A stretch of DNA of 64,000 nucleotides from a virus (Duplodnaviria; Heunggongvirae; Uroviricota; Caudoviricetes), in the IMG/VR virus record IMGVR_UViG_3300046491_000064, positions 40,060 to 104,059 of that record; one strand, 5' to 3'. The notes beneath the pieces were generated by a model. That model was given only the letters and a program-made list of their open reading frames with translations, had not been told where the DNA came from and did not search any database. Shown piece by piece: positions 1 through 64,000 of the stretch. Numbering within the stretch: the first letter of the stretch is position 1; each line of letters starts with the position of its first letter. A program made the translations under genes and the position numbers.

Positions 1-18
1 TTATAGAAGGATGAGAAA

Positions 19-1116
19 ATGTCTCTGATTATTGATAAAAACATCGACCGCCTGAGCCAAGGTAAATATGTTGAACTGACGGATATTCTGGTTGAAATCC
101 CACGTAATATTTCGATCATCGACGCACTGGGTCTGTTCGAAGAAGTATACGTTACTCAAAAGAAAATTGAGATTCAACGTACACAGTACAGCAACCATCT
201 GATCAAAGATAAGAACTGGGAAGCGAAAGCTGACACTCTGGTTACCACACCGAAGAAAGGTTTCATTCAGATCAAGATTCCTAACTTCGAAACTCTGGAT
301 GCTATCAAGCCTCAAGATATCGACGGTGTTGCACAAGTTTCTAACATCATGGAAGCTGCTGCTCTGGAAACCGTGATGAACGTTCGTCTGCAAAAGCTGG
401 AAGCACATCGTGCCGCTTTCGACCTGACTCGTGACGTTGCTCGTATGCAGCTGCTGACCGAAGGTACTGTCTATGCCCCATCGGGTGCTCTGGCTACTTC
501 CTACGGTGACACTGTAGACTTCTACCAAGAGATGGGCGTAACTCGTCAGACTGTTGACCTGAAACTGACTGGTTCGAATGACCCACGTATTTCTTGCTCG
601 CAGCTGGTTCGTAAGATGCGTGAAGCTCTGCGTAATACCACTTCTGGTGGTAACTACAAAGCAATCGTTCTGCTGTGCGGTACTGATTTCTTCGACGCAG
701 TATACACTAACCCATTCGTAACTGAAGCGGTTAAATACTTCAACCAAGACTACAACAAACTGCTGTTGTCTACCCCGGCTCAAGCTTCTGGTTACGATGC
801 GAACTTCCGTACTGTAAACCTGTGGGGTCTGGTGTTTATCGATGCTGGTACTGGTGGTTACGAAGATGCTGACGGCGTGTTCCAACCTTGGATCGCTGCT
901 AACAAAGCAATCGCTCTGCCAACTGGTGTTCGTGGTATGTTTAAAACCTACTTCGCTCCAGCCAACACCTTTAGCACTATCAACAAGACTGCACAAGGTG
1001 AATACTACTTCGAACGTCTGAACGAGGAAGATGACCTGATTCAAATGAAGCTGGGTTCCAACTTCATGAACGGTCTGATCTACCCTCAAGCTGTTTTCGA
1101 TGTAACCTTCAGCTAA
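19..1116 (+). CDS. major capsid protein (lambda gpE-like position and C-terminal pattern)
   Basis: 365 aa ORF with AGGA RBS; first gene of a lambda-ordered head-tail cluster; C-terminal region resembles gpE-type MCPs. Confidence 0.65.
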   Translation: MSLIIDKNIDRLSQGKYVELTDILVEIPRNISIIDALGLFEEVYVTQKKIEIQRTQYSNHLIKDKNWEAKADTLVTTPKKGFIQIKIPNFETLDAIKPQDIDGVAQVSNIMEAAALETVMNVRLQKLEAHRAAFDLTRDVARMQLLTEGTVYAPSGALATSYGDTVDFYQEMGVTRQTVDLKLTGSNDPRISCSQLVRKMREALRNTTSGGNYKAIVLLCGTDFFDAVYTNPFVTEAVKYFNQDYNKLLLSTPAQASGYDANFRTVNLWGLVFIDAGTGGYEDADGVFQPWIAANKAIALPTGVRGMFKTYFAPANTFSTINKTAQGEYYFERLNEEDDLIQMKLGSNFMNGLIYPQAVFDVTFS

Positions 1117-1175
1117 GATTGCAAATAGGGGCTGGCTGCTACAGCTGGCCCTTTATTGTTTATAGGAGATGACAA

Positions 1176-1589
1176 ATGACAGATGATGAAAAGATTGCTC
1201 TCCTTGCTTTGATGATTGGTGACATTCCCGGTGGTCCTTACTATCCGATGTTTACACCTGAGCAATACGCTCAATTCCTCAAGCTGGGGAAAGGTGATGT
1301 GAACCGTGCCGCTGTGTATGCAGCTATGAGTGCCGCCTTCTTTGTTTCAGGTGAATCATCTCGTGAGGTTATCGGTGAACTTCAAATTTCTAATTCTACT
1401 AGCACGAACTATCTAAAGCTGCTTGATTATCTGATTAAGACAGCCGGTAAAGTTCCTCCTGACAACCTGATGCCTTGGTTTGCAGGTGCTAATGAACCTG
1501 ACAGAAACAAACTGCTTGACTTCAAGTTGTGTGATAGTGGCTTTACTCCTTGGAGCATCAAACGCGACACATGTTGTGCGGGGTGCTAA
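1176..1589 (+). CDS. head completion / head-tail joining protein (putative)
   Basis: 137 aa ORF, AGGAG RBS, position between MCP and tail genes. Confidence 0.4.
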   Translation: MTDDEKIALLALMIGDIPGGPYYPMFTPEQYAQFLKLGKGDVNRAAVYAAMSAAFFVSGESSREVIGELQISNSTSTNYLKLLDYLIKTAGKVPPDNLMPWFAGANEPDRNKLLDFKLCDSGFTPWSIKRDTCCAGC

Positions 1590-1979
1590 ATGAGTATTCA
1601 CGCTAACTTACGAGCTATGGTCATTAAACAACTTGGCGTAGGTCGAGGTGGTAATGGCGTACAGCTTACACTTACAAGGAGAATTCCCGGTGCGTATGAT
1701 CCTACAACCGGTGGTTCAACTCCAACCATTAACGTAGATTACGTTGGTAGTGGATTGAGAGTCAACTACAATGAATATGCTTATCGTAACGAGACAATCG
1801 TTTACGGTGACTTCCAACTTTATGTATCGCCAGTGTTGATTGATGGCACTGACTGCCCCGACCCACAGATTGGAGACATCATCTACTTCCTTGAAAAGAA
1901 GATCAAGGTGATCAATGTCAAACCGTTTAATGATAACGGTACTGATTGTGGATGGAAGTTGCAGGTGCGATATGGTTGA
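1590..1979 (+). CDS. head-tail connector protein (putative, FII-like position)
   Basis: 129 aa ORF, TAAATG coupling to upstream gene. Confidence 0.4.
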   Translation: MSIHANLRAMVIKQLGVGRGGNGVQLTLTRRIPGAYDPTTGGSTPTINVDYVGSGLRVNYNEYAYRNETIVYGDFQLYVSPVLIDGTDCPDPQIGDIIYFLEKKIKVINVKPFNDNGTDCGWKLQVRYG

Positions 1980-2370
1980 TTTCGATGATCAAATTGCAGA
2001 GTGGGTTGAAAGCACTCAGACAACTATCGATGAAGCATTACAAACAATCGCTATCAAAGTCGGTACGAACTTAGTTCATCTTTCACCTGTTGATACTGGT
2101 CGCTTTAAAGGTAACTGGCAACTCTCTGTTGGAGAAATGACTGGCAACAGTTTGATTCGATATGACCAAGAGGGTTATTCAACAATTGCAGAGATGGCAA
2201 CCAATGCTCGTACATTCACTGCTGGTCAGATTGCTTATATTCAGAACCATGTTCTTTATGGATATGATCTTGAGTATGGTAGTTCGAAACAAGCACCTGA
2301 TGGTATGGTTGGTATTACTGAACTTCAATTTCAAAGGATCGTGGACGAAGCTGTTCGTCTTGTAAAATAA
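1973..2370 (+). CDS. tail completion protein (putative, gpZ-like position)
   Basis: ATGgtTGA overlap with upstream stop; 132 aa. Confidence 0.4.
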
Positions 2371-2379
2371 GGAGGACGC

Positions 2380-2817
2380 ATGAGCACATCAAAGATTCGG
2401 CGTCTATTGACGAACGCACTTATTGACGGTCTGACGGATGAGAATGGTAATTCACTATACACAGTAAAGATCAATGGTTTCATGAGTCCCCCGGCTGATG
2501 TTGAAGACACGTTTATCGTTGCTCATATCATCCCTGCTGACACAGAGTCGGACACGCTCTCAGGAGACCACAAGGCTTACACTGGCATCTTTCAGATGAT
2601 GGTTCGATCAGATGCGTTAGGTAATGGTGTTCTAAACGCTGAACTTGCTGCTGACAAGTTGCAAGAGATTTTCTACATCAACAGACGACTTAGCGATAAT
2701 GACTTCGTTGTTCAAGTAACTAGTCCTCTCCGAGTTGGTGAGGGTATTCAAGGTCCAGAAGGTAATGAGTGGTGGCAAGTTCCATGTCGCTTTACATACC
2801 GGGCCGACACAAATTAA
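2380..2817 (+). CDS. tail terminator protein (putative, gpU-like position)
   Basis: 145 aa, AGGAGG RBS, immediately upstream of major tail protein. Confidence 0.4.
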   Translation: MSTSKIRRLLTNALIDGLTDENGNSLYTVKINGFMSPPADVEDTFIVAHIIPADTESDTLSGDHKAYTGIFQMMVRSDALGNGVLNAELAADKLQEIFYINRRLSDNDFVVQVTSPLRVGEGIQGPEGNEWWQVPCRFTYRADTN

Positions 2818-2836
2818 TCAAAAGAGGGTATATAAA

Positions 2837-3490
2837 ATGGCATTTCGTCTTCCTAACGGTTCAACATTTGACTTCGCTGCTACTTACGGGACTCCAGTTA
2901 CCGTAACCGCAATCTCTAACGCTAACCCTGCTGTAGCGTCCGCTGTTGGACACGGTTTTGTTGCTGGTGATATTATCCACCTGACATCGGGTTGGGTTAA
3001 CTTGACTGGTCGTGCTTTTAAGATTGGTACATCTACTACTGATACTTTCACTCTGACTGGTATCAACACCACTAACGTTCAACGTTACCCTGCTGGTACT
3101 TCTGCTGGTTCTGCCAAGGAAGTTGCTACTTGGGTTAACATTCCTCAAATCACTGAAGTAGCATCGTCTGGTGGTGAGCAACAGTTCTACCAGTTCGGTT
3201 TCCTTGAGGAAGACCAAGACCGTCAGATTCCAACTACCAAGTCGCCTTCGACTCTGACTCTGACTGTAGCGGATGACCCTGACCAACCTTTCGTTCCAGT
3301 TGTTGAAGAGGCTGATGAACTGAAAGAAGAGCGTGTACAGCGTCTGAACTTGGTTAACGGTGACATCGTACTGTACAACAGTATTGCTACCATTACCAAC
3401 ACACCAACACTGACTCGTAACCAGCTGATGGTTCGTACTATCACTCTGGCACAACAAGGTCGTGTAACTCGATACAAAGCTGCTGCCTAA
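2837..3490 (+). CDS. major tail (tube) protein
   Basis: 217 aa from ATG 2837 with AAAGAGGG RBS; followed by terminator and G/GT chaperones as in lambda V-G-T-H order. Confidence 0.65.
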   Translation: MAFRLPNGSTFDFAATYGTPVTVTAISNANPAVASAVGHGFVAGDIIHLTSGWVNLTGRAFKIGTSTTDTFTLTGINTTNVQRYPAGTSAGSAKEVATWVNIPQITEVASSGGEQQFYQFGFLEEDQDRQIPTTKSPSTLTLTVADDPDQPFVPVVEEADELKEERVQRLNLVNGDIVLYNSIATITNTPTLTRNQLMVRTITLAQQGRVTRYKAAA

Positions 3491-3508
3491 GTAGTTTGGT
3501 AATTACTA

Positions 3509-3545
3509 GCCTCCTTCATTAGTTTGGAGGGGGCTTTTATTTTGC
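3509..3545 (+). terminator. rho-independent terminator after major tail gene
   Basis: GC-rich hairpin cctcc..ggagg followed by ttttatttt. Confidence 0.45.
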
Positions 3546-3575
3546 ATAAAATTCAATAATTCAAGGAGATGTATA

Positions 3576-3980
3576 ATGGCTGGTAAATCTTTTAAAACAC
3601 AAATGAACCCAACTTTCAAAGCAACTGTTAAGATTCCTCGTGTTGGTGGTGAGCCAATGGATGTAAGCTTTACATTCAAAGCTTTTGACCGTAAGAATCT
3701 GGCTCGTGTGTTTGACCGTTGGAAGAAACAAAACTTGGAACTGATTAAAGCAGCTGAAGATTCTGCAAACGAAGGCTCTGAGTTCACACTGGAAGAATGG
3801 GCTGATCGTGAGATTGCTATTCAAGTAGACCAGATTAAAGACATCGTTGAAGGTTGGGGTTTCTCGGATGAGTTCAGTGACGAAAACATTGAAGCATTGG
3901 TATCTACCTCTGTATCTGTTACTGATGCCATTCTTGAGCAATACAACGAAGCTTACAACAGAGCACGTTCGGGAAACTAA
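3576..3980 (+). CDS. tail assembly chaperone G
   Basis: 134 aa, AAGGAG RBS, directly upstream of tape measure; ends with slippery heptamer G GGA AAC. Confidence 0.65.
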   Translation: MAGKSFKTQMNPTFKATVKIPRVGGEPMDVSFTFKAFDRKNLARVFDRWKKQNLELIKAAEDSANEGSEFTLEEWADREIAIQVDQIKDIVEGWGFSDEFSDENIEALVSTSVSVTDAILEQYNEAYNRARSGN

Positions 3981-4309
3981 TCAGCGCTGCTCACGCCTTG
4001 TATGAGGCAGACACTAACACTCATCAAGCGGGTTTGTTTGGTCTGTCTCTTGAGGAAATCCCTGTGGAAGATGTTTTCATTTGGGATATCAACCTGCCTG
4101 CATTCAATGTTTTCTGTTCGTTGATGACTCAGTGGCGAGTTGGTGTGAACGGTGCAACAGGACTTGATTACAATGTGATCCCTGCTGTGGGTAAGATGAT
4201 GGGTTATAAACAAAAACAGATTAATGAAATGTTCGCTGATATCCAGTTGATGGAGAATGAAGCACTAATTACACTTAGGGAGAATCAGAAAGATGCCAAC
4301 GATAGCTGA
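3576..4309 (+). CDS. tail assembly chaperone G-T fusion via programmed -1 frameshift at GGGAAAC (3971-3977)
   Basis: XXXYYYZ slippery site in frame 0 (tcG GGA AAC taa); -1 frame is open from the site and continues into ORF 3998..4309 (frame 2) ending at tape measure start. Confidence 0.5.
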
Positions 4310-7300
4310 ACTTCAGATTAACCTTGACTCACGCCCTATTGATCAAGGTACTATGTCTCTGAATAACTTCACAGAGGCATCGAGTAAGGTTACAAAAGCT
4401 CTAAAGGAACAAAAGGCTGCACAAGATGCAGTTAATCAAGGTGGTGGTCCTAGTGGCTCTGGTAATGGTGGATTGGGTGGAAACCCTGCTGCTATCAATG
4501 ATATCTCATCAGCTATCGATAACCAAGTAAAGAAGCTGAAGACCCTTGAGGTTCAGCGTAAAGCTCTCAATGCTTCTGACCTTAAAACTACAAACCCTGA
4601 TGAATACAACCGTCTTAACCAAGTTATCGATACAAACATTGCTCTGGTTAATCGTCAGGGTAATGCTCTTGACCGACTGGCTGCACAAGCTGAACGTGAG
4701 CGTAAAGTAAAAGAAGCTTCTGAGGCTGCTGAGAAACGTAGACTTGAGAACCAACAGAACGCAATCAATAGTTCAGAAGCACTTGCTGCTAAAGCATCTG
4801 CCCGTCAGTCTCGTGACCTTGAAACAACCCTGAGTGGATTGTCTGCACAAATCAGAGCACAGCAAGAGTATAACCGCACTGTTGAACAGTTGAACAAATC
4901 ACGAGCTACAGGTGGTATGAATGGTGGTAACGGTGGTATCTCTGCTGCTGAATATGATACGTACATCAAACTTGCTGCTGCTAAGCGTGACAGTGCTCTG
5001 GCTACCAAAGATGAGAGTGCTGAACTTGACCGTGTATCTTCTAAGATTGAATCGATCACTGCTACACTTGGTAGAGCCGAACGTGCTGAAGTTCAATACA
5101 CTCGTGCTCTGAGAACCTTGAACGAAGGTTTGAGTCTTGGTGTTCTGAGTGCTGATCAATATAGCACAAAGCTTGGTCAGATTGTTGCTAAGCGTGAGGC
5201 ATCGATTAATGCTGCTAACAGTAACGCTGCTGCTGAGGAACGTTTCACACGTCAACTTCAATCGGTGGTTACTGCTTATGATCCTGTACTGACTGCTCAG
5301 ACTCGTTACAATGATTCTGTTCGTATCCTGTCGAATGGATTGCAGTCTGGTAAGCTCACAGTTGATCAGTTTAACAAAGCCTTGGGTGATCAACGTGTTG
5401 CACTCGATAACGTTAAGAACGCTCAGTCAGGAAGCGAGAAGAGCATCAATGACCGATACCAGAGTGCTCTTGATAAACTTCTGCCATACAACGCACAACT
5501 TCGTAACCTTGCTGAAGCTGAGAGAGCTTTGCAGCAACAACAGCAAAGAGGTAAGGTTGTTACTGACCAACAAGTAGCTGACCATCAACGTGCGACTCAG
5601 GCTATTGCGGATGAGCGTAAAGAGATTGAACGTCGCCAAGCTGCCTCTACAAAGAATACAAACTCTGCTAAACAAGATGCTGCTGCCCTTCGTGGTTTGC
5701 CTGCTCAGTTTACGGACATTGTTGTATCCCTGCAAGGTGGACAAGCTCCACTGACTGTACTGCTGCAACAAGGTGGTCAGATCAAGGATATGTTTGGTGG
5801 TATCATTCCAGCAATCAAGGCTACGTCAACTGCGATCATGGGTCTTATTACTCCGCTTAGTATTGTTGGTGCGGCTGTCGCTGGACTCGCTATTGGATGG
5901 AACGCTGGTAAAAATGAAGCTATTGAGTTTAACAAGGCTATCGTCACCAGTGGTAACTTTGCAGGTACATCAGCGAGCCAACTTGCACTCTACAGAGATA
6001 ATCTGGATGAAGTTGTAGGTACATCTGGTAAAGCTGCTGAAGCTCTAACTGCAATTGCATCATCTGGCAAGATTGTTGATTCACTGTTTAGTTCGGTTGC
6101 CGAAGCTGCTGTTAAGATGGAACGTGCTACAGGTGTTTCGATTCAATCTGTAGTTGATGACTTTGCATCGTTGGGTAAAGACCCTGTGAACGCTGCTGTC
6201 ACCTTGGATGAGAAGTATAAGTTCCTTACTGGTTCTGTTCTGGCTCAAGCTAATGCTTTGATTCAAATGGGTCAGCAACAAGAAGCGGTTAATCTGCTTC
6301 AGACTCAAATGGCTACAGCTGCATCTGAAACAGCTGACAAAGTTATTGATCGTGCTGGTGCAATGGAACATGCATGGCGTGGTTTCAAGGACACTGTTCT
6401 CGAAGCATGGGATGCTGTTAAAGGTATTGGTCGCGATGACACTACTACAGACCGTATTCGCAACCTTGTAAAAGAACAACAAACCATTGAGTTATCGGCT
6501 CGTGGATATAAAAATATTGAAACTAGTGCGAGCAAGCAACTCCTTGATAATGACAAACGTTATCAACAGAACAAGGCTGAACTTCAACAACTTCAAGATC
6601 GTCTAGAGAGTGAAAAACAAAGTGCCAAGGCTGCCGCTGAGCGTGAGCAAGCTCGTCAACGTGGTGTTGCTATTGATCGTCAGAACATTGCATCATATGA
6701 GGCAAACGTTGGTACAGTTGATCGAGTAAAAGGTGCTGAAGAGGCACTGAATAAAGTTCGTAGACAGGGTTTGCAACTTGCCGCGTCGGCTAAAGCTGAA
6801 GGTCGTGAGCTTAGTGCTGATGAGCTAAAGTATCAAGATGCAGCACTGAAGGCTGCTGAGAAACGTGTTGATGATGCAAAGAAGAAAGAAGAAAAAACCC
6901 CAATCAAACCAATTGATAACACTAATGTTCAGGAAGTAAAGAGTGACCTCACTCTCATCACAGCTGAGTATGAAGGTTACTACAAGAAGATTACTTCTAT
7001 TGGTGATGCTGGTTTGGTTTCTCAGGAAGCTACATTCGCCAGCCAGAAAGCAATCCTTACTGCTCAAGCTGCTGCTGTATCTGACAGCTATGATAAACAG
7101 ATTGCAGCGATTAACGCACTGCGAGACAACAAGAAAAACTCCGCTGGTCAGAACATTTCACTTGATAACCAGTTGACCAAAGCTGAAGCTGCAAAGCTCA
7201 AGGCAATGGAAGATATTTCAACCCGTCAAGAAGTGTTGGACAACAAAGAGAAAGGTCGTCTCGAAGAGAGAACTCGTAACATCAGTGCATACAAAGAAGC

Positions 7301-8309
7301 TCTGGACGCACAAGTTCAGTCTGCTCGTGATGCTGGTGCCCGTGCTCTTGATAGTGTTGGACAAGGTGATCGTCAAGGTGGGCTTAATGCTTCACTGGCT
7401 GAGAATGACCGTAACTTTAACAAAGAACAACTGAAACTGTCTAAGGAAATCGGTAAGGATACCGACGCTTATAACCAGAAGCTGGCTGACCTGAAAGACA
7501 CTCACAATGCTTTGCGTGATCAGATCATTGCAAACGACAAGGACATGCAGGAAGCTAACCGTGATTGGACAAACGGATTTAACAAGTCTGTACAGAATGC
7601 TCAAGATGTTGGTATGAACTTCGCATCATCTGTGGGTTCTGCCTTGACTGGTGCATTTGACAGTGCTGGTAGTGCTTTGGCTACCTTTGTTACAACTGGT
7701 AAGCTGAGCTTCAGTGACTTCGCAAGAAGTATCATTGCCGATATGGCTGCAATCGCAGCTAAACAAGCAGCATCTGGTGCCTTGGGTTCAATCCTGAGTA
7801 TCGCAGGTACAGCCGCAAAAGCTTACTTCGGTACGACTTCAGCTGGTAGTACACAAGCCGGTTACACAGGTAGTGATTACTCAAACTGGGTTAAGACTCA
7901 GGCAGATGGTGGTGGTTGGTCTGGTGGTACTCAGTTCTTTGCTAACGGTGGTGCATTCACCAACTCTGTTGTTTCCAAACCAACTGCCTTTGGTATGTCT
8001 GGTGGTCAAACAGGTGTTATGGGTGAAGCTGGACCTGAAGCGATTATGCCGCTGACCCGTACTCGTGACGGTAGTCTTGGTGTAAGAGCATTGTCGGGAG
8101 GCGACAGCACATCTAGCGGTGGTGGTAACACAATCATCAACGTTAATGTTCAAGTGGCTGAAGGTGGTTCAAGCTCTCAATCTTCGGATAAGAACTATGA
8201 CAACTTTGGTCAGAAGCTTGGTACGTTTGTTCGTCAAGAGGTTTACAGCGTCTTGAACATCGAATCACGTCCGGGTGGTAGTCTTGACAAAGGATCAGGA
8301 AGTCGTTAA
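4293..8309 (+). CDS. tail tape measure protein
   Basis: 1338 aa, Ala/Gln/Glu-rich coiled-coil N-half, hydrophobic Gly-rich segment, canonical position after G/GT. Confidence 0.85.
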   Translation: MPTIAELQINLDSRPIDQGTMSLNNFTEASSKVTKALKEQKAAQDAVNQGGGPSGSGNGGLGGNPAAINDISSAIDNQVKKLKTLEVQRKALNASDLKTTNPDEYNRLNQVIDTNIALVNRQGNALDRLAAQAERERKVKEASEAAEKRRLENQQNAINSSEALAAKASARQSRDLETTLSGLSAQIRAQQEYNRTVEQLNKSRATGGMNGGNGGISAAEYDTYIKLAAAKRDSALATKDESAELDRVSSKIESITATLGRAERAEVQYTRALRTLNEGLSLGVLSADQYSTKLGQIVAKREASINAANSNAAAEERFTRQLQSVVTAYDPVLTAQTRYNDSVRILSNGLQSGKLTVDQFNKALGDQRVALDNVKNAQSGSEKSINDRYQSALDKLLPYNAQLRNLAEAERALQQQQQRGKVVTDQQVADHQRATQAIADERKEIERRQAASTKNTNSAKQDAAALRGLPAQFTDIVVSLQGGQAPLTVLLQQGGQIKDMFGGIIPAIKATSTAIMGLITPLSIVGAAVAGLAIGWNAGKNEAIEFNKAIVTSGNFAGTSASQLALYRDNLDEVVGTSGKAAEALTAIASSGKIVDSLFSSVAEAAVKMERATGVSIQSVVDDFASLGKDPVNAAVTLDEKYKFLTGSVLAQANALIQMGQQQEAVNLLQTQMATAASETADKVIDRAGAMEHAWRGFKDTVLEAWDAVKGIGRDDTTTDRIRNLVKEQQTIELSARGYKNIETSASKQLLDNDKRYQQNKAELQQLQDRLESEKQSAKAAAEREQARQRGVAIDRQNIASYEANVGTVDRVKGAEEALNKVRRQGLQLAASAKAEGRELSADELKYQDAALKAAEKRVDDAKKKEEKTPIKPIDNTNVQEVKSDLTLITAEYEGYYKKITSIGDAGLVSQEATFASQKAILTAQAAAVSDSYDKQIAAINALRDNKKNSAGQNISLDNQLTKAEAAKLKAMEDISTRQEVLDNKEKGRLEERTRNISAYKEALDAQVQSARDAGARALDSVGQGDRQGGLNASLAENDRNFNKEQLKLSKEIGKDTDAYNQKLADLKDTHNALRDQIIANDKDMQEANRDWTNGFNKSVQNAQDVGMNFASSVGSALTGAFDSAGSALATFVTTGKLSFSDFARSIIADMAAIAAKQAASGALGSILSIAGTAAKAYFGTTSAGSTQAGYTGSDYSNWVKTQADGGGWSGGTQFFANGGAFTNSVVSKPTAFGMSGGQTGVMGEAGPEAIMPLTRTRDGSLGVRALSGGDSTSSGGGNTIINVNVQVAEGGSSSQSSDKNYDNFGQKLGTFVRQEVYSVLNIESRPGGSLDKGSGSR

Positions 8310-8325
8310 TCACTAACTAGTTGTA

Positions 8326-8355
8326 TTGACAAATTGATACTTACCATAGTAAAAT
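8326..8355 (+). promoter_or_regulatory. sigma70-like promoter TTGACA-18-TAAAAT
   Basis: -35 8326-8331, -10 8350-8355. Confidence 0.35.
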
Positions 8356-8369
8356 ATGGTGTTTACGGG

Positions 8370-8398
8370 GTGGACTTGTTCCGCCCCTTTTTATTTTA
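8370..8398 (+). terminator. hairpin plus T-tract (terminator/attenuator) in leader of M-like gene
   Basis: ggggtgga..tccgcccc stem followed by ttttatttt. Confidence 0.4.
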
Positions 8399-8409
8399 TA
8401 GGAGGACGT

Positions 8410-8775
8410 ATGGCAGTTGAGCAATTTACTTGGCTAGTCGAGCGTGAAGTTGATCCTACCATTGATTACCGTGTAGTGGAAGCACAGTTTGGTGACGGCT
8501 ACGCACAGACAAGTTCAGATGGTATCAACAACAAGAGCGAAGAGTATGCAATCCGTGTACATGCTAAAGAAGCTGATGCCAAGTTGATTATGGCATTCTT
8601 TGACAGGCATAAGGGAACGAAGAGTTTCATCTGGCAACCGCCACTTGGAAAGCTTTCGCTATTCACATGCAAGAACCCTACACCGAAAGCACAAGGTGGT
8701 GGTCTCTATCTTATCACAGGTACATTCAAGAAAGCATATGCGAGTATGGCTGATACGGCGGTGAACAATGGCTAA
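8410..8775 (+). CDS. minor tail protein (lambda gpM-like)
   Basis: start ATG 8410 with AGGAGG RBS; position after tape measure. Confidence 0.55.
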   Translation: MAVEQFTWLVEREVDPTIDYRVVEAQFGDGYAQTSSDGINNKSEEYAIRVHAKEADAKLIMAFFDRHKGTKSFIWQPPLGKLSLFTCKNPTPKAQGGGLYLITGTFKKAYASMADTAVNNG

Positions 8776-9511
8776 TGACAGTATTTATAATGTAATCCAA
8801 CGGTTAGAAGTTGGTGCGAAAGTAAAGTTTATCGAAGTTGACTGCACAGCATTTAATGGTGATGTGCTTCGATTCCACAACTACAACGTGGATCATACAG
8901 AAGAAGAATTGATGGCTGCATTGGCAGCTGGTACAGATGTTCCGCCTAAAGCTTTGTACTGGCAGGGTGAGCCATATTACACTTGGCCCCATCAGATGTC
9001 TGGTATTGAATGGGATGGTACAGGTAAAAGTCCATTGCCACAACTAGAAGTTGCTAACGTTGACGGAACGATTTCGTCTTTGTGTCTTCAACTTCAAAAC
9101 TTGTTTGGTGCAAAGGTTACTGAACATACCACATTCGAGCAATACCTTCCAACTGGTTCTGATCCTGACCCATCAATGGAGTTTACACAAACTTGGTTTA
9201 TCACACGTAAGAGTGGTGAGAACCAGACAAGTGTCACCTTTGAACTGTCGTCACCTGCTGACTTCACTGGTCAACAACTTCCACGTAGACAGATTTATGG
9301 TCTGTGTCATTGGGCAATGAACGGTCAATACCGAGGTCCAGATTGTGGTTATACCGATGCTCGTTATTTCAATGACAAAGATGAACCTGTAGATAATCCG
9401 GCATTAGATAAGTGTGCTGGTCTTTGCAAAAGTTGCAAGGTGAGATTTGGAGAAGAGAACCCACTTCCATTTGGTGGATTCATTGCGAGTAGCTTAATTA
9501 CAAGAGGTTAA
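8768..9511 (+). CDS. minor tail protein (lambda gpL-like, C-terminal Cys cluster)
   Basis: 247 aa; C-terminal CAGLCKSCKV Cys motif as in gpL Fe-S tail tip proteins; position. Confidence 0.65.
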   Translation: MANDSIYNVIQRLEVGAKVKFIEVDCTAFNGDVLRFHNYNVDHTEEELMAALAAGTDVPPKALYWQGEPYYTWPHQMSGIEWDGTGKSPLPQLEVANVDGTISSLCLQLQNLFGAKVTEHTTFEQYLPTGSDPDPSMEFTQTWFITRKSGENQTSVTFELSSPADFTGQQLPRRQIYGLCHWAMNGQYRGPDCGYTDARYFNDKDEPVDNPALDKCAGLCKSCKVRFGEENPLPFGGFIASSLITRG

Positions 9512-9512
9512 T

Positions 9513-10319
9513 ATGAGAATTCCTAAGCAGCTGAAATCAAAAACGATTCAAGACATTATGGAACATGCCCGTGAGGGATACCCGAATGAGATTTGTGGTG
9601 TCATCGTTACCACGGCAAAGACTGAGAAGTATGTAAGATGTATCAATACTGCTGAAGACTCTCAGGATGAGTTCGTAATGTGTCCTGAATCCTTTTCAGC
9701 TGCCGAGTCTCTTGGTGATGTCGTTGGTATTGTACACAGTCATCCTGATGGTTCAAGCGTTCCAAGCAAGAATGATATTGCGGTAATGAGTCGTAACCGT
9801 GAGATTGAATTGATTGTCGATCCTGAATCACAGGCGATTCCTTGGCATATCGTATCTTATCCTGAAGGTGACTATCGTCAGATTATCCCTGACGTTCATG
9901 AGAGCTTGCTGGGGCGTCCTTTTGTACATAACGTATGGGATTGTTGGTCTACATGTGAAAACTACTACAATCGCTATCACGGACTGTCATTCAGGGGATT
10001 TGATCGTAAGGATCGTTGGTGGGAAATTAAAGACACTACTTCGTTCTATGAAGAGTATTACGATGAGTGTGGTTTTGTAAGAGTCACAGACCTTAAACCA
10101 AATGACTTGCTGATTATGCAAATCGGTAGAACTTATCATCCGAATCATGCTGGTATCTACTTGGGTGATCAAGTTTCAGAATTCGAAGGTAAGACATTTC
10201 ACAAAGGTCAACCGTTAATGCTGCATCACATGTACGAGAAGAAAAGTGATGTGATTGTATATGGTGGTCAGTGGCATCAACGAACAACAATGATTTTAAG
10301 ACATAAAGACTTGGAGTGA
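9513..10319 (+). CDS. tail tip assembly protein (lambda gpK-like; MPN/JAB + NlpC/P60 domains)
   Basis: HSHPDGSSVPSKND JAB/MPN motif; C-terminal Cys/His NlpC-like region; position. Confidence 0.7.
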   Translation: MRIPKQLKSKTIQDIMEHAREGYPNEICGVIVTTAKTEKYVRCINTAEDSQDEFVMCPESFSAAESLGDVVGIVHSHPDGSSVPSKNDIAVMSRNREIELIVDPESQAIPWHIVSYPEGDYRQIIPDVHESLLGRPFVHNVWDCWSTCENYYNRYHGLSFRGFDRKDRWWEIKDTTSFYEEYYDECGFVRVTDLKPNDLLIMQIGRTYHPNHAGIYLGDQVSEFEGKTFHKGQPLMLHHMYEKKSDVIVYGGQWHQRTTMILRHKDLE

Positions 10320-10321
10320 AC

Positions 10322-10924
10322 ATGAAAGAACATTGGATTGAAATTCAACCGGGTGGTTATCTGAAGAAGTATGGTAGCCACAAGTTTCTAGTATCAACAC
10401 CAGCTGAAGCAATTAAAGCGATGATGCTCCAGATTCCGGGATTCGAGAAGGCATTCAAAGCCTCTGAGAAGAAAGGGATTAAGTTTGCACTGGTCACTGA
10501 AAAGCGTGAGATTAAAGACCTTGATGAACTTCGAATGGGTGCATGTAAGACGCTGAAGATTATCCCTAAATACAAGGGTTCAAAGAACAGTGCGTTTGCT
10601 TACATTGCTGCTGCGATTATCATTATCGTATCTATTTACTACCCACCAGCTGCTGCTGCATTAGGTGTTACTGCCGGTGGTACTGCTGCCGCTGTAGGTA
10701 CATCGATTGCTATCTCTCTGGCTCTTGGTGGTATCACACAGTTGCTTACACCACAAGCTTCAGGATTGAGTTCAAGCACTGATGCAGATAACAAAGCATC
10801 TTATGCATTCGGTGGTCCAGTTAACACAACAGCACAAGGTCAACCAGTTCCGATCCTTTATGGAGAACGTGAGGTTGGGGGTGCAATCATTTCAGCGAGT
10901 ATTGTATCTGAAGATCAACAGTAA
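10322..10924 (+). CDS. tail assembly protein (lambda gpI-like)
   Basis: ATG 10322 with GGAG RBS (GTG at 10316 possible); hydrophobic Ala/Gly-rich centre; position. Confidence 0.5.
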   Translation: MKEHWIEIQPGGYLKKYGSHKFLVSTPAEAIKAMMLQIPGFEKAFKASEKKGIKFALVTEKREIKDLDELRMGACKTLKIIPKYKGSKNSAFAYIAAAIIIIVSIYYPPAAAALGVTAGGTAAAVGTSIAISLALGGITQLLTPQASGLSSSTDADNKASYAFGGPVNTTAQGQPVPILYGEREVGGAIISASIVSEDQQ

Positions 10925-10939
10925 TTAAAGGGGATTTAA

Positions 10940-13900
10940 ATGTTAGCATATCCAATCATTCAAGGTGCAAAAGGTGGTGAGGAAAAAGCTCATACACCTG
11001 TAGAAACACCTAACAACCTGCTCTCTGTTGCATATGCTAAAGTCCTTTTGGCAGTTGCTGAAGGTGAACTGGCAGGTACACCAACAGGACAAGATATCTT
11101 TCTAGATGGTACACCACTTCTTAATCCAGATGGTAGTTCAAACTTCGGTGGTGTAACATGGGAATGGCGTAGCGGTCGTTCTGATCAAGAGTATATCAAA
11201 GGCTTGCCAGAGGTATCAAACGAGTACAGTATTGGTCTTGAACTTCGTGACAACGCTCCTTGGGTTCGTCAGATCACCAAGACTGAGATTGATGCTGTTC
11301 GTATCACCTTTCAATGGCCTGCACTTCTGAGCCAACAAACGAATGGTGATACACTTGGTATCAGTATGCAATACGCTGTTGATGTTTCGACAGATGGTGG
11401 TGCTTTTACCCAATATCAATTATACACAATTGATGGTAAGACTAACACTGCCTATGAAAGAACACATCGTATTGATTTACCACCAGCTGAGAATAACTGG
11501 GTAATCAGAGCACGTCGAGTAACACCTGACAGTGAAGCTGGTACAGTTCAAGACACAATCAATATCAAGAGTTATGCTGAGGTTGTTGACGTTAAACAAC
11601 GTTATCCAAACACTGCTCTGTTGTATGTGACTTTTGACTCCCGCCTGTTCGGTAGTAACATTCCACGTATCTCGGTTAAGACCAAAGGCCGATTGGTTCG
11701 TGTACCAAACACTTATGACCCAGTAACCAGAGTCTACACAGGTATCTGGTCTGGTGAATTCAAATGGGCATACACTGATAACCCTGCTTGGGTATTCTAT
11801 GACATTATGACTCAGGACCGTTTCGGTCTTGGTAACAAAGTTACTCCTGAGATGGTTGATAAGTGGGCAATGTATGAAGTTGCTCAATACTGTGACGTGA
11901 TGGTTGACAACGGTGAAGGCAACGGAACCAAAGAACCACGTCATACCTGTAACATCTTTATCCAAGAAAGACGCGATGCTTGGACCGTACTTCGTGACAT
12001 GGCTTCCATCTTTAACGGGATGACTTATTGGAACGGTAATACCTTTGTTGCTATCGCAGATAAAGAAGAGGACATCTCGAATGCTCCGATCTTTTCCCGT
12101 TCGAACACTATCAATGGTAGCTTCGATTATCAAGCATCAGACGACAAGAGTATTTATACTTCTGCACTCGTTAGCTATGATGACCCTGAGAGTCACTACG
12201 GAACACAAGTTGAAGCAACATATGAGACAGAACAGATTCTACGTTGGGGTGGTGACCGTCAGGTTGAAATCTCTGCAATCGGATGTACGTCTCGTGGTGA
12301 AGCACAACGTAAAGGTAAGTACACACTCGTAACCAACATGTTTAACCGTCAGATCAGTTTCCAGACTGGTTTGCAAGGTATGAGTCCAGATGTACTGCCG
12401 GGTAAAGTCATTCAAGTTGCTGACCCATTGCTTGGTGGTAGAGCTTACACTGGTCGTATCAAGATTGCTACTGGCAACGTGATTACACTTGACCGTGAAG
12501 CATCTGGTAAACCGGGTGATCTTCTGTTCCTGACTAAGCCTGATGGTAAGACTGAAGCTCGTACAATCCAGTCTGTGACCAAGAACATCTTTACTGTTAC
12601 TCTGCCTTACTCTGTACAGATGGAACCTAACGCTGTCTTCTACGTTGAAGCTGCTGACCTCAAATCACAGCTGTATCGTGTTACAAAGATCACCAACCCA
12701 CAAGAAGGTATCTTTGAGATTGAGGGTGTAGAGTACAACGAAAGTAAATACGGAAACGTAGACAACGGTGCAAGACTTGAAACAAGACCGATCAGTGTTG
12801 TTCCTGCTGGTTTGCAAGCGGCTCCTGCTAACGTAGTTGTGTCTGGTCGTAACTATGTAGAACAAACGATGTCGATTAACGTAATGACCATCAATTGGGA
12901 TCAGACACCTAACGCATCTCTCTATGAAGTTCAATGGCGGGTAAACGAAGGTGACTGGGTAAACGCTGGCATCACTGGCGCTCCAATGATCGAAGTGAAA
13001 GGGATTTACACTGGTCGTTATGTTGCACGAGTAAGAGCGATCAACGCTGGTGGCATTAAGTCGGTATGGTCAGTCAGTGCTTCTACTGATCTTGTTGGTA
13101 AAGTGGGTCTTCCACCTGTTCTTGCAAGTTTGACAACTACTCCAATGCTGTTTGGTATTCGCCTTGATTGGGAATTCCCGGAAGGTGCTGAAGATACACT
13201 TCGTACTGAAATCATGTACAGCGAGACAACATTGTTTGCTGGTGCAATTAAGCTGGGTGACTTCTCGTATCCAACTGACTCACATGAAATGCATGGTTTG
13301 CTGGCAGGTAAGAACTTCTGGTTTTGGGGAAGACTTGTAGACAGAAGCGGTAACGTTGGTGAATGGAAACCATTGAGCACTGAAGTTGGTGTTATCGGTC
13401 AGTCAATGATCAATGACAATGGTGCGTACAATGACTACTTCGCAGGACTTATTAGTGACTCTGCTCTTGACAAAGACCTGTATGATCGTATAGAATTGAT
13501 CGATGGACCGGCGACACTTCCTAACTCTGTAAACGAACGTATTAAGACTGTAAACGACAGAGTTGATCAGACAAATGAAGACCTTGACAATGCTATTGCT
13601 GATCTTGAAGAGCAAATCTCCAAGGCAGTTGATGCACTTGTGTATGATCCTACAAAGACATACAAGAAAGGTGACATTGTTCGCTCAGGTCAAAACCTTT
13701 ATCAAGCACTCGTTTCTGTTCCAGTAAATACAACACCGCCTAATTCCATTTACTGGAAAGACATTGGTGACATTCTGGAAGATGCAAACGGACTGGCTGC
13801 ACAAGTTAATCTGAACACAACCAACATCACCATCCTTGACGGCAAAGTAACTGCTTCGGCAAGTACACTTGAGTCGATTCAATCGGCATGGCGAGATGAT

Positions 13901-15478
13901 GACGGTGACGGTTCTTTGATTGACGCATTGAACAGTTATGATAACCGTGCTCAGATCAGTGAGGAACGTCAAACACGGGCGTCTGAAAACGAAGCCTTTG
14001 CTCAACGTCTTGTTGTAATCAGTGCTCAGGTTGATGAGAACAAAGGTCAAATCTCTACACTTGAAACAACCGTGGCTACCAATGATACTGCTCAATCTCA
14101 AAGGGTTGACATCGTATCTGCTCGTGTTGTTACTGAAGCTGCTCGATTGGATGCTTCGATCAGTAGTGAACAGACAGCACGTACAACTGCCGACTCGGCA
14201 TTGGGTACTCGTGTTGATCAAGTTGCTGCAACAATCACAAGTGAAGGTAAACGCCTTGACGCTGCTGTACAGTCAGAACAGACTGCTCGTGTAAACGCTG
14301 ATGGTGCAATTGGTACTCGTATCGACACTGTATTGGCTACTCAAGACACTGAGAACAAACGTCTGGATGCTGCTGTTAAGACTGAGCAAACTGCTCGTAC
14401 TAACGGTGATACAGCATTGGGTACACGGATTGATACTGTTGGTGCCTCGGTAGTTACTCAGGGTAACCGTCTTGATGCTGCTGTTCTTAGTGAACAAACA
14501 GCTAGAGCGAACGCTGACTCTGCTATTGGTACAAGGATTGACCAAGTACAGGCTACAATGACCACTGCTGATAGTCAACTGGCTTCTGATATCAAGACTG
14601 AGCAAACTGCTCGTGTTGGTGCTGATGGTGCCTTGTCTTCGCGTATTGATTTGGTTGCTGCTTCTGTAACAACAGAGACAACAAACAGAACTGCTGCGAT
14701 TGCTTCTGAAGCTACTGCTCGTGCTAACGCTGACAGTGCTCAAGCAACAAGGATTGATCAAGTATCTGCTGCGATCACCAACGAAGAGACTGCACGTAAA
14801 GCTGCTGTTACCAGTGAGCAAACTGCACGAATCAACGCTGACGCTGCTCTGGCTAGTCGTATTGATACTGTTGAAGCTGGTGGTGTCGATCTTACACAGA
14901 TCAAAGCCTTGATTCAAGATGAGGCTACAGCGAGAACAACTGCTGACACTGCATTGGGTACTCGTATCACAACAGTACAGACAACAGCGGGTAACAACAC
15001 TGCTGCAATCCAAACCGTAAGCACTGCTCAGGCAACAACTGCCGGTAAGGTTAACACATCATGGACTGTTCGTATGGAAGCGAACACACAAGGTCAGTAT
15101 GTGGCGGCTGGTATTGCACTGGGTATCGGTAACGAAGGTGGTTTGCTGCAAAGTCAGTTCCTTGTTCGTGCAGATAGATTTGCAATCGTGAATGGTAGCA
15201 CAACAACTACCACTGCTCCATTTGTTGTACAGAATGGTCAGGTGTTCATGAACGAAGCTTTGATTTCGAAGGCGATGATTACTAACGGTATCATTGGTTC
15301 CACACTGTCATCATCCGCATACACGAACTGGGGTCCACCGATCATGGTTCAAGACTTTGCTAACGGGCAACTGGTTGCATACAGTGCTGATCGTGTGAAC
15401 ACTTACGTTGTCTTTAACAGATACGGTGTTCAGGTTGTAGTCGATGGTGTGCTTCGTGTACGTATGGGCACATGGTAA
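10940..15478 (+). CDS. central tail fibre / tip attachment protein (lambda gpJ-like)
   Basis: 1512 aa; N-terminus MLAYPIIQGAKGGEEKAHTP..LLSVAYA resembles gpJ N-terminus; fibronectin-like middle; repeat-rich C-terminal part. Confidence 0.85.
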   Translation: MLAYPIIQGAKGGEEKAHTPVETPNNLLSVAYAKVLLAVAEGELAGTPTGQDIFLDGTPLLNPDGSSNFGGVTWEWRSGRSDQEYIKGLPEVSNEYSIGLELRDNAPWVRQITKTEIDAVRITFQWPALLSQQTNGDTLGISMQYAVDVSTDGGAFTQYQLYTIDGKTNTAYERTHRIDLPPAENNWVIRARRVTPDSEAGTVQDTINIKSYAEVVDVKQRYPNTALLYVTFDSRLFGSNIPRISVKTKGRLVRVPNTYDPVTRVYTGIWSGEFKWAYTDNPAWVFYDIMTQDRFGLGNKVTPEMVDKWAMYEVAQYCDVMVDNGEGNGTKEPRHTCNIFIQERRDAWTVLRDMASIFNGMTYWNGNTFVAIADKEEDISNAPIFSRSNTINGSFDYQASDDKSIYTSALVSYDDPESHYGTQVEATYETEQILRWGGDRQVEISAIGCTSRGEAQRKGKYTLVTNMFNRQISFQTGLQGMSPDVLPGKVIQVADPLLGGRAYTGRIKIATGNVITLDREASGKPGDLLFLTKPDGKTEARTIQSVTKNIFTVTLPYSVQMEPNAVFYVEAADLKSQLYRVTKITNPQEGIFEIEGVEYNESKYGNVDNGARLETRPISVVPAGLQAAPANVVVSGRNYVEQTMSINVMTINWDQTPNASLYEVQWRVNEGDWVNAGITGAPMIEVKGIYTGRYVARVRAINAGGIKSVWSVSASTDLVGKVGLPPVLASLTTTPMLFGIRLDWEFPEGAEDTLRTEIMYSETTLFAGAIKLGDFSYPTDSHEMHGLLAGKNFWFWGRLVDRSGNVGEWKPLSTEVGVIGQSMINDNGAYNDYFAGLISDSALDKDLYDRIELIDGPATLPNSVNERIKTVNDRVDQTNEDLDNAIADLEEQISKAVDALVYDPTKTYKKGDIVRSGQNLYQALVSVPVNTTPPNSIYWKDIGDILEDANGLAAQVNLNTTNITILDGKVTASASTLESIQSAWRDDDGDGSLIDALNSYDNRAQISEERQTRASENEAFAQRLVVISAQVDENKGQISTLETTVATNDTAQSQRVDIVSARVVTEAARLDASISSEQTARTTADSALGTRVDQVAATITSEGKRLDAAVQSEQTARVNADGAIGTRIDTVLATQDTENKRLDAAVKTEQTARTNGDTALGTRIDTVGASVVTQGNRLDAAVLSEQTARANADSAIGTRIDQVQATMTTADSQLASDIKTEQTARVGADGALSSRIDLVAASVTTETTNRTAAIASEATARANADSAQATRIDQVSAAITNEETARKAAVTSEQTARINADAALASRIDTVEAGGVDLTQIKALIQDEATARTTADTALGTRITTVQTTAGNNTAAIQTVSTAQATTAGKVNTSWTVRMEANTQGQYVAAGIALGIGNEGGLLQSQFLVRADRFAIVNGSTTTTTAPFVVQNGQVFMNEALISKAMITNGIIGSTLSSSAYTNWGPPIMVQDFANGQLVAYSADRVNTYVVFNRYGVQVVVDGVLRVRMGTW
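14130..14890 (+). repeat. about 7 tandem 99-bp (33-aa) coding repeats inside J-like gene
   Basis: recurring RLDAAV.SEQTAR.NAD.A.GTRID.V peptide unit. Confidence 0.7.
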
Positions 15479-15487
15479 CAAACAATA

Positions 15488-15510
15488 GGGTCTTCGGACC
15501 CTTTTATTTT
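15488..15510 (+). terminator. rho-independent terminator after J-like gene
   Basis: gggtc ttcg gaccc then ttttatttt. Confidence 0.6.
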
Positions 15511-15524
15511 AGTTAGGAGAAGAT

Positions 15525-15830
15525 ATGGCTTTTGGTATGCAGGTATTCGGTGCAGGTGGTAACCTTGTAATGGATATCACTGACAGACTTCCTCGAATTG
15601 TTGGAAGAGGAAACACAGGGGTGCAAAACGGATCAGTTGACATTGCTAATGCTCTTCCGGGTATTGGTGGTATGTTACCTTGGGTATTCGCTCTTGACCC
15701 GTCTCCCAATTTCTTGGCTACTATTCGTAGACCTTATTTCAACGTAAACGGCACTGTTATTTCATGGTCTTTTGATGACAATGGACCACCACAGTATATG
15801 GCCGTTGATTTCTTATATGGGATTTATTAA
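15525..15830 (+). CDS. tail-associated hypothetical protein
   Basis: 101 aa, AGGAG RBS; N-terminus MAFGMQVF paralogous to next gene. Confidence 0.4.
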   Translation: MAFGMQVFGAGGNLVMDITDRLPRIVGRGNTGVQNGSVDIANALPGIGGMLPWVFALDPSPNFLATIRRPYFNVNGTVISWSFDDNGPPQYMAVDFLYGIY

Positions 15831-15832
15831 AA

Positions 15833-16510
15833 ATGGCAGCTGGACTTCAAGTATTCAATGATAGCAATATCATTCAGATTGATTCAACATATCAGAACTA
15901 CAGAGTTTACAGTTCTGGAACAGCAACTACAACATCTTTACATCCGAGTTTCGGTGGTGAAGGTTGGTATGGTATGGATTTCACAGCAAATAGACCTAAC
16001 AGCATGTTGGCAGTAAGGTCGGGAGTTGAATTCATCAGCTTAGCTGGAAGAGATGGTAATGGTAACATCGTTCATACACTGCTGACAAAAGGATCAGCAT
16101 CATTTGAATACTGGTTGTTTGATGATGGCGAACCCGGAAATCCCGGATATGGCTTTGAAGTATTCAACGAACAAGGACGAAAAGTATTTTCAGCTGCTGA
16201 ACGCTACTTGAAAGTTTTGAATTTCACTAGCGCACCAATGACACTTAACCAAGCAGCACAGTCAGTAAACACACCGGGATATACTCCAGCGGTGATTCAC
16301 TGTAGCTATTCGGCATTCTTCTATTCAACCGCGATTGTTTTCCCCGGTCAACCACCACAATACGGTTCATCCATATCTGCTGCTGCCGTTAACACAAGAG
16401 GTGGTGGAATGGATTGGAGACCAAGGGTTATTCAGTCGGCAGCAATTCCAAGAGGCGTAACTACTGATCTTAGATTTTGCTTCATGGTAATTGATGTAAA
16501 CAATATATAA
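15833..16510 (+). CDS. tail-associated hypothetical protein (N-terminal paralog of 15525 gene)
   Basis: 225 aa; starts MAAGLQVFND. Confidence 0.4.
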   Translation: MAAGLQVFNDSNIIQIDSTYQNYRVYSSGTATTTSLHPSFGGEGWYGMDFTANRPNSMLAVRSGVEFISLAGRDGNGNIVHTLLTKGSASFEYWLFDDGEPGNPGYGFEVFNEQGRKVFSAAERYLKVLNFTSAPMTLNQAAQSVNTPGYTPAVIHCSYSAFFYSTAIVFPGQPPQYGSSISAAAVNTRGGGMDWRPRVIQSAAIPRGVTTDLRFCFMVIDVNNI

Positions 16511-16524
16511 TTAAGGAGTAAATC

Positions 16525-19500
16525 ATGGCATGGTATAAAGTTGGTGCGGTAAGCATCGTAAACGGTCAAACGTCCGTTACTGGTATTGGAACCAGATTCG
16601 CATCAAACGCTCGTGTTGGTGATGCATTTCGTGGTCCAGATGGTGAATGGTATGAAGTATTAAACATTGCTAGTGAAACCACATTGGGTATTTTCCCTGC
16701 CTATGCGGGTCCAACTGTCACTAACAATCTGAATTACACAATTGCTCCAATGCAAGGGTACGTAAAAGACTCTGCTGACAAACTTCGTCAAGTTGTACAA
16801 GGTCTTCAAGATATTTCTGAGGACGTTGGTCAAGCTCAAGCTGCCGCTGATGCAGCTAAGGTATCCGAGACCAATGCTGCTTCTGCTGCTGTGAGTGCAA
16901 ACGATTCTAAGATTGCTGCTGGTACTTCTGAAACAAATGCAAAGACCAGTGAAACAAACGCTGCTGCATCTAACACCTCTGCTAACGCAAGCAAGATTGC
17001 TGCCGCTGCATCTCAGGTAGCTGCCAAAGCCTCTGAGACAGCCGCTAAGACGTCTGAGACTAACTCTGGTACATCGGCAACCACAGCGACTACAAAGGCC
17101 GCTGAAGCGAACACAAGCGCTGTAAACGCCAAGACTAGCGAGACCAACAGCAAGACTTCGGAAACCAACTCGAAAACGAGTGAAACGAATGCTAACGCTA
17201 GTAAGGTTGCAGCTGCTGCTTCCCAAACCGCTGCAAAGACCAGTGAGACCAACGCGGGAACATCTGCTACAGGTGCTGCATCTTCTGCCTCTGCTGCTCA
17301 GACAGCACGTACACAGGCTGGTACATCGGCTACTAACGCTGCTGCTTCTGAACTGTTGGCTAGTCAGTGGGCTAGTAACCCGGTTGACACCATCGTTGCG
17401 AGTGGTAAGTATTCTGCACTGCATTGGGCACAGAAAGCAAAAGATTCTGCTGACAGTGTTACCGCTGTAACTGGTCCTCGACTTACCTCGATTGCTCAGG
17501 CTGTATTGGCTGTAAACGATTTGCTGATTGCTGATAGTGCTACAACCATGAAATCTCTTTCGACTGGTACTGTAGGTCGTTCGCTGATTGGTGCTGAGAC
17601 TCAGGCTATTGCTCGTGGATTCCTTGGTGTTGGTACGGCTGCTACTGCTGACTTGACAACCACATTGACTGATACTACGGCTAACCGTGTATTGCGTGTT
17701 GGTAACTTTGGTCTTGGTAACATTGCAATTGCACCAACGTTGACAAACATTAACGATACAACCTTGGCTACTGGTTTCTACCGAATCTCCAACTACACAC
17801 CAACCACGGATTTGCCAGCTAACTCTGGTGCATATGGTGTAGTTCGCATTGAGCGTTACAGTGAAGGTTACTACAAACAATGGTACAGCACTAATGCTAA
17901 CAGTGGAACAAACGTTGGTGATGAATGGTATCGTTCGTACCGTGCTGACACTGCTGTTTTCACTCCTTGGAAAAAGACAGCAACCGGTGATGAGATTACT
18001 GCTGCACTTACTGCTGTTGGTTTGGGTGTAATCGTTGTACCTCAAGTAACAGCTGCTGACAGTGTAACTCTTTCGGGTGAATACTACGTACTAAATACTG
18101 CAACGGGAATCCCTATTGCTGCTAGCGGTGTGTTGAAACATCAATCATGGGGTAACAGTAGTGCTGCACGACAAGTTTACTCTAGCCTGTCGGCTCCAGT
18201 TAGAAAGTTCACACGAACTAAATCTAGTGGTGTATGGCTTGCTTGGGTTGAAGATTGGAACAGTTCGAACTTGGTTTTGACTACAACTCAAACTGACTCA
18301 ACAGCTGGTCGTATCTTGAAAGTTGGTGACTGGGGTCTTGGTGCCTTGATTGCTCCGAACGCTCCAGACGCTAACACCATTACTCAGAGCGGTTTCTATG
18401 GTGTGAATGGTGGTATCGGCGCTCCTGCCAACTACCCAATTGCGGGTGCTGTTAACGGTATGCTGACGCACAACTCGTGGAACGGTTCAGGTGGTGCTGG
18501 TCAAACTTACATGACTACATCAAATGGTAATGGTAGACTTTTCTGGCGTTCACAAACAAGCGGTGCGTGGAACGGATGGAACGAAGTACCAAGTCTTTCG
18601 TATGTTGATGGTCGATTCACTGCTGCTGGTTTCACAGGAACAACACAACTTGTTGACATTGCGGATGGTGATAGTTTTGATCTTCCAAACGGTCTGTATG
18701 CTGTAGGTCCGGGTTCTACCGGTGCAAAACCATCAGGTCAGACTCGTGGTATTATCTTTGTTACAGCCAGAGAGTGGACTTCAGGACGAATGGCTCAAAC
18801 ATGGTACTCGACTGAATCCACAGGTACATCTAGTTCGTGGAAACGTGTTAACGTTGGTAGATCATGGAGTGCTTGGGTTAAAGATGCAACACAAATCGAT
18901 ATTGATTTGAAAGCTAACGCAGCAAGTCCGCAACTTACAGGTACTGCCCGAATCTTTGGTGATAACGTACTCAGATTCGTAAACACAACGTCAACGAACG
19001 GTGTTATCCATAGGGTTGATGGTACTTCGTATTATATTTTGCTCACAGATACAGGTTCTCCAGAAGGTAGCTTCAACAGCTTGAGACCTTTTTCGATTAA
19101 CTTTGCAACAGGACTTGTAACTGCGAACCTTATCAACACAACAACACCAGCTGTTGGTGACAACACTCTGCGAGCACCAAACACAACATGGACGAACACA
19201 GCAATTAACAATGCTAAGCGATACATGGCTGGTAACGTTGTTGGTATTAGTGCAACACCTTACGTAATGACTGGCGTTCAAACTGGATACTCGTTCAACT
19301 GTACTTTGGCAAACGCAGTGATCACACTCCCACCTACTGCTGATGCTGGTATTGGTGGTACTGTTCTTATCCGAAACGTGAGTTCAGGAAACGTCACAGT
19401 AAACACACCGGGTGGTAGCATCTTTGAACAAGCTTCTACTGTTGCAAGTATCACACTGGCTGCGAACGAGTGGGTTGAGATTCAGGTTTCGACAACAAAC

Positions 19501-19986
19501 TACTTCGTAAACAGTCGAGGAATGCTGAGAGCGATCCCTACAATCCTTGCTGATTATGCTCCGAAGGTTGCTCCTGTAATCACTGGCGGTATGACTATTG
19601 CTGGTACAGTTGGTCTTACTGGTTTGCTTAACATGTCTGGTCAGATTCGTTCTCAGACATACTTTGATCCAATCATTGTAGCGAACGCCACTGGTGCTTA
19701 TGCAATGAACCTGACAAACGCCTCGACGTTTGAATTGACTCTGACAGGTAACACAACTCTGTCGTTTACTGGTATCCCAACGATTCCAGCGAACACATTG
19801 ATGACTGTTATGGTTACGATCAAGCAAGGTACTACCGCTTACACATTGACTCTACCGGGTAGCACAACACCTATCACTGTTGGTGGTGCAGCTATTTCAA
19901 CTCCTGCTGCGAGTAAACAACAGGATTATATCTTCACGACTAAGAACGGAACTGCTTGGGAAGTTCGTGCAGGAGCAAATACATGA
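16525..19986 (+). CDS. side tail fibre (lambda Stf-like N-terminal repeats)
   Basis: 1153 aa; AKTSETNA/ASKIAAAAS Ala-Ser-Thr repeats as in lambda Stf; AAGGAG RBS. Confidence 0.8.
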   Translation: MAWYKVGAVSIVNGQTSVTGIGTRFASNARVGDAFRGPDGEWYEVLNIASETTLGIFPAYAGPTVTNNLNYTIAPMQGYVKDSADKLRQVVQGLQDISEDVGQAQAAADAAKVSETNAASAAVSANDSKIAAGTSETNAKTSETNAAASNTSANASKIAAAASQVAAKASETAAKTSETNSGTSATTATTKAAEANTSAVNAKTSETNSKTSETNSKTSETNANASKVAAAASQTAAKTSETNAGTSATGAASSASAAQTARTQAGTSATNAAASELLASQWASNPVDTIVASGKYSALHWAQKAKDSADSVTAVTGPRLTSIAQAVLAVNDLLIADSATTMKSLSTGTVGRSLIGAETQAIARGFLGVGTAATADLTTTLTDTTANRVLRVGNFGLGNIAIAPTLTNINDTTLATGFYRISNYTPTTDLPANSGAYGVVRIERYSEGYYKQWYSTNANSGTNVGDEWYRSYRADTAVFTPWKKTATGDEITAALTAVGLGVIVVPQVTAADSVTLSGEYYVLNTATGIPIAASGVLKHQSWGNSSAARQVYSSLSAPVRKFTRTKSSGVWLAWVEDWNSSNLVLTTTQTDSTAGRILKVGDWGLGALIAPNAPDANTITQSGFYGVNGGIGAPANYPIAGAVNGMLTHNSWNGSGGAGQTYMTTSNGNGRLFWRSQTSGAWNGWNEVPSLSYVDGRFTAAGFTGTTQLVDIADGDSFDLPNGLYAVGPGSTGAKPSGQTRGIIFVTAREWTSGRMAQTWYSTESTGTSSSWKRVNVGRSWSAWVKDATQIDIDLKANAASPQLTGTARIFGDNVLRFVNTTSTNGVIHRVDGTSYYILLTDTGSPEGSFNSLRPFSINFATGLVTANLINTTTPAVGDNTLRAPNTTWTNTAINNAKRYMAGNVVGISATPYVMTGVQTGYSFNCTLANAVITLPPTADAGIGGTVLIRNVSSGNVTVNTPGGSIFEQASTVASITLAANEWVEIQVSTTNYFVNSRGMLRAIPTILADYAPKVAPVITGGMTIAGTVGLTGLLNMSGQIRSQTYFDPIIVANATGAYAMNLTNASTFELTLTGNTTLSFTGIPTIPANTLMTVMVTIKQGTTAYTLTLPGSTTPITVGGAAISTPAASKQQDYIFTTKNGTAWEVRAGANT
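16850..17300 (+). repeat. low-complexity Ala/Ser/Thr-rich SETNA repeats in fibre gene
   Basis: repeated SETNAxxSAxNASK(I/V)AAAASQ units; this creates the long stop-free antisense frame. Confidence 0.6.
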
Positions 19987-20621
19987 GTAACTTTGGAAAA
20001 AGAATGAGAAGTTCAGGCGGTCTTTATGTACCAACCACTGTAGGCGAAGCCTATGGTGGTGGCTTTTATGTAGGACGACTTAGTGTGACAGAAGGCAAGT
20101 ATGCACTAATTGTAGCTCCAAAGGCAACTGGTGAGACTAGCGCTTTACGATATGCAACAACTGCTGCAAACCAAACAGGTACTACAAGTCGCTGGAATGG
20201 TCTTGCTAACAGACAAGAGGTTGTAAGCACTATTAACAACTACCCTGCTCAATTGTTTTGTTATAACCTGAGAATAGGTGGGTTTGATGACTGGCACTTA
20301 CCCGCACAGGATGAAATGGAACTTCTGTATCGATACTTGAAACCATCAACAGGTAACAACGGAACGAGTTGGGGTGCAAACCCAAGTGTTGATCCTGTAA
20401 CTGGTAACTATACAGCTTCTGATCCTCAACAAACAACAGCTACCAACTTCAGAACAGGTGCTGCTGAACCGTTTGAGATTTCCGCCTATTACCTAGCATC
20501 TGCCGCTGGTCCATCGGGTGGCAGTATTGGGGTAACAACCTTTGTAAACGGGTCAATCGGTGCGAGCGGATCAAACACAACAGACCGACTTACACGAGCC
20601 GTTAGATTGGTTAAAATATAA
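19983..20621 (+). CDS. tail fibre-associated protein with DUF1566-like motif
   Basis: ATGA overlap with fibre stop, AGGAG RBS; GGFDDWHLP..ELLY motif typical of DUF1566. Confidence 0.4.
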   Translation: MSNFGKRMRSSGGLYVPTTVGEAYGGGFYVGRLSVTEGKYALIVAPKATGETSALRYATTAANQTGTTSRWNGLANRQEVVSTINNYPAQLFCYNLRIGGFDDWHLPAQDEMELLYRYLKPSTGNNGTSWGANPSVDPVTGNYTASDPQQTTATNFRTGAAEPFEISAYYLASAAGPSGGSIGVTTFVNGSIGASGSNTTDRLTRAVRLVKI

Positions 20622-20630
20622 GGAGCTTTC

Positions 20631-21230
20631 ATGTATATTAATATCAAAACAAAGGAAATCATCAGTAGGCAAGAACTTGAGGATCGTCACCGTGATCCTT
20701 ATGTTACCTTCCCTGAAGATGCTGTTGATGCTGTATTGCTTGAATTTGGCTATGCCAATGTCAACTATAAGCCGATGCCTGTAGTTAACTCTGGACAGAT
20801 TGTAACGCAAGGAAGTGTAGAGCAAACCTTTGATGGTTATTTCTACACATGGGTTGTGACGGACAGGGTTATTGCAAAGGAAGAGGTTGACGCTGAACGT
20901 GATCGTCGTGTGGACGCAGGTGTTACCTACAATGGTCATCTGTTCCAGAGTCGTCAGGGTGACCGTGAGAACATCACAGGGGCGTCACAGCTGGCAATGA
21001 TGGCGATTATGAACGGTGCTGTCAAGGGTGATTATCGTTGGGCTAATGCTGATCGGGATTTTGCTTGGATCACTGATGACAACGAGATTGTAAACCTTGA
21101 CGCTTTCGAGGTCTTTGAGTTAGGTCGTGCAGCTGCTACCAGTAAGCAGACGATGATCTTTGCTGCCAGAGTGCTCAAGGACATGGAAGTTATCCCCACA
21201 GACTTCACGGAGGATAAATGGTGGGTATGA
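20631..21230 (+). CDS. hypothetical protein (possible tail fibre assembly/chaperone)
   Basis: 199 aa, AAGGAG RBS, position after fibre genes. Confidence 0.35.
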   Translation: MYINIKTKEIISRQELEDRHRDPYVTFPEDAVDAVLLEFGYANVNYKPMPVVNSGQIVTQGSVEQTFDGYFYTWVVTDRVIAKEEVDAERDRRVDAGVTYNGHLFQSRQGDRENITGASQLAMMAIMNGAVKGDYRWANADRDFAWITDDNEIVNLDAFEVFELGRAAATSKQTMIFAARVLKDMEVIPTDFTEDKWWV

Positions 21231-21577
21231 AATATCAAACTACTTTAAAAACAGAACAGATAGCAAAGCGGACATGGAGACTACTCGATGACCTTGTGTA
21301 TGAGGACATCACTGTCCCTAAAGGTTTCATTACCAACTATGCAAGTATTGAGGTTTTCCACAACGTCTTTCTATTCCCGTTCTTTGCCCTGTTCGCAGGC
21401 TATGGCAACTATGCCTCAACAGTACATGACTACCTGTACACAACCCGCTCTGTGAGCCGTAAAGCCGCTGACGACATCTTCTATGACGCCCTACGGGCTG
21501 AAGGTGTTGCCCGCTGGCGAGCTTGGTTGATGTGGGCAGGAGTCCGCATTGGTGGGGCTGAAGCATACGGAGGTTAA
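21218..21577 (+). CDS. hypothetical protein (DUF1353-like motifs)
   Basis: 119 aa; GFITNYASIEV and TVHDYLY motifs. Confidence 0.35.
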   Translation: MVGMKYQTTLKTEQIAKRTWRLLDDLVYEDITVPKGFITNYASIEVFHNVFLFPFFALFAGYGNYASTVHDYLYTTRSVSRKAADDIFYDALRAEGVARWRAWLMWAGVRIGGAEAYGG

Positions 21578-21579
21578 CA

Positions 21580-22155
21580 ATGAAAATCAACATCACGCCA
21601 GCCATTCGGAACAAGATTTTTGCAGCGATGGTTGCTGCTGGAATGTCCGGCCCAGTCGCCTATGTGGCGAGCAATCACACCGTCAGTTCCGAGGGGATGT
21701 ACTCAAGCCCCTACATGGACCCTGTAGGTTTGAAGACGTACTGTGTTGGTCATCTGGTTAAAAAGAACGAGGTGGTCAAGGATGATTATTCTGAGGATGA
21801 GTGTATCAAGCTCTTCGTCAAGGACTTCACACAACACGCTGAGAGGCTAAGTACGATGGTGACTGTACCCTACCGTTCAGAATGGATGAAAGGGGCTGCT
21901 ATCGACTTCACGTTTCACATGGGTGAGGGAAATGTCAGGTCCAGTACGTTTCTAAAGGAACTAAACGCTAAGCATTATGACCAAGCTTGTGACCAGCTGA
22001 CCCGTTGGGTTTATGGGAAGCAAAACGGAATCATGGTGAAGATGCCGGGATTGGTTATCCGAGCTACTGAGCGGTACAAGTTTTGCATGGGCGAGATTCC
22101 AGCCGATTACTCGCCTACCCTTCAACGATTAGGAGTAAAGGTAGATGCTAAATAG
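21580..22155 (+). CDS. SAR endolysin (GH24 T4-type lysozyme with N-terminal signal-arrest-release segment)
   Basis: catalytic E-x8-D-x5-T (EGMYSSPYMDPVGLKT) then CVGH; N-terminal Ala/Gly-rich weakly hydrophobic IFAAMVAAGMSGPVAYVA. Confidence 0.8.
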   Translation: MKINITPAIRNKIFAAMVAAGMSGPVAYVASNHTVSSEGMYSSPYMDPVGLKTYCVGHLVKKNEVVKDDYSEDECIKLFVKDFTQHAERLSTMVTVPYRSEWMKGAAIDFTFHMGEGNVRSSTFLKELNAKHYDQACDQLTRWVYGKQNGIMVKMPGLVIRATERYKFCMGEIPADYSPTLQRLGVKVDAK

Positions 22156-22456
22156 GATTTACAGAAGTATGAAACGGCACTACCACCTGTATTCCTTTAT
22201 TGGGAATAGCTTAATGGCTTTGTCATTAGGAGGGCTGGCTTTGCTTGGATTACTTACGAACGTGATGACCGCTGCATGGTTGTTTGGTTGGGGACTGATG
22301 TTCGCACTGGTCTTCGCAATTGGGAAAGTCATTGACCAAGAAGTCGATGACATGGATAAGGTGACCGCTCATGAAATTATTGGATTGGTTAAAGAACAAG
22401 GCAATGACGATTGTACTTGTCGCACTGTTGACCCTGCTATCGACGTTACTGGTTAG
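22145..22456 (+). CDS. holin / pinholin candidate (2 TMDs)
   Basis: 103 aa with two hydrophobic helices and charged C-terminus; adjacent to endolysin. Confidence 0.5.
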   Translation: MLNRIYRSMKRHYHLYSFIGNSLMALSLGGLALLGLLTNVMTAAWLFGWGLMFALVFAIGKVIDQEVDDMDKVTAHEIIGLVKEQGNDDCTCRTVDPAIDVTG

Positions 22457-22766
22457 CAACCACAGTAAAGAGCAAGAGCTTCTGACGCTGAGGACTGACT
22501 ACCAGACTGAACATGCAGAGGTTAACCGATTGACAGGCGAGAATACACGCCTCCTTGAAGACATTGCTAAGAAGCCGAACGCAGTCGCTGAAACCGTCAA
22601 GGAAGTGTACAAAGAAATCTGCACAGGTGCTGTCGCGGAAGAAAGAATACTCAACGCACCACCTACTGTCAAGAGGGATGTAAAAAATGAAAGCCAACAA
22701 GCTACAAAAGTGTATGCAGACATTGATGCTCCTTTTGACCCTGAGTTTATCAAGTTGCTCGAATGA
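22371..22766 (+). CDS. i-spanin (Rz-like)
   Basis: N-terminal TMD then coiled-coil periplasmic domain; o-spanin gene embedded/overlapping at 3' end. Confidence 0.55.
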   Translation: MKLLDWLKNKAMTIVLVALLTLLSTLLVSNHSKEQELLTLRTDYQTEHAEVNRLTGENTRLLEDIAKKPNAVAETVKEVYKEICTGAVAEERILNAPPTVKRDVKNESQQATKVYADIDAPFDPEFIKLLE

Positions 22767-23031
22767 TCCAGTTAAAACTGAAATCGTTTACCAGCGAGAA
22801 TACATTCCGTTGTCAATGCTTACGATTGCTTGCGAAACACGCACCGATGTCTCTACGCCCCGTCTTTTAGGTGCTGCGTGGCAGAGTGAAAAGAAATGTC
22901 ATTCCGCCTACAAAAAGCTCATAGAAGGTTTAATCAAAGATTACACTAAAGAGGGAGAATCCCCCAATGTCAACACAACCAACACAGGAAAACGGGAAGC
23001 TCCAAGAGCTAATGAACAAGTGGGGAGTTAA
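22687..23031 (+). CDS. o-spanin lipoprotein (Rz1-like)
   Basis: signal peptide with lipobox LSLSSC; starts inside i-spanin gene in +1 frame. Confidence 0.6.
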   Translation: MKANKLQKCMQTLMLLLTLSLSSCSNDPVKTEIVYQREYIPLSMLTIACETRTDVSTPRLLGAAWQSEKKCHSAYKKLIEGLIKDYTKEGESPNVNTTNTGKREAPRANEQVGS

Positions 23032-23308
23032 GAGTGCCTTTCTGTTACTTGTTCTCTGTTCTTGGATTTACCAACAAGATCGGGCACAAGTAATGTCAGA
23101 CAATAAAGCGCTTGCCGCACGAACCGCTGCAAACGAGCGGGCGATTGGAAGACTTCAGGAAGGGAAAGCTTCGCGGGAGGAATTGAAAAGTGCAATTGAG
23201 ACAATCGCAAGAGACAATCAGCGAAGTCGAGATGACTTGAAAGAATCCATGAATACACTTCGGAACGACCTTGTTCAAAGAATGGATATTATTGTTTCTA
23301 AAAAGTAA
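22967..23308 (+). CDS. membrane protein (single TMD, coiled coil), lysis-associated?
   Basis: 113 aa, TMD SAFLLLVLCSWIY. Confidence 0.4.
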   Translation: MSTQPTQENGKLQELMNKWGVKSAFLLLVLCSWIYQQDRAQVMSDNKALAARTAANERAIGRLQEGKASREELKSAIETIARDNQRSRDDLKESMNTLRNDLVQRMDIIVSKK

Positions 23309-23318
23309 AGCTTACAAA

Positions 23319-23346
23319 CACAAGCCCCTGACTTCTTGTCGAGGGG
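23319..23346. terminator. bidirectional rho-independent terminator between convergent blocks
   Basis: agcccct..gaggggct hairpin flanked by T-rich runs on both strands; genes converge here. Confidence 0.55.
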
Positions 23347-23358
23347 CTTCTTTGTGTC

Positions 23359-23766
23359 TCAGTATTGTGACACCATCTCTTCGGTCACCACAAGCTCTTT
23401 TTCACGTCGATTGCAAATTCCAAGGAACTCTATCGACAGATGCTTGTCCAACCAGTATCTGAGGAACCATTCAAGCTCCTGAGAGGCTGCTGAAGGCACG
23501 CACGAATTGACATCCTCATCGTCGCCTACCATATCAGATAAACGATCATCCCACCGTTCGTGGAGTATGTCAAGGTCTTTCGTCGAGAAAACTTCAGAAC
23601 CTTTCCGATCAAAGGCATCAGCTACCCAATACGACAGACGGACACCAACACTCAGTTCACTCAACTCATATGCGATATTCAGACATTCAGTGATTACTTC
23701 ACTTTCATCAAAGAAGCAATAAGCTGAGTCATCTACGCTGTAACAATTTCTTACTTCCCTGTTCAC
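23359..23766 (-). CDS. acidic hypothetical protein
   Basis: 135 aa, strongly D/E-rich; last gene of leftward block. Confidence 0.5.
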   Translation of the reverse strand: MNREVRNCYSVDDSAYCFFDESEVITECLNIAYELSELSVGVRLSYWVADAFDRKGSEVFSTKDLDILHERWDDRLSDMVGDDEDVNSCVPSAASQELEWFLRYWLDKHLSIEFLGICNRREKELVVTEEMVSQY

Positions 23767-23972
23767 TAGATTGTCCTCTTTTGAAGATGTTCAAACGTTT
23801 TGTTCTCTACCTTTTCCTTTTGTGCATGTTGCACAGGTTGTTCAATCTTCTGAGGTTGTGCAGTAAAACATTTTGGAACAGGCTGTTTATCAACAGGGTA
23901 CTTCTCGACATACTTAGAAATACCCAAACTAATAATCAGACCGAGAAAGATACCGGTCAAAAACTTATTCAT
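23766..23972 (-). CDS. small membrane protein
   Basis: 68 aa with N-terminal TMD; ATGA-type coupling. Confidence 0.45.
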   Translation of the reverse strand: MNKFLTGIFLGLIISLGISKYVEKYPVDKQPVPKCFTAQPQKIEQPVQHAQKEKVENKTFEHLQKRTI

Positions 23973-24496
23973 GCGTTATTGATCACCACACTACCAGTGC
24001 AATTGATAGTGATGTTTCCACCATTCAAATACACCTGTTGGTTTTCTTTGTCAATAACAAATTGATCAGCTGCCACCACGAATTCAGGAGCCAAAACAAT
24101 TTCAGATTCAACCACACCTTGTTCCTCAATCGGGAACAAAGAAATCAGGTGATCACGCAGGCGAATAGATTCAGCGTTACTGAAACGATAATGCATTGGT
24201 TGACGTTGAGTCATTGACAGATAAAGGTTTGGACCGTCGCTGACATGCATAACTTCGAATTTGATTTGATCCTTTTGACAATCAGTGAAGACATCCAAAG
24301 GTTCTGGTTCGACATAAACTTCAATTTCACTAGGATAGAACGAACGGGTATCGTCAATCTCTTCAATGTACACATCATACACATCCGATGTTCCGTTGTG
24401 ATCAACATTTATAACAATACCGGTCATACCCGGATAGCAGGCTCGAAAACCGCCATCTGTAACCAATACAACCTTAGTACCTTTATCAAGCAACAT
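23969..24496 (-). CDS. hypothetical protein
   Basis: internal ATG at 24496 avoids overlap with upstream gene; about 175 aa. Confidence 0.4.
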   Translation of the reverse strand: MLLDKGTKVVLVTDGGFRACYPGMTGIVINVDHNGTSDVYDVYIEEIDDTRSFYPSEIEVYVEPEPLDVFTDCQKDQIKFEVMHVSDGPNLYLSMTQRQPMHYRFSNAESIRLRDHLISLFPIEEQGVVESEIVLAPEFVVAADQFVIDKENQQVYLNGGNITINCTGSVVINNA

Positions 24497-24794
24497 TCTT
24501 TTCTCCTTGTTTGTTATCATCGATAGCATCTTGAACAAGCAGCATGAGCTTGTCAATGTTCTTATCACAGAAGGCATCAATCTCGTGGTCGAGCATTGGC
24601 ACCCAAATGTAAGGGGTTCCAGCCAAAAGCCATTGCACTTCAACCTTTACGACCTCAAAATCAGTTTCTCGATGACCGTAAAAATCGATGTCGCAAGGAG
24701 CCTCTGGTTCGAAACTCCCCGGAACATGATAGTCGTTGTGAACATCCACGGTAAGACGTGTGGAACTGTCGAACTCAACAACCAAATTCTTCAT
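24486..24794 (-). CDS. hypothetical protein
   Basis: 102 aa ORF. Confidence 0.45.
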   Translation of the reverse strand: MKNLVVEFDSSTRLTVDVHNDYHVPGSFEPEAPCDIDFYGHRETDFEVVKVEVQWLLAGTPYIWVPMLDHEIDAFCDKNIDKLMLLVQDAIDDNKQGEKNVA

Positions 24795-24814
24795 AACTAC
24801 CCCTTTGATTAAAA

Positions 24815-25063
24815 TTAGTTTGACCTGCGAATTGTCTTAAAAGCTTCCACCAAGCTTGCCTTCGTTCGTGTCTTACCGTCCATGCGTAGAACTCTGTATC
24901 GTCCCCGTCCGAGCTTGTAGACAACGCCTAGAAGCTCTTCCCCACCTTCAGTGTACACGTAACGCATGTCTTTGTCTTCGGTATCGAAACGACTCAACAC
25001 TTTATGCTTGCTCATGGCTCTCACTCCGGTTTTGATTAACAGTTTGTAGATGTTCCCCATCAC
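24815..25063 (-). CDS. hypothetical basic protein
   Basis: 82 aa ORF (possibly starting at internal Met). Confidence 0.4.
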   Translation of the reverse strand: MMGNIYKLLIKTGVRAMSKHKVLSRFDTEDKDMRYVYTEGGEELLGVVYKLGRGRYRVLRMDGKTRTKASLVEAFKTIRRSN

Positions 25064-25069
25064 CTGTTA

Positions 25070-25098
25070 GCAAGTATAAAGCTTTCAACCTGTGTGTC
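25070..25098 (-). promoter_or_regulatory. internal sigma70-like promoter TTGACA-16-TATACT (minus strand)
   Basis: read on reverse complement of 25070-25098. Confidence 0.35.
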
Positions 25099-25324
25099 AA
25101 CGACCGTTCGTCGGCATCGGAACAACGTTGTTTTTGACAATAGAAGAAAGGATTGCAATGTCGATTTGACGCTGAGCCTTGTCCTCTTCCCGGTCAAGCT
25201 GAAGGTTATGCTCTTTATTCTGAATGTGAATCACAAACCACACGATTCCGTATGGTAGGAAGCACAGAGTCAGCAGTGCGTGCAAGATGTGCATTGTTTC
25301 TTTACGATGAGACATTCCATTCAC
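25097..25324 (-). CDS. small membrane protein
   Basis: 75 aa, AAGGAG RBS, TMD ILHALLTLCFLPYGIVWFVI. Confidence 0.45.
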   Translation of the reverse strand: MNGMSHRKETMHILHALLTLCFLPYGIVWFVIHIQNKEHNLQLDREEDKAQRQIDIAILSSIVKNNVVPMPTNGR

Positions 25325-25426
25325 TCCTTGGTATGATATTGCGGATTAAATATTGTGCTTCTTCAGCAGTATTCAACAGGATACTCTTATAGCCTTCGCT
25401 GGTCAATATGAATACCTTAAACTTTA

Positions 25427-25570
25427 TTACTCCCACCTGTCAATTTCCCTCCCGTCCATATCACAATTCTCAAATGGTGTCAAGACAAAACGATCAAGGT
25501 CAGTAATGATACCTGACCCCAGTCTCATCATCTCAAGTTCAACACGACGAACGAGTGTATCGCTCGCCAT
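25427..25570 (-). CDS. small hypothetical ORF (47 aa)
   Basis: found manually; no strong RBS. Confidence 0.25.
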   Translation of the reverse strand: MASDTLVRRVELEMMRLGSGIITDLDRFVLTPFENCDMDGREIDRWE

Positions 25571-25596
25571 GTAAGGTTCAAACTGTTGAATCGATC

Positions 25597-27189
25597 TTAC
25601 GATAACGTCAGGAGTTCTGCAACCTCTTGAATTTCCTGACGAATCATCTTTCCCACAGTATCAACGCTTTGTGACCGGCAACGGTTAATCATATCTTGAA
25701 CTGTCTGGTTATAACCCAGAATACCTTTCACACGGGTCAGTGCAACATACAACAAGTTGCGTTCCATATCATTCAGACCAATCCAATCGCCATCTTCGTT
25801 AAATGGACTTGGGAAGTCATCAGCAAGGATTACAATGTTCCATTCACGACCTTTTGACTTGTGAGCCGTAGTCAGGATTACATCCGGGTTATGCACGTTC
25901 TTATGCGAGCGCAGGGTGTCAAGCACCTTGTAAACAGCACCGCTCTTAACCATGTTGTAAACACGCAGAAGTTCACCTTTTACAACTTCGGCTTCATCTC
26001 CCATCTCTTTCCAGTTATCGAACTGGATTAGACTTTCGTGTTTAACCTTGTTCATTTCACCGTTTTTCAAACAAATTGCACTTTCGAGCAACTTAGTGAA
26101 ATCACCAACATCCATCTCAAGGTTTACTTTCTTACCTTGTTCCAACAACGAAACAGCTTCAAAGATCAATGCACCGTTAGTACGGAACAGCATTGTGTAT
26201 TGTTCATCCCACAAATGCACTGGAATGTGATCTTTTCGCATTACTTCAGTATTCAGCTTTTCCCAACCTTTTACATCAGTTTGAATCATGCCGTCATTAG
26301 CCAAAACCATATCAGCCAGATCACCAACTGCCTGACCAAAACGGAAGCTTTTCGACAACTTAGCTTCAGGCCAGTTCAGTTTCAGCATACCGTTAACGGC
26401 ACCCCGCCACGAATAGATGTTCTGATAACCATCACCTACAGCGAATAGTTTGCAGCGACCAACCTGAGACAGAAAGATATCCATAACAACTGGAATTACA
26501 TCTTGACTTTCATCAAGATATAGAATCTCGTACTGCGAAAGATTTGGTTTAGACAGCTGATACAACTTCAAATAAGTATCGTGAGTTGCAAGAACCGGAC
26601 TACGCAGATCACAGCGAAGTTCCCACAGTTTCATTGCATGAGAAAGAACCAGATACTTATAAGCACGCATTGCAGATTCATCACGCAACAAATGTTGGTC
26701 GCAAGGACTGCACGAAACGTGAGCGTTAGTCATTTTCTCATCAGCGGATTGTTCGAAGCGTGCAACAGTTTCCTTAATTGCAACACCTACACCACCTTGT
26801 TTCATCCTGCGAGTTTCACGTTCACCTTTCAGCATGTAAATGAAATCGTTTGTTTTGAAATACTTACCGATTTCACTACCAGTACCGGCGACATTCTTAT
26901 ATGCACCAGTAGGACGTGACAGCTTATTACGCATTGGATCACCGAAGTGTTGATATGCGAGACTGTGCGTGGTACGGCATTCAACCCATGATGGGAAACG
27001 TTCTTTCGCCTCATCAGCGAGTGCTTTGTTAAATGTCAGCATAATGCTTTTTACAGGATGTGCATTAGCAACCATAACCAACGTAGAGGTTTTAGCTGCA
27101 CCAGCATATGCTGCAATCTTCATTTCAGTGTACAGCTTGCTCATTTCTACAACGTGGTTTTGCTCATCCGTTGGTTTGATGTTGCTCAT
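25597..27189 (-). CDS. SF1 DNA helicase (UvrD/Rep-like) with atypical Walker A
   Basis: motifs II DESQD, III GDGYQNIYSWRGA, V TTAHKSKGREW, VI LYVALTRVKG; motif I reads AYAGAAKTS (Ala where Gly precedes Lys). Confidence 0.8.
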   Translation of the reverse strand: MSNIKPTDEQNHVVEMSKLYTEMKIAAYAGAAKTSTLVMVANAHPVKSIMLTFNKALADEAKERFPSWVECRTTHSLAYQHFGDPMRNKLSRPTGAYKNVAGTGSEIGKYFKTNDFIYMLKGERETRRMKQGGVGVAIKETVARFEQSADEKMTNAHVSCSPCDQHLLRDESAMRAYKYLVLSHAMKLWELRCDLRSPVLATHDTYLKLYQLSKPNLSQYEILYLDESQDVIPVVMDIFLSQVGRCKLFAVGDGYQNIYSWRGAVNGMLKLNWPEAKLSKSFRFGQAVGDLADMVLANDGMIQTDVKGWEKLNTEVMRKDHIPVHLWDEQYTMLFRTNGALIFEAVSLLEQGKKVNLEMDVGDFTKLLESAICLKNGEMNKVKHESLIQFDNWKEMGDEAEVVKGELLRVYNMVKSGAVYKVLDTLRSHKNVHNPDVILTTAHKSKGREWNIVILADDFPSPFNEDGDWIGLNDMERNLLYVALTRVKGILGYNQTVQDMINRCRSQSVDTVGKMIRQEIQEVAELLTLS

Positions 27190-27359
27190 TTAAAGAAACC
27201 CTCTAAGTCAATGTCTTCGATACGACGATGTTCAATAACAAGATCGTCTTTGAATGTTGGGGCAATCATACCATGCTCGATCAGAACGTCAATCGTTTTC
27301 TCAACAGAATCCTGATTTTCTATCGAAGACAGACCGTAAAGGATTAACGTTGCATTCAT
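27186..27359 (-). CDS. small hypothetical protein (57 aa)
   Basis: found manually; GGGAGA RBS; ATGA overlap with upstream stop and with helicase start. Confidence 0.4.
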   Translation of the reverse strand: MNATLILYGLSSIENQDSVEKTIDVLIEHGMIAPTFKDDLVIEHRRIEDIDLEGFFK

Positions 27360-27553
27360 TCCGTTCTCCCTTGTTCCTTTAGAAATTTACGGTGTAGTTC
27401 TTCCATATGTGGTCGGAATGATGCAGCTGGTCCCGGTTTAGATTTGCTACCCCATTCACCACGTTTGGTTGCTTCATAGAATTCCATTGCTTGACTACCC
27501 GGCATGATTCTGGTAAAGACACCGGGAGGACATTCGACTACTACGCCTTTCAT
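27356..27553 (-). CDS. hypothetical protein
   Basis: 65 aa. Confidence 0.45.
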   Translation of the reverse strand: MKGVVVECPPGVFTRIMPGSQAMEFYEATKRGEWGSKSKPGPAASFRPHMEELHRKFLKEQGRTE

Positions 27554-27930
27554 AGTTTCACCTTACGGATAGGTTTAAATGTACCATGTCTAGCCTTGTT
27601 TACAGACAGACTGCTAAAACTCAGTGGGCAATACTGGATAGAATAATGCTCACCATCCATGTATACACCGCTCTGACTATCAACGAAATCAGAAATCTCA
27701 AACACAATTGGGTCATCATTGCTAGGGTAAGCAACACCATCATTTCTGACAAGGTAGTATTTACCATCCTGAGACAATGCTGTCAAGTATTCTTCGATTG
27801 CTTCTTTAAGACACACCTTCAGGTTGTTGAAGAGATATGCGTTAGGTTCTTGGTATTTACGAACACCATCAAGAAGGTTCCAAGCTGCATCATTCAGAGC
27901 ATCATCAAATTCAATTTCTACACGACTCAT
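27550..27930 (-). CDS. hypothetical protein
   Basis: start at ATG 27930 (ATGA-coupled to upstream small ORF); ORF frame opens at 27939. Confidence 0.5.
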   Translation of the reverse strand: MSRVEIEFDDALNDAAWNLLDGVRKYQEPNAYLFNNLKVCLKEAIEEYLTALSQDGKYYLVRNDGVAYPSNDDPIVFEISDFVDSQSGVYMDGEHYSIQYCPLSFSSLSVNKARHGTFKPIRKVKL

Positions 27931-28082
27931 TTTAACCACTCCAGTAAACGCTTGATAAAAGGTTTGTTAATATTCTTTGGAAGCAATTGTACACGACTTT
28001 GAGGTGGTGTGATACCACCAATACCTGAAGACCATTCCCCACCGCTTTCACATTTGAGTCTCTTACTGCCGGGCGTTTTCAT
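27927..28082 (-). CDS. small basic hypothetical protein (51 aa)
   Basis: found manually; fills the gap between flanking genes with stop/start coupling on both sides. Confidence 0.35.
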   Translation of the reverse strand: MKTPGSKRLKCESGGEWSSGIGGITPPQSRVQLLPKNINKPFIKRLLEWLK

Positions 28083-28083
28083 A

Positions 28084-28356
28084 CTATCGCCACATGTAAA
28101 CAGCGGGGTAAGAACCTTTGGTGTTCATTCCCATTTCTTGTGCCCAATGCAGTTTAACAATATCACTGAAAGCACCGCAAGCATATGTTTGGATGAAAGT
28201 GACCAAACCATTATCAAACCACAGCTTTTCATTCAGACCACCATCCTCATCGAATAGAGACTTGTGCATTTCTTCATGACGGTCATGGTAGCGATATGGG
28301 TCATACGATTTGTCAAGGAAATTTCCTTTGATATCAAAGATGTCGTTCAAGTTCAT
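28084..28356 (-). CDS. hypothetical protein
   Basis: 90 aa. Confidence 0.5.
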   Translation of the reverse strand: MNLNDIFDIKGNFLDKSYDPYRYHDRHEEMHKSLFDEDGGLNEKLWFDNGLVTFIQTYACGAFSDIVKLHWAQEMGMNTKGSYPAVYMWR

Positions 28357-28357
28357 T

Positions 28358-28546
28358 TCATTTCTCCAGCTTAGTGAGTTCAGTTTCTGACGTTGACCCT
28401 TTGGTCAAATCCCAACTGAGATTCCAGATGTTTTCAAGTAAGAAATACCAAGAGCCTTGATATTTTCCGTAAAGCATTGAATATCCAAGAGCAGATGGAC
28501 GGCTGTGTGTGGCTTTAATCTGGTCATACGGTACGAGCATTTGCAT
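28358..28546 (-). CDS. hypothetical protein (first gene of leftward block)
   Basis: start MQMLVPYD at 28546 with AAAGGAG RBS; earlier in-frame ATGs fall inside promoter. Confidence 0.45.
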   Translation of the reverse strand: MQMLVPYDQIKATHSRPSALGYSMLYGKYQGSWYFLLENIWNLSWDLTKGSTSETELTKLEK

Positions 28547-28574
28547 TTTGGTACTCCTTTGAGTGAATGCCGCC

Positions 28575-28602
28575 ATTCTATACCGTTGGTCAGGCTTGTC
28601 AA
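28575..28602 (-). promoter_or_regulatory. leftward sigma70 promoter TTGACA-16-TAGAAT
   Basis: -35 complement at 28597-28602, -10 complement at 28575-28580. Confidence 0.5.
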
Positions 28603-28608
28603 CCCCTA

Positions 28609-28637
28609 TTGACAAAATCGTTTGAGGTCTGTAGAAT
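28609..28637 (+). promoter_or_regulatory. rightward sigma70 promoter TTGACA-17-TAGAAT (divergent partner)
   Basis: -35 28609-28614, -10 28632-28637; -35 hexamers of the two promoters are 6 bp apart. Confidence 0.55.
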
Positions 28638-28973
28638 GGGCAACCTAACGAACGGAATGAGCTTTTTACGTCTTAATCACGGGTTTCTCATTCTTCAAGG
28701 CCAGATAACCGAGCAAGGCCAACATGATGCGGAAGTGGATCGTAATGGATTCTGGCACAGCATCGCAAGCTACCTGCAACGGTAGTCGAGTGCCACGGGA
28801 GAAAGATGTTGCAATCTTATCCTACCCTGTGTATCGTAAGGTACATGTCAGCAACACGCTGAGAATGAGGCTCCGCTGAGCATATTCACGGGTTACTCCT
28901 TGGGAACCGATTGTGTTCCCTATAAGGGGAAGTCTACCCGAATTTCACCACTGAGCATATTAGGAGATGTAGT

Positions 28974-29189
28974 GTGTTAGTAGTACAGTGTCCAAACGAT
29001 AAGAATTCATGGTTAGAGGTACAGGATAAGTTCGATACAGATGGTGAGCTACACTTAGCTGTGAACGAGTGGTACAAGGGTAAGGAGGCGTTTCGTGAAC
29101 AATGCGTGTACATGTCTAGGGATCAGGTGATCGAGCTTGTACAGCATCTCAAGAAGGCTCTGAACGATGCATACGGAATAGGAGTGTAA
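28974..29189 (+). CDS. hypothetical protein (GTG start)
   Basis: AGGAG 7 nt upstream of GTG 28974. Confidence 0.4.
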   Translation: MLVVQCPNDKNSWLEVQDKFDTDGELHLAVNEWYKGKEAFREQCVYMSRDQVIELVQHLKKALNDAYGIGV

Positions 29190-29479
29190 TGGTGAGTGAT
29201 AGCAAGTGTGTAGTGAATGTGTCAACTGAGTCATATCAGAGAGGGAAGACATTCTTCAGAGGACGCACACTGAGAGTCCTTGAGCGTCTGAGTAACTTCA
29301 ATGTGATTGAGGATGAGGTGGATGCTTTAGGTACACATCAGACTCTAATGTCAATCATCAACTTGGATGAAGTCGAGGATGGTGTTTACTATCTGACCTA
29401 TGCTAACATTCAATACGATTGGGAATCTGGTCATCCTGATTCATGGGATTTGAAGTTGGTTCCTTATGAACCGTCCTGA
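29189..29479 (+). CDS. hypothetical protein
   Basis: TAATG coupling. Confidence 0.45.
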   Translation: MVSDSKCVVNVSTESYQRGKTFFRGRTLRVLERLSNFNVIEDEVDALGTHQTLMSIINLDEVEDGVYYLTYANIQYDWESGHPDSWDLKLVPYEPS

Positions 29480-29651
29480 CACACCGCTTTGGGATAAGAA
29501 CTTCAAGAGAGACATGTGTGAGTGGGTTCGATTCCATGTGGCTGAAACAGAGATTGACAACCAAGAAGATTTCATGAGATGGTTTATGAAATTCTCTAAA
29601 GGTAGAATCAGTCCACAAATTGTTAAGGAGGTTTGGAATGAAAGCAAGTGA
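29466..29651 (+). CDS. hypothetical protein
   Basis: 61 aa. Confidence 0.35.
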   Translation: MNRPDTPLWDKNFKRDMCEWVRFHVAETEIDNQEDFMRWFMKFSKGRISPQIVKEVWNESK

Positions 29652-29850
29652 AGCATTGGCCCCACAGGTTAAGTGGTTAAAGGACAGATGCAAGCAGATA
29701 AAGGAACAGCTTGACACTGAATTGAAGTCTCGTTCAATCTGGTGTGGAAGTAATTATGGTGATCAGTTGAAATCTAGACTCGATGAGTGTGTTGCTATCA
29801 AGATTTCTACTGAGAAGTACATGAAAAAGCTTCGACACGAAGGGAATTGA
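29638..29850 (+). CDS. hypothetical protein
   Basis: GGAGG RBS before ATG 29638. Confidence 0.4.
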   Translation: MKASEALAPQVKWLKDRCKQIKEQLDTELKSRSIWCGSNYGDQLKSRLDECVAIKISTEKYMKKLRHEGN

Positions 29851-29851
29851 A

Positions 29852-30205
29852 ATGGATCACTATCTCAAGGCTCACTTTGAGTCTCTGAAACCAGAAGAGC
29901 TTGAAAAAGTATTTGCATACAAATGCGGTGACTGGTACGATAAGGTGGATGAGCAAGACGGTTGGCTGAAATGCGGTCAGTGTGGTGTCCTACCTCGTAC
30001 TTGGTGTTTCAACAACGGACGTTATGCAACCTGTCTTTGTGTAGATAAGTACGATGAGAAGCCCGTAAGAACTGAAAGTGTTTTGTCAATTCGTAAAAGA
30101 ACAGGGTTGACAGTTGAATTCAAACCGGATAATCTTCGTCTCAGATGGAATGTATATGCCGAAACAGGCATTCCACAAAACAAACTACCAGAAGGGTGTT
30201 GGTGA
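29852..30205 (+). CDS. hypothetical protein with Cys cluster (CGQC..CLC)
   Basis: 117 aa; putative zinc-binding. Confidence 0.45.
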   Translation: MDHYLKAHFESLKPEELEKVFAYKCGDWYDKVDEQDGWLKCGQCGVLPRTWCFNNGRYATCLCVDKYDEKPVRTESVLSIRKRTGLTVEFKPDNLRLRWNVYAETGIPQNKLPEGCW

Positions 30206-30480
30206 TGAGTTCAACCCAGATTAACCAAATGTATGTTACATTGAAAGCATTGTTTGCTGTAGTTACTGAAATGAACAGTTGCGTCAGCGAGGCAACTCAA
30301 GAGCTTGAGCACCAAATGTTTCAGCTTGACGAACTGATGAAACCTTTCGTTGGAGCGACAGTTGAGATGGTTCGTGCTCTGCGTGAGATTACTGGTGAAG
30401 GCATGACTGCTTGTAACAAGGCATTGATTGAGGCAAGAGGTAATCAACAATTGGCTATCAAAATCCTTCGTGGGTTCTAG
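30205..30480 (+). CDS. protein with EF-Ts N-terminal (UBA-like) domain
   Basis: VEMVRALREITGEGMTACNKALIEARGNQQLAIKILRG resembles the EF-Ts N-terminal motif (LRERTGAGMMDCKKAL..AIE.LR); TGATG coupling. Confidence 0.5.
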   Translation: MSSTQINQMYVTLKALFAVVTEMNSCVSEATQELEHQMFQLDELMKPFVGATVEMVRALREITGEGMTACNKALIEARGNQQLAIKILRGF

Positions 30481-30489
30481 GAGATACTG

Positions 30490-30750
30490 ATGTATAAGCA
30501 GGATACAGAATGGTTTGCTGGATTTAAATCGGCAGAGCATAACTTCAATAACACGATAGATATCCTTATCAGCTTGAATAGCGTGTCTAATGAAATGAGA
30601 GCTATGAGAGAAATTGACGAAAGTCAATTTCTTGATACATACTGTAAATCGGATTCGTTTAAAGCAGGGTATTCCGATTTCGTTTACAACAAAAAGATTC
30701 GTCTAGGCGTTAAAAAGGAGCCTGAACAATGGCATATCGTAAGCTTGTAG
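30490..30750 (+). CDS. hypothetical protein
   Basis: 86 aa. Confidence 0.4.
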   Translation: MYKQDTEWFAGFKSAEHNFNNTIDILISLNSVSNEMRAMREIDESQFLDTYCKSDSFKAGYSDFVYNKKIRLGVKKEPEQWHIVSL

Positions 30751-31130
30751 ATGGTGATTTGGTAAGAATCATCGGTGGTGAATGGCATGGGTTTGATGCT
30801 GTCGTAATTGATGCGGGTGAGTCGTCATCGAGGGTTCAGGTTGGCGGTGCCGACTGGGGGCAGCAACGGGCGGTGTGTTTCCATGTGAGAAACAATCACC
30901 TTCTTATCCGAGATGAACCAAACGGTTTTATTGTAGATGGAAGGGTTGACACGAAAGCACAAGATGAGTATCATGAGCGCCTTCGTCTGATTACACCACC
31001 TTACAATGATGACGAAGAGGATGAATATTCTCAATATGAGGACTGGACAAACACGGATTTGATTGATAAGATCATCTCGCTCGAATCGAAGCTGTTAAAG
31101 CTTCAGCAAGAACTTGACGGTCTTCTGTAA
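30729..31130 (+). CDS. hypothetical protein (acidic, C-terminal coiled coil)
   Basis: 133 aa. Confidence 0.45.
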   Translation: MAYRKLVDGDLVRIIGGEWHGFDAVVIDAGESSSRVQVGGADWGQQRAVCFHVRNNHLLIRDEPNGFIVDGRVDTKAQDEYHERLRLITPPYNDDEEDEYSQYEDWTNTDLIDKIISLESKLLKLQQELDGLL

Positions 31131-31138
31131 AATAGTTG

Positions 31139-31167
31139 TTGACAGACGGTAGTGACAAGCGTATAAT
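31139..31167 (+). promoter_or_regulatory. perfect consensus sigma70 promoter TTGACA-17-TATAAT
   Basis: -35 31139-31144, -10 31162-31167. Confidence 0.6.
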
Positions 31168-31176
31168 GCGCAACAT

Positions 31177-31303
31177 GATGTAGTGATGGAATTGGTAGAC
31201 ATATGCGACAAGCCCTACCTGTTTACAGGTCCAAGGTCCGGCACCAGAACGGATGCATAAAGGGAACTCGCTGGTATTATGGGTTCGACTCCCATCTATA
31301 TCA
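31177..31303 (+). ncRNA. tRNA-like structured RNA (possibly a tRNA gene with a ~47-nt insertion)
   Basis: 7-bp acceptor-like helix GATGTAG/CTATATC; tRNA-Leu-type D arm (TG ATG GAATTGGTAGA CAT); canonical T arm ATGGG-TTCGACT-CCCAT; long-range helix TATGC/GCATA; about 19-nt variable region; 127 nt overall, too long for a canonical tRNA. Confidence 0.35.
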
Positions 31304-31325
31304 TCCAATTATGAAAGGAGAAGTT

Positions 31326-31538
31326 ATGAAGGTTTCGCAAGATGAAAAGGTGTTTAGACCAATTACAATTGTTATTGAGTCTGAAGCAGAGCTTGACTAT
31401 TTGTATGCATTGAGCAATAGCTCAACAACGAGCGTGCAAGAGGCAGCTGAAAGTATTGGTATTGTTTTGGCTAAAGATGATAGCCTGCAAATGAACTTCT
31501 ACTATGCTATGTCTAAAGCAAAACAAGACAGCCTGTAA
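31326..31538 (+). CDS. hypothetical protein
   Basis: AAAGGAG RBS 5 nt before ATG 31326. Confidence 0.45.
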   Translation: MKVSQDEKVFRPITIVIESEAELDYLYALSNSSTTSVQEAAESIGIVLAKDDSLQMNFYYAMSKAKQDSL

Positions 31539-31565
31539 TAATTCTATTTTATAACAAAGGAGAAA

Positions 31566-32462
31566 GTGATGTTTAAGAAGTTGATTGGTATTGTAGTGTT
31601 GGGTATGACTCTGGCACTTAGCGGTTGTGGTGAACGCGTGGAAGTTCCACCGGGCTTTGTTGGTAAGATCATGACCAAAGATGGTTATCAGGAAGGTCTG
31701 ATTCCAACTTCGAAACTGCGTCTACCATTCTGTAATGCTTACTGTGATCGTCTTGTTGTTCTGGACACCACGGACAAGTCGTATGTTGAGCAAATGGCTA
31801 TCTTCATTCCGGGTGATAAGCTGATTGTAAATGTCGATCTGCGTGCAACTCTGTCGGTTGATCCAACTAAGGCAGAGGCAATGTTTAATAAGCTGCCACA
31901 AGTACCTGAGAGTGATCAGTTCAGTAAGATTACTGCTGAATCGATCTACAGTACATATGGTAAACAAGTATTGCAGGCTGAAGTTCGTTCTTACCTGACT
32001 CGTTACACAATCTCTGAGATTGCATCGAATGGTGAGAAGATTAACGCTGACATTCAGGTACTGCTTGCAAAGGTTATGGGTGAGCGTACACCGTTTACTG
32101 TTCGATATGCTGGCTTGACCAACATCAAGTATCCTGAGATTATCACTCAGGCTCAAGAGAACAGTGCAAAGCGTCGTGAAATGATTGCTCAGGAAGAGGC
32201 ACAACTTGAAGTAAGTAAAGTTCAACTTGATCGTGAGTTGCAAGAAGCTAAGATGCAGCGTGCAATTGACAAAGAGAAAGCTGAGACTGAAGCTGTAGCT
32301 CAAACTGTTCTGGCTAATGCTGTTGATCCACGTAGTCTGCGAATCAAAGAACTTGAGATTCAAAAGATTCTGGCTGAGAAGTGGGATGGTGCTCTGCCTC
32401 AAACAATCATGGGCGGTGACGGTAAAGTTCCTCTGATCATGGACATGCGTAAACCTCAGTAA
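31566..32462 (+). CDS. SPFH/band-7 (prohibitin/stomatin-like) lipoprotein
   Basis: signal peptide with lipobox LALSGC; band-7 core followed by Glu/Gln-rich coiled coil. Confidence 0.65.
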   Translation: MMFKKLIGIVVLGMTLALSGCGERVEVPPGFVGKIMTKDGYQEGLIPTSKLRLPFCNAYCDRLVVLDTTDKSYVEQMAIFIPGDKLIVNVDLRATLSVDPTKAEAMFNKLPQVPESDQFSKITAESIYSTYGKQVLQAEVRSYLTRYTISEIASNGEKINADIQVLLAKVMGERTPFTVRYAGLTNIKYPEIITQAQENSAKRREMIAQEEAQLEVSKVQLDRELQEAKMQRAIDKEKAETEAVAQTVLANAVDPRSLRIKELEIQKILAEKWDGALPQTIMGGDGKVPLIMDMRKPQ

Positions 32463-32513
32463 TTGAATACGGGCAGCTGCCAATGTGGTTGCCCAACCTG
32501 AAAGGATAGTTAA

Positions 32514-32849
32514 ATGATTGTTCTGCTGAATTACATTGTACCTGTTGTCACATTGATCTTGGTGTACTTCGGTTGGAAGCGTAAGAGTGGATACCCTTTG
32601 GCCTTTGCTGTCGCTTTGGTTCTTATCTACACTGCTGTACAACCAAGTTACATGCCGAAAGGCACTGTTAAGGCATTGCCTAACACTGAGTTCAGAACGA
32701 TTGATACACCGATTGTTGATCGATCATTAAAGCCTAAGTCACCCGAGTATTATGACGATAAGCGTAATGAAGAAATCAAAAAATCGAGTGATAATCTTGA
32801 GAAACAAATTGAACGACTGCAACTTAAACTTAAAACAAGTGAGGAATAA
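32514..32849 (+). CDS. membrane protein (2 TMDs), partner of SPFH gene
   Basis: 111 aa. Confidence 0.45.
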   Translation: MIVLLNYIVPVVTLILVYFGWKRKSGYPLAFAVALVLIYTAVQPSYMPKGTVKALPNTEFRTIDTPIVDRSLKPKSPEYYDDKRNEEIKKSSDNLEKQIERLQLKLKTSEE

Positions 32850-32854
32850 ATAAA

Positions 32855-32983
32855 TGTCTAAAGTATTCTATGAGCGTGCTAGCAAAACCGGTAGCACTCA
32901 GTTCCACTTCCACAAAGCTGATAAAGTATCTCTGCCGAAATCTCGCAAACGTGGTCGCGGTTTCATTTCCCTGAGTTCGTAAA
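32855..32983 (+). CDS. small highly basic protein (42 aa)
   Basis: found manually; GAGGAA RBS; followed directly by a strong terminator. Confidence 0.4.
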
Positions 32984-32993
32984 CTCAGACATG

Positions 32994-33016
32994 CCCCGCT
33001 TAGTCGGGGCTTTTTC
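32994..33016 (+). terminator. rho-independent terminator
   Basis: gccccg cttagt cggggc ttttt. Confidence 0.65.
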
Positions 33017-33042
33017 ATACCTATAAAATAAGGAGTAGCAAA

Positions 33043-33183
33043 TGCACAAGCTTGGTCTGTCGGTTGGCGTTTTCCTGATGCTGACCCTTCAACAACCTTT
33101 TCATGCAGAAGGTGTTGACAAGATGTCGAACCACCTGTATATTGAACAACGTAAACGAAGCCACTTATCCCATTCGGAGTGAT
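33043..33183 (+). CDS. small protein with signal-peptide-like N-terminus (46 aa)
   Basis: AAGGAG RBS. Confidence 0.3.
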
Positions 33184-33187
33184 CCAC

Positions 33188-33373
33188 ATGTTTGACGAAG
33201 AAATCCACACCCTGTTCGAAAACTGGTTCAAGGTTCACTATGACTGGTATATCAAGAAAGCACGTCGCGGATACAGCCTAGCTCGTGATTCAGATGGAAA
33301 ATACCAGTGGGATATCCCCGCTCACGACTTCGAAGTCTTCACAGCCGCACTGAAAATCGGGAGAATGTTCTAA
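33188..33373 (+). CDS. hypothetical protein
   Basis: GGAGTGA RBS. Confidence 0.4.
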   Translation: MFDEEIHTLFENWFKVHYDWYIKKARRGYSLARDSDGKYQWDIPAHDFEVFTAALKIGRMF

Positions 33374-33552
33374 TGGAATATGGATTGAAGGAATACAAAA
33401 GACTGCTTGAACAGGCTATTGACGTGTGGCATGATCCCTACTCAGTTCCTTTCGGTATGGACTCTGATTCTGACGTTGCCCACATGTGGCGTCGATGCAA
33501 GCAGGAAGCAATCACTTGGGCAATCGAAATGATGCCGGAGGAAAAGCAATGA
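33373..33552 (+). CDS. hypothetical protein
   Basis: TAATG coupling. Confidence 0.35.
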   Translation: MEYGLKEYKRLLEQAIDVWHDPYSVPFGMDSDSDVAHMWRRCKQEAITWAIEMMPEEKQ

Positions 33553-33833
33553 CTGATATTGAAGAAATGTTTAAAGAGCACGATAGCGAATTCCTTGACT
33601 ATGGTAAACACAGTCATTTGAGAGATGTTAAGACCCAGTGGTTCATCATGAATATGTTGAACAATGTTACTCCTAATCGTGATTTGATCATTGCATCTAG
33701 CCGTGACTATATTTGGTTTGCAACAAAACCAGAAACATTCATGGAGTGCTTTAATCAGCGTGAGATTGTTGATATGATTCGGTGTGGTTTGATGTACGAC
33801 TCTGAATACGAATGCCTTGCAATATTCTCATGA
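33549..33833 (+). CDS. hypothetical protein
   Basis: ATGA coupling. Confidence 0.4.
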   Translation: MTDIEEMFKEHDSEFLDYGKHSHLRDVKTQWFIMNMLNNVTPNRDLIIASSRDYIWFATKPETFMECFNQREIVDMIRCGLMYDSEYECLAIFS

Positions 33834-33967
33834 AAGATCATGAATTCCGTGAGCAAGTAAATGACCTGAAAGAGTTGGTAATCAAGTACGGTCATACGCA
33901 ACAGCTGAGAGCACAACTTAGTGCTTTCCTTTCACAATTCCAAAACCAATGTGAGAAATCAAAATGA
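33830..33967 (+). CDS. small hypothetical protein (45 aa)
   Basis: ATGA coupled on both ends. Confidence 0.3.
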   Translation: MKDHEFREQVNDLKELVIKYGHTQQLRAQLSAFLSQFQNQCEKSK

Positions 33968-34188
33968 TTTTTGATAAGTTCGACCTGAGTAAACTGGATC
34001 GACAGATGATGAAAGACATTGACAGCATGGGTAAGGGTGTTGTCTGGATGAGAGATGATTACCTGTCAATGCGTGGCATGGCATTCTGTAGTGATCGTAA
34101 ACTTTATGATCTACTGGGTAAGGTTGAATTGCTTCGCGATGAACTGATTAACGAGGGATATGTATTTAACTGCGATAAACACATGTAA
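33964..34188 (+). CDS. hypothetical protein
   Basis: 74 aa. Confidence 0.4.
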   Translation: MIFDKFDLSKLDRQMMKDIDSMGKGVVWMRDDYLSMRGMAFCSDRKLYDLLGKVELLRDELINEGYVFNCDKHM

Positions 34189-34199
34189 GGAGAAAGACA

Positions 34200-34364
34200 A
34201 TGTTTAAAGTTGGTGATAGTGTAAGAGCAACTGAATCTGTGTATCATGGTTTCCGTTCAGGTGATGTTGGTATTGTTGATTCAGTTGCATACTTGTTTGA
34301 TAATGCTGTATACACAGTAAATGGTTATCCATTCTATGCTACTGAATTGGAGTTCGCAAAATGA
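34200..34364 (+). CDS. small protein (54 aa), paralog of next gene
   Basis: AAGGAG RBS; shares VGDSVRA..HGF / VGTKVKVV..HGF KOW/SH3-like motif. Confidence 0.35.
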   Translation: MFKVGDSVRATESVYHGFRSGDVGIVDSVAYLFDNAVYTVNGYPFYATELEFAK

Positions 34365-34549
34365 AAGTTGGGACAAAGGTGAAAGTAGTAGATTCATTCG
34401 GTCATGGTTTCATAATCGGTCAGATTGTAGAATGTATTGGTGTTGATTCACCGCTTTGGGCAAACGATTTCAGAGGTCCACTCTATGGTTCAAACATTAT
34501 GGCCGATCAACTGTTGCTTCCGCATCAGTATGAAGTTGTTGAAGATTAA
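34361..34549 (+). CDS. small protein (62 aa), paralog of previous gene
   Basis: ATGA coupling. Confidence 0.4.
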   Translation: MKVGTKVKVVDSFGHGFIIGQIVECIGVDSPLWANDFRGPLYGSNIMADQLLLPHQYEVVED

Positions 34550-34560
34550 GGAGGGATAGC

Positions 34561-36477
34561 TTGTCGTTAATTGAAAAGGTAGTTAAGCATTACAACCCTG
34601 ATTATAAGGGTGAGGAAAAGATTGTCTGTCCGTTTCATAAAGAGCGAACCCCTTCACTAAATATCTATCACGATCAGAATACGTTCTATTGTTTTGGTTG
34701 TGGTGCCGGTAGTAGTGTTATTGATTACGTTGCGTACAGTGAAGATTTAGATGTAAAGGAAGAGTTTACTGTAGCTCGTGACAAGACTATGGCAATTCTG
34801 GATATGAATTATGAAGACTACCAAGGGGAACGTAAAAAAGTGAGTGAAGGTAACGCTACGGTTATGTTGAATGACTGTCTGCCAGCAATGACAGACGAAG
34901 ATGTAAAGGCTTTCATGGGTTCTGCAAACAAGGTAATCAATGGTCAAAAGGTCAATTGGTTCCAAGGTTTGGGTTACCGTGGGATTAAAGATGAATACCT
35001 CAAGAAGTATGGTCACGTTACAAAGAAAGATGACGAAGGCAACATCGTTAGCCGTCATTACCCTGAAACCAATACTAAAGGAAAGATCGCAGGTTACAAG
35101 TGCCGCAATCACCCAAAAGACTTCCGATACGGCAACGTAGGTAGCACTGGTGGTAAGAACCAACTTTCCGGTCAGGTAATCTTTAGTGGGTTGAACAAGT
35201 ATCTGTTGATTGTTGGTGGCGAAGAGGATAAAGTAGCAGCCTACCAAATGCTTGAGGAAAACCGTGCTGGTCGTCCTACTGTTGCAGAAGTGCATGTTGT
35301 ATCTCCTACTTGTGGTGAGAACTCGGCGGTTAAACAGATTGCATCTCAACGTGACTTCTGTGATCGTTATGAACAAATCATCATCGGTATGGATAATGAC
35401 GAAGCTGGCATTAAAGCAGCTGAAGCGATTGCAGCCGTACTTCCAAAGGACAAGGTGAAGATTGCTGTTTGGACTCGTAAAGACCCGAACAAGATGCTTG
35501 AAGACAAGATGTCTGCTCAGTTCTGCCGTGACTTCTATAACGCTCGACCATTGGTTTCAAGCGGTATTAAAGAAAGCACAAGCAGTATGGATTCTGTTCG
35601 TGAGGAACTGATGCGTCCACGTATTCCACTGCCGCCTGAGTGGAAAGATGTACAAGATGCAATGAAAGGTGGTATTCGTCAGGGTAGTATTGTGAATATC
35701 ATTGGTGATACATCGGTTGGTAAATCGACACACGTCAATGGATTGAATTACTTCTGGATGTTTAGTGCACCACAGAAGGTTGGTGTTGTTTCTCTTGAGA
35801 TGACTGAAGGTCAGTACACACTTGACTTGCTGTCTATTCACCTTGAGAAAAACTTGGCATGGATCGGTGAAGGTGCAGACATTCTCGAATATCTGGATCG
35901 TCCAGAAGTTGTGAAACTGTATGACAACTTGCTTACCGATGAAACTGGTCAACCACGTTATGCGATTCTGGATGAACGAGACGGTGACCTCAAGTTGCTG
36001 GAACGTCAGATTGAGAAGTTGATTCACCAACACGGTTGCAAGATCATTGTTATTGACGTACTGACGGATATTCTTCGTGGTGCGAATGGTGATATGCAAG
36101 AAGACCATATGCGGTGGCAGAAGCAAATCGTGAAGACAGGTGTTACCATCGTGAACATCCTGCACACACGTAAGCCTGTTAACTCTGATGGTACATGGCG
36201 TAAAGCAACTGAGTATGATGCATTCGGTAGTTCGACTTTCGTTCAATCGGCAGCATACAACATTGTGATTAGCCGGGACAAGATGAACTCTGACCCGATT
36301 ATTCGCAACCTGACTCACGTTGACCTTCCGAAATGTCGCGGGGGTGAGACCGGCGAAATCATGCAATTGATTTACGATGTTGAAACCCGTAGTGTAATGA
36401 ACTACAACAACTGGTTGGCAAGACAAAGTGGTAATCGAGGTAGCTCACAGCCACACCCTTCCAAACCAGAGTTTTAA
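34561..36477 (+). CDS. bifunctional DNA primase-helicase (T7 gp4-like: Zn-finger, TOPRIM, DnaB-like helicase)
   Basis: TTG start with GGAGGG RBS; CPFH..C.GCG zinc ribbon; TOPRIM acidic motifs; Walker A GDTSVGKST. Confidence 0.85.
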   Translation: MSLIEKVVKHYNPDYKGEEKIVCPFHKERTPSLNIYHDQNTFYCFGCGAGSSVIDYVAYSEDLDVKEEFTVARDKTMAILDMNYEDYQGERKKVSEGNATVMLNDCLPAMTDEDVKAFMGSANKVINGQKVNWFQGLGYRGIKDEYLKKYGHVTKKDDEGNIVSRHYPETNTKGKIAGYKCRNHPKDFRYGNVGSTGGKNQLSGQVIFSGLNKYLLIVGGEEDKVAAYQMLEENRAGRPTVAEVHVVSPTCGENSAVKQIASQRDFCDRYEQIIIGMDNDEAGIKAAEAIAAVLPKDKVKIAVWTRKDPNKMLEDKMSAQFCRDFYNARPLVSSGIKESTSSMDSVREELMRPRIPLPPEWKDVQDAMKGGIRQGSIVNIIGDTSVGKSTHVNGLNYFWMFSAPQKVGVVSLEMTEGQYTLDLLSIHLEKNLAWIGEGADILEYLDRPEVVKLYDNLLTDETGQPRYAILDERDGDLKLLERQIEKLIHQHGCKIIVIDVLTDILRGANGDMQEDHMRWQKQIVKTGVTIVNILHTRKPVNSDGTWRKATEYDAFGSSTFVQSAAYNIVISRDKMNSDPIIRNLTHVDLPKCRGGETGEIMQLIYDVETRSVMNYNNWLARQSGNRGSSQPHPSKPEF

Positions 36478-36483
36478 TCAAAG

Positions 36484-36510
36484 GGGGAACTTCGGTTCCC
36501 TTTTGTTTTA
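36484..36510 (+). terminator. hairpin plus T-tract between primase-helicase and polymerase genes
   Basis: gggaac ttcg gttccc ttttgtttt. Confidence 0.45.
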
Positions 36511-36529
36511 TGTATCAAAGGAGAAGAGT

Positions 36530-38743
36530 ATGCTTGAAAACATTGCGGTATTGGAAGATGGTAAAACCCAATACTTTAAGAATGACTTGGTGTACGATTT
36601 GGAGACGTACCCGAACATCTTTACTTTTGCAGCTGTGTTTGCAAATGGTAAGGGTATGCGCGTGTATGAAATCTCTGATCGTAAGAACGATGTAGAAGAG
36701 ATGCTTGAATTCATGCGTAACATTGCAATCAAGGGTTTCCGTATGGTTGGATTCAACAACGTTGGGTTTGACTATCCTGTATTGCATTACATCCTTGAAA
36801 AGAGTAAGGCTGCAAAGAAGAAAGGTGAAACGCTCAAGATTAGTTCCGGTGAACTGTATCGTTTCGTTGAACAGATGTTCCGTGAAGCAAAGGATAACCG
36901 ATTTGGTTCTGCAATCAAATCTGCTGACACCATGCTTACTCAGGTTGATTTGTTCCGTATCAAGCACTTCGATAACAAGGCTAAGATGACCAGTCTGAAG
37001 CTGCTTGAGTTCAACATGCGTAGTCGTAACATTGAAGACTTGCCGTTCCCTGTCGGAATGAAGTTGAATGACAGCCAGAAAGATGTGCTGATCACGTATA
37101 ACAAACATGACGTAATGGAGACATTGAAGTTCTACCATCATATCTTTGATGAGATTAAGATGCGTTCTGAACTGACAGCACAGTTCGGTTTCGACTGTAC
37201 GAACATGAATGATACCAAGATCGGCAAGGAGTTGTTCGTTAACCGTCTTGAGGCTGCACGTCCGGGCGTTTGCTATAAGATGCAGAAGCAAGGACCACGA
37301 ATGGTTCGTAAAATGCAACAGACGAAGCGTGAGTTCATCAACCTGAATGAATGTGTTCTGGACTATATCAATTTCGAACGTCCAGAGTTCAAGGCAATCA
37401 AGGCATGGTTTGAGGCACAGACGATCACTGAAACCAATGGTGTATTCTCTGACCTTGAAGAGCATAAGCTGGGTGATGTTGCTCAGTATTCGAATATGCG
37501 TGTCAAGATGAAAAAGATGAACTGTCCAGAGAACGGTGCAAAGAACAAGCGTTATGTTCCTACGCCTGAGCACGTTGCTGAAATGCTGGCAGAACATCCG
37601 CTCGGCTGGATTGAGATGTGTGAGTTGAAAAGCCCGAAGGGTGCTGCCTCTTACTGGTTCTGCTGGAATATTGGCGAGACGTTGAACGTTGTAATTGATG
37701 GTTTCCAATACGATTTTGGTACTGGTGGTATTCATGGTTGCAAGAAGGGTGTGACAGAGAGTGGTAATGGTAAGCGGATTTACAGTCTGGACGTTGCGTC
37801 GTATTATCCTAACCTGTCGATTCAGAACAAGATTTTCCCTGAGCACTTGAACGAATTGTTCTGTCAGGTATATCAGAATCTGTACATTGAGCGTCGTTCG
37901 TATGACAAGAAGTCTGCATTCAACAAGGCATTGAAGCTGGCACTCAACGGTACGTATGGTGCATCTGGTGATGAATTCAGTCCTATGTATGATCCTAAGT
38001 TCATGATGTCGATCACTATCAATGGTCAGCTGTCATTGTGTATGCTGATGGAAACGCTGATGAAAGAAGTCGGTGCTGAGATTGTGATGTGCAACACGGA
38101 TGGTTTTGAGTTTGTAGCGAATGATGATCGTCAAACCAAGAAAGCGATTGACAAACATGTGAAGGCATGGGAAAAGCTCACTGGTCTGACAATGGAAGGC
38201 GTTCTGTATGACAAGATGATGTCAGCAAACGTGAACAACTACATTGCCGTTTATTATGGTGGCTCTGTCAAACGTAAAGGTGCATATGAGTTCAAGGATT
38301 TGGACTGGCACAAGAACCAATCAGCATTGGTAATCAAGATGGCTGCTGTGCATGAGCTATTGGGTGAAGGGAGTGCAGAAGACTTTATCTACAAGCACGA
38401 TGACCCTTTCGATTTCATGTTGCGTACAAAGGTTCCACGTAGCTCTAACTTGGTGTTGGTGAATGAGGAAACAGGTGAAGAGAAACCATTGCAGAACATC
38501 TGCCGATACTATCCATCTAAACATGGTGGTAAGCTGATCAAATTGATGCCTCCGCTTGCTGGCAAGGAGCTTGAGGGTAAACGTCGATTGGGCATTGATG
38601 CTGCTTGGAACGTCACACCATGCAATAATATGGATGACTTCAGCTGGGGAATCGAGTATGATTACTACGTAAGCGAAGCCAAGAAGCTTGTAGGTGCTAT
38701 CCTTGGCGACATTGAACTGAGCGACGTGGGAGAAGAAGAATGA
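36530..38743 (+). CDS. family A DNA polymerase with 3'-5' exonuclease domain
   Basis: AAAGGAG RBS before ATG 36530; Exo I DLET; motif A LDVASYYPN, motif B KLALNGTYG, motif C NTDGFE. Confidence 0.85.
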   Translation: MLENIAVLEDGKTQYFKNDLVYDLETYPNIFTFAAVFANGKGMRVYEISDRKNDVEEMLEFMRNIAIKGFRMVGFNNVGFDYPVLHYILEKSKAAKKKGETLKISSGELYRFVEQMFREAKDNRFGSAIKSADTMLTQVDLFRIKHFDNKAKMTSLKLLEFNMRSRNIEDLPFPVGMKLNDSQKDVLITYNKHDVMETLKFYHHIFDEIKMRSELTAQFGFDCTNMNDTKIGKELFVNRLEAARPGVCYKMQKQGPRMVRKMQQTKREFINLNECVLDYINFERPEFKAIKAWFEAQTITETNGVFSDLEEHKLGDVAQYSNMRVKMKKMNCPENGAKNKRYVPTPEHVAEMLAEHPLGWIEMCELKSPKGAASYWFCWNIGETLNVVIDGFQYDFGTGGIHGCKKGVTESGNGKRIYSLDVASYYPNLSIQNKIFPEHLNELFCQVYQNLYIERRSYDKKSAFNKALKLALNGTYGASGDEFSPMYDPKFMMSITINGQLSLCMLMETLMKEVGAEIVMCNTDGFEFVANDDRQTKKAIDKHVKAWEKLTGLTMEGVLYDKMMSANVNNYIAVYYGGSVKRKGAYEFKDLDWHKNQSALVIKMAAVHELLGEGSAEDFIYKHDDPFDFMLRTKVPRSSNLVLVNEETGEEKPLQNICRYYPSKHGGKLIKLMPPLAGKELEGKRRLGIDAAWNVTPCNNMDDFSWGIEYDYYVSEAKKLVGAILGDIELSDVGEEE

Positions 38744-38931
38744 ACTTGATGAATATTGACAGCAAACAAGCATTTCTGTTAGCATTGCGTGACCTGATGG
38801 TTGAACACAGTGTCACTTCAATTTATGGTTATTCCGATGGACAGATTGAAGTGAGTTCGACAACTGGTTTTATGCTTTGCGACCTCGGCACCATTGAGGA
38901 AATTGAAGAAGAAATCAAAAATCTGAAATAA
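38740..38931 (+). CDS. hypothetical protein
   Basis: ATGA coupled to polymerase stop. Confidence 0.35.
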   Translation: MNLMNIDSKQAFLLALRDLMVEHSVTSIYGYSDGQIEVSSTTGFMLCDLGTIEEIEEEIKNLK

Positions 38932-38935
38932 TTGT

Positions 38936-38963
38936 TGACACGGTGCTTAGGTCTGGTAGAATG
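38936..38963 (+). promoter_or_regulatory. sigma70 promoter TTGACA-16-TAGAAT
   Basis: -35 38936-38941, -10 38958-38963. Confidence 0.5.
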
Positions 38964-38989
38964 AGCACCGTCAAAAGGAGAAAAACAGA

Positions 38990-39367
38990 ATGAGTATTGT
39001 CGTATTTGCAAGCTACACCTATTGGAATGATGGTCATTGCAGCTTTGACGGACCTCTTGAGTTCGATTCTGAGCGAAGTGCGATTCTTGAACTTGGGTAC
39101 ATTGCTTATTTTAACGCTGACATGTGTGATGTTCAGATCACTCGTGTAATCGATGGCGAATCCGGTGCCATTGATCGTATTCAACAGGGTGTAAATGATT
39201 ACGTTGCTGAGAAGAAACGTGAGCAAGAAATTCGCTCTCACAAACAGACAATCAAGGACGCACAAACATTTCTTGACACCTTTGAGAGCCGTGCTGTAAA
39301 GTACAAGCAACAGATTGAAGAATCGACTGCACGACTTAAAGAACTAGGGGTTGACAATGAATCGTGA
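38990..39367 (+). CDS. hypothetical protein
   Basis: 125 aa, AAGGAG RBS. Confidence 0.45.
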   Translation: MSIVVFASYTYWNDGHCSFDGPLEFDSERSAILELGYIAYFNADMCDVQITRVIDGESGAIDRIQQGVNDYVAEKKREQEIRSHKQTIKDAQTFLDTFESRAVKYKQQIEESTARLKELGVDNES

Positions 39368-39602
39368 ATACATTACGATGTTGGCTGAAGAAGTGGCAGA
39401 GCGTTTCATCGAGACGCACGCTGAGAATTACATTGGTGATAGCTTCACAATTACTCGTGACAGTGGTGAATCCTTCGAAGTTGTGGTAACATGCCACAAA
39501 CCGGGTAGCAAATCACTGGCTGAACTTTACGACGACGCTCGTGATAAAATTGAAAGCCTTGAGCGTCAACTTGGTAAATATGAAAACGAAGCAATGTCTT
39601 GA
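39357..39602 (+). CDS. hypothetical protein
   Basis: ATG 39357. Confidence 0.4.
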   Translation: MNREYITMLAEEVAERFIETHAENYIGDSFTITRDSGESFEVVVTCHKPGSKSLAELYDDARDKIESLERQLGKYENEAMS

Positions 39603-39725
39603 CAGAATGTGCTTTCGTTGCTTTACTGTGACTGAGCCTAAACGACGATTTGATCATAGGTCTGCAATCTGGAGACTTGGTTGCAGTAACTGTTCATCTT
39701 TTGTATTTTTTGAAGGAGAAGTTAA

Positions 39726-39944
39726 ATGAAACTTGAAGTTGAAGCAATTGTGGACTTTAACGATATTGCTGGTATTCTTGGTGAAGACGATGCACATCGT
39801 GCAATCATGGCAATCGATCTTGCACAAGCTGATACTGAGTTCACTGTCGAGGCTGTAAAACGACTTGTGCATTCCCTGTCAATCGATTATGGTCAAAATA
39901 GCATCCGTAAGATGCTCAAAGAACTGAGGAAAGAATTCAAATGA
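39726..39944 (+). CDS. hypothetical protein
   Basis: GGAG RBS. Confidence 0.4.
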   Translation: MKLEVEAIVDFNDIAGILGEDDAHRAIMAIDLAQADTEFTVEAVKRLVHSLSIDYGQNSIRKMLKELRKEFK

Positions 39945-40117
39945 CCGCACTGGAACTAATTGAACATCTGAAGTTTAATATTGCAGATGGTATTCAAACA
40001 TGTCACAATAACCTCAATTCTTCGACAGCAAACAGTTCTGTTGCGATAATCCTCACAGCAATAGAGCGTGCTGTCAATGCAGTTGAAATCGAAATTTACA
40101 AAGGTAATGTGAAATGA
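39941..40117 (+). CDS. small hypothetical protein (58 aa)
   Basis: ATGA coupled both sides. Confidence 0.3.
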   Translation: MTALELIEHLKFNIADGIQTCHNNLNSSTANSSVAIILTAIERAVNAVEIEIYKGNVK

Positions 40118-40443
40118 ATAGTGTGGTAATCCACGGTAACACGGTTACTGTTGACATTGAAAACATCGTTAACGTTTCAGCATTTGCTATCGACTTTGGT
40201 CTGACCGCATTTGCTGTCATGACAAGTGAAGGTAAGTGTGAAATCTCTTTCCCGATGACTGCTGATCATCATCGCATTTTTGCTGCACAGATTCATCGTC
40301 ACAACAACGAACAAAAGCTTGCAAAGAAGGGGAATAAAGGTAATAATACTGACCCTGATGGTGATGGTCCTAAGCCGACCAACCCTCGTGGTGGCGGTGG
40401 TTCCACAGTAGAATTTGAAGAAACAATCGCAATTGCTGCTTGA
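40114..40443 (+). CDS. hypothetical protein (Gly/Pro-rich C-terminus)
   Basis: 109 aa. Confidence 0.4.
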   Translation: MNSVVIHGNTVTVDIENIVNVSAFAIDFGLTAFAVMTSEGKCEISFPMTADHHRIFAAQIHRHNNEQKLAKKGNKGNNTDPDGDGPKPTNPRGGGGSTVEFEETIAIAA

Positions 40444-40468
40444 CACATATATCTGACTAGCGTATAAT
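40440..40468 (+). promoter_or_regulatory. consensus sigma70 promoter TTGACA-17-TATAAT
   Basis: -35 40440-40445, -10 40463-40468. Confidence 0.55.
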
Positions 40469-40496
40469 ACGCCCACATAAAACAAAGGAGAAACAA

Positions 40497-40649
40497 ATGT
40501 TCGGTTCATTGCTTGGTGTTGTATCTGACTTGACAAAGATTGCTGTAGCGCCTGTTGTAGTCGCAGCTGACTTGACTCGTTCAGTAACAAAGCCCGTCGC
40601 TGACGAAGTGACTGCTGCTGTAAAACAAATCCAAAAAGACTTGAAATAA
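40497..40649 (+). CDS. small hypothetical protein (50 aa)
   Basis: AAAGGAG RBS. Confidence 0.35.
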   Translation: MFGSLLGVVSDLTKIAVAPVVVAADLTRSVTKPVADEVTAAVKQIQKDLK

Positions 40650-40662
40650 TTAGGAGAATCAA

Positions 40663-40944
40663 ATGCTTATTCGTAACGAACCATCCGTATCTATCCTGAC
40701 CAAAGCCGGTGAACTGGTTGGTTTCAAAGTTCGCGGTATCCCTCATGACCAGCTGGTTGCTGATGCTCTGAGTTCTTTCACCAAAGCTGAGCAACAGATG
40801 CAAACAGCTATTCAAACCATTGACGCCGATGTTGCTGCCGAACAGCAATTGATTCGTGATGCTGAGAACCGTATTGAAGTAGCTGGTAATCATCGCTCCA
40901 AACTGGATCGTGTTCTGACCCGTCTGAAGGCTCTGACTGAATAA
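40663..40944 (+). CDS. hypothetical protein
   Basis: AGGAG RBS. Confidence 0.45.
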   Translation: MLIRNEPSVSILTKAGELVGFKVRGIPHDQLVADALSSFTKAEQQMQTAIQTIDADVAAEQQLIRDAENRIEVAGNHRSKLDRVLTRLKALTE

Positions 40945-41159
40945 TGACTAACGAAGAATTCCTATCGTTGAAAGATGGTGACAAGGTTTTGTTTAATCCT
41001 GATCCATCTTGGACTGAGCTTTACCCCGATGGATTTGTCATTGGTGCAGTGCTGACACGTAAGAGTAGTTGGCTTGATTGTGATCTGACACGAAACTTCG
41101 AAATTGGTGATGAGTTTGATTACCTTAACCACAATGAAGTTGAATTGATTCGGGAGTAA
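40944..41159 (+). CDS. hypothetical protein
   Basis: 71 aa. Confidence 0.4.
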   Translation: MTNEEFLSLKDGDKVLFNPDPSWTELYPDGFVIGAVLTRKSSWLDCDLTRNFEIGDEFDYLNHNEVELIRE

Positions 41160-41161
41160 AG

Positions 41162-41464
41162 ATGAGCAATCGTAAGAAGCGTTTTTCGAAGAGTGGCTTG
41201 CCTGAACTCGATCTTAAAGGTCCAGACTTTGCGAAGTCTGTTCCTGAAGGTCAGAAGCTTGAGCTAACCATTGTTTGGAAAGGTCAAGGTTATAAAAATG
41301 AGACACTGGGTCCAGTACATGCGTTTGCAAAGCTGGATGGTAAGTTCAAGGTGATTAACCGTGCATTGCAGGATATGGTTTATGTCTTTGATGTGAAAGA
41401 GATTAAAACGGTAATCTTGCTACCAATTGATATTTTTACAGGTGAAGAGGAACAACTAGTATGA
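41162..41464 (+). CDS. hypothetical protein
   Basis: 100 aa. Confidence 0.45.
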   Translation: MSNRKKRFSKSGLPELDLKGPDFAKSVPEGQKLELTIVWKGQGYKNETLGPVHAFAKLDGKFKVINRALQDMVYVFDVKEIKTVILLPIDIFTGEEEQLV

Positions 41465-41835
41465 TTACGCTAAAGACGCTGGCTGAAGCAACTCGACAAG
41501 AAGTGTTTGACCAAGCAGCTGCACATCTCCTGCGACAAAATGCAAAGTCTCGCTTCGGTGACGTTGGTGCATGTGCCTATCGTGGTGATAACGGTTTGAT
41601 GTGTGCTGCTGGCTGTTTCATCTCTGATGATGAATATCGTGAAGAAATGGATAATTACGGTGACGGTGCCGATTGGGGGATTAACCTTAATAAAGGTCTT
41701 GTTCCTGACGCACATTGCGGTTTGATTAGTGAACTCCAAGATGTTCACGACAGCCATGAAGTTCATAATTGGGAAAATGCTCTTATCAAAATGGCTGAGC
41801 GTGAAGGTCTTGAATTCAAAGAGGCATTTGTATGA
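41461..41835 (+). CDS. hypothetical protein
   Basis: 124 aa. Confidence 0.45.
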   Translation: MITLKTLAEATRQEVFDQAAAHLLRQNAKSRFGDVGACAYRGDNGLMCAAGCFISDDEYREEMDNYGDGADWGINLNKGLVPDAHCGLISELQDVHDSHEVHNWENALIKMAEREGLEFKEAFV

Positions 41836-42110
41836 GTACACTGGCTGATAAATTCGCTGTATATGATGCAGCAAACCCGAACATCTATTTCCTGTTCAAA
41901 CGATTTGCAAAAGACTTGATCAATGCTGGTCGTAAGAAGTTGAGTGCTGCTCTGATCATTGAGCGTATTCGTTGGGAAGTGAATGTAAACACTGTGAGTG
42001 AAGATGCTTTCAAAGTGTCTAACAACCACACTGCGTTCTACGCTCGTAAGTTTATGGCTGATCATCCCGAACATGGTGAAATCTTCCGCACTCGTGAGCA
42101 ACTGGCTTAA
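41832..42110 (+). CDS. hypothetical protein
   Basis: 92 aa. Confidence 0.45.
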   Translation: MSTLADKFAVYDAANPNIYFLFKRFAKDLINAGRKKLSAALIIERIRWEVNVNTVSEDAFKVSNNHTAFYARKFMADHPEHGEIFRTREQLA

Positions 42111-42132
42111 TCAATCAAATAGGAGTAACAAA

Positions 42133-42285
42133 ATGAAAGTGAATTACGAATACAAAGTAGCAGGTATCCCAACTTCAACTCGTGAAGCTGCACGGTTGAT
42201 TCAACGGTCTCTGCGTAGTGCAACACCAGAAGCCAAAGCACCACGAATTGTTCAGAAAATCACCATGGAGCGAATTGTACGATGA
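42133..42285 (+). CDS. small hypothetical protein (50 aa)
   Basis: AGGAG RBS. Confidence 0.35.
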   Translation: MKVNYEYKVAGIPTSTREAARLIQRSLRSATPEAKAPRIVQKITMERIVR

Positions 42286-42392
42286 GCATTGAAACTAAAG
42301 TACGCCGTCTGTTTCTGGACACTATTGAACTGACTCAGGCAGTAAAGCGTCTGGAACGTAAACTGAAAGCTCCTGCTAAGGTAGTTCGTTAA
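42282..42392 (+). CDS. very small basic ORF (36 aa)
   Basis: ATGA/TAATG coupling. Confidence 0.25.
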   Translation: MSIETKVRRLFLDTIELTQAVKRLERKLKAPAKVVR

Positions 42393-42700
42393 TGAAGGCT
42401 CTACGTGTACTAGCCGGTGTCTTGCTTGCAGTATTGAACATCCTTGTCACTGCTGTAACCTTTCAGACACTGTTTAACTGGTTCGTTGTCCCACTGGGTT
42501 TCGCACCAATTGGCATGGCTAACTCATACGGACTAATGTTGATTTTCATCTTCATTGCATTCCGATTGAACCTTGCAGATAAGAAACCAAAAGATACCAG
42601 TGTTTCAGTTCTGCGTCGATTGTTTGAAAACCTCGGCAAGAACTGTGGAATGAGCGTAGCTGCATTGATTATTGGTTGGGTAACAGTTAGCTTGATGTAA
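42392..42700 (+). CDS. membrane protein (3 TMDs)
   Basis: 102 aa. Confidence 0.45.
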   Translation: MKALRVLAGVLLAVLNILVTAVTFQTLFNWFVVPLGFAPIGMANSYGLMLIFIFIAFRLNLADKKPKDTSVSVLRRLFENLGKNCGMSVAALIIGWVTVSLM

Positions 42701-42727
42701 ATTGTTCGGGAAATGTGAAAATAAAGC

Positions 42728-42756
42728 TTGCATTTCCCACTGCATCTCTGTATAAT
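42728..42756 (+). promoter_or_regulatory. sigma70-like promoter TTGCAT-17-TATAAT
   Basis: perfect -10 at 42751-42756. Confidence 0.45.
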
Positions 42757-42839
42757 GGCCGCATACGCTATCAGAGCGTATTCTGCAAAACTTCTCGCTG
42801 TATATCAGCAAAACTAAAACTAGCAAAAGGATAAAACAA

Positions 42840-43853
42840 ATGGCTCGTGATTTCGTATTTGATGCACCAACTCCTACCACTTCCTCCGAAGGTCCAAAGG
42901 TTGATTTTGATAAAATGAACCAGTACATCGTTGACACAATCGACGCTCGTACACCTGATCCACGTATCGGTATTATCTCTGGTATTGTTGATCTGGGTCT
43001 TCAGAAACAAGAAGATGCGAAGATGGCATGGACTGGTGATGCAGCCTCTGAAGCTGCTGAAATCGAAAAGAACCCGGCTCAGTATTTCGAAACTCTGCCA
43101 AACGACAAAGGTGTTCAAACTCGTTACAAACGTTGGGAAGTTAAACCTCAACGCGAAGTTGCACTGTTTGTAGACTTCCCGGATAACCTGATCAATCGCG
43201 GTCAATTCCACGATGTAGAAGGTGGTGGTGAAGAGCTTCCGTACCGTATGCTGCTGAACAATGAGTTCTACCAGAAAGGTATTGGTAAGATCGTTGGTAA
43301 GCCTTACTCGCTGCGTGAACAACGTAATGATGATGGTAGCTGGGGTTTCAAGAACAACACCATTCTGTACAAGCTGGGTCAAGCCGCTGACGTTCTGGAT
43401 GAGAAAGGTAACATGAAGCCTGCTTACTTGGGCAAACTGATTGGTAAAGCTGGTCTGTTCAATGTCACCGTTACTCTGAATGAACACGACGGTAAGAAGT
43501 ATCTGTCTGAAAAGATCGGCTTCAATGGTGCAGTTCCAAAAGTGATGCAGAAGATGGTTCCTACACTGGCTGATGAACAGATGTTCCTGATTAACTTCAA
43601 GGGTGCTCAGGATGAGACAGCAATTAAGAACCTGCGTCAGTGTGTGATCAACACCATGAAACAGGCTGTTGACTTCGAAGGTAGTGACATTCAGAAGGCT
43701 CTGATTGCCGCTGGTAAGATCAAAGAAGGTGATGGTGCCGCTAGTACATCTAGTGAGAGTAAACCTGCTCAGAACGCCCCACAGGCTTCTAAGCCGGATG
43801 TTAACACACCCGCTGTTGACTTTGACAGCTTCGACTCTGACATTCCGTTCTAA
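42840..43853 (+). CDS. putative single-stranded DNA-binding protein with SSB-Ct-like acidic tail ending DSDIPF
   Basis: 337 aa; acidic C-terminus FDSFDSDIPF matches the E. coli SSB C-terminal tip DDDIPF and resembles the T7 gp2.5 acidic tail with terminal Phe. Confidence 0.5.
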   Translation: MARDFVFDAPTPTTSSEGPKVDFDKMNQYIVDTIDARTPDPRIGIISGIVDLGLQKQEDAKMAWTGDAASEAAEIEKNPAQYFETLPNDKGVQTRYKRWEVKPQREVALFVDFPDNLINRGQFHDVEGGGEELPYRMLLNNEFYQKGIGKIVGKPYSLREQRNDDGSWGFKNNTILYKLGQAADVLDEKGNMKPAYLGKLIGKAGLFNVTVTLNEHDGKKYLSEKIGFNGAVPKVMQKMVPTLADEQMFLINFKGAQDETAIKNLRQCVINTMKQAVDFEGSDIQKALIAAGKIKEGDGAASTSSESKPAQNAPQASKPDVNTPAVDFDSFDSDIPF

Positions 43854-43906
43854 GTCGTTATGTAATAGGCATCTACGGGTGCCTTACAATTTCTAGGAGG
43901 ATAAAA

Positions 43907-44122
43907 ATGAGTAATAAAACTGTTGTACTGCTTGTTGATCATATTGACTACAGCAATCCTGAAGCTGCTGTTGTTAACCAAGTAGTTGAAAGCGTAGAAG
44001 TTGGTCTGGATCAACATTATGCTACACCGACTGATTTCATTCGTGCGTTTTCAAAGATTTACGCGAGCATCAACCGTGAGGGTGTTCATAGTTTCATCAT
44101 CACAAACGTAGTTATTGGTTAA
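43907..44122 (+). CDS. hypothetical protein
   Basis: AGGAGG RBS. Confidence 0.4.
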   Translation: MSNKTVVLLVDHIDYSNPEAAVVNQVVESVEVGLDQHYATPTDFIRAFSKIYASINREGVHSFIITNVVIG

Positions 44123-44132
44123 GGAGAAGTAA

Positions 44133-44462
44133 ATGACACTGTATGCAAACACTGAAACTGGTGAACTGGTATTTCAGGAAGAGATTGAAGCTGGTCCGCG
44201 TCCAGTCCTGAATGCTGAACAACTGCTTGAGCAACTTACCCGGTTGCAGAAAGAAATCAACACTCGCAAAGAAGACATGGCACGGTTGATCAAAGATACA
44301 AAGTTCCACAAGAAAACTAACCCACAAGGCATTGACGCTTACGAAGTTAAGCAAATCAAGAAATCTGCTGTACGTCTTGCTGCATCTGATTACGAAGAGA
44401 AAAAGATTGAAGCTCTGACATTCTTCAGTGACTTCGAGCGTATCACCAACTACAACGACTGA
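44133..44462 (+). CDS. hypothetical protein
   Basis: AAGGAG RBS. Confidence 0.45.
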   Translation: MTLYANTETGELVFQEEIEAGPRPVLNAEQLLEQLTRLQKEINTRKEDMARLIKDTKFHKKTNPQGIDAYEVKQIKKSAVRLAASDYEEKKIEALTFFSDFERITNYND

Positions 44463-44500
44463 TCGGGTTATCAGCTTGTAGTGACAAATTGAATCAATAT

Positions 44501-44525
44501 AGCCCGCCTCGTGCGGGCTTTTTGT
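44501..44525 (+). terminator. rho-independent terminator (gcccgcctcgtgcgggc family)
   Basis: agcccgc ctcgt gcgggct ttttg. Confidence 0.65.
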
Positions 44526-44542
44526 TATATGGAGAAAAGTAA

Positions 44543-44707
44543 ATGATCTTTGAAGTTGTTGAAGATGGTGTCATTCCAGAGCACGCAGTTCGGATGTTGG
44601 ACGAAGACCCCACTATTAAGATTCAGGTGATGACTTCCATCGGCTGGGTTGAAGTTGATGAACCATCTTTCCGTAATGGTTGCATGTACTCACTGAGTTA
44701 TCGATAA
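44543..44707 (+). CDS. small hypothetical protein (54 aa)
   Basis: GGAG RBS. Confidence 0.35.
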   Translation: MIFEVVEDGVIPEHAVRMLDEDPTIKIQVMTSIGWVEVDEPSFRNGCMYSLSYR

Positions 44708-44931
44708 TGGCTTATACAATCGAAGAGCTTTATGATGATTACGATTGTGAGACTTGTGGGGGTAGTTATGCTCAGGGTTACATCATCAAGAAAGATGACG
44801 TGGTAATAGTTGACAAAACACCTTCGGCTCATTGCTTTGGTGGTTATGACTACTCGAATGACAACCCGTATAAAGACATCCTTTCACTGGAATGTCCGGG
44901 TATTGAAGTGGAGATGATTGATGGGTGTTGA
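44707..44931 (+). CDS. hypothetical protein
   Basis: TAATG coupling. Confidence 0.4.
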   Translation: MAYTIEELYDDYDCETCGGSYAQGYIIKKDDVVIVDKTPSAHCFGGYDYSNDNPYKDILSLECPGIEVEMIDGC

Positions 44932-45220
44932 GTATCGTGGTCAACTTTGCATTGGTTACAACTATGACCAGATGCTACAGATTGTTGAAGAGTTCGGTAG
45001 CGGTGGCGACTACGCAGACTTAGGTTTTGAAATGTTCTCGCCTTACTATGATGCTGATAAAGAAGACAGTATCTTTGGTTACAGTATCGCTCGAAGTGGT
45101 GTGTACGATTACCGTTCAGTTGATGACAGTAAGTTGGCAGAAATTACAATCCGTAAGCAAATGCTTTATCACAAGTTTCTGATCACACCACAAACATACA
45201 TTATGGCAGAGGGTTATTAA
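44918..45220 (+). CDS. hypothetical protein
   Basis: 100 aa. Confidence 0.45.
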   Translation: MMGVEYRGQLCIGYNYDQMLQIVEEFGSGGDYADLGFEMFSPYYDADKEDSIFGYSIARSGVYDYRSVDDSKLAEITIRKQMLYHKFLITPQTYIMAEGY

Positions 45221-46227
45221 TGTCCGAAATTATTATTCCTACACATGCGGTTGTAGACCTTGATGCTTTCAAGTATGCCGCTGCATATGTAGGCGAAAAG
45301 AAAAGTATCATTGCACATCACAAGACTGAAGGCTGGTCTGAACCAGCAAAGAGTCGTACAGCGTTCTATGGTCACTGGAAAAAGAAAGCAGGTGGTTGGC
45401 TTGCCGAAGCAAACAAAGGTCGTGAAAGTCCTTGGTTACCTGATGAGTTTGAGATTGAAGATGTCAGTGTCCCTGAACCAATCCAGAACGTATTGCACAC
45501 AGCTAAGTTGATGGTTGATGATGCACTGTTTGAATCAGGTGCTCAGACATATGAGATGTACATGGGTAAAGGTGATAGCTTCCGTGTTGAACTGTCTACC
45601 CTTCAGAAGTATAAGGGTGATCGTGAAAACGTTGTTAAGCCTTATCACTTGGACGAAGTGAGCGATTATCTTGGTCGTCGTTACAGTGCTGAGATTATCA
45701 CTGACATCGAAGCGGATGACATGTGTGTGATTCGTGCATACAAACAGGCTAATCATTTTGTACTCGGAGAAGACAAAGATTATTGGGGTTCACCAGTTAA
45801 CTTCCGTGACCTTAATCGGAAACACCGTGGTACTGTGAACTGTGATAAACTTGGTCACTTGTTCCTTGACGCTAAGGGTGATGTTCGTGGCGAAGGTCGC
45901 ATTCACTTGTACTACCAGATGATCAGTGAAGACTCTGTAGACTGTTACAAGGCGAACTACCACAGTGAGACAGAGTGGGGCAGCAAGAGTGCGTTTAAAG
46001 TTCTGGAAGGCTTACAGAGCGATAAAGAATGCTTCCAAGCTATGGTTGATACATTCAAGATGTTGTATCCAGAACCGAAGGTTGTGAAAGGTTGGCGTGG
46101 TGATGATATTGCAATCGATTGGCTGTATGTCATGCAGGAGATGATGAACATGGCTAAGATGAAACGCACAGTTGATGAACCGCTGGTTAATGTCAAAGAC
46201 GTTCTTACTCGCATGGGTATTGAATAA
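45220..46227 (+). CDS. putative 5'-3' exonuclease (FEN/T7 gp6-like)
   Basis: N-terminal AVVDLDAFKYAAAY resembles the FEN/5'-nuclease motif (IDG..L.YRA); GEDKDY resembles the GDKD motif. Confidence 0.5.
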   Translation: MSEIIIPTHAVVDLDAFKYAAAYVGEKKSIIAHHKTEGWSEPAKSRTAFYGHWKKKAGGWLAEANKGRESPWLPDEFEIEDVSVPEPIQNVLHTAKLMVDDALFESGAQTYEMYMGKGDSFRVELSTLQKYKGDRENVVKPYHLDEVSDYLGRRYSAEIITDIEADDMCVIRAYKQANHFVLGEDKDYWGSPVNFRDLNRKHRGTVNCDKLGHLFLDAKGDVRGEGRIHLYYQMISEDSVDCYKANYHSETEWGSKSAFKVLEGLQSDKECFQAMVDTFKMLYPEPKVVKGWRGDDIAIDWLYVMQEMMNMAKMKRTVDEPLVNVKDVLTRMGIE

Positions 46228-46448
46228 TGGCTAAGTGGTTCAGTGAAGACGCTGAGTACAGTCAAATCTCTGAACGTGATCATGGTATTCGTCGGGTGAT
46301 TGAAAAGGCGTTAGCTACTCACACACGGGAAATGGAAGGGTATAGCTACTACGGTAGCAACCCCGGAATCTCTGAAGATGATTACGATGATGTTGCTGAA
46401 AGTATTATGACAGCACTTGATTTATGGGAGGTTAAAAATGGGGTGTGA
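46227..46448 (+). CDS. hypothetical protein
   Basis: TAATG coupling. Confidence 0.4.
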   Translation: MAKWFSEDAEYSQISERDHGIRRVIEKALATHTREMEGYSYYGSNPGISEDDYDDVAESIMTALDLWEVKNGV

Positions 46449-46719
46449 TTACGGTGTAGCACTTGCCTTGTTTGAGAATGATGTGTGGTTGCCTCATGAC
46501 CAAATTGGATCATATTGGTATCGTCGAGGTAGTGACTTCTATTATAGCGAATCAGGTGATGTAGCTGATCCTGATGATTGGGATGGTGGTGGTTATGCAT
46601 CAGAGCGTGTACGTAGTTTCGTTACTGCTGGTGATTATGTTCTGGTTAGTATGGATGATTGCTCTGGTGGTAAGTATCAGGCTATCTTTAAACGTGACAT
46701 GGAGATTAAAAATGAGTAA
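46438..46719 (+). CDS. hypothetical protein
   Basis: GGGAGG RBS. Confidence 0.4.
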   Translation: MGCDYGVALALFENDVWLPHDQIGSYWYRRGSDFYYSESGDVADPDDWDGGGYASERVRSFVTAGDYVLVSMDDCSGGKYQAIFKRDMEIKNE

Positions 46720-46909
46720 TAAGGTTTACGGTTATGTGATCATTCATAAAGAGACAGGTGACCAGTGGGGTGGCGTTTATGCCAACAAAGCAGGTGCAGC
46801 CTCTGCTTACAACCACTATCACAACAATCATTACCAACGTGAAAAGCGTCACAAGTTTGCTGACCAAGATGCGTATCAGCGGCGTTCGCTGGTTCTAGCT
46901 GATGAGTGA
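46712..46909 (+). CDS. hypothetical protein (His/Tyr/Asn-rich)
   Basis: 65 aa. Confidence 0.35.
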   Translation: MSNKVYGYVIIHKETGDQWGGVYANKAGAASAYNHYHNNHYQREKRHKFADQDAYQRRSLVLADE

Positions 46910-47324
46910 AAGTCGAAGCCCGACATATCGTAGTTGGGATGGTATGATACAAAGGTGTACAAACCCTAACCATGAAGCGTATGAAAGGTACGCTTCTAAA
47001 GGGATTACAGTTTGTAAAGATTGGTTTGTTTATTCAAACTTTCGAAAAGACATGGGTGTGCGACCTGAAGGTTTGACCCTTGATCGTATTGATAATAACA
47101 AGGGTTACTATGCTGAGAACTGTAGATGGACTACCCGTCAGACACAGCAACTTAATCGTGGTAAGTTTAAGAACACAACATCAAAATACAAGAACGTATA
47201 TTGGAGTAAGAAGAGTTGCAAATGGATGGCTCGTTATCTAAAAATTGATGGTACAAGAGTTTATCTAGGTTTATTTGAAAATGAGGATGATGCAGGGAGG
47301 GTTGTTAATGAATACAGAGAATGA
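46902..47324 (+). CDS. HNH homing endonuclease with C-terminal AP2-like DNA-binding domain
   Basis: YRSWDGMIQRC..TLDRIDNNKGYYAENCRWTT HNH core; AP2-like YKNVYWSKKSCKWMARYLKIDGTRVYLGLFENEDDAGRVVNEY. Confidence 0.65.
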   Translation: MSESRSPTYRSWDGMIQRCTNPNHEAYERYASKGITVCKDWFVYSNFRKDMGVRPEGLTLDRIDNNKGYYAENCRWTTRQTQQLNRGKFKNTTSKYKNVYWSKKSCKWMARYLKIDGTRVYLGLFENEDDAGRVVNEYRE

Positions 47325-47889
47325 GTATCGTCCGTGGATAGAGTATAATCACATTTGGAAAACTGAATCAGCTTATCTTAGTTGGTTGAGAGGTGGAATT
47401 AGACGATCACTTTGGAGTAAGAACCCAATCAAGTTGGAGTTTGAAAAGGATGTAGCCGTACAGATTCCGAATTACAATCCAAAGAGCATGAAACGATTCC
47501 CTACCATCGCTGGCGGTCAGTGTGAAATCTGTAAGGGTTTGTTCAAGAAAACTGACATGGAAGTTGACCACAAGACCGGTGAGTTTGCATTGCGTTCGAT
47601 CAGTGACATTCAGACGTTTGTACAAGGGATTGTGTTGGTTCACAAGAAAGACCTTGCTCATCTGTGCAAACCCTGTCATGGTGTCAAAACTCATATGGAA
47701 CGGTACGAGTTCCCGACATTCGAGGAAGCTAAAGCTGACAAGAAAGCGATTGAGTGGGATAAGAAAAAAGCTAAGCAAGTGATTGACTTCCTTACGAAAT
47801 CTGGTATAATGCCCGCACGAAAGAAGGAAGATCGTCGAAACCAACTCTTTGAACATTTTAAAAAGGAGTATCAGAATGAAAGTAAATGA
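47308..47889 (+). CDS. HNH endonuclease (Zn-finger HNH, CxxC..DH..H..CxxCH)
   Basis: CEICKGLFKK..MEVDHKTGE..HLCKPCHGVKTH; GGAGGG RBS before ATG 47308. Confidence 0.6.
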   Translation: MNTENEYRPWIEYNHIWKTESAYLSWLRGGIRRSLWSKNPIKLEFEKDVAVQIPNYNPKSMKRFPTIAGGQCEICKGLFKKTDMEVDHKTGEFALRSISDIQTFVQGIVLVHKKDLAHLCKPCHGVKTHMERYEFPTFEEAKADKKAIEWDKKKAKQVIDFLTKSGIMPARKKEDRRNQLFEHFKKEYQNESK

Positions 47890-48053
47890 CGAAACATTCA
47901 AGATGTTGTTGACTAAAGTGTCTAGTCTCGAAGGACGAATTACTATACTCGAAACTTTTCTCAATCGGGAGATGTGCGGAAATGCCCGTTGATATTGCTG
48001 TTCAATTGGTTCAAACATTCATTGTATTTAGCTGGATCATGTAAGGAGTATTA

Positions 48054-49031
48054 ATGACAATCAAACAAAAGTCGTGGCATCGTGAGGCAATCAAACTTCG
48101 TGAACAAGGCCATAAGAGTCGCTTAATCGGTGAGATTCTTGGAGTTGGTAAGAGTACAGTTAACGACTTCTTTAAGAAGATGGATGAACAAGATACAACA
48201 GAGTATCTGCTGTCAGGTGTAAATGGTGAACACCTTCTTGAATCTATCGCCAAGTTTGAAAAGGCTGGTCCTCGTATTCTGGTTTACGATATTGAAACAG
48301 CACCTCTGCTTGCACATGTCTGGAAACTGTGGGATAATAACGTTGGTCTGAACCAGATTGATTCTGACTGGTACATCATGAGCGTGGCTGCTAAGTGGTT
48401 GGATGAAGACGAAGTGTTCTATTGGGATCAACAAGATGTGTACCCGATGGAAGATGACACTTACCTGCTGTCTAAACTGTGGTCGTTGCTGAATGAAGCT
48501 GACATCGTTATTGGTCAGAACGTTCGCCGGTTTGATACCAAGAAGGTGAATGCACGGTTTGTTCTGAATGGTTTCCCTAAGCCTAGCACTTATCGTCAGA
48601 TTGACACGATGGTTATTGCAAAGGATCAGTTCGGTTTCACCAGTAACAAACTGGAATACATGACTGAGAAACTGTGTCCTGAACATAAGAAGAGCAAACA
48701 TGCTAACTTCCCCGGACATACATTGTGGGCAGAATGTCTACGTGGTAACCCTGAAGCATGGGCAGAGATGCGTGAATACAACATTGATGACATTTATGGT
48801 ACGGAAGCGCTTTACAATGTCCTGTCTTCGTGGGATAGTAAGCTGCCGAACTTTGACATCTACGTTGATGATCTGCTGGATATGAGTGATTGGGTTGATG
48901 ACGGTTTTGTCTACACTCAGTTTGCTAAATACAAACGCTATCGTAACATCAACACTGGTGTTCAACGTCGCAGTCGTGTAAATGAACTGTCGAAAGAGAA
49001 ACGTCAGCAACTGCTGGCTAATATCGTCTAA
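48054..49031 (+). CDS. DnaQ/DEDD-family 3'-5' exonuclease with N-terminal HTH
   Basis: HTH RLIGEILGVGKSTVNDF; Exo I YDIETAP, Exo II NVRRFD, Exo III YNIDD. Confidence 0.55.
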   Translation: MTIKQKSWHREAIKLREQGHKSRLIGEILGVGKSTVNDFFKKMDEQDTTEYLLSGVNGEHLLESIAKFEKAGPRILVYDIETAPLLAHVWKLWDNNVGLNQIDSDWYIMSVAAKWLDEDEVFYWDQQDVYPMEDDTYLLSKLWSLLNEADIVIGQNVRRFDTKKVNARFVLNGFPKPSTYRQIDTMVIAKDQFGFTSNKLEYMTEKLCPEHKKSKHANFPGHTLWAECLRGNPEAWAEMREYNIDDIYGTEALYNVLSSWDSKLPNFDIYVDDLLDMSDWVDDGFVYTQFAKYKRYRNINTGVQRRSRVNELSKEKRQQLLANIV

Positions 49032-49039
49032 GAGGACTA

Positions 49040-49441
49040 ATGATGATTGATCGTAATGTTGACGCGATGGTGAAAGCCATCCGTCACTTCGAGTTAGATG
49101 TAGGTGAAGGGTTTGCTGATTACTTCATGGCAAGTTGGCCTGTTGGTAGTTGGTTCTACTTCCTGCTTGGTAAAGGTCACACCGAATGGGCAAACGAACT
49201 GATCAACGATTATGAAAAGGACGGATATGTCTGCCAAGAGAAACAGTTCGAATGGTTTGACGCTTACTGTGGTGAGGGTGAATCGGGTTGGGATGAAGAT
49301 ATCTACTTGAAGAATGTTCGTGTGTGGGCTGAATTCCTTGTAGAGAGTGATCAATACTACCGTCGAGTTAACGAGTTCTTTGCCGAGTACAATATCACAA
49401 TGGAGGATGTAGTAAGTGCAGAGCAAGAAACAGAGCGTTAA
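49040..49441 (+). CDS. hypothetical protein
   Basis: 133 aa. Confidence 0.45.
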   Translation: MMIDRNVDAMVKAIRHFELDVGEGFADYFMASWPVGSWFYFLLGKGHTEWANELINDYEKDGYVCQEKQFEWFDAYCGEGESGWDEDIYLKNVRVWAEFLVESDQYYRRVNEFFAEYNITMEDVVSAEQETER

Positions 49442-49646
49442 GGAAGTGCTGACCAGTACCTCGGTGGGTATGGTTGGCTCATTTCTAATCACAATGATGT
49501 GTTTGCAGATTTTCAAAGACCAACTAGCAATCGGAATCAGTACCACTGTATTGTGTACCGTCTGGTCGATTGGCAGAGGTTATGCAATTCGTCGTTACTA
49601 CAACAGTAAAGTAGCTAAGGAGAATCTAATTGGCTCAAACGTTTAA
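49416..49646 (+). CDS. small membrane protein
   Basis: 76 aa, 2 TMDs. Confidence 0.35.
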   Translation: MQSKKQSVKEVLTSTSVGMVGSFLITMMCLQIFKDQLAIGISTTVLCTVWSIGRGYAIRRYYNSKVAKENLIGSNV

Positions 49647-49872
49647 CGAACTTCAAGAAGCAATTGCTAAAGTGATTGCAGATATAAAGAATCAACATGA
49701 CCTTGATGATGAGTTTTATCTTACTTACATTGGAGTCTTGAATGATGGTGACATCAGTGACTGGTTCAATAATCACTTTGACGATAACGTTGAACTGGGT
49801 GTTGGTCTAGGTCAAAAGTTGGAAGCTGTAAGAATCATCGATGAACTTGAATTCCTCATTAAAGGAGAATAA
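49630..49872 (+). CDS. hypothetical protein
   Basis: 80 aa. Confidence 0.4.
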   Translation: MAQTFNELQEAIAKVIADIKNQHDLDDEFYLTYIGVLNDGDISDWFNNHFDDNVELGVGLGQKLEAVRIIDELEFLIKGE

Positions 49873-49873
49873 C

Positions 49874-50131
49874 TTGGAAGCACTACATTTCGTATATTGG
49901 TTACAGGGTCATGCTGAGCTTAACAGCAACAGCGGTAATGATGAGGGTTTGAATGCTTATCAATGGGCAATCGTTAAAGACCACATCGCTTTGGTATTGA
50001 ATAAACAGACACCATTCCGTACTAGCCCGCCTTACAATGGTGGTTTTACAACCTTGCCTAAAGTTGACAATGGTCCGACATTTACAATGCCATTACTTAG
50101 TACCAACCCGTCACTTGCCATTACTTGCTAA
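49874..50131 (+). CDS. hypothetical protein (TTG start)
   Basis: AAAGGAG 6 nt before TTG. Confidence 0.4.
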   Translation: MEALHFVYWLQGHAELNSNSGNDEGLNAYQWAIVKDHIALVLNKQTPFRTSPPYNGGFTTLPKVDNGPTFTMPLLSTNPSLAITC

Positions 50132-50151
50132 TAGAATTAAAGGAGAATACA

Positions 50152-50676
50152 TTGAGTTATCAGAAATACACGCCGGAAGTAAGACGATGGAATGAAGTGA
50201 TGTTAAATGCACCAAGCTTTGATCATAGTCGAGATGTACGTGATACGATGAACATTGCAAAGATCGGTCGTCAATCTAACTTTGTTATCGAAGAGGCGAA
50301 AGAGATTCGTGAAGGTTTCGAGACCACTAATGTTCAAGAGATGCTGGACGGTCACCTAGATACTCGTTTCGTTAACGATCAGATTGGTGTATACTTGGAA
50401 GCACTTGGTATTGACCTTGAGGCTGCTTGGAATGAGGTATGTGCTTCGAACAACTCCAAGTTTAGCACTGACCTAGACATGATGCTAAAGAGTGCTAAAA
50501 GTTTGACTGAAGAGCTTGGAGATGAGGTGTTAGTTCAACAGGCACCGTCTGCTGTTGGTGAGCCGACCACTTATATCCTGAAACGTACAAGTAACGGGAA
50601 GATCATGAAACCTGATTGCTTCCGTGAACCAAACCTGCGTCCATTTATTCCTAAACATTTGAGAGGTAAGCGTTAA
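50152..50676 (+). CDS. MazG-like nucleoside triphosphate pyrophosphohydrolase (putative; TTG start)
   Basis: AAAGGAG before TTG 50152; EMLDGHLDTRF..YLEALGIDLEAAW resembles MazG EEXXE/D helices. Confidence 0.45.
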   Translation: MSYQKYTPEVRRWNEVMLNAPSFDHSRDVRDTMNIAKIGRQSNFVIEEAKEIREGFETTNVQEMLDGHLDTRFVNDQIGVYLEALGIDLEAAWNEVCASNNSKFSTDLDMMLKSAKSLTEELGDEVLVQQAPSAVGEPTTYILKRTSNGKIMKPDCFREPNLRPFIPKHLRGKR

Positions 50677-51503
50677 TGACTGTTAATATTGGTGATCGTT
50701 ATAAAGTTGTTGGTGGCCTTGTAAGCTACACAGATGTATATGTTACTGACGAAATGCTTGACTCGATTTACACTGTCGTTGAGGACTCTAATGATCCTTG
50801 CTGGTTTGACTTCGAAGAAAAGACTGTTGAAATTGGTGCTGTTAAATATTGGCCCCGTGACTTTGAGAAAGTTGAAGCCTTGGATGAACATACTGTAGCT
50901 ACTCACTTTGTTACTACGGCTGTAGGTAAGATTGTTCCTAATCCTGACTTTCATAGTCTAAAGCCTAACTGGTCCATTCACATGGCTGATAGTGACAAAA
51001 GTCAGTTGTTTTACGCAGGTGATAATGGCATTACAGTTTCACCTATTGCTATGAACATTCCTCAAGAGCATGTTGATAGTGCCTCGGTAAAAAGCGCATT
51101 TGAAAGCATTCGTGGTGCTTTGGCTTCTGGTATTGCTCAGAGTAAAGCTGATTCAGAGTTGAGCACTCGGTTTGGTAATAGCTCGCTCGGTGTTTATCGT
51201 CCTAACTTGGAAGACCGTAAGGTTGGTAAGGTGCGAGTAGAACTGGTTGATCATGGTTTCCCTAATGCACTTTGGGAACTGGCTAAACTGATGACTTGGG
51301 CACAGGAAGCAAAAGGGTACAAAGACCACGACTGGAAGAATCTTCCAAATGCTAAAGCATCTTTGCGTGCAGCGGCCAGCCGTCATCGCCAGAAAGATAT
51401 CCTTGGTGAATTGATGGATGATGAAAGCGGTTTGTATCACAAGGTAAGTGAAGCGTTTGGTGTTCTGGCTGAGCTTGAACTAATGCTGACCGAATCGAAG
51501 TAA
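50676..51503 (+). CDS. hypothetical protein (nucleotide-metabolism neighbourhood)
   Basis: 275 aa. Confidence 0.45.
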   Translation: MTVNIGDRYKVVGGLVSYTDVYVTDEMLDSIYTVVEDSNDPCWFDFEEKTVEIGAVKYWPRDFEKVEALDEHTVATHFVTTAVGKIVPNPDFHSLKPNWSIHMADSDKSQLFYAGDNGITVSPIAMNIPQEHVDSASVKSAFESIRGALASGIAQSKADSELSTRFGNSSLGVYRPNLEDRKVGKVRVELVDHGFPNALWELAKLMTWAQEAKGYKDHDWKNLPNAKASLRAAASRHRQKDILGELMDDESGLYHKVSEAFGVLAELELMLTESK

Positions 51504-51523
51504 GATATTGACTTATGTGGGTG
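51495..51523 (+). promoter_or_regulatory. sigma70 promoter TTGACT-17-TATAAT
   Basis: -35 51495-51500, -10 51518-51523. Confidence 0.6.
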
Positions 51524-51572
51524 ATTCACGTATAATGGTCACCCTACAACTAGAAAGTAAAGGAGAAAGAGT

Positions 51573-52583
51573 TTGTCTGATCAAGTAAGTGCAGTTGTTA
51601 TTGCCCATTCCAAATCTGCTGTAACCGGTCATGAAATGGTGACATTCGAGTGGGAATTCCCTCGTATCATCTTGGCTGAAGTTAATACCCACAACGCACT
51701 AAGTAAGAATGCAAGCTCTTCTCGTGCAATTCCTGTAGCAACCATCAACACACAAGTTCGTTCTGCACCAGCAATGCCCGTTCGCTTCGGTAAAGCAAAC
51801 ACAGGTATGCAAGATGCTGGTGAACATAATGAAGCTGTATTCCTGAACTTCCCTGACAATGGTTATTGCGGATACTTCACACCTCAAGATGCTTGGGCTG
51901 TTGGTTGCGAAGTAGTTGCCAGTATCTCTGATGCATTCACTGAAGCTGGTTATGCAAAACAAGTAGCAAACCGTTGGACCGAAGTTGGTCAGCGTATGAA
52001 ACAAGTTGTATCGGCTACAGACCTTGCAAACTTCTTTTGGTTGCGTGATCACCATATGGCTGATCCTACCATTGATGCTCTGGCAAAAGCTGCTAAAGAG
52101 GCTCTGGCTGCGTCTACGCCTGTGATTCTAAATCCGGGTGAGTGGCATGTTCCGTATTACAATGATGGTTATTGGATCAAGAGTAATTTCCTGAGTGTTA
52201 ATCGTGATGTAGCAATTGACAAGTTTGGTTATACACTTCAGCAAGCTTTGGACATCAGTGCTTCTTGCACTGCCCAAGTTAGTTATCGTAAGCTGGATGA
52301 CACAATGGAAAAAGCTCGTTCTGTTGTTGCTCGACTGAATCTTCACGGTGAACAACCTGATGATCCTGTACATGCAAGTCCTTTGGAACACCAAGCAACA
52401 CCGATTGCAAGAAGTGAATGTAACGATCCAAGTGATGACACCGATGGTATTAACCTGATGGACCCTTGCACATGGGAACCGGGAATTACACACAGAATGC
52501 GTGATGGTACTTTGGCATCTGGTAACCTGAAAGGGTTTATTCAGCATCGTCAACTAGTTCCGAATCATGTGAAAGAGGGTTAA
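51573..52583 (+). CDS. ThyX-like (flavin-dependent thymidylate synthase fold) protein with THN in place of RHR
   Basis: TTG start with AAAGGAG RBS; PRIILAEVNTHNALSKNASSSRAIP aligns to ThyX SR..THQLVRHR..S.R but Arg-His-Arg is Thr-His-Asn. Confidence 0.55.
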   Translation: MSDQVSAVVIAHSKSAVTGHEMVTFEWEFPRIILAEVNTHNALSKNASSSRAIPVATINTQVRSAPAMPVRFGKANTGMQDAGEHNEAVFLNFPDNGYCGYFTPQDAWAVGCEVVASISDAFTEAGYAKQVANRWTEVGQRMKQVVSATDLANFFWLRDHHMADPTIDALAKAAKEALAASTPVILNPGEWHVPYYNDGYWIKSNFLSVNRDVAIDKFGYTLQQALDISASCTAQVSYRKLDDTMEKARSVVARLNLHGEQPDDPVHASPLEHQATPIARSECNDPSDDTDGINLMDPCTWEPGITHRMRDGTLASGNLKGFIQHRQLVPNHVKEG

Positions 52584-52587
52584 TAAA

Positions 52588-53049
52588 ATGAGTGAATTGA
52601 AGATTGAAAAGTTTGACCAGCCACATGAGTTCGATCAGTTTCTAGGTCAGATTGATATGGAGCATCACCCTCTGTGGGAAAAAGCATGGCAGGGACAAGA
52701 TCAGAAAGCGTTTGAAACCATTCTACATGATATGGGTGCAGACCTTCGTTATGGTTATGAATTCCGTGTGTGTCTATATCGGGCACGCACAAATAACAAA
52801 GTGGAATACGGTGTTCGTGTAAGCTTTGTTGAACGTACTGACAAATGGTGGGTAGACAATATGATGGCTACTTCTGACATTGTTCGTACAACTAAGAACA
52901 GTTTGCGTGCAACTGGTATGCGTGAGAGCCTGATGGAAGAAAGCCCAATGCATACAGCTATGGTTGCCGCTGCTGAGCGTTTCGTTGTTAATGCTGACAT
53001 CCGTGTTGATGAAGGCGATGTTGCTAATATTGTGGAAGGGGTTAAATGA
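52588..53049 (+). CDS. hypothetical protein
   Basis: 153 aa. Confidence 0.45.
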   Translation: MSELKIEKFDQPHEFDQFLGQIDMEHHPLWEKAWQGQDQKAFETILHDMGADLRYGYEFRVCLYRARTNNKVEYGVRVSFVERTDKWWVDNMMATSDIVRTTKNSLRATGMRESLMEESPMHTAMVAAAERFVVNADIRVDEGDVANIVEGVK

Positions 53050-53291
53050 TGATTAAAGTATTCGGTATGCAAAATTGCAGTGGGTGTGACACAGTTAAGA
53101 CACTACTTAAAACCAAAGGTGTTGAGTTTGTCGAACTAGATGTTATGAACCCTGACCATATGGCTGAAGCTCAAACTTATGGTGTTCGTGGTGTTCCAAC
53201 TGTTGTAATCAACAACGATGGTACTGAACATGTATTCACAGGAAGCACTAAGCCTGTTCTGGATTCGATTATTCTGCACGCCGGACTTTAA
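53046..53291 (+). CDS. nrdH: glutaredoxin-like protein NrdH
   Basis: 81 aa, CSGC redox motif, directly upstream of RNR genes. Confidence 0.7.
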   Translation: MMIKVFGMQNCSGCDTVKTLLKTKGVEFVELDVMNPDHMAEAQTYGVRGVPTVVINNDGTEHVFTGSTKPVLDSIILHAGL

Positions 53292-53293
53292 CT

Positions 53294-54298
53294 ATGGCAG
53301 TGCAAATCCAAACCTTCACGGATAGCTTCGTTGCTGACTATCCTGAAGCAATCGAGTTTATGAATAAGCAACAGGAAATCTATTGGCCCCACTTTGAGGT
53401 CAAGGTAGAGAAAGATAAACAAGATTTCATGGTTAACCTGAGTGAGCAAGAGAAGCATGGTGTTATTACTACACTTCAGCTGTTCACCAAGTATGAATGG
53501 ATCATCGGTAATGAGTTCTGGATCAACTTCGTAATGAGGAAGTTCCCACGACCTGCTGACATTCAACCAATGGCTGCGACGTTTGGTGCTGTTGAGATGG
53601 GTATCCATCAATTCTTCTACAAGAAGTTGAATGAAGTATTAGGTTTGGCTAACGATGAGTTCTATCGTGCTTATATCAATGACCCCGAGTTGAAAGCTCG
53701 TATTGACTTCCTGACTGAAACGTTGGATGAGGCTGATGACCTTCGGGCACTTGGTGGTTTTACATTCGGTGAAGGTGCAATTCTGTACACCAGTTTTGCT
53801 TATCTTAAACACTTTCAATCGAGTGGTAAGAACAAACTGGTTAACGTTGTGTCTGGTATCAACTTCAGCGCTCGTGATGAGCATCTGCATTCACTTGCTG
53901 CTGCTTGGTTGTTCCGTACACTGCTGGCAGAGAAGCGTGCCGCTGGTGAGATTACACCAGAAGAGGAAGTAGCACTGCAAAAAGATATCTTTGCTGCTGC
54001 TCAGAAGGTGTTGGAACATGAACAGGTTATTATCGCTAAAATCTTCGAGAAAGGAACGATTGATGGTATCACTGCTCACCAGTTAGAAGAGTTTGCAAAG
54101 CATCGTATTAATCTGTGCTTGAACAACTTGGGTTATGAGTCGTTGTTTGAAATCAAAAACACAGTTGTTGAAGAATGGTTTTACAAGGGTATCACTGGAT
54201 ATGCTTCGAATGACTTCTTTAACTCTAAAGGCAATCAGTATTCGCGTGACTGGAACTTGATGGGGTTCAGCCGTTTGAAACGTAAGGAGCAACAATGA
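53294..54298 (+). CDS. nrdB: ribonucleotide reductase class I small subunit
   Basis: diiron ligand motifs incl. EHLHS, ferritin-like fold length. Confidence 0.85.
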   Translation: MAVQIQTFTDSFVADYPEAIEFMNKQQEIYWPHFEVKVEKDKQDFMVNLSEQEKHGVITTLQLFTKYEWIIGNEFWINFVMRKFPRPADIQPMAATFGAVEMGIHQFFYKKLNEVLGLANDEFYRAYINDPELKARIDFLTETLDEADDLRALGGFTFGEGAILYTSFAYLKHFQSSGKNKLVNVVSGINFSARDEHLHSLAAAWLFRTLLAEKRAAGEITPEEEVALQKDIFAAAQKVLEHEQVIIAKIFEKGTIDGITAHQLEEFAKHRINLCLNNLGYESLFEIKNTVVEEWFYKGITGYASNDFFNSKGNQYSRDWNLMGFSRLKRKEQQ

Positions 54299-55989
54299 CA
54301 GCTGTAACATATGATGCCTTGAGCAAAGAACGTAAGAAACTACAGGAAGCGGGCTTAATGCCCGAACACTGGTCAACCGGTAGTTGGCAGTTGTTTAAAG
54401 AGAAGTATCTGTACAAAGCAGACAATCCTCGTGAACAGTATGAACGTATCGCAAAGACTCTGGCTGTACACACACCAGACCCGTCATTGTGGGCTGAGAA
54501 GTTCTTTGACGTGATGTGGAAGGGTTGGTTGTCACCTTCGACTCCTATTCTGTCTAACGTTGGTACGACTCGTGGTCTTCCTGTAAGCTGTGCTGGTGTT
54601 TACTATCCTGACAGCATTGACGGAATCTTTCAAGCTAAGCACGAAGTAGCGATTCTGACTAAACATGGTTTCGGTACTGCTGGCTATCTTGGTGACGTTC
54701 GTCCTCGTGGTGCAGCGATTAGTGCTGGTGGTAAGTCGGCTGGTATCCTGCCTATCATTGAAGGCATGGAAAACGACATGACCTATGTTGCTCAGGGTAC
54801 TACTCGACGTGGTGCATGGGCCGGTTATGTTCCAGTTAATCACGGTGACTTCCATGAAGTTGTTGATTACCTGCTGGCTCATGATGACGGTGTTAACGTT
54901 GGTTGGAACTGGTATGATGTTGATACAGACGCTATCGTCAAACATTACTGCGAAGAGATGGACCTTCGGTGGTGTAAGGTCAATAAGACCCGGATGGTGA
55001 CAGGTAAGGGTTACATGTACTTCCCTGACAAAGTGAACCGCGCTCGACCTCAGATGTATGTTGATAAAGGCATGTTCGTTAAGGCAGCACAACTGTGTGA
55101 TGAAATCAGTTTGTTCAATGACATCGATCATACTTACACTTGTGTACTGGCTTCGATGAATGGTCGTAAGTATCGTGAATGGAAATACACTGATGCTGTG
55201 TTTGTTTCGACTGTGTTCCTTGACTGTGTTGCTCAGGAATTCATCGAGAAGGCTAAGAACATTCGTGGTCTTGAGAAGGCTGTTCGCTTCACCAAGAAGT
55301 CTCGTGCATTGGGTCTTGGTCTGTGTGGTTTGCACTCTCTGTACATGAGCGAGTTCATTGCATACGATTCGCTACAAGCGACGTTCTTGAACGTTGAAAT
55401 CTTTAAGCATCTGAATGCTGAGAGTCTGCGAGCAAGTCAATGGGTTGCAAGTGTATATGGTGAACCTGAATGGTGTAAAGGTTATGGCGTAGCTAATACA
55501 CACCGCTTGGCAGTCGCTCCAACGAAGTCTACGGCACTTATCATGGGTGGGGTTACCGAAGGTATCAACACTGAAGACGGACTCGTTAAAACGCAACGTA
55601 CAGCGGCTGGTGAAGTTGATCGCGTGAACCCTGAGTTCCTTGATTACCTGAAACAAGAAGGTCTGTACAGTAAAGCTCGTATTCGCGAAGTACGGGAAGC
55701 GATGGGAAGTTGTCAGCGTGTTAGTTGGTTGAGTGATGAGGCTAAGCTTGTATTTAGAACCGGGTTTGAGATTGACCCGTATGCTCAGATTCGTCAAGCT
55801 TCGCAACGTGGTCCAGAGTTGTGTCAGTGGCAGTCGTTCAACCTTTACCTTAGTTCCGACTTGGGTGAGGAATACATCAGTGATGTGATGTGGACTATTG
55901 TTGAAGATGAAAATATGCATGGTGTGTATTACACATATGGTCAAGCTGGTGTTCAGGCTTCCAATGGTGAATGTACAGCATGTCAGTGA
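54295..55989 (+). CDS. nrdA: ribonucleotide reductase class I large subunit (no ATP-cone)
   Basis: 564 aa, ATGA coupling to nrdB, C-terminal ECTAC redox pair. Confidence 0.8.
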   Translation: MTAVTYDALSKERKKLQEAGLMPEHWSTGSWQLFKEKYLYKADNPREQYERIAKTLAVHTPDPSLWAEKFFDVMWKGWLSPSTPILSNVGTTRGLPVSCAGVYYPDSIDGIFQAKHEVAILTKHGFGTAGYLGDVRPRGAAISAGGKSAGILPIIEGMENDMTYVAQGTTRRGAWAGYVPVNHGDFHEVVDYLLAHDDGVNVGWNWYDVDTDAIVKHYCEEMDLRWCKVNKTRMVTGKGYMYFPDKVNRARPQMYVDKGMFVKAAQLCDEISLFNDIDHTYTCVLASMNGRKYREWKYTDAVFVSTVFLDCVAQEFIEKAKNIRGLEKAVRFTKKSRALGLGLCGLHSLYMSEFIAYDSLQATFLNVEIFKHLNAESLRASQWVASVYGEPEWCKGYGVANTHRLAVAPTKSTALIMGGVTEGINTEDGLVKTQRTAAGEVDRVNPEFLDYLKQEGLYSKARIREVREAMGSCQRVSWLSDEAKLVFRTGFEIDPYAQIRQASQRGPELCQWQSFNLYLSSDLGEEYISDVMWTIVEDENMHGVYYTYGQAGVQASNGECTACQ

Positions 55990-56002
55990 GTTGAAGAAAA
56001 TG

Positions 56003-56027
56003 CCCGCCTCGTGCGGGTTTTCTTTTG
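56003..56027 (+). terminator. rho-independent terminator (same stem as 44501)
   Basis: cccgc ctcgt gcggg ttttcttttg. Confidence 0.65.
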
Positions 56028-56042
56028 CCTGCGAAAAAGTGG

Positions 56043-56070
56043 TTGACACCCTGTCAGGATCGTGTAGAAT
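56043..56070 (+). promoter_or_regulatory. sigma70 promoter TTGACA-16-TAGAAT
   Basis: -35 56043-56048, -10 56065-56070. Confidence 0.55.
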
Positions 56071-56096
56071 TGGCTCATCAAACACAGGAGATGAAA

Positions 56097-56753
56097 ATGT
56101 CTGAACAAATTGAAGTATGGAAATGGACCTCAAGCGGGATGGTTGCTGACCCTGAGTACATCAACTACTCGAAGAAAGGGTTTGTAAGGCTGTCAACAGT
56201 CAATGTGCTTACGGATGAGTTGACTTCTGAACGTAAGCTTCGTCGTGAGCACGCAGCACGAATTCATGTCCTGAGTGATATGGAAAAGCAGGCTACAGAA
56301 TCATTATGGGAGGTTGAAGCCGAGCGTGACGCCCTCAAGGCTGAGGTGGAACGGCTTCATATAGCGCTGCGTCAGGAAGAGCAGGAACACGGCGAAACTG
56401 TGAACCAGCGAGATCAGGCCGAAGGCTACGCAGACTCACTCGCCGGGTCTATCGGTGAGTATTTCCGCGTCGAGATTGGCGAGCATTCGAGCATGAACAG
56501 CCCTTGGGTTGAAGCGGAAAAAGTCATGAATGGCGAATACGCGACCGATTCAGACTGCGAGCGTGAGCGTGACACCCTGCAATCCGAACTGACCAAGGCG
56601 CGGGAGTTGCTGGAAGATTGCCTTGGTCCTGTTAAGGACGCAGAAAACAATGCGGATGACGCTGCGAACGAGCGGCTATATCACAACTTGGGTAATGCTA
56701 TCCGATCTGCGCTGGCCCATCAGTCCGCGCCAACCGCGAATGGTGATGAATAA
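56097..56753 (+). CDS. coiled-coil hypothetical protein
   Basis: GGAG RBS before ATG 56097. Confidence 0.45.
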   Translation: MSEQIEVWKWTSSGMVADPEYINYSKKGFVRLSTVNVLTDELTSERKLRREHAARIHVLSDMEKQATESLWEVEAERDALKAEVERLHIALRQEEQEHGETVNQRDQAEGYADSLAGSIGEYFRVEIGEHSSMNSPWVEAEKVMNGEYATDSDCERERDTLQSELTKARELLEDCLGPVKDAENNADDAANERLYHNLGNAIRSALAHQSAPTANGDE

Positions 56754-56947
56754 TGGAATGTAAATTTTGTGGTTACAAGAATGGTTTCTTTTGGGAAGAT
56801 AGCGAGTATTTCGAAATCACAGGAAAACATGGTGATTTCTGGACACTGGGTAAGCTGAAACGAGAAAACCAAGTATATGAAAATGAGGCACAATTTGCTT
56901 TCATGTGTCCTGTTCCTGAATGCCAACGTACACAAATTGAGGATTGA
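56753..56947 (+). CDS. hypothetical protein (Cys-containing)
   Basis: 64 aa. Confidence 0.4.
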   Translation: MECKFCGYKNGFFWEDSEYFEITGKHGDFWTLGKLKRENQVYENEAQFAFMCPVPECQRTQIED

Positions 56948-56950
56948 CCA

Positions 56951-57511
56951 ATGTTGAAAATCTGTGATTCAAAAGGTAACTGCTACACCGAAGATGATAT
57001 CCGTGCAATCTTCGACGAGGTTAAGCAGCGAGCACATCACCAGCTTGAACTATACAATCCGATGTTGAACCGTAACCGAATGATCTTGGCTGTAGGTGAC
57101 TGGTCTAATGATGGTCATGGTCAGTGTAAAGAATTCACTGTAGAGTACACGGGTACAATCGAACGTGCTCGTGAAGCTCACTTCAATGCTAAGAACGTCA
57201 CAGGTTTCGATCTTCAAGATTTCAACCGTCAGTATGAAGATTACAAAATGAGCGACGACTTACGTGAGATTTGTGTCACTCACGGCTGGACATTCGCTGA
57301 AAACTTTGATATGGACGATCTGATCACCGGTAAAACAATCTGTCTGAGTGCTAATGCGGTTGCCCAACTGTGGGTTAACATTTTGAACTTGACAGACCCA
57401 TCACTTGATATTAAGATGGTGGCCGTCGCGAATCTTCCAACATTGCATTTCTATGGCTTTGATGAGAAGCGTCGTCATCTGAACACACCGGGTTATGGAG
57501 TATTCGAGTAA
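56951..57511 (+). CDS. hypothetical protein
   Basis: 186 aa. Confidence 0.45.
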   Translation: MLKICDSKGNCYTEDDIRAIFDEVKQRAHHQLELYNPMLNRNRMILAVGDWSNDGHGQCKEFTVEYTGTIERAREAHFNAKNVTGFDLQDFNRQYEDYKMSDDLREICVTHGWTFAENFDMDDLITGKTICLSANAVAQLWVNILNLTDPSLDIKMVAVANLPTLHFYGFDEKRRHLNTPGYGVFE

Positions 57512-57642
57512 TGAGAAATCTGGTAGCAAAGCACATGAACACATACAATCGTCCTGCTGTTGAGCTTGACAAGCGACAGAAATATCTGGATGATGAGCAT
57601 GAAAAGGAAGTACAAGAACAACTAGACGAAGAGGAAGAATGA
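57511..57642 (+). CDS. small acidic protein (43 aa)
   Basis: found manually; TAATG coupling. Confidence 0.3.
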   Translation: MRNLVAKHMNTYNRPAVELDKRQKYLDDEHEKEVQEQLDEEEE

Positions 57643-57839
57643 TGGGTTTCATTATCGTTGGTTACGTGATGTATGTCTTACTCACATTATGGGTTTCAGC
57701 CATTGCTGTCTTTGTGCTGGTGAATCCATTCGGTGGCAACAACAATCCACTTGGGATTATTTTTGTGGTATCACTTGCTGTAGCATGTTGGTATGGTACA
57801 TATTATTTGTTCCCTTTCGAAGTCAGTGTGAAGTATTAG
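57639..57839 (+). CDS. small membrane protein
   Basis: 66 aa, 2 TMDs. Confidence 0.4.
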   Translation: MMGFIIVGYVMYVLLTLWVSAIAVFVLVNPFGGNNNPLGIIFVVSLAVACWYGTYYLFPFEVSVKY

Positions 57840-57907
57840 GAGAAGTGTAATGAGATGGCTTGCTTTGGTAGCTTTCATCGGAGTGATGGCCCTTCTGGTC
57901 GCGTACA

Positions 57908-58153
57908 ATGTCAGTCTGTGGAAAGAGTGTCGTCAAACAAACAGTTGGGGTTATTGTATGCATGTGCTCTCAAAATAAATGCAGTGTATGCGGTATGGTC
58001 GAGCCACCAAGATGGTTTGACGCACCGATGAATGAATCGATCAAGGAGTATGCACGTTACTATGTATCTCCTGTCAAACAATATCACCTGACGCTAGAAG
58101 ATGCCGCACGAGCGTGGGGAACACACGAAGGATTAACAGATGTCAGTGTTTAA
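57908..58153 (+). CDS. hypothetical protein with Cys-rich N-terminus (alternative: membrane ORF 57850-57978 in another frame)
   Basis: CMCSQNKCSVCG motif; weak RBS. Confidence 0.3.
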   Translation: MSVCGKSVVKQTVGVIVCMCSQNKCSVCGMVEPPRWFDAPMNESIKEYARYYVSPVKQYHLTLEDAARAWGTHEGLTDVSV

Positions 58154-58682
58154 ACGGTTTCTCAAATGGCTGAATGAAAGTCCATATGAAACGGCTGTAA
58201 ATGAGATTCAAGTACATGCTGAAGAAATCAAAAAGAGATTTGACAGTATGGTCGGTGAACCTGTAATCTCTTTCATCGAGTCGTATGAGCGGGAACCCTA
58301 TCGCTACCGTGTAAGACCTATGAAATCTACAGAGTGGGAAGGCAACGTCTACGGTTGGATGAAAGGAATTGGTAAATACTACAAACTGGTTGACCGCAAG
58401 ACAGGTAGCGAATACACTGCATACATTAGTCAAGAGTATGGAGTGATGCATAGCACTGAACGTCTGAATGAACGTCTGGATCAGGTTGTTGGTTTACCTT
58501 TTGAATTGAACTATTGTGAAAAGGCTGCTATCATAAAGGTTCTAGTGGATCGATACAACAGAGACGGTGTTGTTGGTAAACGCATCTCACGGATTCGTCA
58601 GATGAATCATGACCGTGACCGAGCAATAAAAGATGCACAAGAAAAACAAACAAGACTTGAGTTTGCTAAACAATTCCAGTAG
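58140..58682 (+). CDS. hypothetical protein
   Basis: 180 aa. Confidence 0.45.
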   Translation: MSVFKRFLKWLNESPYETAVNEIQVHAEEIKKRFDSMVGEPVISFIESYEREPYRYRVRPMKSTEWEGNVYGWMKGIGKYYKLVDRKTGSEYTAYISQEYGVMHSTERLNERLDQVVGLPFELNYCEKAAIIKVLVDRYNRDGVVGKRISRIRQMNHDRDRAIKDAQEKQTRLEFAKQFQ

Positions 58683-58692
58683 GATGATGATC

Positions 58693-58881
58693 ATGAGTGA
58701 GATGAAAGACATGGCAATTCAAGATTGCCAATATGCATTAAGCCTGAGTGAGACTGCTTTCAAACAGCATTACCTTCACTGGCGTGGTTCTACAGTCGTA
58801 ATTGGTACAGATGATTACGAATACGCAAAGTGGATCATGGAAATTTACGATAAACGTGGTACAGAGGATTGTTTGCTATGA
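58693..58881 (+). CDS. hypothetical protein
   Basis: 62 aa. Confidence 0.35.
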   Translation: MSEMKDMAIQDCQYALSLSETAFKQHYLHWRGSTVVIGTDDYEYAKWIMEIYDKRGTEDCLL

Positions 58882-59270
58882 AAATCAAAACAGGATTCAG
58901 TATCGTTCGTTCGAGCGACGATATGATTCGCATTGAATTACAAGACGAAGCATCGGGTGCTCGATTCGTTGAAGTCCGCCTGACGTTTGAAGAGTTTGCG
59001 CTTGCTGTAACCGGCTGTCACGTCAGTGATGTAGATACAACTGTCGCCGGACTTGCCAATGTCGGGAAGGTTCGTGTGCGTGAAACTCGTGAGTTGTTAT
59101 GTCCACTGACTTCATACAATACAGATATTCTCGAAGAGTGGTTGGTTAAAAATGCTCAAGAAGATGGCTGGATTGTTGATCCTTACCTTGGTTCACAAAC
59201 AAGCAAGAAATACGTTGACAAGGGCGTACTGCTACGCTACTCTGTCCACAAATTCATTGACGCTGAGTAA
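58869..59270 (+). CDS. hypothetical protein
   Basis: 133 aa. Confidence 0.45.
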   Translation: MFAMKIKTGFSIVRSSDDMIRIELQDEASGARFVEVRLTFEEFALAVTGCHVSDVDTTVAGLANVGKVRVRETRELLCPLTSYNTDILEEWLVKNAQEDGWIVDPYLGSQTSKKYVDKGVLLRYSVHKFIDAE

Positions 59271-59275
59271 TTGAA

Positions 59276-59449
59276 ATGAACGACAGTCATTGCACGCTGG
59301 TTAAAAACATCCTTGAACAGAGTGGTTACACCTTCACCAAGATTGACCAGCATCTCTGGCATCTGTATGATGGTGCCAAGTTCGTTGCAGCCAGTCGTGC
59401 AATTGGTGATCTGGTTCGTAACGAAGGCGTCAAACAAGGCATTTGGTAA
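59276..59449 (+). CDS. small hypothetical protein (57 aa)
   Basis: found manually in gap; antisense ORFs listed here are judged spurious. Confidence 0.3.
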   Translation: MNDSHCTLVKNILEQSGYTFTKIDQHLWHLYDGAKFVAASRAIGDLVRNEGVKQGIW

Positions 59450-59469
59450 AAACACATAGGAGAAAAGAT

Positions 59470-59736
59470 ATGACCAAAGTAACAGTTGAACGTAATAAAG
59501 CTGCTAAGCAGAAAAACATTTTCAATGCCGGTAATCTGGTTGAGTATATTGCCCCGGATGATGAAAGTGAGGGTTACATTGTACTGGTTGTTGACCATCG
59601 AGGTGACACTGATCGGCACTTCTCAGGCGTACAGCTTACTGCCGACATATATGACGCGGCTGGGTCTTTCCTTACCGGATTCTGTAAAGAGTCGTTCCGT
59701 AAGTTTGAAGGAACGGTCACCTTGGAGTCTCAGTGA
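59470..59736 (+). CDS. hypothetical protein
   Basis: AGGAG RBS. Confidence 0.4.
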   Translation: MTKVTVERNKAAKQKNIFNAGNLVEYIAPDDESEGYIVLVVDHRGDTDRHFSGVQLTADIYDAAGSFLTGFCKESFRKFEGTVTLESQ

Positions 59737-59885
59737 TGCAACCACGGATTAAGGAATGGGAGTTCCTTTGGCTTAAATACAGCCGTGTTGGACATGTTGA
59801 ATGTCTGAAGCTTTTCGGTCACACTATCTATCGCAGGTGTGGTAGTATCTGTGAGCTTTTTGGATTTGAATGGGTTCAGAAATAA
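59736..59885 (+). CDS. small Cys-containing protein (49 aa)
   Basis: TGATG coupling upstream, TAATG downstream. Confidence 0.3.
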   Translation: MQPRIKEWEFLWLKYSRVGHVECLKLFGHTIYRRCGSICELFGFEWVQK

Positions 59886-60184
59886 TGTACGTTGATCATG
59901 AACTTAATGCTTTACTTGTTGAGCGTGGTTGGCTTACAATTGAGGACCAGCTTGAACCCGGATTGATGGAACCGTGGATTGCTCACAGTGGCGTACACGA
60001 CTTGCAAACACTTGAGCAATGGGTTAGGATGGAGCGTGGTACATATCTTCGTCTAGCGGCTCGTGTGGAGCTTGGATTAACCACGGTGGATGATCTTCGA
60101 AAGGAAGCAATTGAAGCACGGGTAATTGCACTACATGAAATTCATGCGAATGTTCGCAAGGTAATTAAAGGTCAAACAGAATGA
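59885..60184 (+). CDS. hypothetical protein
   Basis: start at MYVDHE. Confidence 0.4.
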   Translation: MYVDHELNALLVERGWLTIEDQLEPGLMEPWIAHSGVHDLQTLEQWVRMERGTYLRLAARVELGLTTVDDLRKEAIEARVIALHEIHANVRKVIKGQTE

Positions 60185-60366
60185 TCGATATCGCAGACAT
60201 CAAAGAGCTTCAACAATACCTGACAGACACGGCAAACCATGCTACTAACATGATGGAAGTTTACCGTCAAGGTTCAGATGAGTGGTCATTCTATAATGGT
60301 CAGATTGACGGTGTGGTTACTGCCCGCTGGAAACTCCAACAACTAATTGAAAAGGCAAGTAAATGA
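60181..60366 (+). CDS. hypothetical protein
   Basis: 61 aa. Confidence 0.35.
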   Translation: MIDIADIKELQQYLTDTANHATNMMEVYRQGSDEWSFYNGQIDGVVTARWKLQQLIEKASK

Positions 60367-60581
60367 GTAACTGTCCCGGTTGTGAACAGCCAATGATTGA
60401 TGGTCAGACTTTCAATGGTCTACTACAGTGTCATTGGGATTGCACAGACGCAACTCGTGCAAAGATGGGTAACCGTAATGCTGATGACTTGATTCAGCTG
60501 CGTATCAATGCTAGACTTGCTCGCGATGGTGTAAACTCCACACATAGACTGTTTGAACAACTTGGTGGGAAAGTGTTGTGA
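60363..60581 (+). CDS. hypothetical protein (Cys4)
   Basis: 72 aa, CPGC..CHWDC. Confidence 0.4.
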   Translation: MSNCPGCEQPMIDGQTFNGLLQCHWDCTDATRAKMGNRNADDLIQLRINARLARDGVNSTHRLFEQLGGKVL

Positions 60582-60799
60582 ACTTAAAAGATCGTATTGA
60601 ACTTTGTCGTCGTTGGATTCGAGTAGCGGCTGAGACTCGCAGTCCAGTATCACATGGTGTTGCAACAGGTGTTATCCTTGCATTCCGTGAAGATGGTTCG
60701 CTGGATACTGGAACATATAAAGCTTTGCAAACTGAGTTGAACAATGCTATCATGATGGCATATCCAAACATTAAACAAGAGGGTTTCGATTGTGTCTGA
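60578..60799 (+). CDS. hypothetical protein
   Basis: 73 aa. Confidence 0.4.
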   Translation: MNLKDRIELCRRWIRVAAETRSPVSHGVATGVILAFREDGSLDTGTYKALQTELNNAIMMAYPNIKQEGFDCV

Positions 60800-61049
60800 A
60801 CAAGAACTACAGATTCAACTGCTTCAGGCTGAACTGGGTTTAGCAGAAGAAGAGCGTGACTACTGGCGTCAACGTGTCCGTGAATTGAAGCACGAGCGTG
60901 ATTGCTTCCGTGCTGTACTGAAAGGTGCTGAGTATCGTGAAATCGATTCTATTCCACAAGGTGGTGTAGCTCTAGCTTTTGAACTTGGTGTGACTGTTTC
61001 ACAAATCACCAAAGCAGCACTTAGTCAAATCGAGGCACGGGCAGTATGA
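60792..61049 (+). CDS. hypothetical protein
   Basis: 85 aa. Confidence 0.4.
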   Translation: MSEQELQIQLLQAELGLAEEERDYWRQRVRELKHERDCFRAVLKGAEYREIDSIPQGGVALAFELGVTVSQITKAALSQIEARAV

Positions 61050-61240
61050 AACTGAAAGAATTCAAAGGTCATTGGGTTGGTCGTACATACGAATGTCAAC
61101 GCTCTGGTGAACGCTTGACACTAACTGATGATCTGGTACAATTCCGTGCCTTCATTGGTGTAGGTGAAGGTGCAATTGACCTTGGCGATGGTCATTATAT
61201 GCGTATTGTTGGTAATGTAATCGAGGTGAAAGATGAGTAA
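61046..61240 (+). CDS. hypothetical protein
   Basis: 64 aa. Confidence 0.35.
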   Translation: MKLKEFKGHWVGRTYECQRSGERLTLTDDLVQFRAFIGVGEGAIDLGDGHYMRIVGNVIEVKDE

Positions 61241-61508
61241 TACAGCTATAGATAAAATCATTGAAAGCCTGCAACCATCAATGGCTGAGTATGCAGACAA
61301 CAGCAACTTCCATTACTGGATGGATTATGCATGTGAGTTGGACATCCTGACGTTGATGAACTTCAAGGATGAAGACTTGGTAACGTATATCAACAAGCGT
61401 ATCAAGGATAAGTTTGACGCTGATCCTGAGCATCATGCATGTGTTGACGTAGCTGCCTGTATTGAAACACACTTTGCTGAATACAGCGGGAAGTTTGTAT
61501 ATGTTTGA
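61233..61508 (+). CDS. hypothetical protein
   Basis: 91 aa. Confidence 0.4.
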   Translation: MSNTAIDKIIESLQPSMAEYADNSNFHYWMDYACELDILTLMNFKDEDLVTYINKRIKDKFDADPEHHACVDVAACIETHFAEYSGKFVYV

Positions 61509-61704
61509 TACTGAATGGTTGGCTGCAAATCAGTTCTGGCTTGAGCTACATGAAAAAGGATTGACATATGTTCGTCGTGTTGATAGCGACTTGTCATATG
61601 AAGTAAGTTACGAACTGTTCAAAGCTGTAGAAATCAACAAAGATGTAGTTACAGAGTTGACAGCTGATGAACTAGTAAGTAAGATAGCTGCATTGAGCAA
61701 CTAA
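61501..61704 (+). CDS. hypothetical protein
   Basis: start at MFDTEW. Confidence 0.4.
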   Translation: MFDTEWLAANQFWLELHEKGLTYVRRVDSDLSYEVSYELFKAVEINKDVVTELTADELVSKIAALSN

Positions 61705-61745
61705 GCAATAACAAACCACTTGAAATAGAAAGAAGGAAATACAAA

Positions 61746-61898
61746 ATGGGTAACGTAGTTCGCAATGAATCCACCAAACGCAAACTGGACTGGCAAGCAG
61801 AGGAACAACTGCGAGTGAGCAAAAAAATGGATCGAGCGCGACGTGATCTTCAACGATTTAATCGTGAAGCTAAATGGGCTGATGATAGTTGTGAGTAA
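61746..61898 (+). CDS. small basic protein (50 aa)
   Basis: GAAGGAAA RBS; followed by terminator. Confidence 0.35.
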   Translation: MGNVVRNESTKRKLDWQAEEQLRVSKKMDRARRDLQRFNREAKWADDSCE

Positions 61899-61917
61899 CA
61901 AACAGTTGTAAACAATA

Positions 61918-61944
61918 AGCCCCGCTAGTCGGGGTTTTATTTTG
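61918..61944 (+). terminator. rho-independent terminator (gccccgc..cgggg family, as at 32994)
   Basis: agccccg ctagt cggggtt ttattttg. Confidence 0.65.
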
Positions 61945-61963
61945 TCTATAGGAGTAAGTATTA

Positions 61964-62668
61964 ATGACGGATTGGCAGAACTATTATGAGAGTAACCCAA
62001 GAAAAACTTTAAAACATAAAAAGAAATTAGTGAACGGGTTTGGTGTTAATGATTTAGATTATGTGACTGAGATTAGACATGACGGAAAGTCTGTATACCG
62101 CTGTGGTTTCTATCATAAGTGGGAAGGGATGATTCGTCGTTGTTATAGTAAGAATCAACCAATAAAGCACCCGTCATACTCGAATGTTGTTATCAGCGAA
62201 GATTTCAGACACGCTTCTAGCTTTAAAGAGTGGATGTTAAGCCAAGTTTACAAAGAGAAAGGTAAAAATTTATCTCTTGATAAAGACCTTATAAACCCTT
62301 CAGCACAAATATATAGTCCAGAAAACTGTGTGTTTGTGCCTGATTTTGTTAATTACTCTGTGTATACCGGTGCTTTTGTGAAGACTGATGATTACCCTAT
62401 TGGTGTGCAACCATTTACATTGAAGGATGGTATAGATGTCTATCATGCAAGGTCCACATGCAAGAAACATCTTGGTGTATTTTCATCCCCACAACTAGCA
62501 CACAGAGCTTGGCAACAATCTAAAATCGACAGGTTGCACGAAGTAATAAGGCAGTATGAGGTACTAGATTGTTTCAGAGATGATGTCTGTGACTCGCTAT
62601 ACCGAAGGATTCACCTAATCAATGAACAAATTAAAAACGGAGAGCGAACTTACAACCTTGACTTTTAA
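61964..62668 (+). CDS. HNH-family homing endonuclease-like protein
   Basis: YHKWEGMIRRCYS..SLDKDLINPSAQIYSPENCVFV parallels the HNH core of the 46902 gene; AGGAG RBS. Confidence 0.5.
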   Translation: MTDWQNYYESNPRKTLKHKKKLVNGFGVNDLDYVTEIRHDGKSVYRCGFYHKWEGMIRRCYSKNQPIKHPSYSNVVISEDFRHASSFKEWMLSQVYKEKGKNLSLDKDLINPSAQIYSPENCVFVPDFVNYSVYTGAFVKTDDYPIGVQPFTLKDGIDVYHARSTCKKHLGVFSSPQLAHRAWQQSKIDRLHEVIRQYEVLDCFRDDVCDSLYRRIHLINEQIKNGERTYNLDF

Positions 62669-62699
62669 TTGTCGGTAATTAATTTCAAACCCAGAATTC

Positions 62700-63300
62700 A
62701 TTGGCGATTTTTGGGTTTTCATTTTTTATTTGAAAACCGTGGCGGGGTGCCTTTTGGATTTTGACAAATGGGGAAATCGATTTTGACATTTCCAGAAAAC
62801 GTAGAAGTCCAGAAAGTAATTTAGCGAGGCGGATTAAGAATCATTCGCATTTGATAGGGAGAATCAGACTCATTCTCAGATAGGTGGGCGAATGAGAACC
62901 ATTCGCGGAGGTTTTCTAAATCGACAGACAGTCAGGCACCCTCCCGCCGACCCCTCCGGGCTGGCATGTGACAATCATAGCAGAATCGCACACCCTGTCA
63001 ACAACTATTTTTATAAGCAAGGTTCGTGCCAGCTCCAAATGACGCCCACCCTCCCCACCTTGTACTCCAGTGTCTAGCCTATCGGCTGTCGTTCCTGCAT
63101 GTGTGTATTTTACCACAAAGCAAAGACCGTGCAACAACTATTTTCAGATTCTTTTCGCTTGACAGTAAGGCGAAACATCTGGTATTCACGCGCACCCGGT
63201 CATTCAGTAACGCAGAAAGATTCAAAAAAGATGTTGACTCCAGTTTGTAACACTGTAGAATCAGCACCATTCCCAACAAACACATTATAGGAGTGTTTAA
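62700..63300 (+). promoter_or_regulatory. long non-coding control region with dyad-symmetric GAAT..ATTC elements, direct repeats and C-rich tracts
   Basis: no credible ORF; three nearby dyads sharing a GAAT/ATTC core; GATTTTGACA direct repeat; ends with a consensus promoter. Confidence 0.4.
63234..63261 (+). promoter_or_regulatory. sigma70 promoter TTGACT-16-TAGAAT
   Basis: -35 63234-63239, -10 63256-63261. Confidence 0.55.
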
Positions 63301-63301
63301 A

Positions 63302-64000
63302 ATGCCACGCCAAACCGCTTCAGAACTAGGTTTTATCGTTGATCAAACTCGCCTGCGAATGAAACCGGGCGCCGAGGGTTGGAATCAAAAAGCTGAAGAC
63401 GACACCACATTCAAGCGTGATCTGGTTTGGTTGCTTAAAGAGGATGATCAAACCGTTTGCCCGTACTTCAAATCGGAATGCGGTAAGGTGTCGATAGTTT
63501 GTTACTATGCCGACAACTTCGAAGTTATCCCGGAAACTGATTTGAATGTTCCGCCGACACCGCCTCAATACCCTGTAGCTATTCAAACGCCAGCACAGAA
63601 GCGAGGAATTGTCGCAGGTGTAACTCAACTAAAACTTAAAAACTCTAACTCGGACAGTTATAGTCGGAAAACGTGGGTTGTATCTGAGGACGATGGTTCA
63701 GAGTATCCGTTTTTCAGTTCGCTGTGCGGTAGTTCTACAGACCTAGTTTTTGAACTGAAAGACATGAAGATTGTGAATGACCCTCTAGATGTAAACGGTG
63801 CGAATGAACAAACCGACAAAGAACAGGTTCTTAAAACATTCCGTACAATGCTTGAGCGTGCTGTTGCATACCGTTCAGGGACTGTCTTTGACGAATCAGT
63901 GTTCTATCATAAGTATGGCATTTGCGATAACATCGGTAGGTGTACGCCTGACCTTTATAACGAAGACCGAGTAACACACGTTAAGAACAACGTCATTCGA
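63302..64000 (+). CDS. hypothetical protein (5' part; internal duplicated Cys motif), runs past window end
   Basis: AGGAG RBS; repeated CPYFKSECGK / YPFFSSLCGS units. Confidence 0.5.
   Translation, partial: MPRQTASELGFIVDQTRLRMKPGAEGWNQKAEDDTTFKRDLVWLLKEDDQTVCPYFKSECGKVSIVCYYADNFEVIPETDLNVPPTPPQYPVAIQTPAQKRGIVAGVTQLKLKNSNSDSYSRKTWVVSEDDGSEYPFFSSLCGSSTDLVFELKDMKIVNDPLDVNGANEQTDKEQVLKTFRTMLERAVAYRSGTVFDESVFYHKYGICDNIGRCTPDLYNEDRVTHVKNNVIR

Follow-up and report, generated by a model that had tools for sequence, protein, structure and literature searches.

A probable leftward early operon with a conserved UvrD-family helicase, and a structured RNA beside it, in a phiPMW-like phage

What is a compact block of leftward genes doing between two rightward modules of a phage genome? 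Such a block lies in the 64,000-nucleotide stretch of phage DNA analysed here (the window), and an earlier sequence-only reading had taken it for an insulated accessory island, the likeliest place for a host-takeover or anti-defence function. The block comprises 15 tightly packed open reading frames (ORFs), here g1 to g15 from the first to the last gene, on the minus strand at 23359-28546, with a coding density of 98.6%. The left flank is a plus-strand lysis cassette with a Phage_lysozyme match at 21580, and the right flank, also on the plus strand, carries Band_7 at 31566, a DnaG/DnaB primase-helicase at 34561, and a polymerase-like gene at 36428. The proposed opposition of the block to both flanks is borne out by all 15 genes and agrees with a negative GC skew that is confined to 23-28 kb of the window. 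The predicted ATGA start/stop overlaps between small ORFs are present at five junctions (g3/g4, g4/g5, g5/g6, g6/g7, and g13/g14). The region is probably the leftward early operon arm of a phiPMW-like phage, consisting of a core helicase and small genes with a fast turnover.

The signals that had been read at the ends of the block are present. A predicted leftward early promoter (28602..28575, minus strand; TTGACA-16-TAGAAT, 11/12 match) stands back to back with a predicted rightward early promoter (28609..28637, plus strand; TTGACA-17-TAGAAT, 11/12 match). Both align across relatives, in which the leftward one is kept as GGGGTTGACA...TAGAATGGC. The earlier reading ran the block to position 28602, which belongs to the -35 element; g1 (62 aa; 28358..28546, minus strand) most likely begins at the ATG at 28546, which lies 7 nt past AAGGAG and downstream of the putative transcription start. 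The internal minus-strand promoter expected at 25070-25098 corresponds to a putative sigma-70-type site at 25100..25073 (TTGACA-16-TATACT, 11/12), with a -35 element that shares bases with the stop codon of g10. This site is partly conserved, aligning with TAGACA-17-TAAGCT in the three g11-bearing relatives. Promoter sites with a match of at least 11/12 number 15 in the window versus 1.4 ± 1.2 in shuffled sequence; the promoters of the block are part of this window-wide set and mark no special boundary. At the other end, the bidirectional terminator placed earlier at 23319-23346 is found shifted by a few bases, as a hairpin at 23323-23349 (AAGCCCCT...AGGGGCTT) with T-rich tails on both strands and folding energies of -21.3 kcal/mol (plus strand) and -22.8 kcal/mol (minus strand). 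The bulged stem and long loop explain why a simple terminator scan overlooked this hairpin. It is common to the convergent lysis operon (plus strand) and the leftward operon (minus strand), for both of which it would act as an intrinsic terminator, and about 16 of 20 relatives have an equivalent A-run/GC-stem/T-run hairpin at this convergent junction.

Comparison with relatives distinguishes a fixed unit from an island. The 22 relatives fetched (21 distinct genomes) were the phages phiPMW and SYP, seven metagenomic sequences, and 13 IMG/VR records. All 22 have the same block layout, with the lysis cassette on one side and the primase-helicase region on the other. Only the helicase gene g7 and g12 are core genes, present in 22/22; the remaining 13 are patchy or unique (0-15/22). 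Syntenic homologs of g1, g4, g6, and g13 occur in none of the relatives, g2, g9, g10, g11, and g14 are each present in one to four, and g5, g8, g15, and g3 in five to 15. Most of the small proteins have no match in Pfam, PHROG, NCBIfam, or PADLOC. The variability expected of the small genes is therefore real. The insulated accessory island is not: the block is present in every relative as a fixed unit with two invariant genes, and its helicase belongs to a widespread family that fits a replication or recombination enzyme, an outcome that the sequence-only reading had itself named as counting against its proposal. The block appears to be ordinary phage architecture, a conserved leftward early operon and not a free-standing accessory island.

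Two cultured Pseudomonas phages allow a closer comparison, namely phiPMW (PMW_154-180; KU862660) and vB_PpS_SYP (gp114-126; OQ183418). In both, the block has this same position and runs against the lysis cassette as well as the primase-helicase region; their helicases share 63-70% identity with g7, and homologs of g12, g8, g3, g5, and g15 are found in one or both phages. A rho-independent terminator is annotated at the convergent junction of phiPMW. The differences are that similarity does not extend to the nucleotide level, that most small genes differ, and that the phiPMW block carries an RNA ligase that is absent from the window.

The best surviving alternative, which we consider unlikely, is that of an accessory island for host takeover or anti-defence, with the acidic g15 countering restriction systems by DNA mimicry. 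Genes of these kinds are usually found in early variable regions, and the small genes of the block are early-type, variable, and mostly orphans. The last gene of the operon, g15 (135 aa; 23359..23766, minus strand; GTG start, GAGG ribosome-binding site (RBS)), is acidic, as had been noted (pI 4.27, 22% D+E, net -17). Its homologs, at 27-32% identity in 7/22 relatives together with a more divergent one in relative L003, form a uniformly acidic family (pI 4.05-4.40). The protein does not stand out within the block, however, since comparable net charges are seen in g12 (-13 in 102 aa) and g13 (-17 in 175 aa) and g6 and g8 are also acidic. Small size and conserved acidity are what g15 has in common with the Ocr, ArdA, and DMP19-type mimics, but sequence or profile similarity to them is lacking. 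Neither g15 nor the profile of its nine-member family matches a mimic or any other family in Pfam, or any PDB entry; a DMP19-like match to one family member is non-significant (E = 0.14), and the single-sequence model of g15 (pLDDT 40) is unusable. Searches of Pfam, PHROG, NCBIfam, PADLOC, and the PDB found no anti-defence or DNA-mimic support for the block proteins. Conservation of the block and of two of its genes in every relative also argues against this alternative, and the DNA-mimic role of g15 is a proposal prompted by its acidity.

It is less probable still that several of the tiny ORFs, such as g1, g6, and g9, are non-genes and that the operon encodes fewer proteins. Such a reading draws on the ORFs that have no homolog anywhere searched and on two, g3 and g8, with no obvious RBS. 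Among the former, g1 has no homolog in PHROG or Pfam searches or in the 22 relatives, and g6 (57 aa, acidic; 27186..27359) is an orphan that is ATGA-coupled on both sides. In the acidic g4 (126 aa; 27550..27930; ATG, GGAG RBS), the N-terminal 50 aa alone have matches, which are hypothetical proteins of a Vibrio phage and of another part of the SYP genome. For g13 (175 aa; 23969..24496; ATG, AAGGAG RBS), neither family matches nor homologs were found, the latter in the 22 relatives and 50,697 deposited phage genomes. Against this, the ORFs tile the block at the density given above, five of their junctions are ATGA overlaps, most of them have a good RBS, the strand-specific GC skew agrees with minus-strand coding, and g3, g5, g8, and g9 are kept as proteins in relatives. 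The basic g3 (51 aa, pI 10.4; 27927..28082) is the most widely shared tiny gene and, despite its missing RBS, can be taken as real because it is kept in 15/22 relatives (40-77% identity). The acidic g8 (47 aa; 25427..25570) is found in 8/22 relatives at 46-64% identity and always directly downstream of the helicase, the basic g5 (65 aa; 27356..27553), with ATGA overlaps on both sides, in 5/22 at 52-80%, and g9 (44 aa; 25302..25436; GTG, GGAGG RBS) in 4/22. Less widely shared are g2 (90 aa; 28084..28356; GGAG RBS; 2/22, 53-62% identity) and the basic g11 (66 aa, pI 10.1; 24815..25015; ATG, GGAG RBS; 3/22, 51-63% identity), the first gene after the internal promoter. Three small membrane proteins had been claimed; a clear hydrophobic helix is present in only two. 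The first, g10 (72 aa; 25097..25315; AAGGAG RBS), has one predicted transmembrane helix (Kyte-Doolittle maximum 2.05, residues 13-31) and matches phrog_36892, of unknown function (E = 1e-8). The second, g14 (68 aa; 23766..23972; 1/22 relatives), has an N-terminal hydrophobic helix (19-residue maximum 1.81, residues 4-22) and its gene overlaps g13 by ATGA. All of these genes are on the minus strand.

The largest gene, g7 (25597..27189, minus strand), encodes a 530-aa SF1A UvrD-family helicase of an FBH1-like subgroup. The earlier identification of a UvrD-like SF1 helicase is confirmed by Pfam matches above gathering score to UvrD-helicase, UvrD_C, UvrD_C_2, and AAA_19, and by phrog_1967 (E = 9e-124). 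Motifs II, III, and VI are intact, and the Walker A motif is a family-wide variant, AGAAK[TS], in which alanine replaces the glycine of the canonical GK[ST]. The helicase is found in 22/22 close and 56/56 distant loci, and the family extends to 267 deposited records from large virulent phages, some with inteins. FBH1 is a UvrD-like SF1 helicase with 3'-5' polarity, which acts in fork reversal and RAD51 removal (PMC12946210), and the human FBH1 helicase core (PDB 9xzj) is the nearest PDB sequence to g7 (E = 5e-36), aligning from Walker A to motif III and again over motifs V-VI. Unlike FBH1, g7 has AGAAKT in place of AGTGKT in Walker A and lacks the F-box and PCNA-binding N-terminus, because its helicase motifs begin at residue 18; its role in a bacterial cell cannot include ubiquitin ligation. 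The SF1A motifs and the UvrD-helicase and UvrD_C matches are also shared with bacterial UvrD, Rep, and PcrA, but g7 scores 26-35 bits against NCBIfam equivalog cut-offs of 543-1168 and is shorter than these models (668-725 positions). GajB of the Gabija system shares these motifs as well, and the PADLOC models matched by g7 include many for GajB (best E = 1.3e-14) and one for a DRT-associated helicase, as would be expected if g7 drove a Gabija-like or other helicase-nuclease system that the phage carries for defence or superinfection exclusion. That interpretation is largely refuted and very improbable. The PADLOC matches are all partial and fall within shared UvrD motifs (residues 218-316 or 419-491), the PDB search gives GajB E = 3.5e-4 against 5e-36 for FBH1, no GajA or other defence component is matched among the nine other block proteins scanned with PADLOC, and hundreds of virulent phages have it as a core gene.

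The other core gene, g12 (24486..24794, minus strand), encodes the acidic 102-aa protein mentioned above. Its model has a confident fold that is not assigned to any fold family, and the family is real, folded, and clade-restricted. Within the clade g12 is present wherever the helicase is, and it was not found at 56 more distant helicase loci. It may be a partner or regulator of the helicase, although shared descent in one clade could suffice to explain the pattern.

That the block was acquired recently, as a mobile or moron insertion from outside the backbone, is an idea to which its reversed orientation and sharp boundaries might point, but it is scarcely credible given that the GC content of the block (0.41-0.44) equals that of the rest of the window, that every relative has the block in this position and with these core genes, and that family and profile searches match no integrase, transposase, or homing endonuclease among its proteins.

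As a leftward early operon, the block would work as follows. The source phage would be a virulent, phiPMW-like (Plaisancevirus-related) phage of roughly 106 kb, and the block the leftward arm of a divergent early region. Host sigma-70 RNA polymerase would start at 28602-28575, with reinforcement from the internal promoter, and transcribe the 15 translationally coupled genes as far as the hairpin shared with the lysis operon; host-type promoters are as expected if the small genes are early. The g7 protein would be an accessory 3'-5' helicase and, since a separate DnaB-type primase-helicase is present, most likely remodels forks or clears proteins, for example RecA, from phage DNA as it is replicated and recombined, possibly with g12. 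The 13 other small genes would be early-gene cargo with a quick turnover, serving host interaction, exclusion, and possibly anti-defence.

Beyond the coordinates of the earlier reading, the rightward promoter faces a structured RNA element of about 320 nt (28644-28965, plus strand), a putative leader or noncoding RNA. No ORF spans it, and its lengths of 307-325 nt differ by amounts that are not multiples of three. It is present in 18 relatives, as full-length copies in 17 found by nhmmer and in one (L020) by a covariance model, and is conserved more strongly than the surrounding genes. In the alignment 95.6% of cells are paired, versus 85.1% in shuffles (0/500 reach the observed value) and 36-48% when the structure is slid, and 27 pairs covary, with double-sided changes, versus 5-10 when slid. 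The structure includes a loop-loop pairing and a pseudoknot helix, the latter formed in 15/15 sequences. Rfam gives no match, whether the gathering score or a cut-off of E ≤ 10 is applied. The HK022 put antitermination RNA and the ColE1 RNA II replication primer are cis-acting leader RNAs downstream of early promoters. The phage element resembles them as a structured RNA whose transcription would begin at a strong promoter of the host type, where an early operon or a divergent control region opens. Neither sequence nor Rfam relates it to the two, and put is smaller and simpler, whereas the phage RNA has a pseudoknot and a loop-loop contact. In phiPMW and SYP the element carries an erroneous protein-gene annotation, and neither it nor the organisation of the block is described in their records or in the phiPMW paper (PMC5587285). 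This strongly covarying, pseudoknotted and previously undescribed RNA, which the rightward promoter appears to drive beside the leftward operon, is the most interesting result of the analysis.

The gene block at 23359-28546 (minus strand) has no nucleotide-level counterpart in deposited phages, as a megablast against 50,697 phage records gave no match, and an exact-sequence look-up of its 530-aa UvrD-family helicase, g7 (25597..27189), returned no record. By protein comparison, g7 is nearest to the helicases of the Pseudomonas phages vB_PpS_SYP (SYP, 70% identity) and phiPMW (63%), and dozens of metagenomic contigs of ~100 kb encode helicases at 62-77% identity to it. The window itself comes from a JGI contig of 105.7 kb. 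The paper on phiPMW (PMC5587285), which does not discuss the block, puts this phage on the outer edge of the Felix O1 / rV5 supergroup. When IMG/VR and JGI metagenomes were scanned with a single helicase protein, nothing matched; only an alignment-based scan brought up relatives there. The 22 syntenic loci fetched represent 21 distinct genomes, one of them (L019) being a duplicate of phiPMW.

In all loci with both flanks covered, the layout is identical: the lysis cassette converges on the helicase block, which diverges from the early genes that lead to the primase-helicase. When the individual genes were sought in the 22 loci by tblastn, g7 and the gene of the acidic 102-aa protein g12 (24486..24794) were present in all, g3 (15/22), g8 (8/22), g15 (7/22), and g5 (5/22) were intermediate, g9 (4/22), g11 (3/22), g2 (2/22), g10, and g14 (1/22 each) were rare, and g1, g4, g6, and g13 occurred in none. 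A further locus, L003, has a more divergent g15 copy beyond the seven counted. Some relatives have an RNA ligase inside the block, whereas the block in the window has none. The block is a conserved operon, predicted to be early, that combines two core genes with small genes in fast turnover. The sequence-only reading of an accessory island with variable genes is borne out by this presence/absence comparison for the small genes, which are found in 0-15 of the 22 loci, but not for the layout, g7, and g12, which are those of a conserved operon. A foreign insertion is ruled out because the GC content of the block is no different from that of the backbone and protein-family searches found no mobility genes in it. 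The island is of an ordinary kind.

The anatomy first described for this region, with leftward genes, a terminator, and promoters, stands with minor corrections. Fifteen ORFs fill the block at a coding density of 98.6%, and a review of start codons moved several of them to sites with a good Shine-Dalgarno sequence. The first gene, g1, starts at the ATG at 28546 with AAGGAG ahead of it, the TTG at 28615 being discarded, and the start of g13 at 24496 replaces that at 24643. Stop and start codons overlap as ATGA at five junctions (g3/g4, g4/g5, g5/g6, g6/g7, and g13/g14). Negative GC skew is limited to 23-28 kb of the window. The left flank is the lysis cassette on the plus strand, where a Phage_lysozyme gene at 21580 is followed by small overlapping genes at 22145-23308. 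One of these (22687-23031) has a lipoprotein-like signal, LLLTLSLSSC, that lies within the end of the gene before it, and from their sequences the two genes look like an i-spanin/o-spanin pair; the last gene of the lysis side (22967-23308) is kept in relatives. On the right flank, also on the plus strand, small genes precede a Band_7 protein gene (31566), which is followed by a DnaG/DnaB-type primase-helicase (34561) and a polymerase-like gene (36428).

At the convergent junction, the hairpin AAGCCCCT...AGGGGCTT at 23323-23349 has a folding energy of -21.3 kcal/mol on the plus strand and -22.8 kcal/mol on the minus strand, with T-rich tails on both (TTCTTTGTGT on the plus strand, TTGTGTTTGT on the minus strand). 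It thus has the stable GC-rich stem and the U-rich tract on each strand that define an intrinsic bidirectional terminator, and from its fold and tails it is predicted to be a bidirectional, rho-independent one. It was not listed by a simple terminator scan because its stem is bulged and its loop long. An equivalent hairpin composed of an A-run, a GC-stem, and a T-run is found at this junction in ~16 of 20 relatives, where the A-run and T-run flanks are cleaner than in the window.

Three predicted sigma-70 promoters lie in or next to the block, each matching 11 of the 12 consensus positions (-35 TTGACA and -10 TATAAT, spaced by 16-18 nt) at a site whose position is conserved: 28602..28575 (minus), 28609..28637 (plus), and an internal promoter at 25100..25073 (minus). 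The back-to-back divergent pair aligns across relatives, and the internal promoter is partly conserved in relatives that have g11 downstream of it. The -35 hexamer of the internal promoter (25095-25100, minus) contains the TGA stop codon of g10, and the sequence upstream that encodes the C-terminal ...PTNG of g10 is kept in relatives; coding and promoter signals overlap here. Sites with at least 11/12 matches number 15 in the window against 1.4 +/- 1.2 in shuffles, an enrichment of ~11-fold, and near-consensus promoters from 28.6 kb to 63 kb are nearly all co-oriented with the genes. This distribution suggests a heavy dependence of the phage on the RNA polymerase of its host throughout the early/middle region. 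The boundary promoters had been regarded as insulating; with 15 such sites across the window, oriented with the genes, the promoters of the block are part of a genome-wide early/middle set and not special insulators.

The helicase g7 exceeds the gathering scores of the UvrD-helicase, UvrD_C, and UvrD_C_2 families (41.8 bits for PF00580, cut-off 23; 34.6 bits for PF13361, cut-off 25.6; 31.9 bits for PF13538, cut-off 27.4), which gives it the domains of the SF1A superfamily, and it matches phrog_1967 at E = 9e-124. It also has the motifs that define SF1A enzymes, namely I (Walker A), II (DExQD), III (GDxxQxIYxxRG), and VI (VAxTR), of which II, III, and VI are intact as LDESQD, GDGYQNIYSWRG, and LYVALTR. 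The Walker A motif is AYAGAAKTS (residues 28-36; 27081-27107, minus strand), with alanine in place of the usual glycine before the lysine, whereas FBH1 has AGTGKTS aligned with AGAAKTS of g7. Of 120 family members examined, most have a Walker A of this type, which points to a trait maintained by selection across the family and not to decay. Against the NCBIfam equivalogs for UvrD, Rep, PcrA, and helicase IV, g7 scores at best 26-35 bits and does not reach the cut-offs of 543-1168. Among all PDB sequences, its best match by a wide margin is the human FBH1 helicase core (E = 5e-36), followed by GajB chains (3.5e-4), while UvrD, Rep, and PcrA chains fall short of 1e-3; g7 is thus closer to FBH1 than to other SF1A helicases. 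The alignment starts at g7 residue 18, which corresponds to FBH1 residue 384, and Pfam found no match in g7 to the N-terminal F-box that recruits SKP1-CUL1. By sequence comparison, g7 is therefore best described as an FBH1-like core and not as an FBH1 ortholog. A Gabija-like or other defence-system helicase is rejected because the PADLOC matches to GajB are partial and restricted to shared motifs and because a scan of nine other block proteins matched no PADLOC model and no defence component, including GajA, the OLD-family ATPase/TOPRIM nuclease that adjoins GajB in Gabija.

The g7 family extends to 267 deposited phages, among them PAK_P3-like phages, the ~150-kb Phapecoctavirus of E. coli, and phages of Acinetobacter, Vibrio, and Pseudoalteromonas. 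One record bears the annotation 'F-box DNA helicase protein 1-like'. The helicase homolog of PAK_P3 is not mentioned in the transcriptome paper on that phage. Some members, among them P0062, P0067, and those of the Escherichia phages SD2, PD06, and JohannJBalmer, have a length of 840-856 aa or a match in two pieces and are annotated as intein-containing; the window g7 has no intein. FBH1, an SF1 enzyme with 3'-5' polarity, drives fork reversal and removes RAD51 (PMC12946210). Given these activities and a DnaB-type primase-helicase encoded by the phage itself, g7 is probably an accessory helicase for replication and recombination, which would remodel forks or displace proteins.

Beside the helicase, g12 is the sole small gene in all close relatives, and none of 56 helicase loci that are more distant has it. 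Among 1.84 billion representative proteins, searched exhaustively with HMMER, g12 has only 22 stand-alone relatives, of ~95 aa. The g12 family has in common the core DY..G.F.P.A..D...YG.RET and the C-terminal motif VQ..ID; a word-indexed protein search with g12 or g15 returned self-hits only. Three membrane proteins had been counted in the block, and a clear hydrophobic helix is present only in g10 (Kyte-Doolittle maximum 2.05) and g14 (1.81). A search of 50,697 phage genomes gave no homolog of g13, the largest orphan, and g4 has only its N-terminal 50 residues in common with two hypothetical proteins.

The last gene, g15 (23359..23766), encodes a 135-aa protein that had been put forward as a DNA mimic of the anti-restriction kind. 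Its pI is 4.27, with 22% D+E and a net charge of -17, and the nine members of its family are uniformly acidic (pI 4.05-4.40). Comparable acidity is found elsewhere in the block, in g12 (net charge -13 in 102 aa), in g13 (-17 in 175 aa), and also in g6 and g8. SYP is the only deposited phage with a g15 homolog. Neither the g15 sequence nor the nine-member profile gave a significant match in Pfam or the PDB: the sequence matched nothing in Pfam at E <= 0.1, the profile matched nothing in the PDB below E = 0.65, and neither placed g15 in the Ocr (PF08684), ArdA (PF07275), or DMP19 (PF14300) mimic families; one of the nine members gave a non-significant DMP19-like match (E = 0.14), and a single-sequence structure model of g15 reached a pLDDT of 40.5, too low to be of use. 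The DNA-mimic assignment is an unsupported hypothesis. For the broader proposal of an anti-defence function there is no evidence either; g7 is a core helicase of the replication/recombination type.

The feature most deserving attention, more than the island, lies on the other side of the divergent promoters. Between the rightward promoter and the first plus-strand gene (28974) there are ~335 nt without an ORF, and an alignment of the divergent junction of relatives shows that a stretch of ~320 nt, at 28644-28965, is conserved at the DNA level whereas the flanking genes are not. With nhmmer, full-length copies of this RNA were found in 17 different relatives, in each case on the strand opposite to the helicase block, and a covariance model built on the central 140 nt picked up one further locus, L020 (E = 2e-6), for 18 relatives in total. 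The same model finds none in 56 loci of distant helicase-bearing phages. At 3886-4185 of the phiPMW locus (L002) and 5832-6105 of the SYP locus (L001), the element overlaps annotated hypothetical CDSs, PMW_181 and vBPpSSYP_113 respectively. A protein-coding gene is ruled out by lengths of 307-325 nt that differ by other than multiples of three, by the lack of a frame open throughout, and by covariation; both CDSs are probably mis-annotations of a non-coding region.

The RNA, which would be transcribed from the rightward early promoter, is more conserved than all neighbouring genes, and its fold comprises nine or more covarying helices together with an H-type pseudoknot and a loop-loop contact. 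RNAalifold predicts 64 pairs from seven sequences, 32 with compensatory changes, and 49 pairs from 14 sequences, 25 with compensatory changes. In the 14-sequence alignment, 95.6% of cells are paired, against 85.1% in shuffled alignments (reached by 0 of 500) and 36-48% with slid partners; double-sided changes affect 27 pairs against 5-10 when slid, and the covariation score is 0.443 against 0.09-0.13. An unbiased scan yielded the loop-loop pairing, UGCAAC/GUUGCA in the window sequence. An extra helix is GGCAC/GTGCC in the window and has ten different 5' hexamers in all; since it crosses helix 2, it makes a pseudoknot. It is 5-7 bp long in all 15 sequences compared, whereas mismatched strand pairings average 4.3 bp. 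The structure is assigned to the rightward transcript because the invariant G:U pairs are on the plus-sense strand. Rfam gave no gathering-score match over the whole window and none at E <= 10 over 28560-29050, and the element is a candidate new structured RNA family. Bacterial counterparts were also sought, and the 37 motif matches in 596 Gb of bacterial genomes are at chance level, with none fitting the covariance model.

Immediately downstream of the RNA, the window has an R1-like gene and other loci an R3-like or R4-like one, and because this gene differs among relatives, the RNA is not an autoregulatory leader for one product. As judged from sequence, it may instead be an operon-level cis-acting leader, for example, a modifier of RNA polymerase (processive antitermination), it may prime replication in the manner of RNA II, from an origin within the divergent control region, or it may be a stand-alone ncRNA or ribozyme; a functional link with the neighbouring core genes, g7 and g12, is conceivable in principle. 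That it represents a new class of large structured phage RNA acting on the whole early region is a tentative proposal. The sequence YUGAGCAUAUU occurs twice in the RNA (~28871-28881 and ~28951-28961, plus strand), the second copy abutting the Shine-Dalgarno sequence of the first rightward gene. CUCCUU in the 3' domain could form an alternative pairing with the same Shine-Dalgarno sequence, and a switch by this pairing is conceivable.

For the biology of these phages, the block itself is of little weight: phiPMW-like phages keep a fixed early operon of two core genes and rapidly exchanged tiny genes, and the variable early genes g1, g2, g4, g6, g9, g11, g13, g14, and g15 are suited to host-takeover or anti-defence screens. 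The helicase, with its conserved non-canonical Walker A, belongs to a large phage family. Among characterised proteins, the one nearest to this family is FBH1, a eukaryotic anti-recombinase that remodels forks, and the phage enzymes of this type are small, tractable models for the FBH1 subgroup. The RNA, with strong covariation, no Rfam family, and a protein-gene annotation in two cultured relatives, phiPMW and SYP, gives studies of RNA-based control in early phage development a concrete new target.

Follow-up and report, generated by a model that had tools for sequence, protein, structure and literature searches.

An element of 127 nt on the + strand of the window, the 64,000-nt stretch of a viral IMG/VR record analysed here, is in our judgement, and on a better than even estimate, the gene for a non-decoding, tRNA-shaped small RNA descended from a phage tRNA-Leu gene. 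The element (31177-31303) follows a host-type consensus promoter as the first feature transcribed from it and lies upstream of an SPFH/band-7 operon (Table 1). Its alignment with relatives shows that it keeps the top half and elbow of a tRNA, whereas lineage-specific structured domains of 32-111 nt stand in place of the anticodon arm and, in some members, also of the variable arm. The three tRNA hallmarks proposed in the initial annotation, a seven-pair acceptor stem, a leucine-type D arm and a T arm, are all present together with the discriminator A, and the element also has U8 and U48, with A14, A15, G18, G19 and A20a in its D arm. Acceptor stem, D arm and T arm, with the elbow nucleotides G18G19 and U54-U55-C56 expected of a tRNA, are thus all there, and they are conserved or covary in the ten homologues described below. 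The bases following the discriminator are TCC, confirming that CCA is absent from the gene. The body is overlong, as had been claimed, at 127 nt against mostly 80-87 nt among the phage leucine-type tRNA genes found in a D-arm pattern scan, but the accompanying picture of an insert inside an otherwise normal tRNA is unsupported. The unconstrained fold of the single window sequence is not unusually stable (z = -0.63), and as such the support for an RNA structure comes from comparison of homologues rather than from folding energy.

Table 1. Coordinates of the tRNA-like element and its neighbouring features in the window.
Feature	Position	Strand	Basis or remark
Sigma-70-type promoter	31129..31167	+	UP-like tract, -35, 17-nt spacer, -10
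Initial transcribed region GCGCAACAT	31168..31176	+	spacing from -10
Acceptor 5' strand GATGTAG	31177..31183	+	7/7 paired with 31296-31302, one G.U
Leucine-type D arm ATG / GAATTGGTAGA / CAT	31186..31202	+	BLAST to phage tRNA-Leu D arms
Central domain in place of anticodon and variable arms	31203..31278	+	constrained folding
T arm ATGGG / TTCGACT / CCCAT	31279..31295	+	paired throughout in 10 homologues
Acceptor 3' strand CTATATC and discriminator A (31303)	31296..31303	+	
AU-rich trailer with RBS AAAGGAG (31314-31320)	31304..31325	+	
First downstream gene, 70 aa, PHROG 32527	31326..31538	+	E = 7.6e-18
SPFH/band-7 lipoprotein gene	31569..32462	+	conserved neighbour, anchor for homologous loci

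Homologues were sought on related uncultured phage contigs by anchoring on the SPFH/band-7 protein, and nine further distinct homologues of 83-162 nt were found at the same genomic place, making ten members with the window element. Among them the stretch from the D arm to the T arm is hypervariable (32-111 nt). The acceptor stem shows compensatory changes at six of its seven pairs across the ten homologues, the T stem has no unpaired cell and its two outer pairs covary (GC/AU and UA/AU), and the D stem ATG/CAT has become GTG/CAC in L114. Nine of the 15 pairs of the frame core show changes in both partners, with 95.3% of cells paired, as against 37-55% in slid-partner controls; none of 500 shuffles attained the observed value, a control that is not to be read as a probability because the sequences number only ten and are mutually related. 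While the DNA flanking the element has diverged between members to 65-85% identity, the D loop is near-invariant, with a single T-to-C in L236, as is the T loop, with one substitution, also in L236, and variation confined to its last two positions. The discriminator is A in nine of the ten members, the exception being the most distant, L109, which is imperfect in having a U at this position and an A.A mismatch at pair 2-71. A family covariance model gives the window element 77.6 bits, and an enforced cloverleaf-type fold lies 0.5-3.2 kcal/mol from the free minimum in eight of the nine members folded (5.5 kcal/mol in L234). Covariation and a conserved acceptor and T arm in related phages, on which the tRNA-like proposal had been staked beforehand, were thus both found, and the alignment shows purifying selection, accompanied by compensatory changes, on the frame of acceptor, D and T arms within a clade of phiPMW-like phages.

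These patterns bear directly on the possibility that the element is a decaying tRNA-Leu pseudogene or a recombination scar, carried without function in a 5' UTR. In favour of this, the element lacks an anticodon and escapes standard finders, its presence is patchy, being absent from L094 and L095 and imperfect in L109, and truncated tRNA-Leu fragments do occur in phage tRNA regions (L031, L052 and L067). However, neutral decay would break stems, whereas the six altered acceptor pairs and two altered T-stem pairs remain paired through changes in both partners; nor would it be expected to spare the D and T loops amid diverged flanks, and the replacement arm itself covaries. We regard decay or scarring as quite improbable.

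A blastn comparison with 50,697 phage records returned the band-7 gene only, and a subfamily-B query against phage records found no element. Neither an exact 30-mer nor the two flanking small proteins had a match in IMG/VR, and an exact-protein look-up for close relatives likewise gave none. The band-7 operon also occurs in the isolated phages vB_PpS_SYP and vB_PseuGesM_254, there without the tRNA-like element.

At least in subfamily B, the comparison indicates that the central domain is functional as well. When pairing was scored on a verified manual segmentation, helices h1 and h2 and the variable-arm stem were paired in all members of this subfamily, with compensatory changes, and the extended arm keeps a 12-nt loop (UACGGUGACAGU) while the stem beneath it has been rewritten, being TCAGTA/TACTGA in some members and ATCGAT/ATCGAT in others. 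A search of the loci examined for the reverse complement of this loop gave no convincing antisense target. No homologue sharing the window's own central sequence was found, and the internal fold of that domain is therefore a prediction from thermodynamics. With the window element folded under constraint, the predicted helices are GCGA (31205-31208) with TCGC (31268-31271) and CCCT (31213-31216) with AGGG (31261-31264), enclosing the hairpin ACCTG-TTTA-CAGGT, which is present as originally described (31217-31230), and a further predicted hairpin at 31236-31254, all at pair probabilities of 0.85-0.99; a 7-nt linker, TGGTATT (31272-31278), ends in U48. The TATGC/GCATA helix of the initial annotation did not survive this analysis. 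The letters of TATGC are present, but the first T also belongs to the D stem, and with the tRNA core enforced this helix costs 5.3 kcal/mol more than GCGA/UCGC with CCCU/AGGG, its pair probability being about 0 against 0.91-0.99 for the latter two. Comparison with about 50 other expanded elements gave no significant similarity to the window's central domain (maximum z = 2.6), the TACCTGTT / AAGGGAA apparently common to it and L039 being within noise, and its antisense matches elsewhere in the window are only chance 8-10-mers. Short open reading frames with SD-like sequences occur in central domains, for example one of 19 codons in L114, and subfamily B has GGUGA followed 8-9 nt later by AUG. 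We regard them as coincidental, since the peptides are not conserved and L234 has lost the SD-like sequence.

A conventional decoding function is difficult to reconcile with these sequences. Neither ARAGORN with default settings nor Rfam at its gathering threshold detected any of the ten members, and by the standard of these two programs the window element is not a tRNA, Rfam giving it no tRNA match, and its relatives no match of any kind, even at E <= 10. The suggested check in ARAGORN intron mode does report the window element, as tRNA-Phe(GAA) with a 35-nt intron, and its relatives disagree. The eight members with reported introns are called Phe, Thr, Val, Ile, Stop, Ile, Ser and Ile, with introns of 11-73 nt at positions that differ between members, and a ninth, L109, is called Ile without an intron. 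Because anticodon and intron differ for nearly every member, a spliced decoding tRNA is unsupported. A test for a canonical anticodon arm (5-bp stem, 7-nt loop, U33, an anticodon and a purine at 37, all at the usual distance from the D arm) was passed by 105 of 106 normal-length leucine-type genes but by only 4 of 55 genes longer than 92 nt, and was failed by the window element and by all members tested, namely those that a perfect-stem filter retained (all but L096, L109 and L236).

A case for an anticodon loop interrupted by a short intron or insert that is spliced out of a decoding tRNA lies, apart from the ARAGORN call for the window, in other viral contigs (L015, L018, L024, L072 and L079), whose tRNA-Leu(UAA)-like genes preserve the anticodon stem and carry a hairpin exactly in the loop, CUU[..]AAAA. 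Against its extension to the present family, besides the varying anticodons, intron positions and intron lengths, an anticodon stem forced on the window element contains an A.A mismatch and lacks U33, and L098 and L114, which have identical flanks and unrelated central sequences, have no common 3' anticodon-stem strand. In subfamily B the supposed insert is a covarying extension of an arm rather than a separable unit. The extra sequence, about 45 nt in the window and about 0-80 nt in relatives, falls far short of a group I core of more than approximately 200 nt, even if the insert is taken as 45-50 nt, and no group I intron or ribozyme in Rfam matched the window or its relatives. A protein-spliced intron of the bulge-helix-bulge type was also considered and set aside, there being no single excision that restores the same anticodon arm across homologues. 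Splicing is, on this evidence, very improbable. With no member having a canonical anticodon stem-loop, the intron- or insert-containing tRNA, the first of the options originally offered, is unsupported, while its two companions, a tRNA-derived regulatory RNA or decoy and a non-coding RNA exploiting tRNA processing, fit the covarying stems, the near-invariant D and T loops and the lineage-specific structured domains.

The element could in principle also be coding sequence, since the list of open reading frames gives a 111-aa frame from an ATG at 31203 to 31538 that runs uninterrupted through the element in the reading frame of the downstream gene, whose product would then be an N-terminally extended protein. 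The PHROG 32527 profile, however, begins its alignment at residue 1 of the 70-aa product initiated at 31326 behind a strong RBS (residues 1-66 against profile positions 1-70 of 72), and the longer frame is therefore not taken to be a real gene. There is no RBS ahead of 31203, different genes follow the homologous elements, and the length differences between these are not multiples of three. The coding reading scarcely deserves credence.

The promoter is letter-perfect in the form originally described, TTGACA (31139-31144) and TATAAT (31162-31167) separated by 17 nt, and an UP-like tract, AAAATA (31129-31134), precedes the -35. Perfect TTGACA-N16-18-TATAAT sites number two in the window against 0.03 expected from shuffles, and among members other than L234 and L239 a near-consensus promoter stands before at least seven homologues (L098, L099, L109, L111, L114, L096 and L236). 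The -10 ends 9 nt before G1, which with the usual spacing from -10 to start places the predicted start at approximately 31173-31175 and leaves a 5' leader of 2-4 nt, shorter than the roughly 8 nt that had been suggested. The element is absent from L094 and L095, which are among the closest relatives and carry the same promoter and operon. In L095 the -10 is followed by the same CGCAACAT and then directly by the RBS, a junction that sets the left edge of the insertion or deletion.

This arrangement raises the question of whether the element acts on the operon that follows it. As a cis-acting 5'-UTR element it would serve the SPFH/band-7 operon, and the released RNA would have no role of its own. 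The cis variants considered are an RNase P or RNase E signal setting the 5' end of the mRNA and a base-paired 5' cap that shields the mRNA from 5'-end-dependent decay. The element always lies between the promoter and the first RBS of the operon, the leader is very short, and the RBS follows within about 10-70 nt; in the window the first downstream gene begins 23 nt after the element with an RBS of its own, as had been noted, the trailer is AU-rich, and a scan found no terminator-like site between RNA and operon. Ordinary phage tRNA genes, however, are also co-transcribed with open reading frames, the T4 tRNA cluster being an example, and a processing or stability signal would require neither a fixed leucine D loop, A73 and A15-U48 nor the conserved 12-nt loop of the extended arm. 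L094 and L095 run promoter and operon element-free, the second perfect promoter of the window, at 40440, likewise leads straight into an RBS, and the first gene downstream of the element differs among members. For these last three reasons, action in trans is most likely, and we consider a purely cis-acting element unlikely.

Expression of a separate RNA could proceed through a series of predicted steps. Host RNA polymerase would start 2-4 nt before G1, and RNase P would recognise the stack of acceptor and T stem and the elbow of D and T loops, and remove the leader, a type of processing suggested by the conservation of exactly this stack and elbow. The 3' end might be freed when an endonuclease cuts the AU-rich trailer and exonucleases then trim what is left, or through the action of RNase BN/Z, and would be finished by the CCA-adding enzyme, as for phage T4 tRNAs without encoded CCA. 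The product would be an abundant, stable, L-shaped RNA present from the start of infection. No Ro60/TROVE protein and no tRNA-related enzyme, whether CCA-adding enzyme, RNA ligase or RtcB, was found among the 30 window proteins scanned.

The leucine ancestry of this frame is apparent from several comparisons. The 5' and 3' parts of the element match an Alcaligenes phage tRNA-Leu(UAA), and the distant relatives L257 and L258 have bona fide tRNA-Leu(UAA) genes near the band-7 gene, so that on sequence grounds a phage tRNA-Leu appears as the evident ancestor. The canonical genes compared (Alcaligenes phage vB_Af_QDWS595, L003:396-480; L257:5406-5491; and T4 tRNA-Leu) share with the element the frame of acceptor, D and T arms, with TG-ATG-GAATTGGTA.A-CAT and TTATGGGTTCGA.TCCCAT, as well as the discriminator A, A15 and U48. 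In contrast to the element, they are 82-87 nt long, are detected by ARAGORN and show both an anticodon arm, its stem of 5 bp closed by the loop CUUAAAA, and a short variable arm capped by GNRA or UUCG, neither of which the window element has in its proper place. For LeuRS of E. coli, the anticodon and variable arms are dispensable, and A73 and the tertiary contacts of the D and T arms are essential (PMC9976931). The LeuRS identity nucleotides A73, A15-U48, G18G19, A20a and the tertiary pairs between D and T loops are all kept in the element, and the parts that have been replaced are only those that LeuRS ignores. With all E. coli-type LeuRS nucleotides retained, the RNA is probably a ligand of LeuRS and may be leucylated, while being unable to read a codon; conservation is not proof of charging, because most of the nucleotides attributed to LeuRS are also needed for the tRNA elbow.

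Two roles could be envisaged for such an RNA. One is that of a decoy or sponge, titrating a host factor that reads the tRNA body, for instance LeuRS or a defence nuclease directed at tRNAs; the other is that of a naturally occurring tRNA scaffold on which the variable domain is stabilised and displayed. A more speculative reading, which we put forward tentatively and with clearly less confidence than the non-decoding RNA itself, is that these elements are leucine-accepting, non-decoding look-alikes in which the swapped arm is either an uncleavable nuclease decoy or a fast-evolving effector cargo, the tRNA-Leu frame being used because LeuRS ignores the anticodon and variable arms. The decoy targets under this reading would be host anti-phage nucleases that attack the anticodon or variable arms of tRNAs, such as Septu/PtuAB, OLD and anticodon nucleases. 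If it is true, the expanded leucine-type genes in many unrelated viral contigs would be a widespread, unannotated class of counter-defence or host-takeover RNA.

Among known RNAs, T4 RNA C seems the closest analogue. RNA C (species 1 RNA, 139 nt) and RNA D are encoded in the T4 tRNA gene cluster, and, as is proposed for the element, they are small stable phage RNAs of 120-140 nt; they are made alongside tRNAs and are unexplained in function (PMC3014915, PMC9697503). By our reading of its sequence and fold, RNA C ends in a T arm, CCGGG-TTCGAAT-CCCGG, followed by a strand that pairs with its own 5' end, and as such it would have a tRNA-like acceptor/T domain round an expanded body, as in the element. 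Homology was not supported: the family model gives RNA C 18.1 bits (E = 0.023), over the T-arm half only, against 46 bits for T4 tRNA-Leu, and does not match T4 rnaD, so that the resemblance is taken as one of functional analogy. RNA C has no leucine-type D arm and two U.U mismatches in its end pairing, and RNAs C and D are classed as late, in contrast to the host-type consensus promoter before the element.

The same architecture, an acceptor, T and D frame with a structured RNA in the place of the anticodon arm, is found in engineered tRNA scaffold chimeras. In these artificial constructs a cargo RNA replacing the anticodon arm gives a stable and correctly processed RNA in E. coli, and we know of no natural phage example that has been described. 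A scaffold architecture would explain why the frame is conserved whereas the central domain is free to vary. A tRNA-like acceptor/T domain on a large non-tRNA body is also found in tmRNA, which is aminoacylated without an anticodon. tmRNA has the alanine identity pair G3.U70, no D stem, pseudoknots and a tag reading frame; in contrast, pair 3-70 of the element family is C-G or U-A and the small central open reading frames are not conserved, and neither ARAGORN in tmRNA mode nor Rfam matched the element to tmRNA. In YrlA, a bacterial Y RNA, the two ends of the molecule lie in the stem that binds Ro, and a loop closes the acceptor-like stem, so that YrlA is permuted relative to the element. YrlA is non-coding and some copies are phage-associated, its D- and T-like arms mimicking the tRNA elbow (PMC4201824). 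Unlike YrlA, the element has no Rfam match and no Ro60/TROVE or RtcB partner among the window proteins scanned.

The prevailing view of phage tRNA genes is that they mainly replace host tRNAs destroyed by defence nucleases. The RNA of the element retains what processing, and probably charging, as tRNA-Leu would require, but it cannot serve as such a replacement, since its anticodon has been discarded, and a conserved anticodon-less phage RNA would suggest that phages put the tRNA shape to a second use outside translation. The literature searched contained no description of this class of RNA. With its natural variants the family offers a comparable case for T4 RNAs C and D, which have gone unexplained for approximately 50 years. 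Expanded leucine-type genes are mostly viral, with dozens in IMG/VR against nine in 185,579 species genomes, and the dozens in IMG/VR are probably unannotated; a second expanded tRNA-like gene, at L039:1756-1865, is an example with a non-leucine frame. The family also shows which positions of the tRNA frame tolerate natural grafts of 30-110 nt.

The 127-nt element of the window belongs to a family of tRNA-like RNAs, not annotated before, that phiPMW-like phages carry and that derive from tRNA-Leu but do not decode. The initial annotation had described a consensus TTGACA-17-TATAAT promoter ahead of a tRNA-like sequence with an acceptor-type helix, a leucine-like D arm, a textbook T arm and a discriminator A, and lacking an encoded CCA, and all of these features are present in the sequence. 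The window has two perfect TTGACA-N16-18-TATAAT promoters, at 31139 and at 40440, against 0.03 expected from dinucleotide-preserving shuffles. A downstream gene with its own RBS had also been proposed close behind the element, in agreement with an ATG at 31326 preceded by AAAGGAG. An ORF (31203-31538) reads open through the element, but coding sequence was ruled out, as the PHROG 32527 profile alignment starts at residue 1 of the 70-aa product from ATG 31326, and the element region is therefore 5' untranslated.

Features of the tRNA-like element and its promoter, in window coordinates
Feature	Position	Strand	Description
Promoter	31129-31167	+	AAAATA tract, TTGACA, 17-nt spacer, TATAAT
tRNA-like element	31177-31303	+	127 nt; begins nine bases past the -10 hexamer
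Acceptor stem	3' strand 31296-31302	+	GATGTAG with CTATATC; 7/7 paired, one G.U
Element positions 8 and 9			T8, G9
D arm			ATG-GAATTGGTAGA-CAT
T arm			ATGGG-TTCGACT-CCCAT
3' end			discriminator A; CCA not encoded
Central helix	31205-31208 / 31268-31271		GCGA/UCGC; predicted, tRNA core enforced
Central helix	31213-31216 / 31261-31264		CCCU/AGGG; predicted, tRNA core enforced
Central hairpins	31217-31230 and 31236-31254		with 7-nt linker; predicted, tRNA core enforced

The promoter at 40440 leads directly to an RBS 20 nt on, with no element between, and the same holds for L094 and L095, two loci among the closest relatives, the latter identical to the window in ACAAGCGTATAAT.CGCAACAT before passing directly into the RBS. 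The tRNA-like unit has thus been gained or lost as a discrete block between transcription start and RBS. The 40440 promoter (40440-40499), an internal comparison for that at 31139, directly drives a 50-aa ORF (40497-40649). On the opposite strand, a promoter-like site (62973-63011) has the 17-mer AAAATAGTTGTTGACAG in common with the promoter of the tRNA-like RNA. Back-to-back near-consensus promoters (28575-28637, 11/12 matches per strand) place a switch to divergent transcription at about 28.6 kb, a region in which GC skew also changes sign. Elsewhere in the window, at 50676-51503 and 51573-52583, a protein with a dATP/dGTP diphosphohydrolase N-terminal domain (PF18909, 4.8e-20) adjoins a weakly Thy1-like protein, with ribonucleotide reductase genes next, a hint that this phage edits its nucleotide pool or has modified DNA; none of the window proteins scanned gave a PurZ-like match.

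Pseudomonas phages phiPMW and vB_PpS_SYP are distantly related to the window. The element was absent at this locus in the isolated relatives examined (vB_PpS_SYP and vB_PseuGesM_254), none was found in phage records with a subfamily-B query, and the flanking small proteins retrieved no relatives as queries. Using the SPFH/band-7 gene, 260 nt downstream, as anchor query gave 21 IMG/VR loci and 41 metagenome loci, among which were nine further distinct elements upstream of the band-7 operon: L109 (83 nt), L098 (identical to L097; 102 nt), L099 (103 nt), L234 and L236 (105 nt each), L096 and L239 (107 nt each), L114 (154 nt) and L111 (identical to L244; 162 nt). At least seven of the nine (L096, L098, L099, L109, L111, L114 and L236) lie directly behind a near-consensus promoter.

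Covariation and conservation of the acceptor and T arms in related phages, which had been suggested as a check, were found in the ten family sequences. Standard pairs fill 95.3% of cells, whereas shifting the 3' partners by 1-3 columns leaves 37-55%, and 9/15 core pairs changed on both sides. The observed pairing or covariation score was reached by 0/500 shuffles, a count that is not a probability because the sequences are few and related. Compensatory changes affect six of the seven acceptor pairs (GATGTAG/CTATATC, GACGCGG/CTGCGTC, GGCACAG/CTGTGCC, GACGCAA/TTGCGTC and GACACGG/CCGTGTC occur across the family), the two outer T-stem pairs alternate (G-C/A-U and U-A/A-U), and the D stem ATG/CAT becomes GTG/CAC in L114. 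U8, the D loop, most of the T loop and U48 are near-constant, and discriminator A is found in 9/10 members. The family covariance model scores the window element at 77.6 bits. The element is real, far past chance level, and its pairs vary as expected under purifying selection for a tRNA-like acceptor/T/elbow fold, not as in a decaying pseudogene. Default ARAGORN found no tRNA or tmRNA anywhere in the window, and Rfam gave no match for the element at gathering thresholds and no tRNA match at E <= 10 on the local 451 nt; no family member was detected by either tool. The single-sequence free-energy fold is likewise unremarkable (z = -0.63), and by itself, without relatives, the window element could be a curiosity.

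BLAST with the element alone aligned it to phage tRNA-Leu genes at their D arms and T arms. One match, inside an 85-nt tRNA-Leu(UAA) of Alcaligenes phage QDWS595, spans both ends of the element, with TG-ATG-GAATTGGTA.A-CAT and TTATGGGTTCGA.TCCCATCT in common, and the window element differs in being about 45 nt longer between the D and T arms. A normal tRNA-Leu(UAA), CCA included, lies near the band-7 gene in two distant relatives (L257 and L258), consistent with descent of the family from a real phage tRNA-Leu. At three other loci (L031, L052 and L067), truncated 5' tRNA-Leu fragments lie directly upstream of intact tRNA-Leu genes, suggesting that phage tRNA regions carry the marks of partial duplication or recombination.

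The proposal that the element is an intron-containing tRNA found no support. Family members have 32 to 111 nt between the D and T arms, mostly unalignable across subgroups; L098 and L114 have the flanks TGGGGAG and ATACCGCTGGCTTAATTGCCTTG in common around unrelated cores of 24 and 76 nt, and L111 equals L096 up to the variable arm, where it has about 55 additional nt. Calls forced from intron-mode ARAGORN were discordant (Phe, Thr, Val, Ile, Stop, Ile, Ser, Ile, Ile), with introns of 11-73 nt at differing positions. As a control, a simple test for a canonical anticodon arm was applied to the leucine-type genes with perfect acceptor stem and T stem in the loci collected. It was passed by 105/106 genes of up to 92 nt, with leucine anticodons in all but two, against 4/55 longer genes and none of the family members tested.

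At the anticodon position, the five segmented members of subfamily B (L096, L239, L111, L099 and L234; L236 is alike by eye) have a 4-bp helix, an internal loop with tandem G.A / A.G, a 6-bp helix (TCAGTA/TACTGA or ATCGAT/ATCGAT) and a 12-nt loop, UACGGUGACAGU, followed by a leucine-type variable arm with a 3-bp stem (GCT/AGC, GTC/GAC, TCC/GGA or ACC/GGT) and a GNRA loop. All arm pairs are standard in all five, with compensatory changes; that the loop sequence is conserved while the stems are rewritten yet remain paired argues that this arm has a function. The central domain of the window element is lineage-specific, and because no relative with its central sequence was found, its fold is judged by thermodynamics only. 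With the core enforced, the favoured fold is predicted at -31.6 kcal/mol with pair probabilities of 0.85-0.99, against -26.3 kcal/mol and a probability near zero for the TATGC/GCATA helix initially proposed to enclose the insert (enforced as AUGC/GCAU). In the L114 element (2052-2205), the 76-nt central domain holds a strong SD-like GAGGUGAU and, 2 nt on, the AUG of a 19-codon ORF (MYKSIVILAGYKQRMIPLA) whose UAA stop lies in the variable-arm loop; a hairpin occludes both SD and AUG, an arrangement not conserved in other family members.

E. coli LeuRS needs A73, the A15-U48 pair, G18G19, A20a and the tRNA contacts G18:U55, G19-C56 and U54:A58, but does not require the anticodon or long variable arm, and tRNA-Leu variants lacking both are still charged (PMC9976931). 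The window element has every one of these nucleotides, as does essentially the whole family, and the rewritten parts are exactly the two dispensable arms. Since any tRNA elbow, the feature recognised by RNase P, EF-Tu and the CCA-adding enzyme, needs most of these nucleotides too, processing can be inferred more safely than leucylation, which is a plausible further step. The element would probably be matured by the host tRNA machinery, and may possibly be leucylated. Its constant place in the 5' UTR of the band-7 operon, without a terminator, would suit a cis element serving that operon. We regard this as unlikely, since L094 and L095 have the operon and the same promoter without the element, the first downstream gene varies (band-7 directly in L098, L099 and L109; small ORFs first in the window, L096, L111, L114 and L236), and a signal for processing or stability alone would hardly account for leucine-specific nucleotides and a conserved distal loop. 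Co-transcription with ORFs is shared by ordinary phage tRNAs, for example in the T4 cluster. Together these points lead us to favour, with moderate confidence, a trans-acting RNA product.

No published description of such an RNA class was found in the literature searched. The nearest described analogue, T4 RNA C (139 nt), has a canonical T arm and two ends paired next to it, but is not homologous (18 bits with the family model); the roles of T4 RNA C and RNA D are still unknown (PMC3014915; PMC9697503). Recent work describes defence systems that cleave tRNAs at variable loops and anticodon arms, Septu (PMC13096335) and reportedly OLD (PMC12445682) among them; a decoy role is thus conceivable.

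Leucine-type tRNA-like genes enlarged to 98-184 nt, their acceptor stems perfect, are found across dozens of unrelated viral contigs, and a comparable search pattern matched only nine genes in 185,579 bacterial and archaeal species, each represented by one genome. Six viral contigs (L015:3275-3403(-), L018, L024, L072, L079 and L080) carry tRNA-Leu(UAA)-like genes whose 5-bp anticodon stem is intact and whose anticodon loop, CUU[..]AAAA, has a 30-45-nt hairpin exactly inside it; that of L015 aligned to the Rfam tRNA model with a 47-nt loop insertion. The hairpin occupies the cyanobacterial group I intron site but is far too short for group I, and these genes could contain an unknown kind of mini-intron or be non-decoding RNAs of another design. 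Bacterial MAG chromosomes (L276, L277/L281 on Dehalococcoidia chromosome OZ251500.1, L278 and L284) hold tRNA-Leu-type genes that measure 113-119 nt and have a perfect acceptor stem and a long hairpin at the anticodon-arm position; these may be chromosomal tRNAs that depend on an unknown splicing step, or prophage-borne tRNA-like RNAs. A 116-nt leucine-type tRNA-like gene (Rfam tRNA 39.8 bits, 23-nt loop insertion, 23-nt variable region) recurs with little or no change in L008 and at least 14 other IMG/VR contigs. L078 and L053 each have a second expanded element, and L039:1630-1865(-) has two in tandem, a 110-nt non-leucine type (Rfam tRNA 48.7 bits, 49-nt insertion) and a 123-nt leucine type, followed by a perfect TTGACA-17-TATAAT promoter.

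Follow-up and report, generated by a model that had tools for sequence, protein, structure and literature searches.

Flavin-dependent thymidylate synthases and related proteins

The synthesis of thymidylate is central to the takeover of nucleotide metabolism by phages, and ThyX, an antibiotic target, relies in its mechanism on FAD bound by the RHR motif. Canonical ThyX enzymes (PF02511, TIGR02170), among them T. maritima TM0449, M. tuberculosis ThyX and PBCV-1 A674R, carry the signature R-H-R-X7-S (extended: S-x-R) and are genomically associated with dNTP synthesis; the solved chains comprise 191-270 aa. R78, R80 and R165 are conserved ligands of FAD or dUMP in these enzymes (PMC6514825; PMC3498832), and in M. 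tuberculosis ThyX the RHR residues, together with Ser71(B) and Arg190(B), have been assigned to the phosphates and the ribityl moiety of FAD (review PMC6514825).

The fold is shared by PolB, a UMP/dUMP C5-methylase of polyoxin biosynthesis (PDB 4P5A/4P5B), with which the phage protein described here has no specific sequence relationship; PolB stems from a bacterial secondary-metabolite cluster, whereas our protein is encoded in a phage nucleotide operon. In Bacillus phage SP-15, gp130 is a second Thy1-family protein that has been hypothesised to be a hydroxymethyluridylate synthase (PMC5977210), and thus provides a precedent for a divergent phage ThyX-fold protein with a proposed new function. 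SP-15, however, possesses two Thy1 genes and DNA known to be hypermodified, while a single Thy1 gene and no sign of DNA modification were found in our phage.

Numerous phages encode a long form of ThyX-like protein (PHROG 85) that is annotated as thymidylate synthase. The literature that we searched mentions phage thyX genes on the grounds of homology alone, and nowhere in it is dTMP formation or FAD binding demonstrated for a member of the family; the name of the family consequently rests on homology. In N4-like roseophages, thyX has been treated as paired with dcd and has a dN/dS of 0.18 (PMC11934525).

A ThyX-like protein with altered cofactor-binding residues

Our analysis concerns a 64-kb stretch of viral DNA, referred to here as the window. 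An open reading frame on its plus strand, on which all features described below are located, extends from a TTG start to a TAA stop (51573..52583), encodes 336 aa and holds the peptide PRIILAEVNTHNALSKNASSSRAIP, just as originally predicted. An AAAGGAG ribosome-binding site is present in the sequence 7 nt 5' of the TTG codon (51559..51565), and this start is supported by homologues with 72% identity, which cover 100% of the 336-aa protein and align from residue 1. At about 100 aa more than canonical ThyX, the protein is indeed longer than is typical for the enzyme; it has an insertion of ~40 aa (about residues 65-103) and a C-terminal extension of ~60 aa that contains an invariant Arg.

We mapped the active-site residues by an HMM alignment to T. 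maritima ThyX, the numbering of which was checked against the H53, S88, Y91 and R174 mutant entries. The window protein departs from the canonical signature in that it reads T39-H40-N41-X7-S49-S50-R51: both arginines of the RHR motif are missing, and its His, the Ser and the Arg further downstream are retained. T39-H40-N41 (51687..51695) is the equivalent of R78-H79-R80 according to sequence, alignment and family statistics, and S49-S50-R51 (51717..51725) corresponds in the HMM alignment to S88-G89-R90, the dUMP-binding Ser-x-Arg; in between, S83 and N85 are matched by S44 and N46. The replacement of RHR by THN and the retention of the Ser-x-Arg element, the two observations from which the original prediction had started, are thereby confirmed. 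Further canonical residues are changed as well (R165 to T149, E86 to A47, Y91 to A52). Retained, in addition to the motif His, are the equivalents of R174 (R158) and N169 (N153), and an HxSPxEH element, H267-A-S269-P-L-E272-H273 (52371..52391), that alignment, hhalign and family conservation equate with H53-E-T55-P-F-E58-H59 of T. maritima ThyX.

Within the dUMP-binding set S88, R90, R147 and R174, three members align exactly with S49, R51 and R158; R134 is invariant in the phage family but lies one position off R147/R172 in the HMM alignment. Among the ligands of the FAD phosphates (RHR, the Ser of HxS, and R165), only H40 and S269 are kept, and T39, N41 and T149 stand in place of arginines.

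Relationship to ThyX in sequence and fold

The match of the window protein to ThyX is weak at the sequence level and clear at the level of the modelled fold. Its Pfam Thy1 (PF02511) score of 20.5 bits lies below the gathering cut-off of 24.8, and its score with NCBIfam TIGR02170 (23.2 bits) lies below the cut-off of 87.9, which the protein of the N4-like phage G7C likewise fails to reach (56.4). Neither phmmer nor a profile of close relatives found a ThyX match among PDB sequences, and a more diverse profile, A3, matched ThyX weakly (E 0.007-0.07). An AF2 model built from an alignment of 80 sequences reached a pLDDT of 93.2 and a pTM of 0.91; a single-sequence AlphaFold prediction (pLDDT 32) was rejected. 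When this model was compared with the PDB by Foldseek, the top 50 matches were all ThyX or PolB, so that the model shows the protein to have the ThyX alpha/beta fold. In this sequential comparison, the TM-score was ~0.5. Hence, the assignment to this fold that had been made from the motif holds, with a Thy1 search that remains sub-threshold. Foldseek also returned a weak match (E 0.025) to an SP-15 entry labelled 'thymidylate synthetase', the gene of which was not identified.

A rearranged chain order

Canonical ThyX chains proceed from beta1-2 via alpha1-2 and the HxSPxEH element to the motif helix, an order that the window protein does not follow. Its residues 1-183 (51573..52121) constitute the in-order ThyX core, matching Pfam Thy1 profile positions 45-190; they begin with the strand that precedes the motif helix, end with the last helix of the canonical fold and are devoid of the canonical alpha1-alpha2. 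Past this last helix, residues 184-277 (52122..52403) are identified by hhalign and by re-permuted constructs as the relocated canonical N-terminal segment: two helices are found there, with ISASCTAQVSY resembling AARVSY, followed by HASPLEH, which resembles GH-x-(S/T)-P-F-E-H. The unit formed by alpha1, alpha2 and HxSPxEH thus occupies residues ~222-273, behind what is the C-terminus in the canonical enzyme. When residues 224-273 were aligned with hhalign to positions 18-60 of a canonical ThyX N-terminal profile, which had been built from ~100-aa fragments, an E-value of 1.6e-5 was obtained, versus 0.17 for the reversed control.

Re-permuted constructs of four family members gained 12-17 bits in their Pfam Thy1 scores, and there was no such gain in reversed controls. 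The scores of the native, re-permuted and control sequences were 20.5, 32.6 and 16.1 bits for the window protein, 38.1, 55.4 and 39.3 for rV5, 53.9, 69.9 and 51.9 for G7C, and 35.0, 48.5 and 31.3 for phiCbK; the start of the Thy1 profile coverage moved from about 45-64 out to about 13-15. Collectively, these profile comparisons show a predicted fold of the phage long-form family that is non-sequential with respect to ThyX, the N-terminal segment being encoded after the canonical C-terminus. This is a new finding.

THN as a variant within a large phage family

Judged by homology along its full length, the window protein is a member of the PHROG 85 long-form family (8e-82). It is 33-61% identical over 93-100% of the length to N4/G7C gp30, rV5, phi92-like, PAK_P1-like, KIL1, ICP1 ORF193, phiCbK gp116 and SYP gp69 homologues, and has the rearranged architecture, the invariant residues and the ribonucleotide reductase (RNR) neighbourhood in common with them. 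Clustering at 50% identity divides the family into at least 5,870 clusters; tblastn found it in 1,020 records of cultured phages, 996 of which cover at least 80% of the query. The closest cultured relative is Pseudomonas phage vB_PpS_SYP (motif THK), whose genome has 107 kb. When the operon was compared by megablast with the phage collection, no match was obtained, which means that cultured phages include no close relative at the DNA level.

Residue frequencies were determined from 143 diverse representatives of the family. Thr occupies the first motif position in 141 of them; the first Arg of RHR and R165 are missing from this very common phage form. The third position is usually Arg (123 representatives, 86%), the remainder having K (11), N (5), G (2), C (1) or S (1). 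The loss of the third Arg as well, as in our protein, is shared with its own clade, where 99 of the 120 nearest clusters have THN and 19 have THK; in the family as a whole, non-Arg residues are scattered over several lineages that are 35-71% identical to the window protein, which speaks for a relaxed constraint at this site more than for a single functional switch. H40, R51, A52, K129, R134, N153, R158, S237, H267 and R326, all of them present in the window protein, are invariant in all 143 representatives, and S49 (142/143) and S269 (140/143) are nearly so. In some members, inteins are inserted exactly within the THR motif, a placement that fits a functionally critical site.

The original prediction had taken THN as a possible mark of a neofunctionalised enzyme. 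With a Thr that is family-wide, a third Arg that is moderately conserved, and other active-site equivalents that are invariant or nearly so, this interpretation is not supported; we infer that THN, in comparison with the usual THR, is a tolerated variant at the level of the clade and does not mark the gene as special.

A gene neighbourhood devoted to nucleotide metabolism

Upstream of the ThyX-like gene lies a gene for a MazG-like NTP pyrophosphohydrolase (50152..50676; PHROG 671, 4e-20; PHROG 2144, 5.9e-9), with a likely TTG start at 50152 and an AAAGGAG sequence at 50139-50145. It is followed by a gene for a 275-aa protein (50676..51503; PHROG 19117 and 801), whose C-terminal third (~95 aa) is the N-terminal domain of dATP/dGTP diphosphohydrolases (PF18909; Pfam 4.8e-20, above the cut-off) and whose N-terminal ~160 aa are without assignment. 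The MazG-like gene had thus been recognised correctly in the original prediction, while one of the two neighbours that it listed as unknown can now be assigned a domain. Similarly, TTG starts with AAAGGAG, which had been attributed to the operon genes in general, are present at 50152 and 51573; the other two of the four genes begin with ATG. PF18909 also called to mind a Z-genome (PurZ/MazZ/DatZ) module; of the large ORFs that were scanned in the interval of 31-63 kb, none has an adenylosuccinate-synthetase (PurZ) domain, and such a module was not supported.

Immediately downstream, a 153-aa protein is encoded (52588..53049; PHROG 3506, 4e-15) that matched nothing in Pfam or NCBIfam. It is 49% identical to its SYP counterpart, has no similarity to the corresponding neighbours in rV5 or G7C, and stands beside the ThyX-like gene only in the SYP-like clade; a role as a universal partner subunit was rejected on these grounds. 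NCBIfam matches identify the next three genes as those for an NrdH-like glutaredoxin (53046-53291), the RNR beta subunit NrdB (53294-54298) and an RNR alpha subunit NrdA of the short 'NrdE-prime' type (54295-55989), with reading frames that overlap or abut. The predicted nucleotide-metabolism neighbourhood, with MazG-type genes on the 5' side and nrdH/B/A on the 3' side, is therefore real, and it has parallels in other family members, which are flanked by genes for RNR, dCTP deaminase or dNMP kinase: RNR genes adjoin the homologue in SYP, rV5, ICP1 and phiCbK, a dNMP kinase gene does so as well in phiCbK, and in the N4-like phage G7C the homologue lies four genes downstream of the dCTP deaminase gene.

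The gap of 69 nt in front of the ThyX-like gene contains a sigma-70-like promoter sequence (51508..51536; TTGACT-17-TATAAT, 11 of 12 positions), a consensus match of a class that is not enriched in this region (13 sites versus 17 expected from shuffled sequences). A terminator-like GC hairpin with a T-run, likewise a consensus match, follows 13 nt past the nrdA stop codon (56002..56018) and is the probable end of the unit. From the strong promoter-like site directly upstream, the ThyX-like gene probably heads a transcription unit of its own and is co-transcribed with nrdH, nrdB and nrdA.

Which reaction does the protein catalyse?

Probably, though a good deal of doubt remains, the gene product serves the phage as its own flavin-dependent thymidylate synthase, of a phage-specific and rearranged ThyX type, for which dTMP-forming activity is predicted (dUMP + CH2-H4folate + NAD(P)H -> dTMP). 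The ThyX fold, the kept residues, the dNTP-gene context and the failure to find an alternative synthase in the window or in positions 1-100,000 of vB_PpS_SYP favour this reading; the sub-threshold Pfam and TIGR02170 scores and the loss of R78, R80, R165, E86 and Y91 count against it. MazG-type enzymes and/or a deaminase would supply dUMP, RNR would provide deoxynucleotides, and the ThyX-like enzyme would then methylate dUMP. With T39, N41 and T149 in place of the three arginines at the FAD phosphates, the flavin would in all likelihood be held differently; R326, K129 and R31, which are invariant only in the phage family, are conjectural candidates for substitute ligands. For the window itself, such an enzyme is a largely ordinary finding, as a nucleotide-metabolism gene of this sort is to be expected in a SYP-like siphovirus. 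If active, the family would illustrate how far a ThyX active site can be rebuilt, and would serve as a natural experiment in which flavin binding and fold rearrangement can be studied.

A possible, if doubtful, extension of this thought is that the long-form family as a whole is unorthodox. Its non-sequential fold, the loss of the FAD-clamping arginines and its own set of invariant Arg and Lys residues may go along with another flavin or another binding mode or, in THN/THK-like clades, with the release of a product other than dTMP.

It is unlikely, in our view, that the protein is a neofunctionalised ThyX-fold enzyme. Such an enzyme would still bind a flavin together with a pyrimidine nucleoside monophosphate but would form a product other than dTMP, for instance 5-hydroxymethyl-dUMP through hydration of the exocyclic methylene intermediate, or would, like PolB, use another nucleotide; removal of the canonical dNTP would fall to the MazG-type pyrophosphatases. 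The presence of two NTP pyrophosphatase genes immediately 5' is in keeping with this proposal, as are the lost and changed active-site residues, the low HMM scores, and a family name that derives from homology and not from biochemistry. However, the T-for-R replacement is family-wide, and the family is present in more than 1,000 cultured phages. N4-like phages, ICP1, rV5 and phiCbK are among them, and to our knowledge no replacement of thymine has been described for any of these. The N/K variant, moreover, arose repeatedly. With ThyA of E. coli and a fragment of T. maritima ThyX as queries, tblastn found nothing else either in the 64-kb window or in positions 1-100,000 of vB_PpS_SYP; the protein is accordingly the sole candidate for a thymidylate synthase in these sequences, and the original designation as a paralog finds no second ThyX, nor a ThyA, to which it could refer. 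Nor did the base-hypermodification context that had been suggested for the locus materialise: the scan of large ORFs in the interval of 31-63 kb recognised no such genes, and the probable co-transcription with the RNR genes also speaks against a new function. Should members of the family nevertheless not be dTMP synthases, the gene would have to be re-annotated in thousands of phage genomes, and surveys of 'auxiliary metabolic genes' would need revision.

Rather improbable is a genuine thymidylate synthase with another cofactor arrangement, in which tightly bound FAD would be replaced, for instance by FMN or by a flavin that is held loosely or reduced externally. The residues that contact the AMP and pyrophosphate moieties of FAD are gone, only H40 and S269 being left of the set given in PMC6514825, but the family-invariant basic residues R326, K129 and R31 could restore the binding of FAD just as well. 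A ThyX relic devoid of catalysis that merely binds dUMP or flavin in a regulatory or structural role, as the degenerate motif and the score below the Pfam cut-off might suggest, is very improbable in view of how strongly the remaining active-site residues are conserved over 5,870 clusters, the inteins that target the motif, the low dN/dS of the N4-like homologues (PMC11934525) and an operon context that fits nucleotide metabolism.

The C-terminal extension

Residues 278-336 (52404..52580) are delimited by conservation as a family-specific extension, for which hhalign found no significant counterpart in canonical ThyX. It contains a Q-H-R triplet (nt 52542-52550) that raises the matter of an RHR motif restored elsewhere in the chain, which the original prediction had itself named as an argument against its reading. 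An origin of Q324-H325-R326 as a vestigial second RHR helix, through tandem duplication, was considered; hhalign picks this register against canonical ThyX with a non-significant E-value of 0.19-0.35, and in a self-comparison the score of 8.9 was below that of the reversed control (12.5), so that homology was dropped. Within the extension, N318 and Q324 are nearly invariant and R326 is invariant; it is for this invariance alone that R326 is of interest.

A ThyX-Like Protein With Altered Flavin Ligands

The ThyX-like gene comprises 336 codons (51573-52583, + strand), runs from a TTG start to a TAA stop, and has a ribosome-binding site (AAAGGAG) on the same strand 7 nt 5' of the start. This start is credible since homologues with 72% identity align from residue 1 and over 100% of the length of the protein. 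An identical copy of the protein is encoded on a 105.7-kb JGI metagenome contig, and among cultured phages the gene's nearest relative is gp69 of Pseudomonas siphovirus vB_PpS_SYP (107 kb; hereafter SYP), with 59% (tblastn) or 61% (protein alignment) identity. Judged by sequence, the ThyX signal is weak: Pfam Thy1 scores 20.5 bits (gathering score 24.8) over profile positions 45-190 only, and NCBIfam thyX (TIGR02170) scores 23.2 bits (cut-off 87.9). PHROG 85, labelled 'thymidylate synthase', matches at 8e-82. A phmmer search of PDB sequences gave no match to the protein, and PDB sequence searches turned up no solved structure from its phage family.

The original prediction held that the RHR motif of ThyX is replaced by THN while Ser-x-Arg is kept. 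HMM alignment to T. maritima ThyX (chain numbering minus 12 yields the mutant names H53, S88, Y91, and R174) bears this out, since R78, R80, S88, and R90 pair with T39, N41, S49, and R51, and the peptide it quoted is present in the protein (T39-H40-N41, 51687-51695; S49-S50-R51, 51717-51725; both + strand). Furthermore, H79, S83, N85, N169, and R174 correspond to H40, S44, N46, N153, and R158; Q75, E86, Y91, N163, and R165 to E36, A47, A52, S147, and T149; and H53-E-T55-P-F-E58-H59 to H267-A-S269-P-L-E272-H273. In M. tuberculosis ThyX, RHR holds the phosphates and ribityl of FAD jointly with Ser71 and Arg190 (numbered Arg165 in H. pylori), and the first Arg of RHR also forms a hydrogen bond with the isoalloxazine ring (PMC6514825); the dUMP ligands of ThyX include R78, R80, S88, and R90 (PMC3498832). 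Three ligand arginines, the equivalents of R78, R80, and R165, are absent from the protein studied here.

A Non-sequential Segment Order

With the Pfam Thy1 alignment beginning at profile position 45, the two canonical N-terminal helices looked lost, as did the GH-x-(S/T)-P-F-E-H element. This loss is apparent only; all of them lie beyond the final canonical helix, at residues ~222-273. In a HMMER profile of the family, T. maritima residues 15-59 align with positions 212-261, residues 53-90 with positions 13-50, and residues 159-199 with positions 131-171. As read from these profiles, the segment order is non-sequential relative to canonical ThyX, a rearranged fold that is new in this analysis. 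When the C-terminal half was compared by hhalign with a profile of canonical ThyX N-termini, 224-273 paired with canonical 18-60 (score 35.4, E 1.6e-5, probability 79%); the column-reversed control reached a score of 13.5 (E 0.17).

We also re-permuted the proteins by placing residues 184-275 ahead of residue 23, with the moved segment reversed as control. Pfam Thy1 scores (native, re-permuted, reversed control) were 20.5, 32.6, and 16.1 bits for the window protein, 38.1, 55.4, and 39.3 for the homologue of phage rV5, 53.9, 69.9, and 51.9 for that of G7C, and 35.0, 48.5, and 31.3 for that of phiCbK. Coverage of the re-permuted constructs reached profile positions 13-15, and the reversed-segment constructs of these four family members showed no such gain. 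Predicted secondary structure (strands 6-15 and 21-30, motif helix 31-38, and helices 222-234, 245-254, and 269-273) agrees with a relocated segment, whose helices may occupy their canonical position. Collectively, the rearranged family differs from canonical ThyX in its RHR motif, in scores below curated HMM cut-offs, in topology, and in its FAD-phosphate ligands.

Nothing in canonical ThyX corresponds to the last ~60 residues (278-336), which contain the near-invariant N318 and Q324 and the invariant, family-specific R326. We considered whether Q324-H-R326 derives from an earlier duplication of the RHR helix, but claim no such homology because the alignments that chose this register were not significant. 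The annotation of some rV5-like phages divides the homologue into two adjacent ORFs, as in Escherichia phage vB_EcoM-ECP26 (BFVD A0A4Y5TVX3, 245 aa; A0A4Y5TVY4, 97 aa) and the phage matches H8 and H10, with the core and most of the relocated segment in one and the C-terminal tail in the other; a frameshift or sequencing error could be the reason, or the gene may really be split.

Motif States Across a Widespread Phage Family

The protein has more than 4,578 matches in a 90%-identity database, and the family comprises 5,870 clusters at 50% identity (E <= 1e-3; 3,991 at E <= 1e-30). Among cultured phages there are 1,020 records, 996 of which cover at least 80% of the window protein; where named, they are '(putative / FAD-dependent) thymidylate synthase'. 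Members include rV5-like, phi92-like, and PAK_P1-like phages, KIL1, ICP1 (ORF193), phiCbK (gp116), and many others, as well as gp30 of the N4-like phage G7C, whose record notes similarity to N4 gp30. The window gene is an ordinary member of a family already annotated in more than 1,000 phage genomes.

Position 39 is Thr in 141 and position 40 His in all of 143 diverse representatives, and position 41 is Arg in 123, Lys in 11, Asn in 5, Gly in 2, and Cys and Ser in 1 each. The 120 clusters nearest to our protein carry THN (99), THK (19), THR (1), or THG (1), and the 118 N4-like clusters whose motif could be read have THR (117) or THS (1). Because of these frequencies, we read 'T-H-x' as the signature of the rearranged family. 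The third Arg is moderately constrained and has been lost in several separate lineages; residues other than Arg occur at 35% to 71% identity to the window protein. THN, originally taken as a mark of this gene, is best seen as a variant, shared by a clade, of the THR usual in the family, and the departure from canonical ThyX is family-wide. H40, R51, A52, K129, R134, N153, R158, S237, and H267 are invariant around the site in the 143 representatives. One representative, P0340 (324 aa), has a full R-H-R within the rearranged architecture (SELLRHRMFSFSAGSSRAVP), which is ancestral or has arisen by reversion; this protein could act as a natural mutagenesis control.

Inteins interrupt P0336, P0385, P0253, P0285, and ~10 other representatives of 520-680 aa. 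That of P0336 contains an HNH domain, starts with Cys, ends in ...VHN, and lies within the degenerate ThyX motif, where it separates MTHRMF from SRNAASSR exactly; that of P0385 has the same junction and an HNH domain too. Others carry LAGLIDADG domains at a different site.

Function of the Rearranged Protein

Most probably, the protein serves this phage as thymidylate synthase and represents a phage-specific kind of ThyX with a rearranged fold. This predicted enzyme would retain the motif His and that half of the active site which binds the nucleotide; since the three flavin-phosphate arginines are absent, it would have to bind flavin differently, with R326, K129, or R31 perhaps reaching the flavin phosphates. 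The neofunctionalised ThyX of the original prediction is unlikely, given that Thr at the first motif position is family-wide and the third Arg is recurrently lost. Moreover, no other thymidylate synthase was found by tblastn in the window or in SYP positions 1-100,000 (queries: E. coli ThyA and a T. maritima ThyX fragment), and the gene's neighbourhood showed no recognisable hypermodification or PurZ-type gene. Still less probable is a genuine synthase whose flavin, or way of binding it, differs. A dead relic is very improbable because of conservation across the family and the inteins placed exactly within the motif. Phage papers simply name the gene thyX, and the searched literature yielded no biochemistry or assay of any member of this ubiquitous phage family.

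Gene Neighbourhood

Upstream lie a MazG-like pyrophosphohydrolase gene (PHROG 671; AAAGGAG precedes its likely TTG start at 50152) and one for a 275-aa protein (50676-51503). The C-terminal ~95 aa of the latter match PF18909 (4.8e-20), a domain that forms the N-terminus of phage dATP/dGTP diphosphohydrolases; its N-terminal ~160 aa have no domain assignment, and some of its PHROG relatives are labelled 'endolysin; inhibits RNA polymerase'. Downstream follow a 153-aa ORF (52588-53049), an NrdH-like glutaredoxin gene (53046-53291; NCBIfam) whose start overlaps the preceding stop, the RNR beta gene (NCBIfam), and the gene for a short, NrdE-prime-type RNR alpha subunit (54295-55989, 564 aa; best match TIGR02510, 505.7 bits, below the 602 cut-off). 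The 153-aa protein, restricted to the SYP-like clade, is 49% conserved in SYP and adjoins the ThyX-like gene there too; it matches PHROG 3506, whose label 'thymidylate synthase' may have been given by association. Pfam and NCBIfam returned no match to the 153-aa protein, which has neither ThyX-like features nor similarity to the proteins beside the rV5 and G7C homologues.

A sigma-70 consensus match (TTGACT-17-TATAAT, 11/12; 51508-51536) in the gap 5' of the ThyX-like gene and a GC hairpin with T-run just 3' of nrdA (56002-56018), likewise a consensus match only, suggest a putative transcription unit thyX-like-orf153-nrdH-nrdB-nrdA, headed by the ThyX-like gene and expressed independently of transcription of the MazG genes. 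Similar sites with 11/12 matches lie at 47783-47810 and 56043-56070. SYP matches the window in local gene order: DNA polymerase, pyrophosphohydrolase, thymidylate-synthase-like gene, small ORF, NrdH-sized ORF, RNR beta, and RNR alpha. The family gene adjoins RNR in SYP, rV5, ICP1, and phiCbK, lies beside a dNMP kinase in phiCbK and near a dCTP deaminase in G7C; SYP encodes a cytidine/dCMP-deaminase-like protein.

Further upstream are genes for a primase-helicase, DNA polymerase, exonuclease, HNH endonucleases, and a polymerase-exonuclease subunit. HNH homing-endonuclease-like genes of the replication/nucleotide-metabolism module are located at 46902-47324, 47275-47889 (these two overlap by 50 nt), and 61964-62668. 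SYP (OQ183418.1) also carries NAD-salvage genes (nicotinamide phosphoribosyltransferase, ribose-phosphate pyrophosphokinase), genes for RNA ligase and polynucleotide kinase/phosphatase, and one whose annotation reads 'DNA sulfur modification protein'. Among the early and replication genes of the window, an SPFH/Band-7 family protein is encoded at 31566-32462 (Pfam 8.7e-11), and SYP carries the same gene, annotated 'band 7 protein'.
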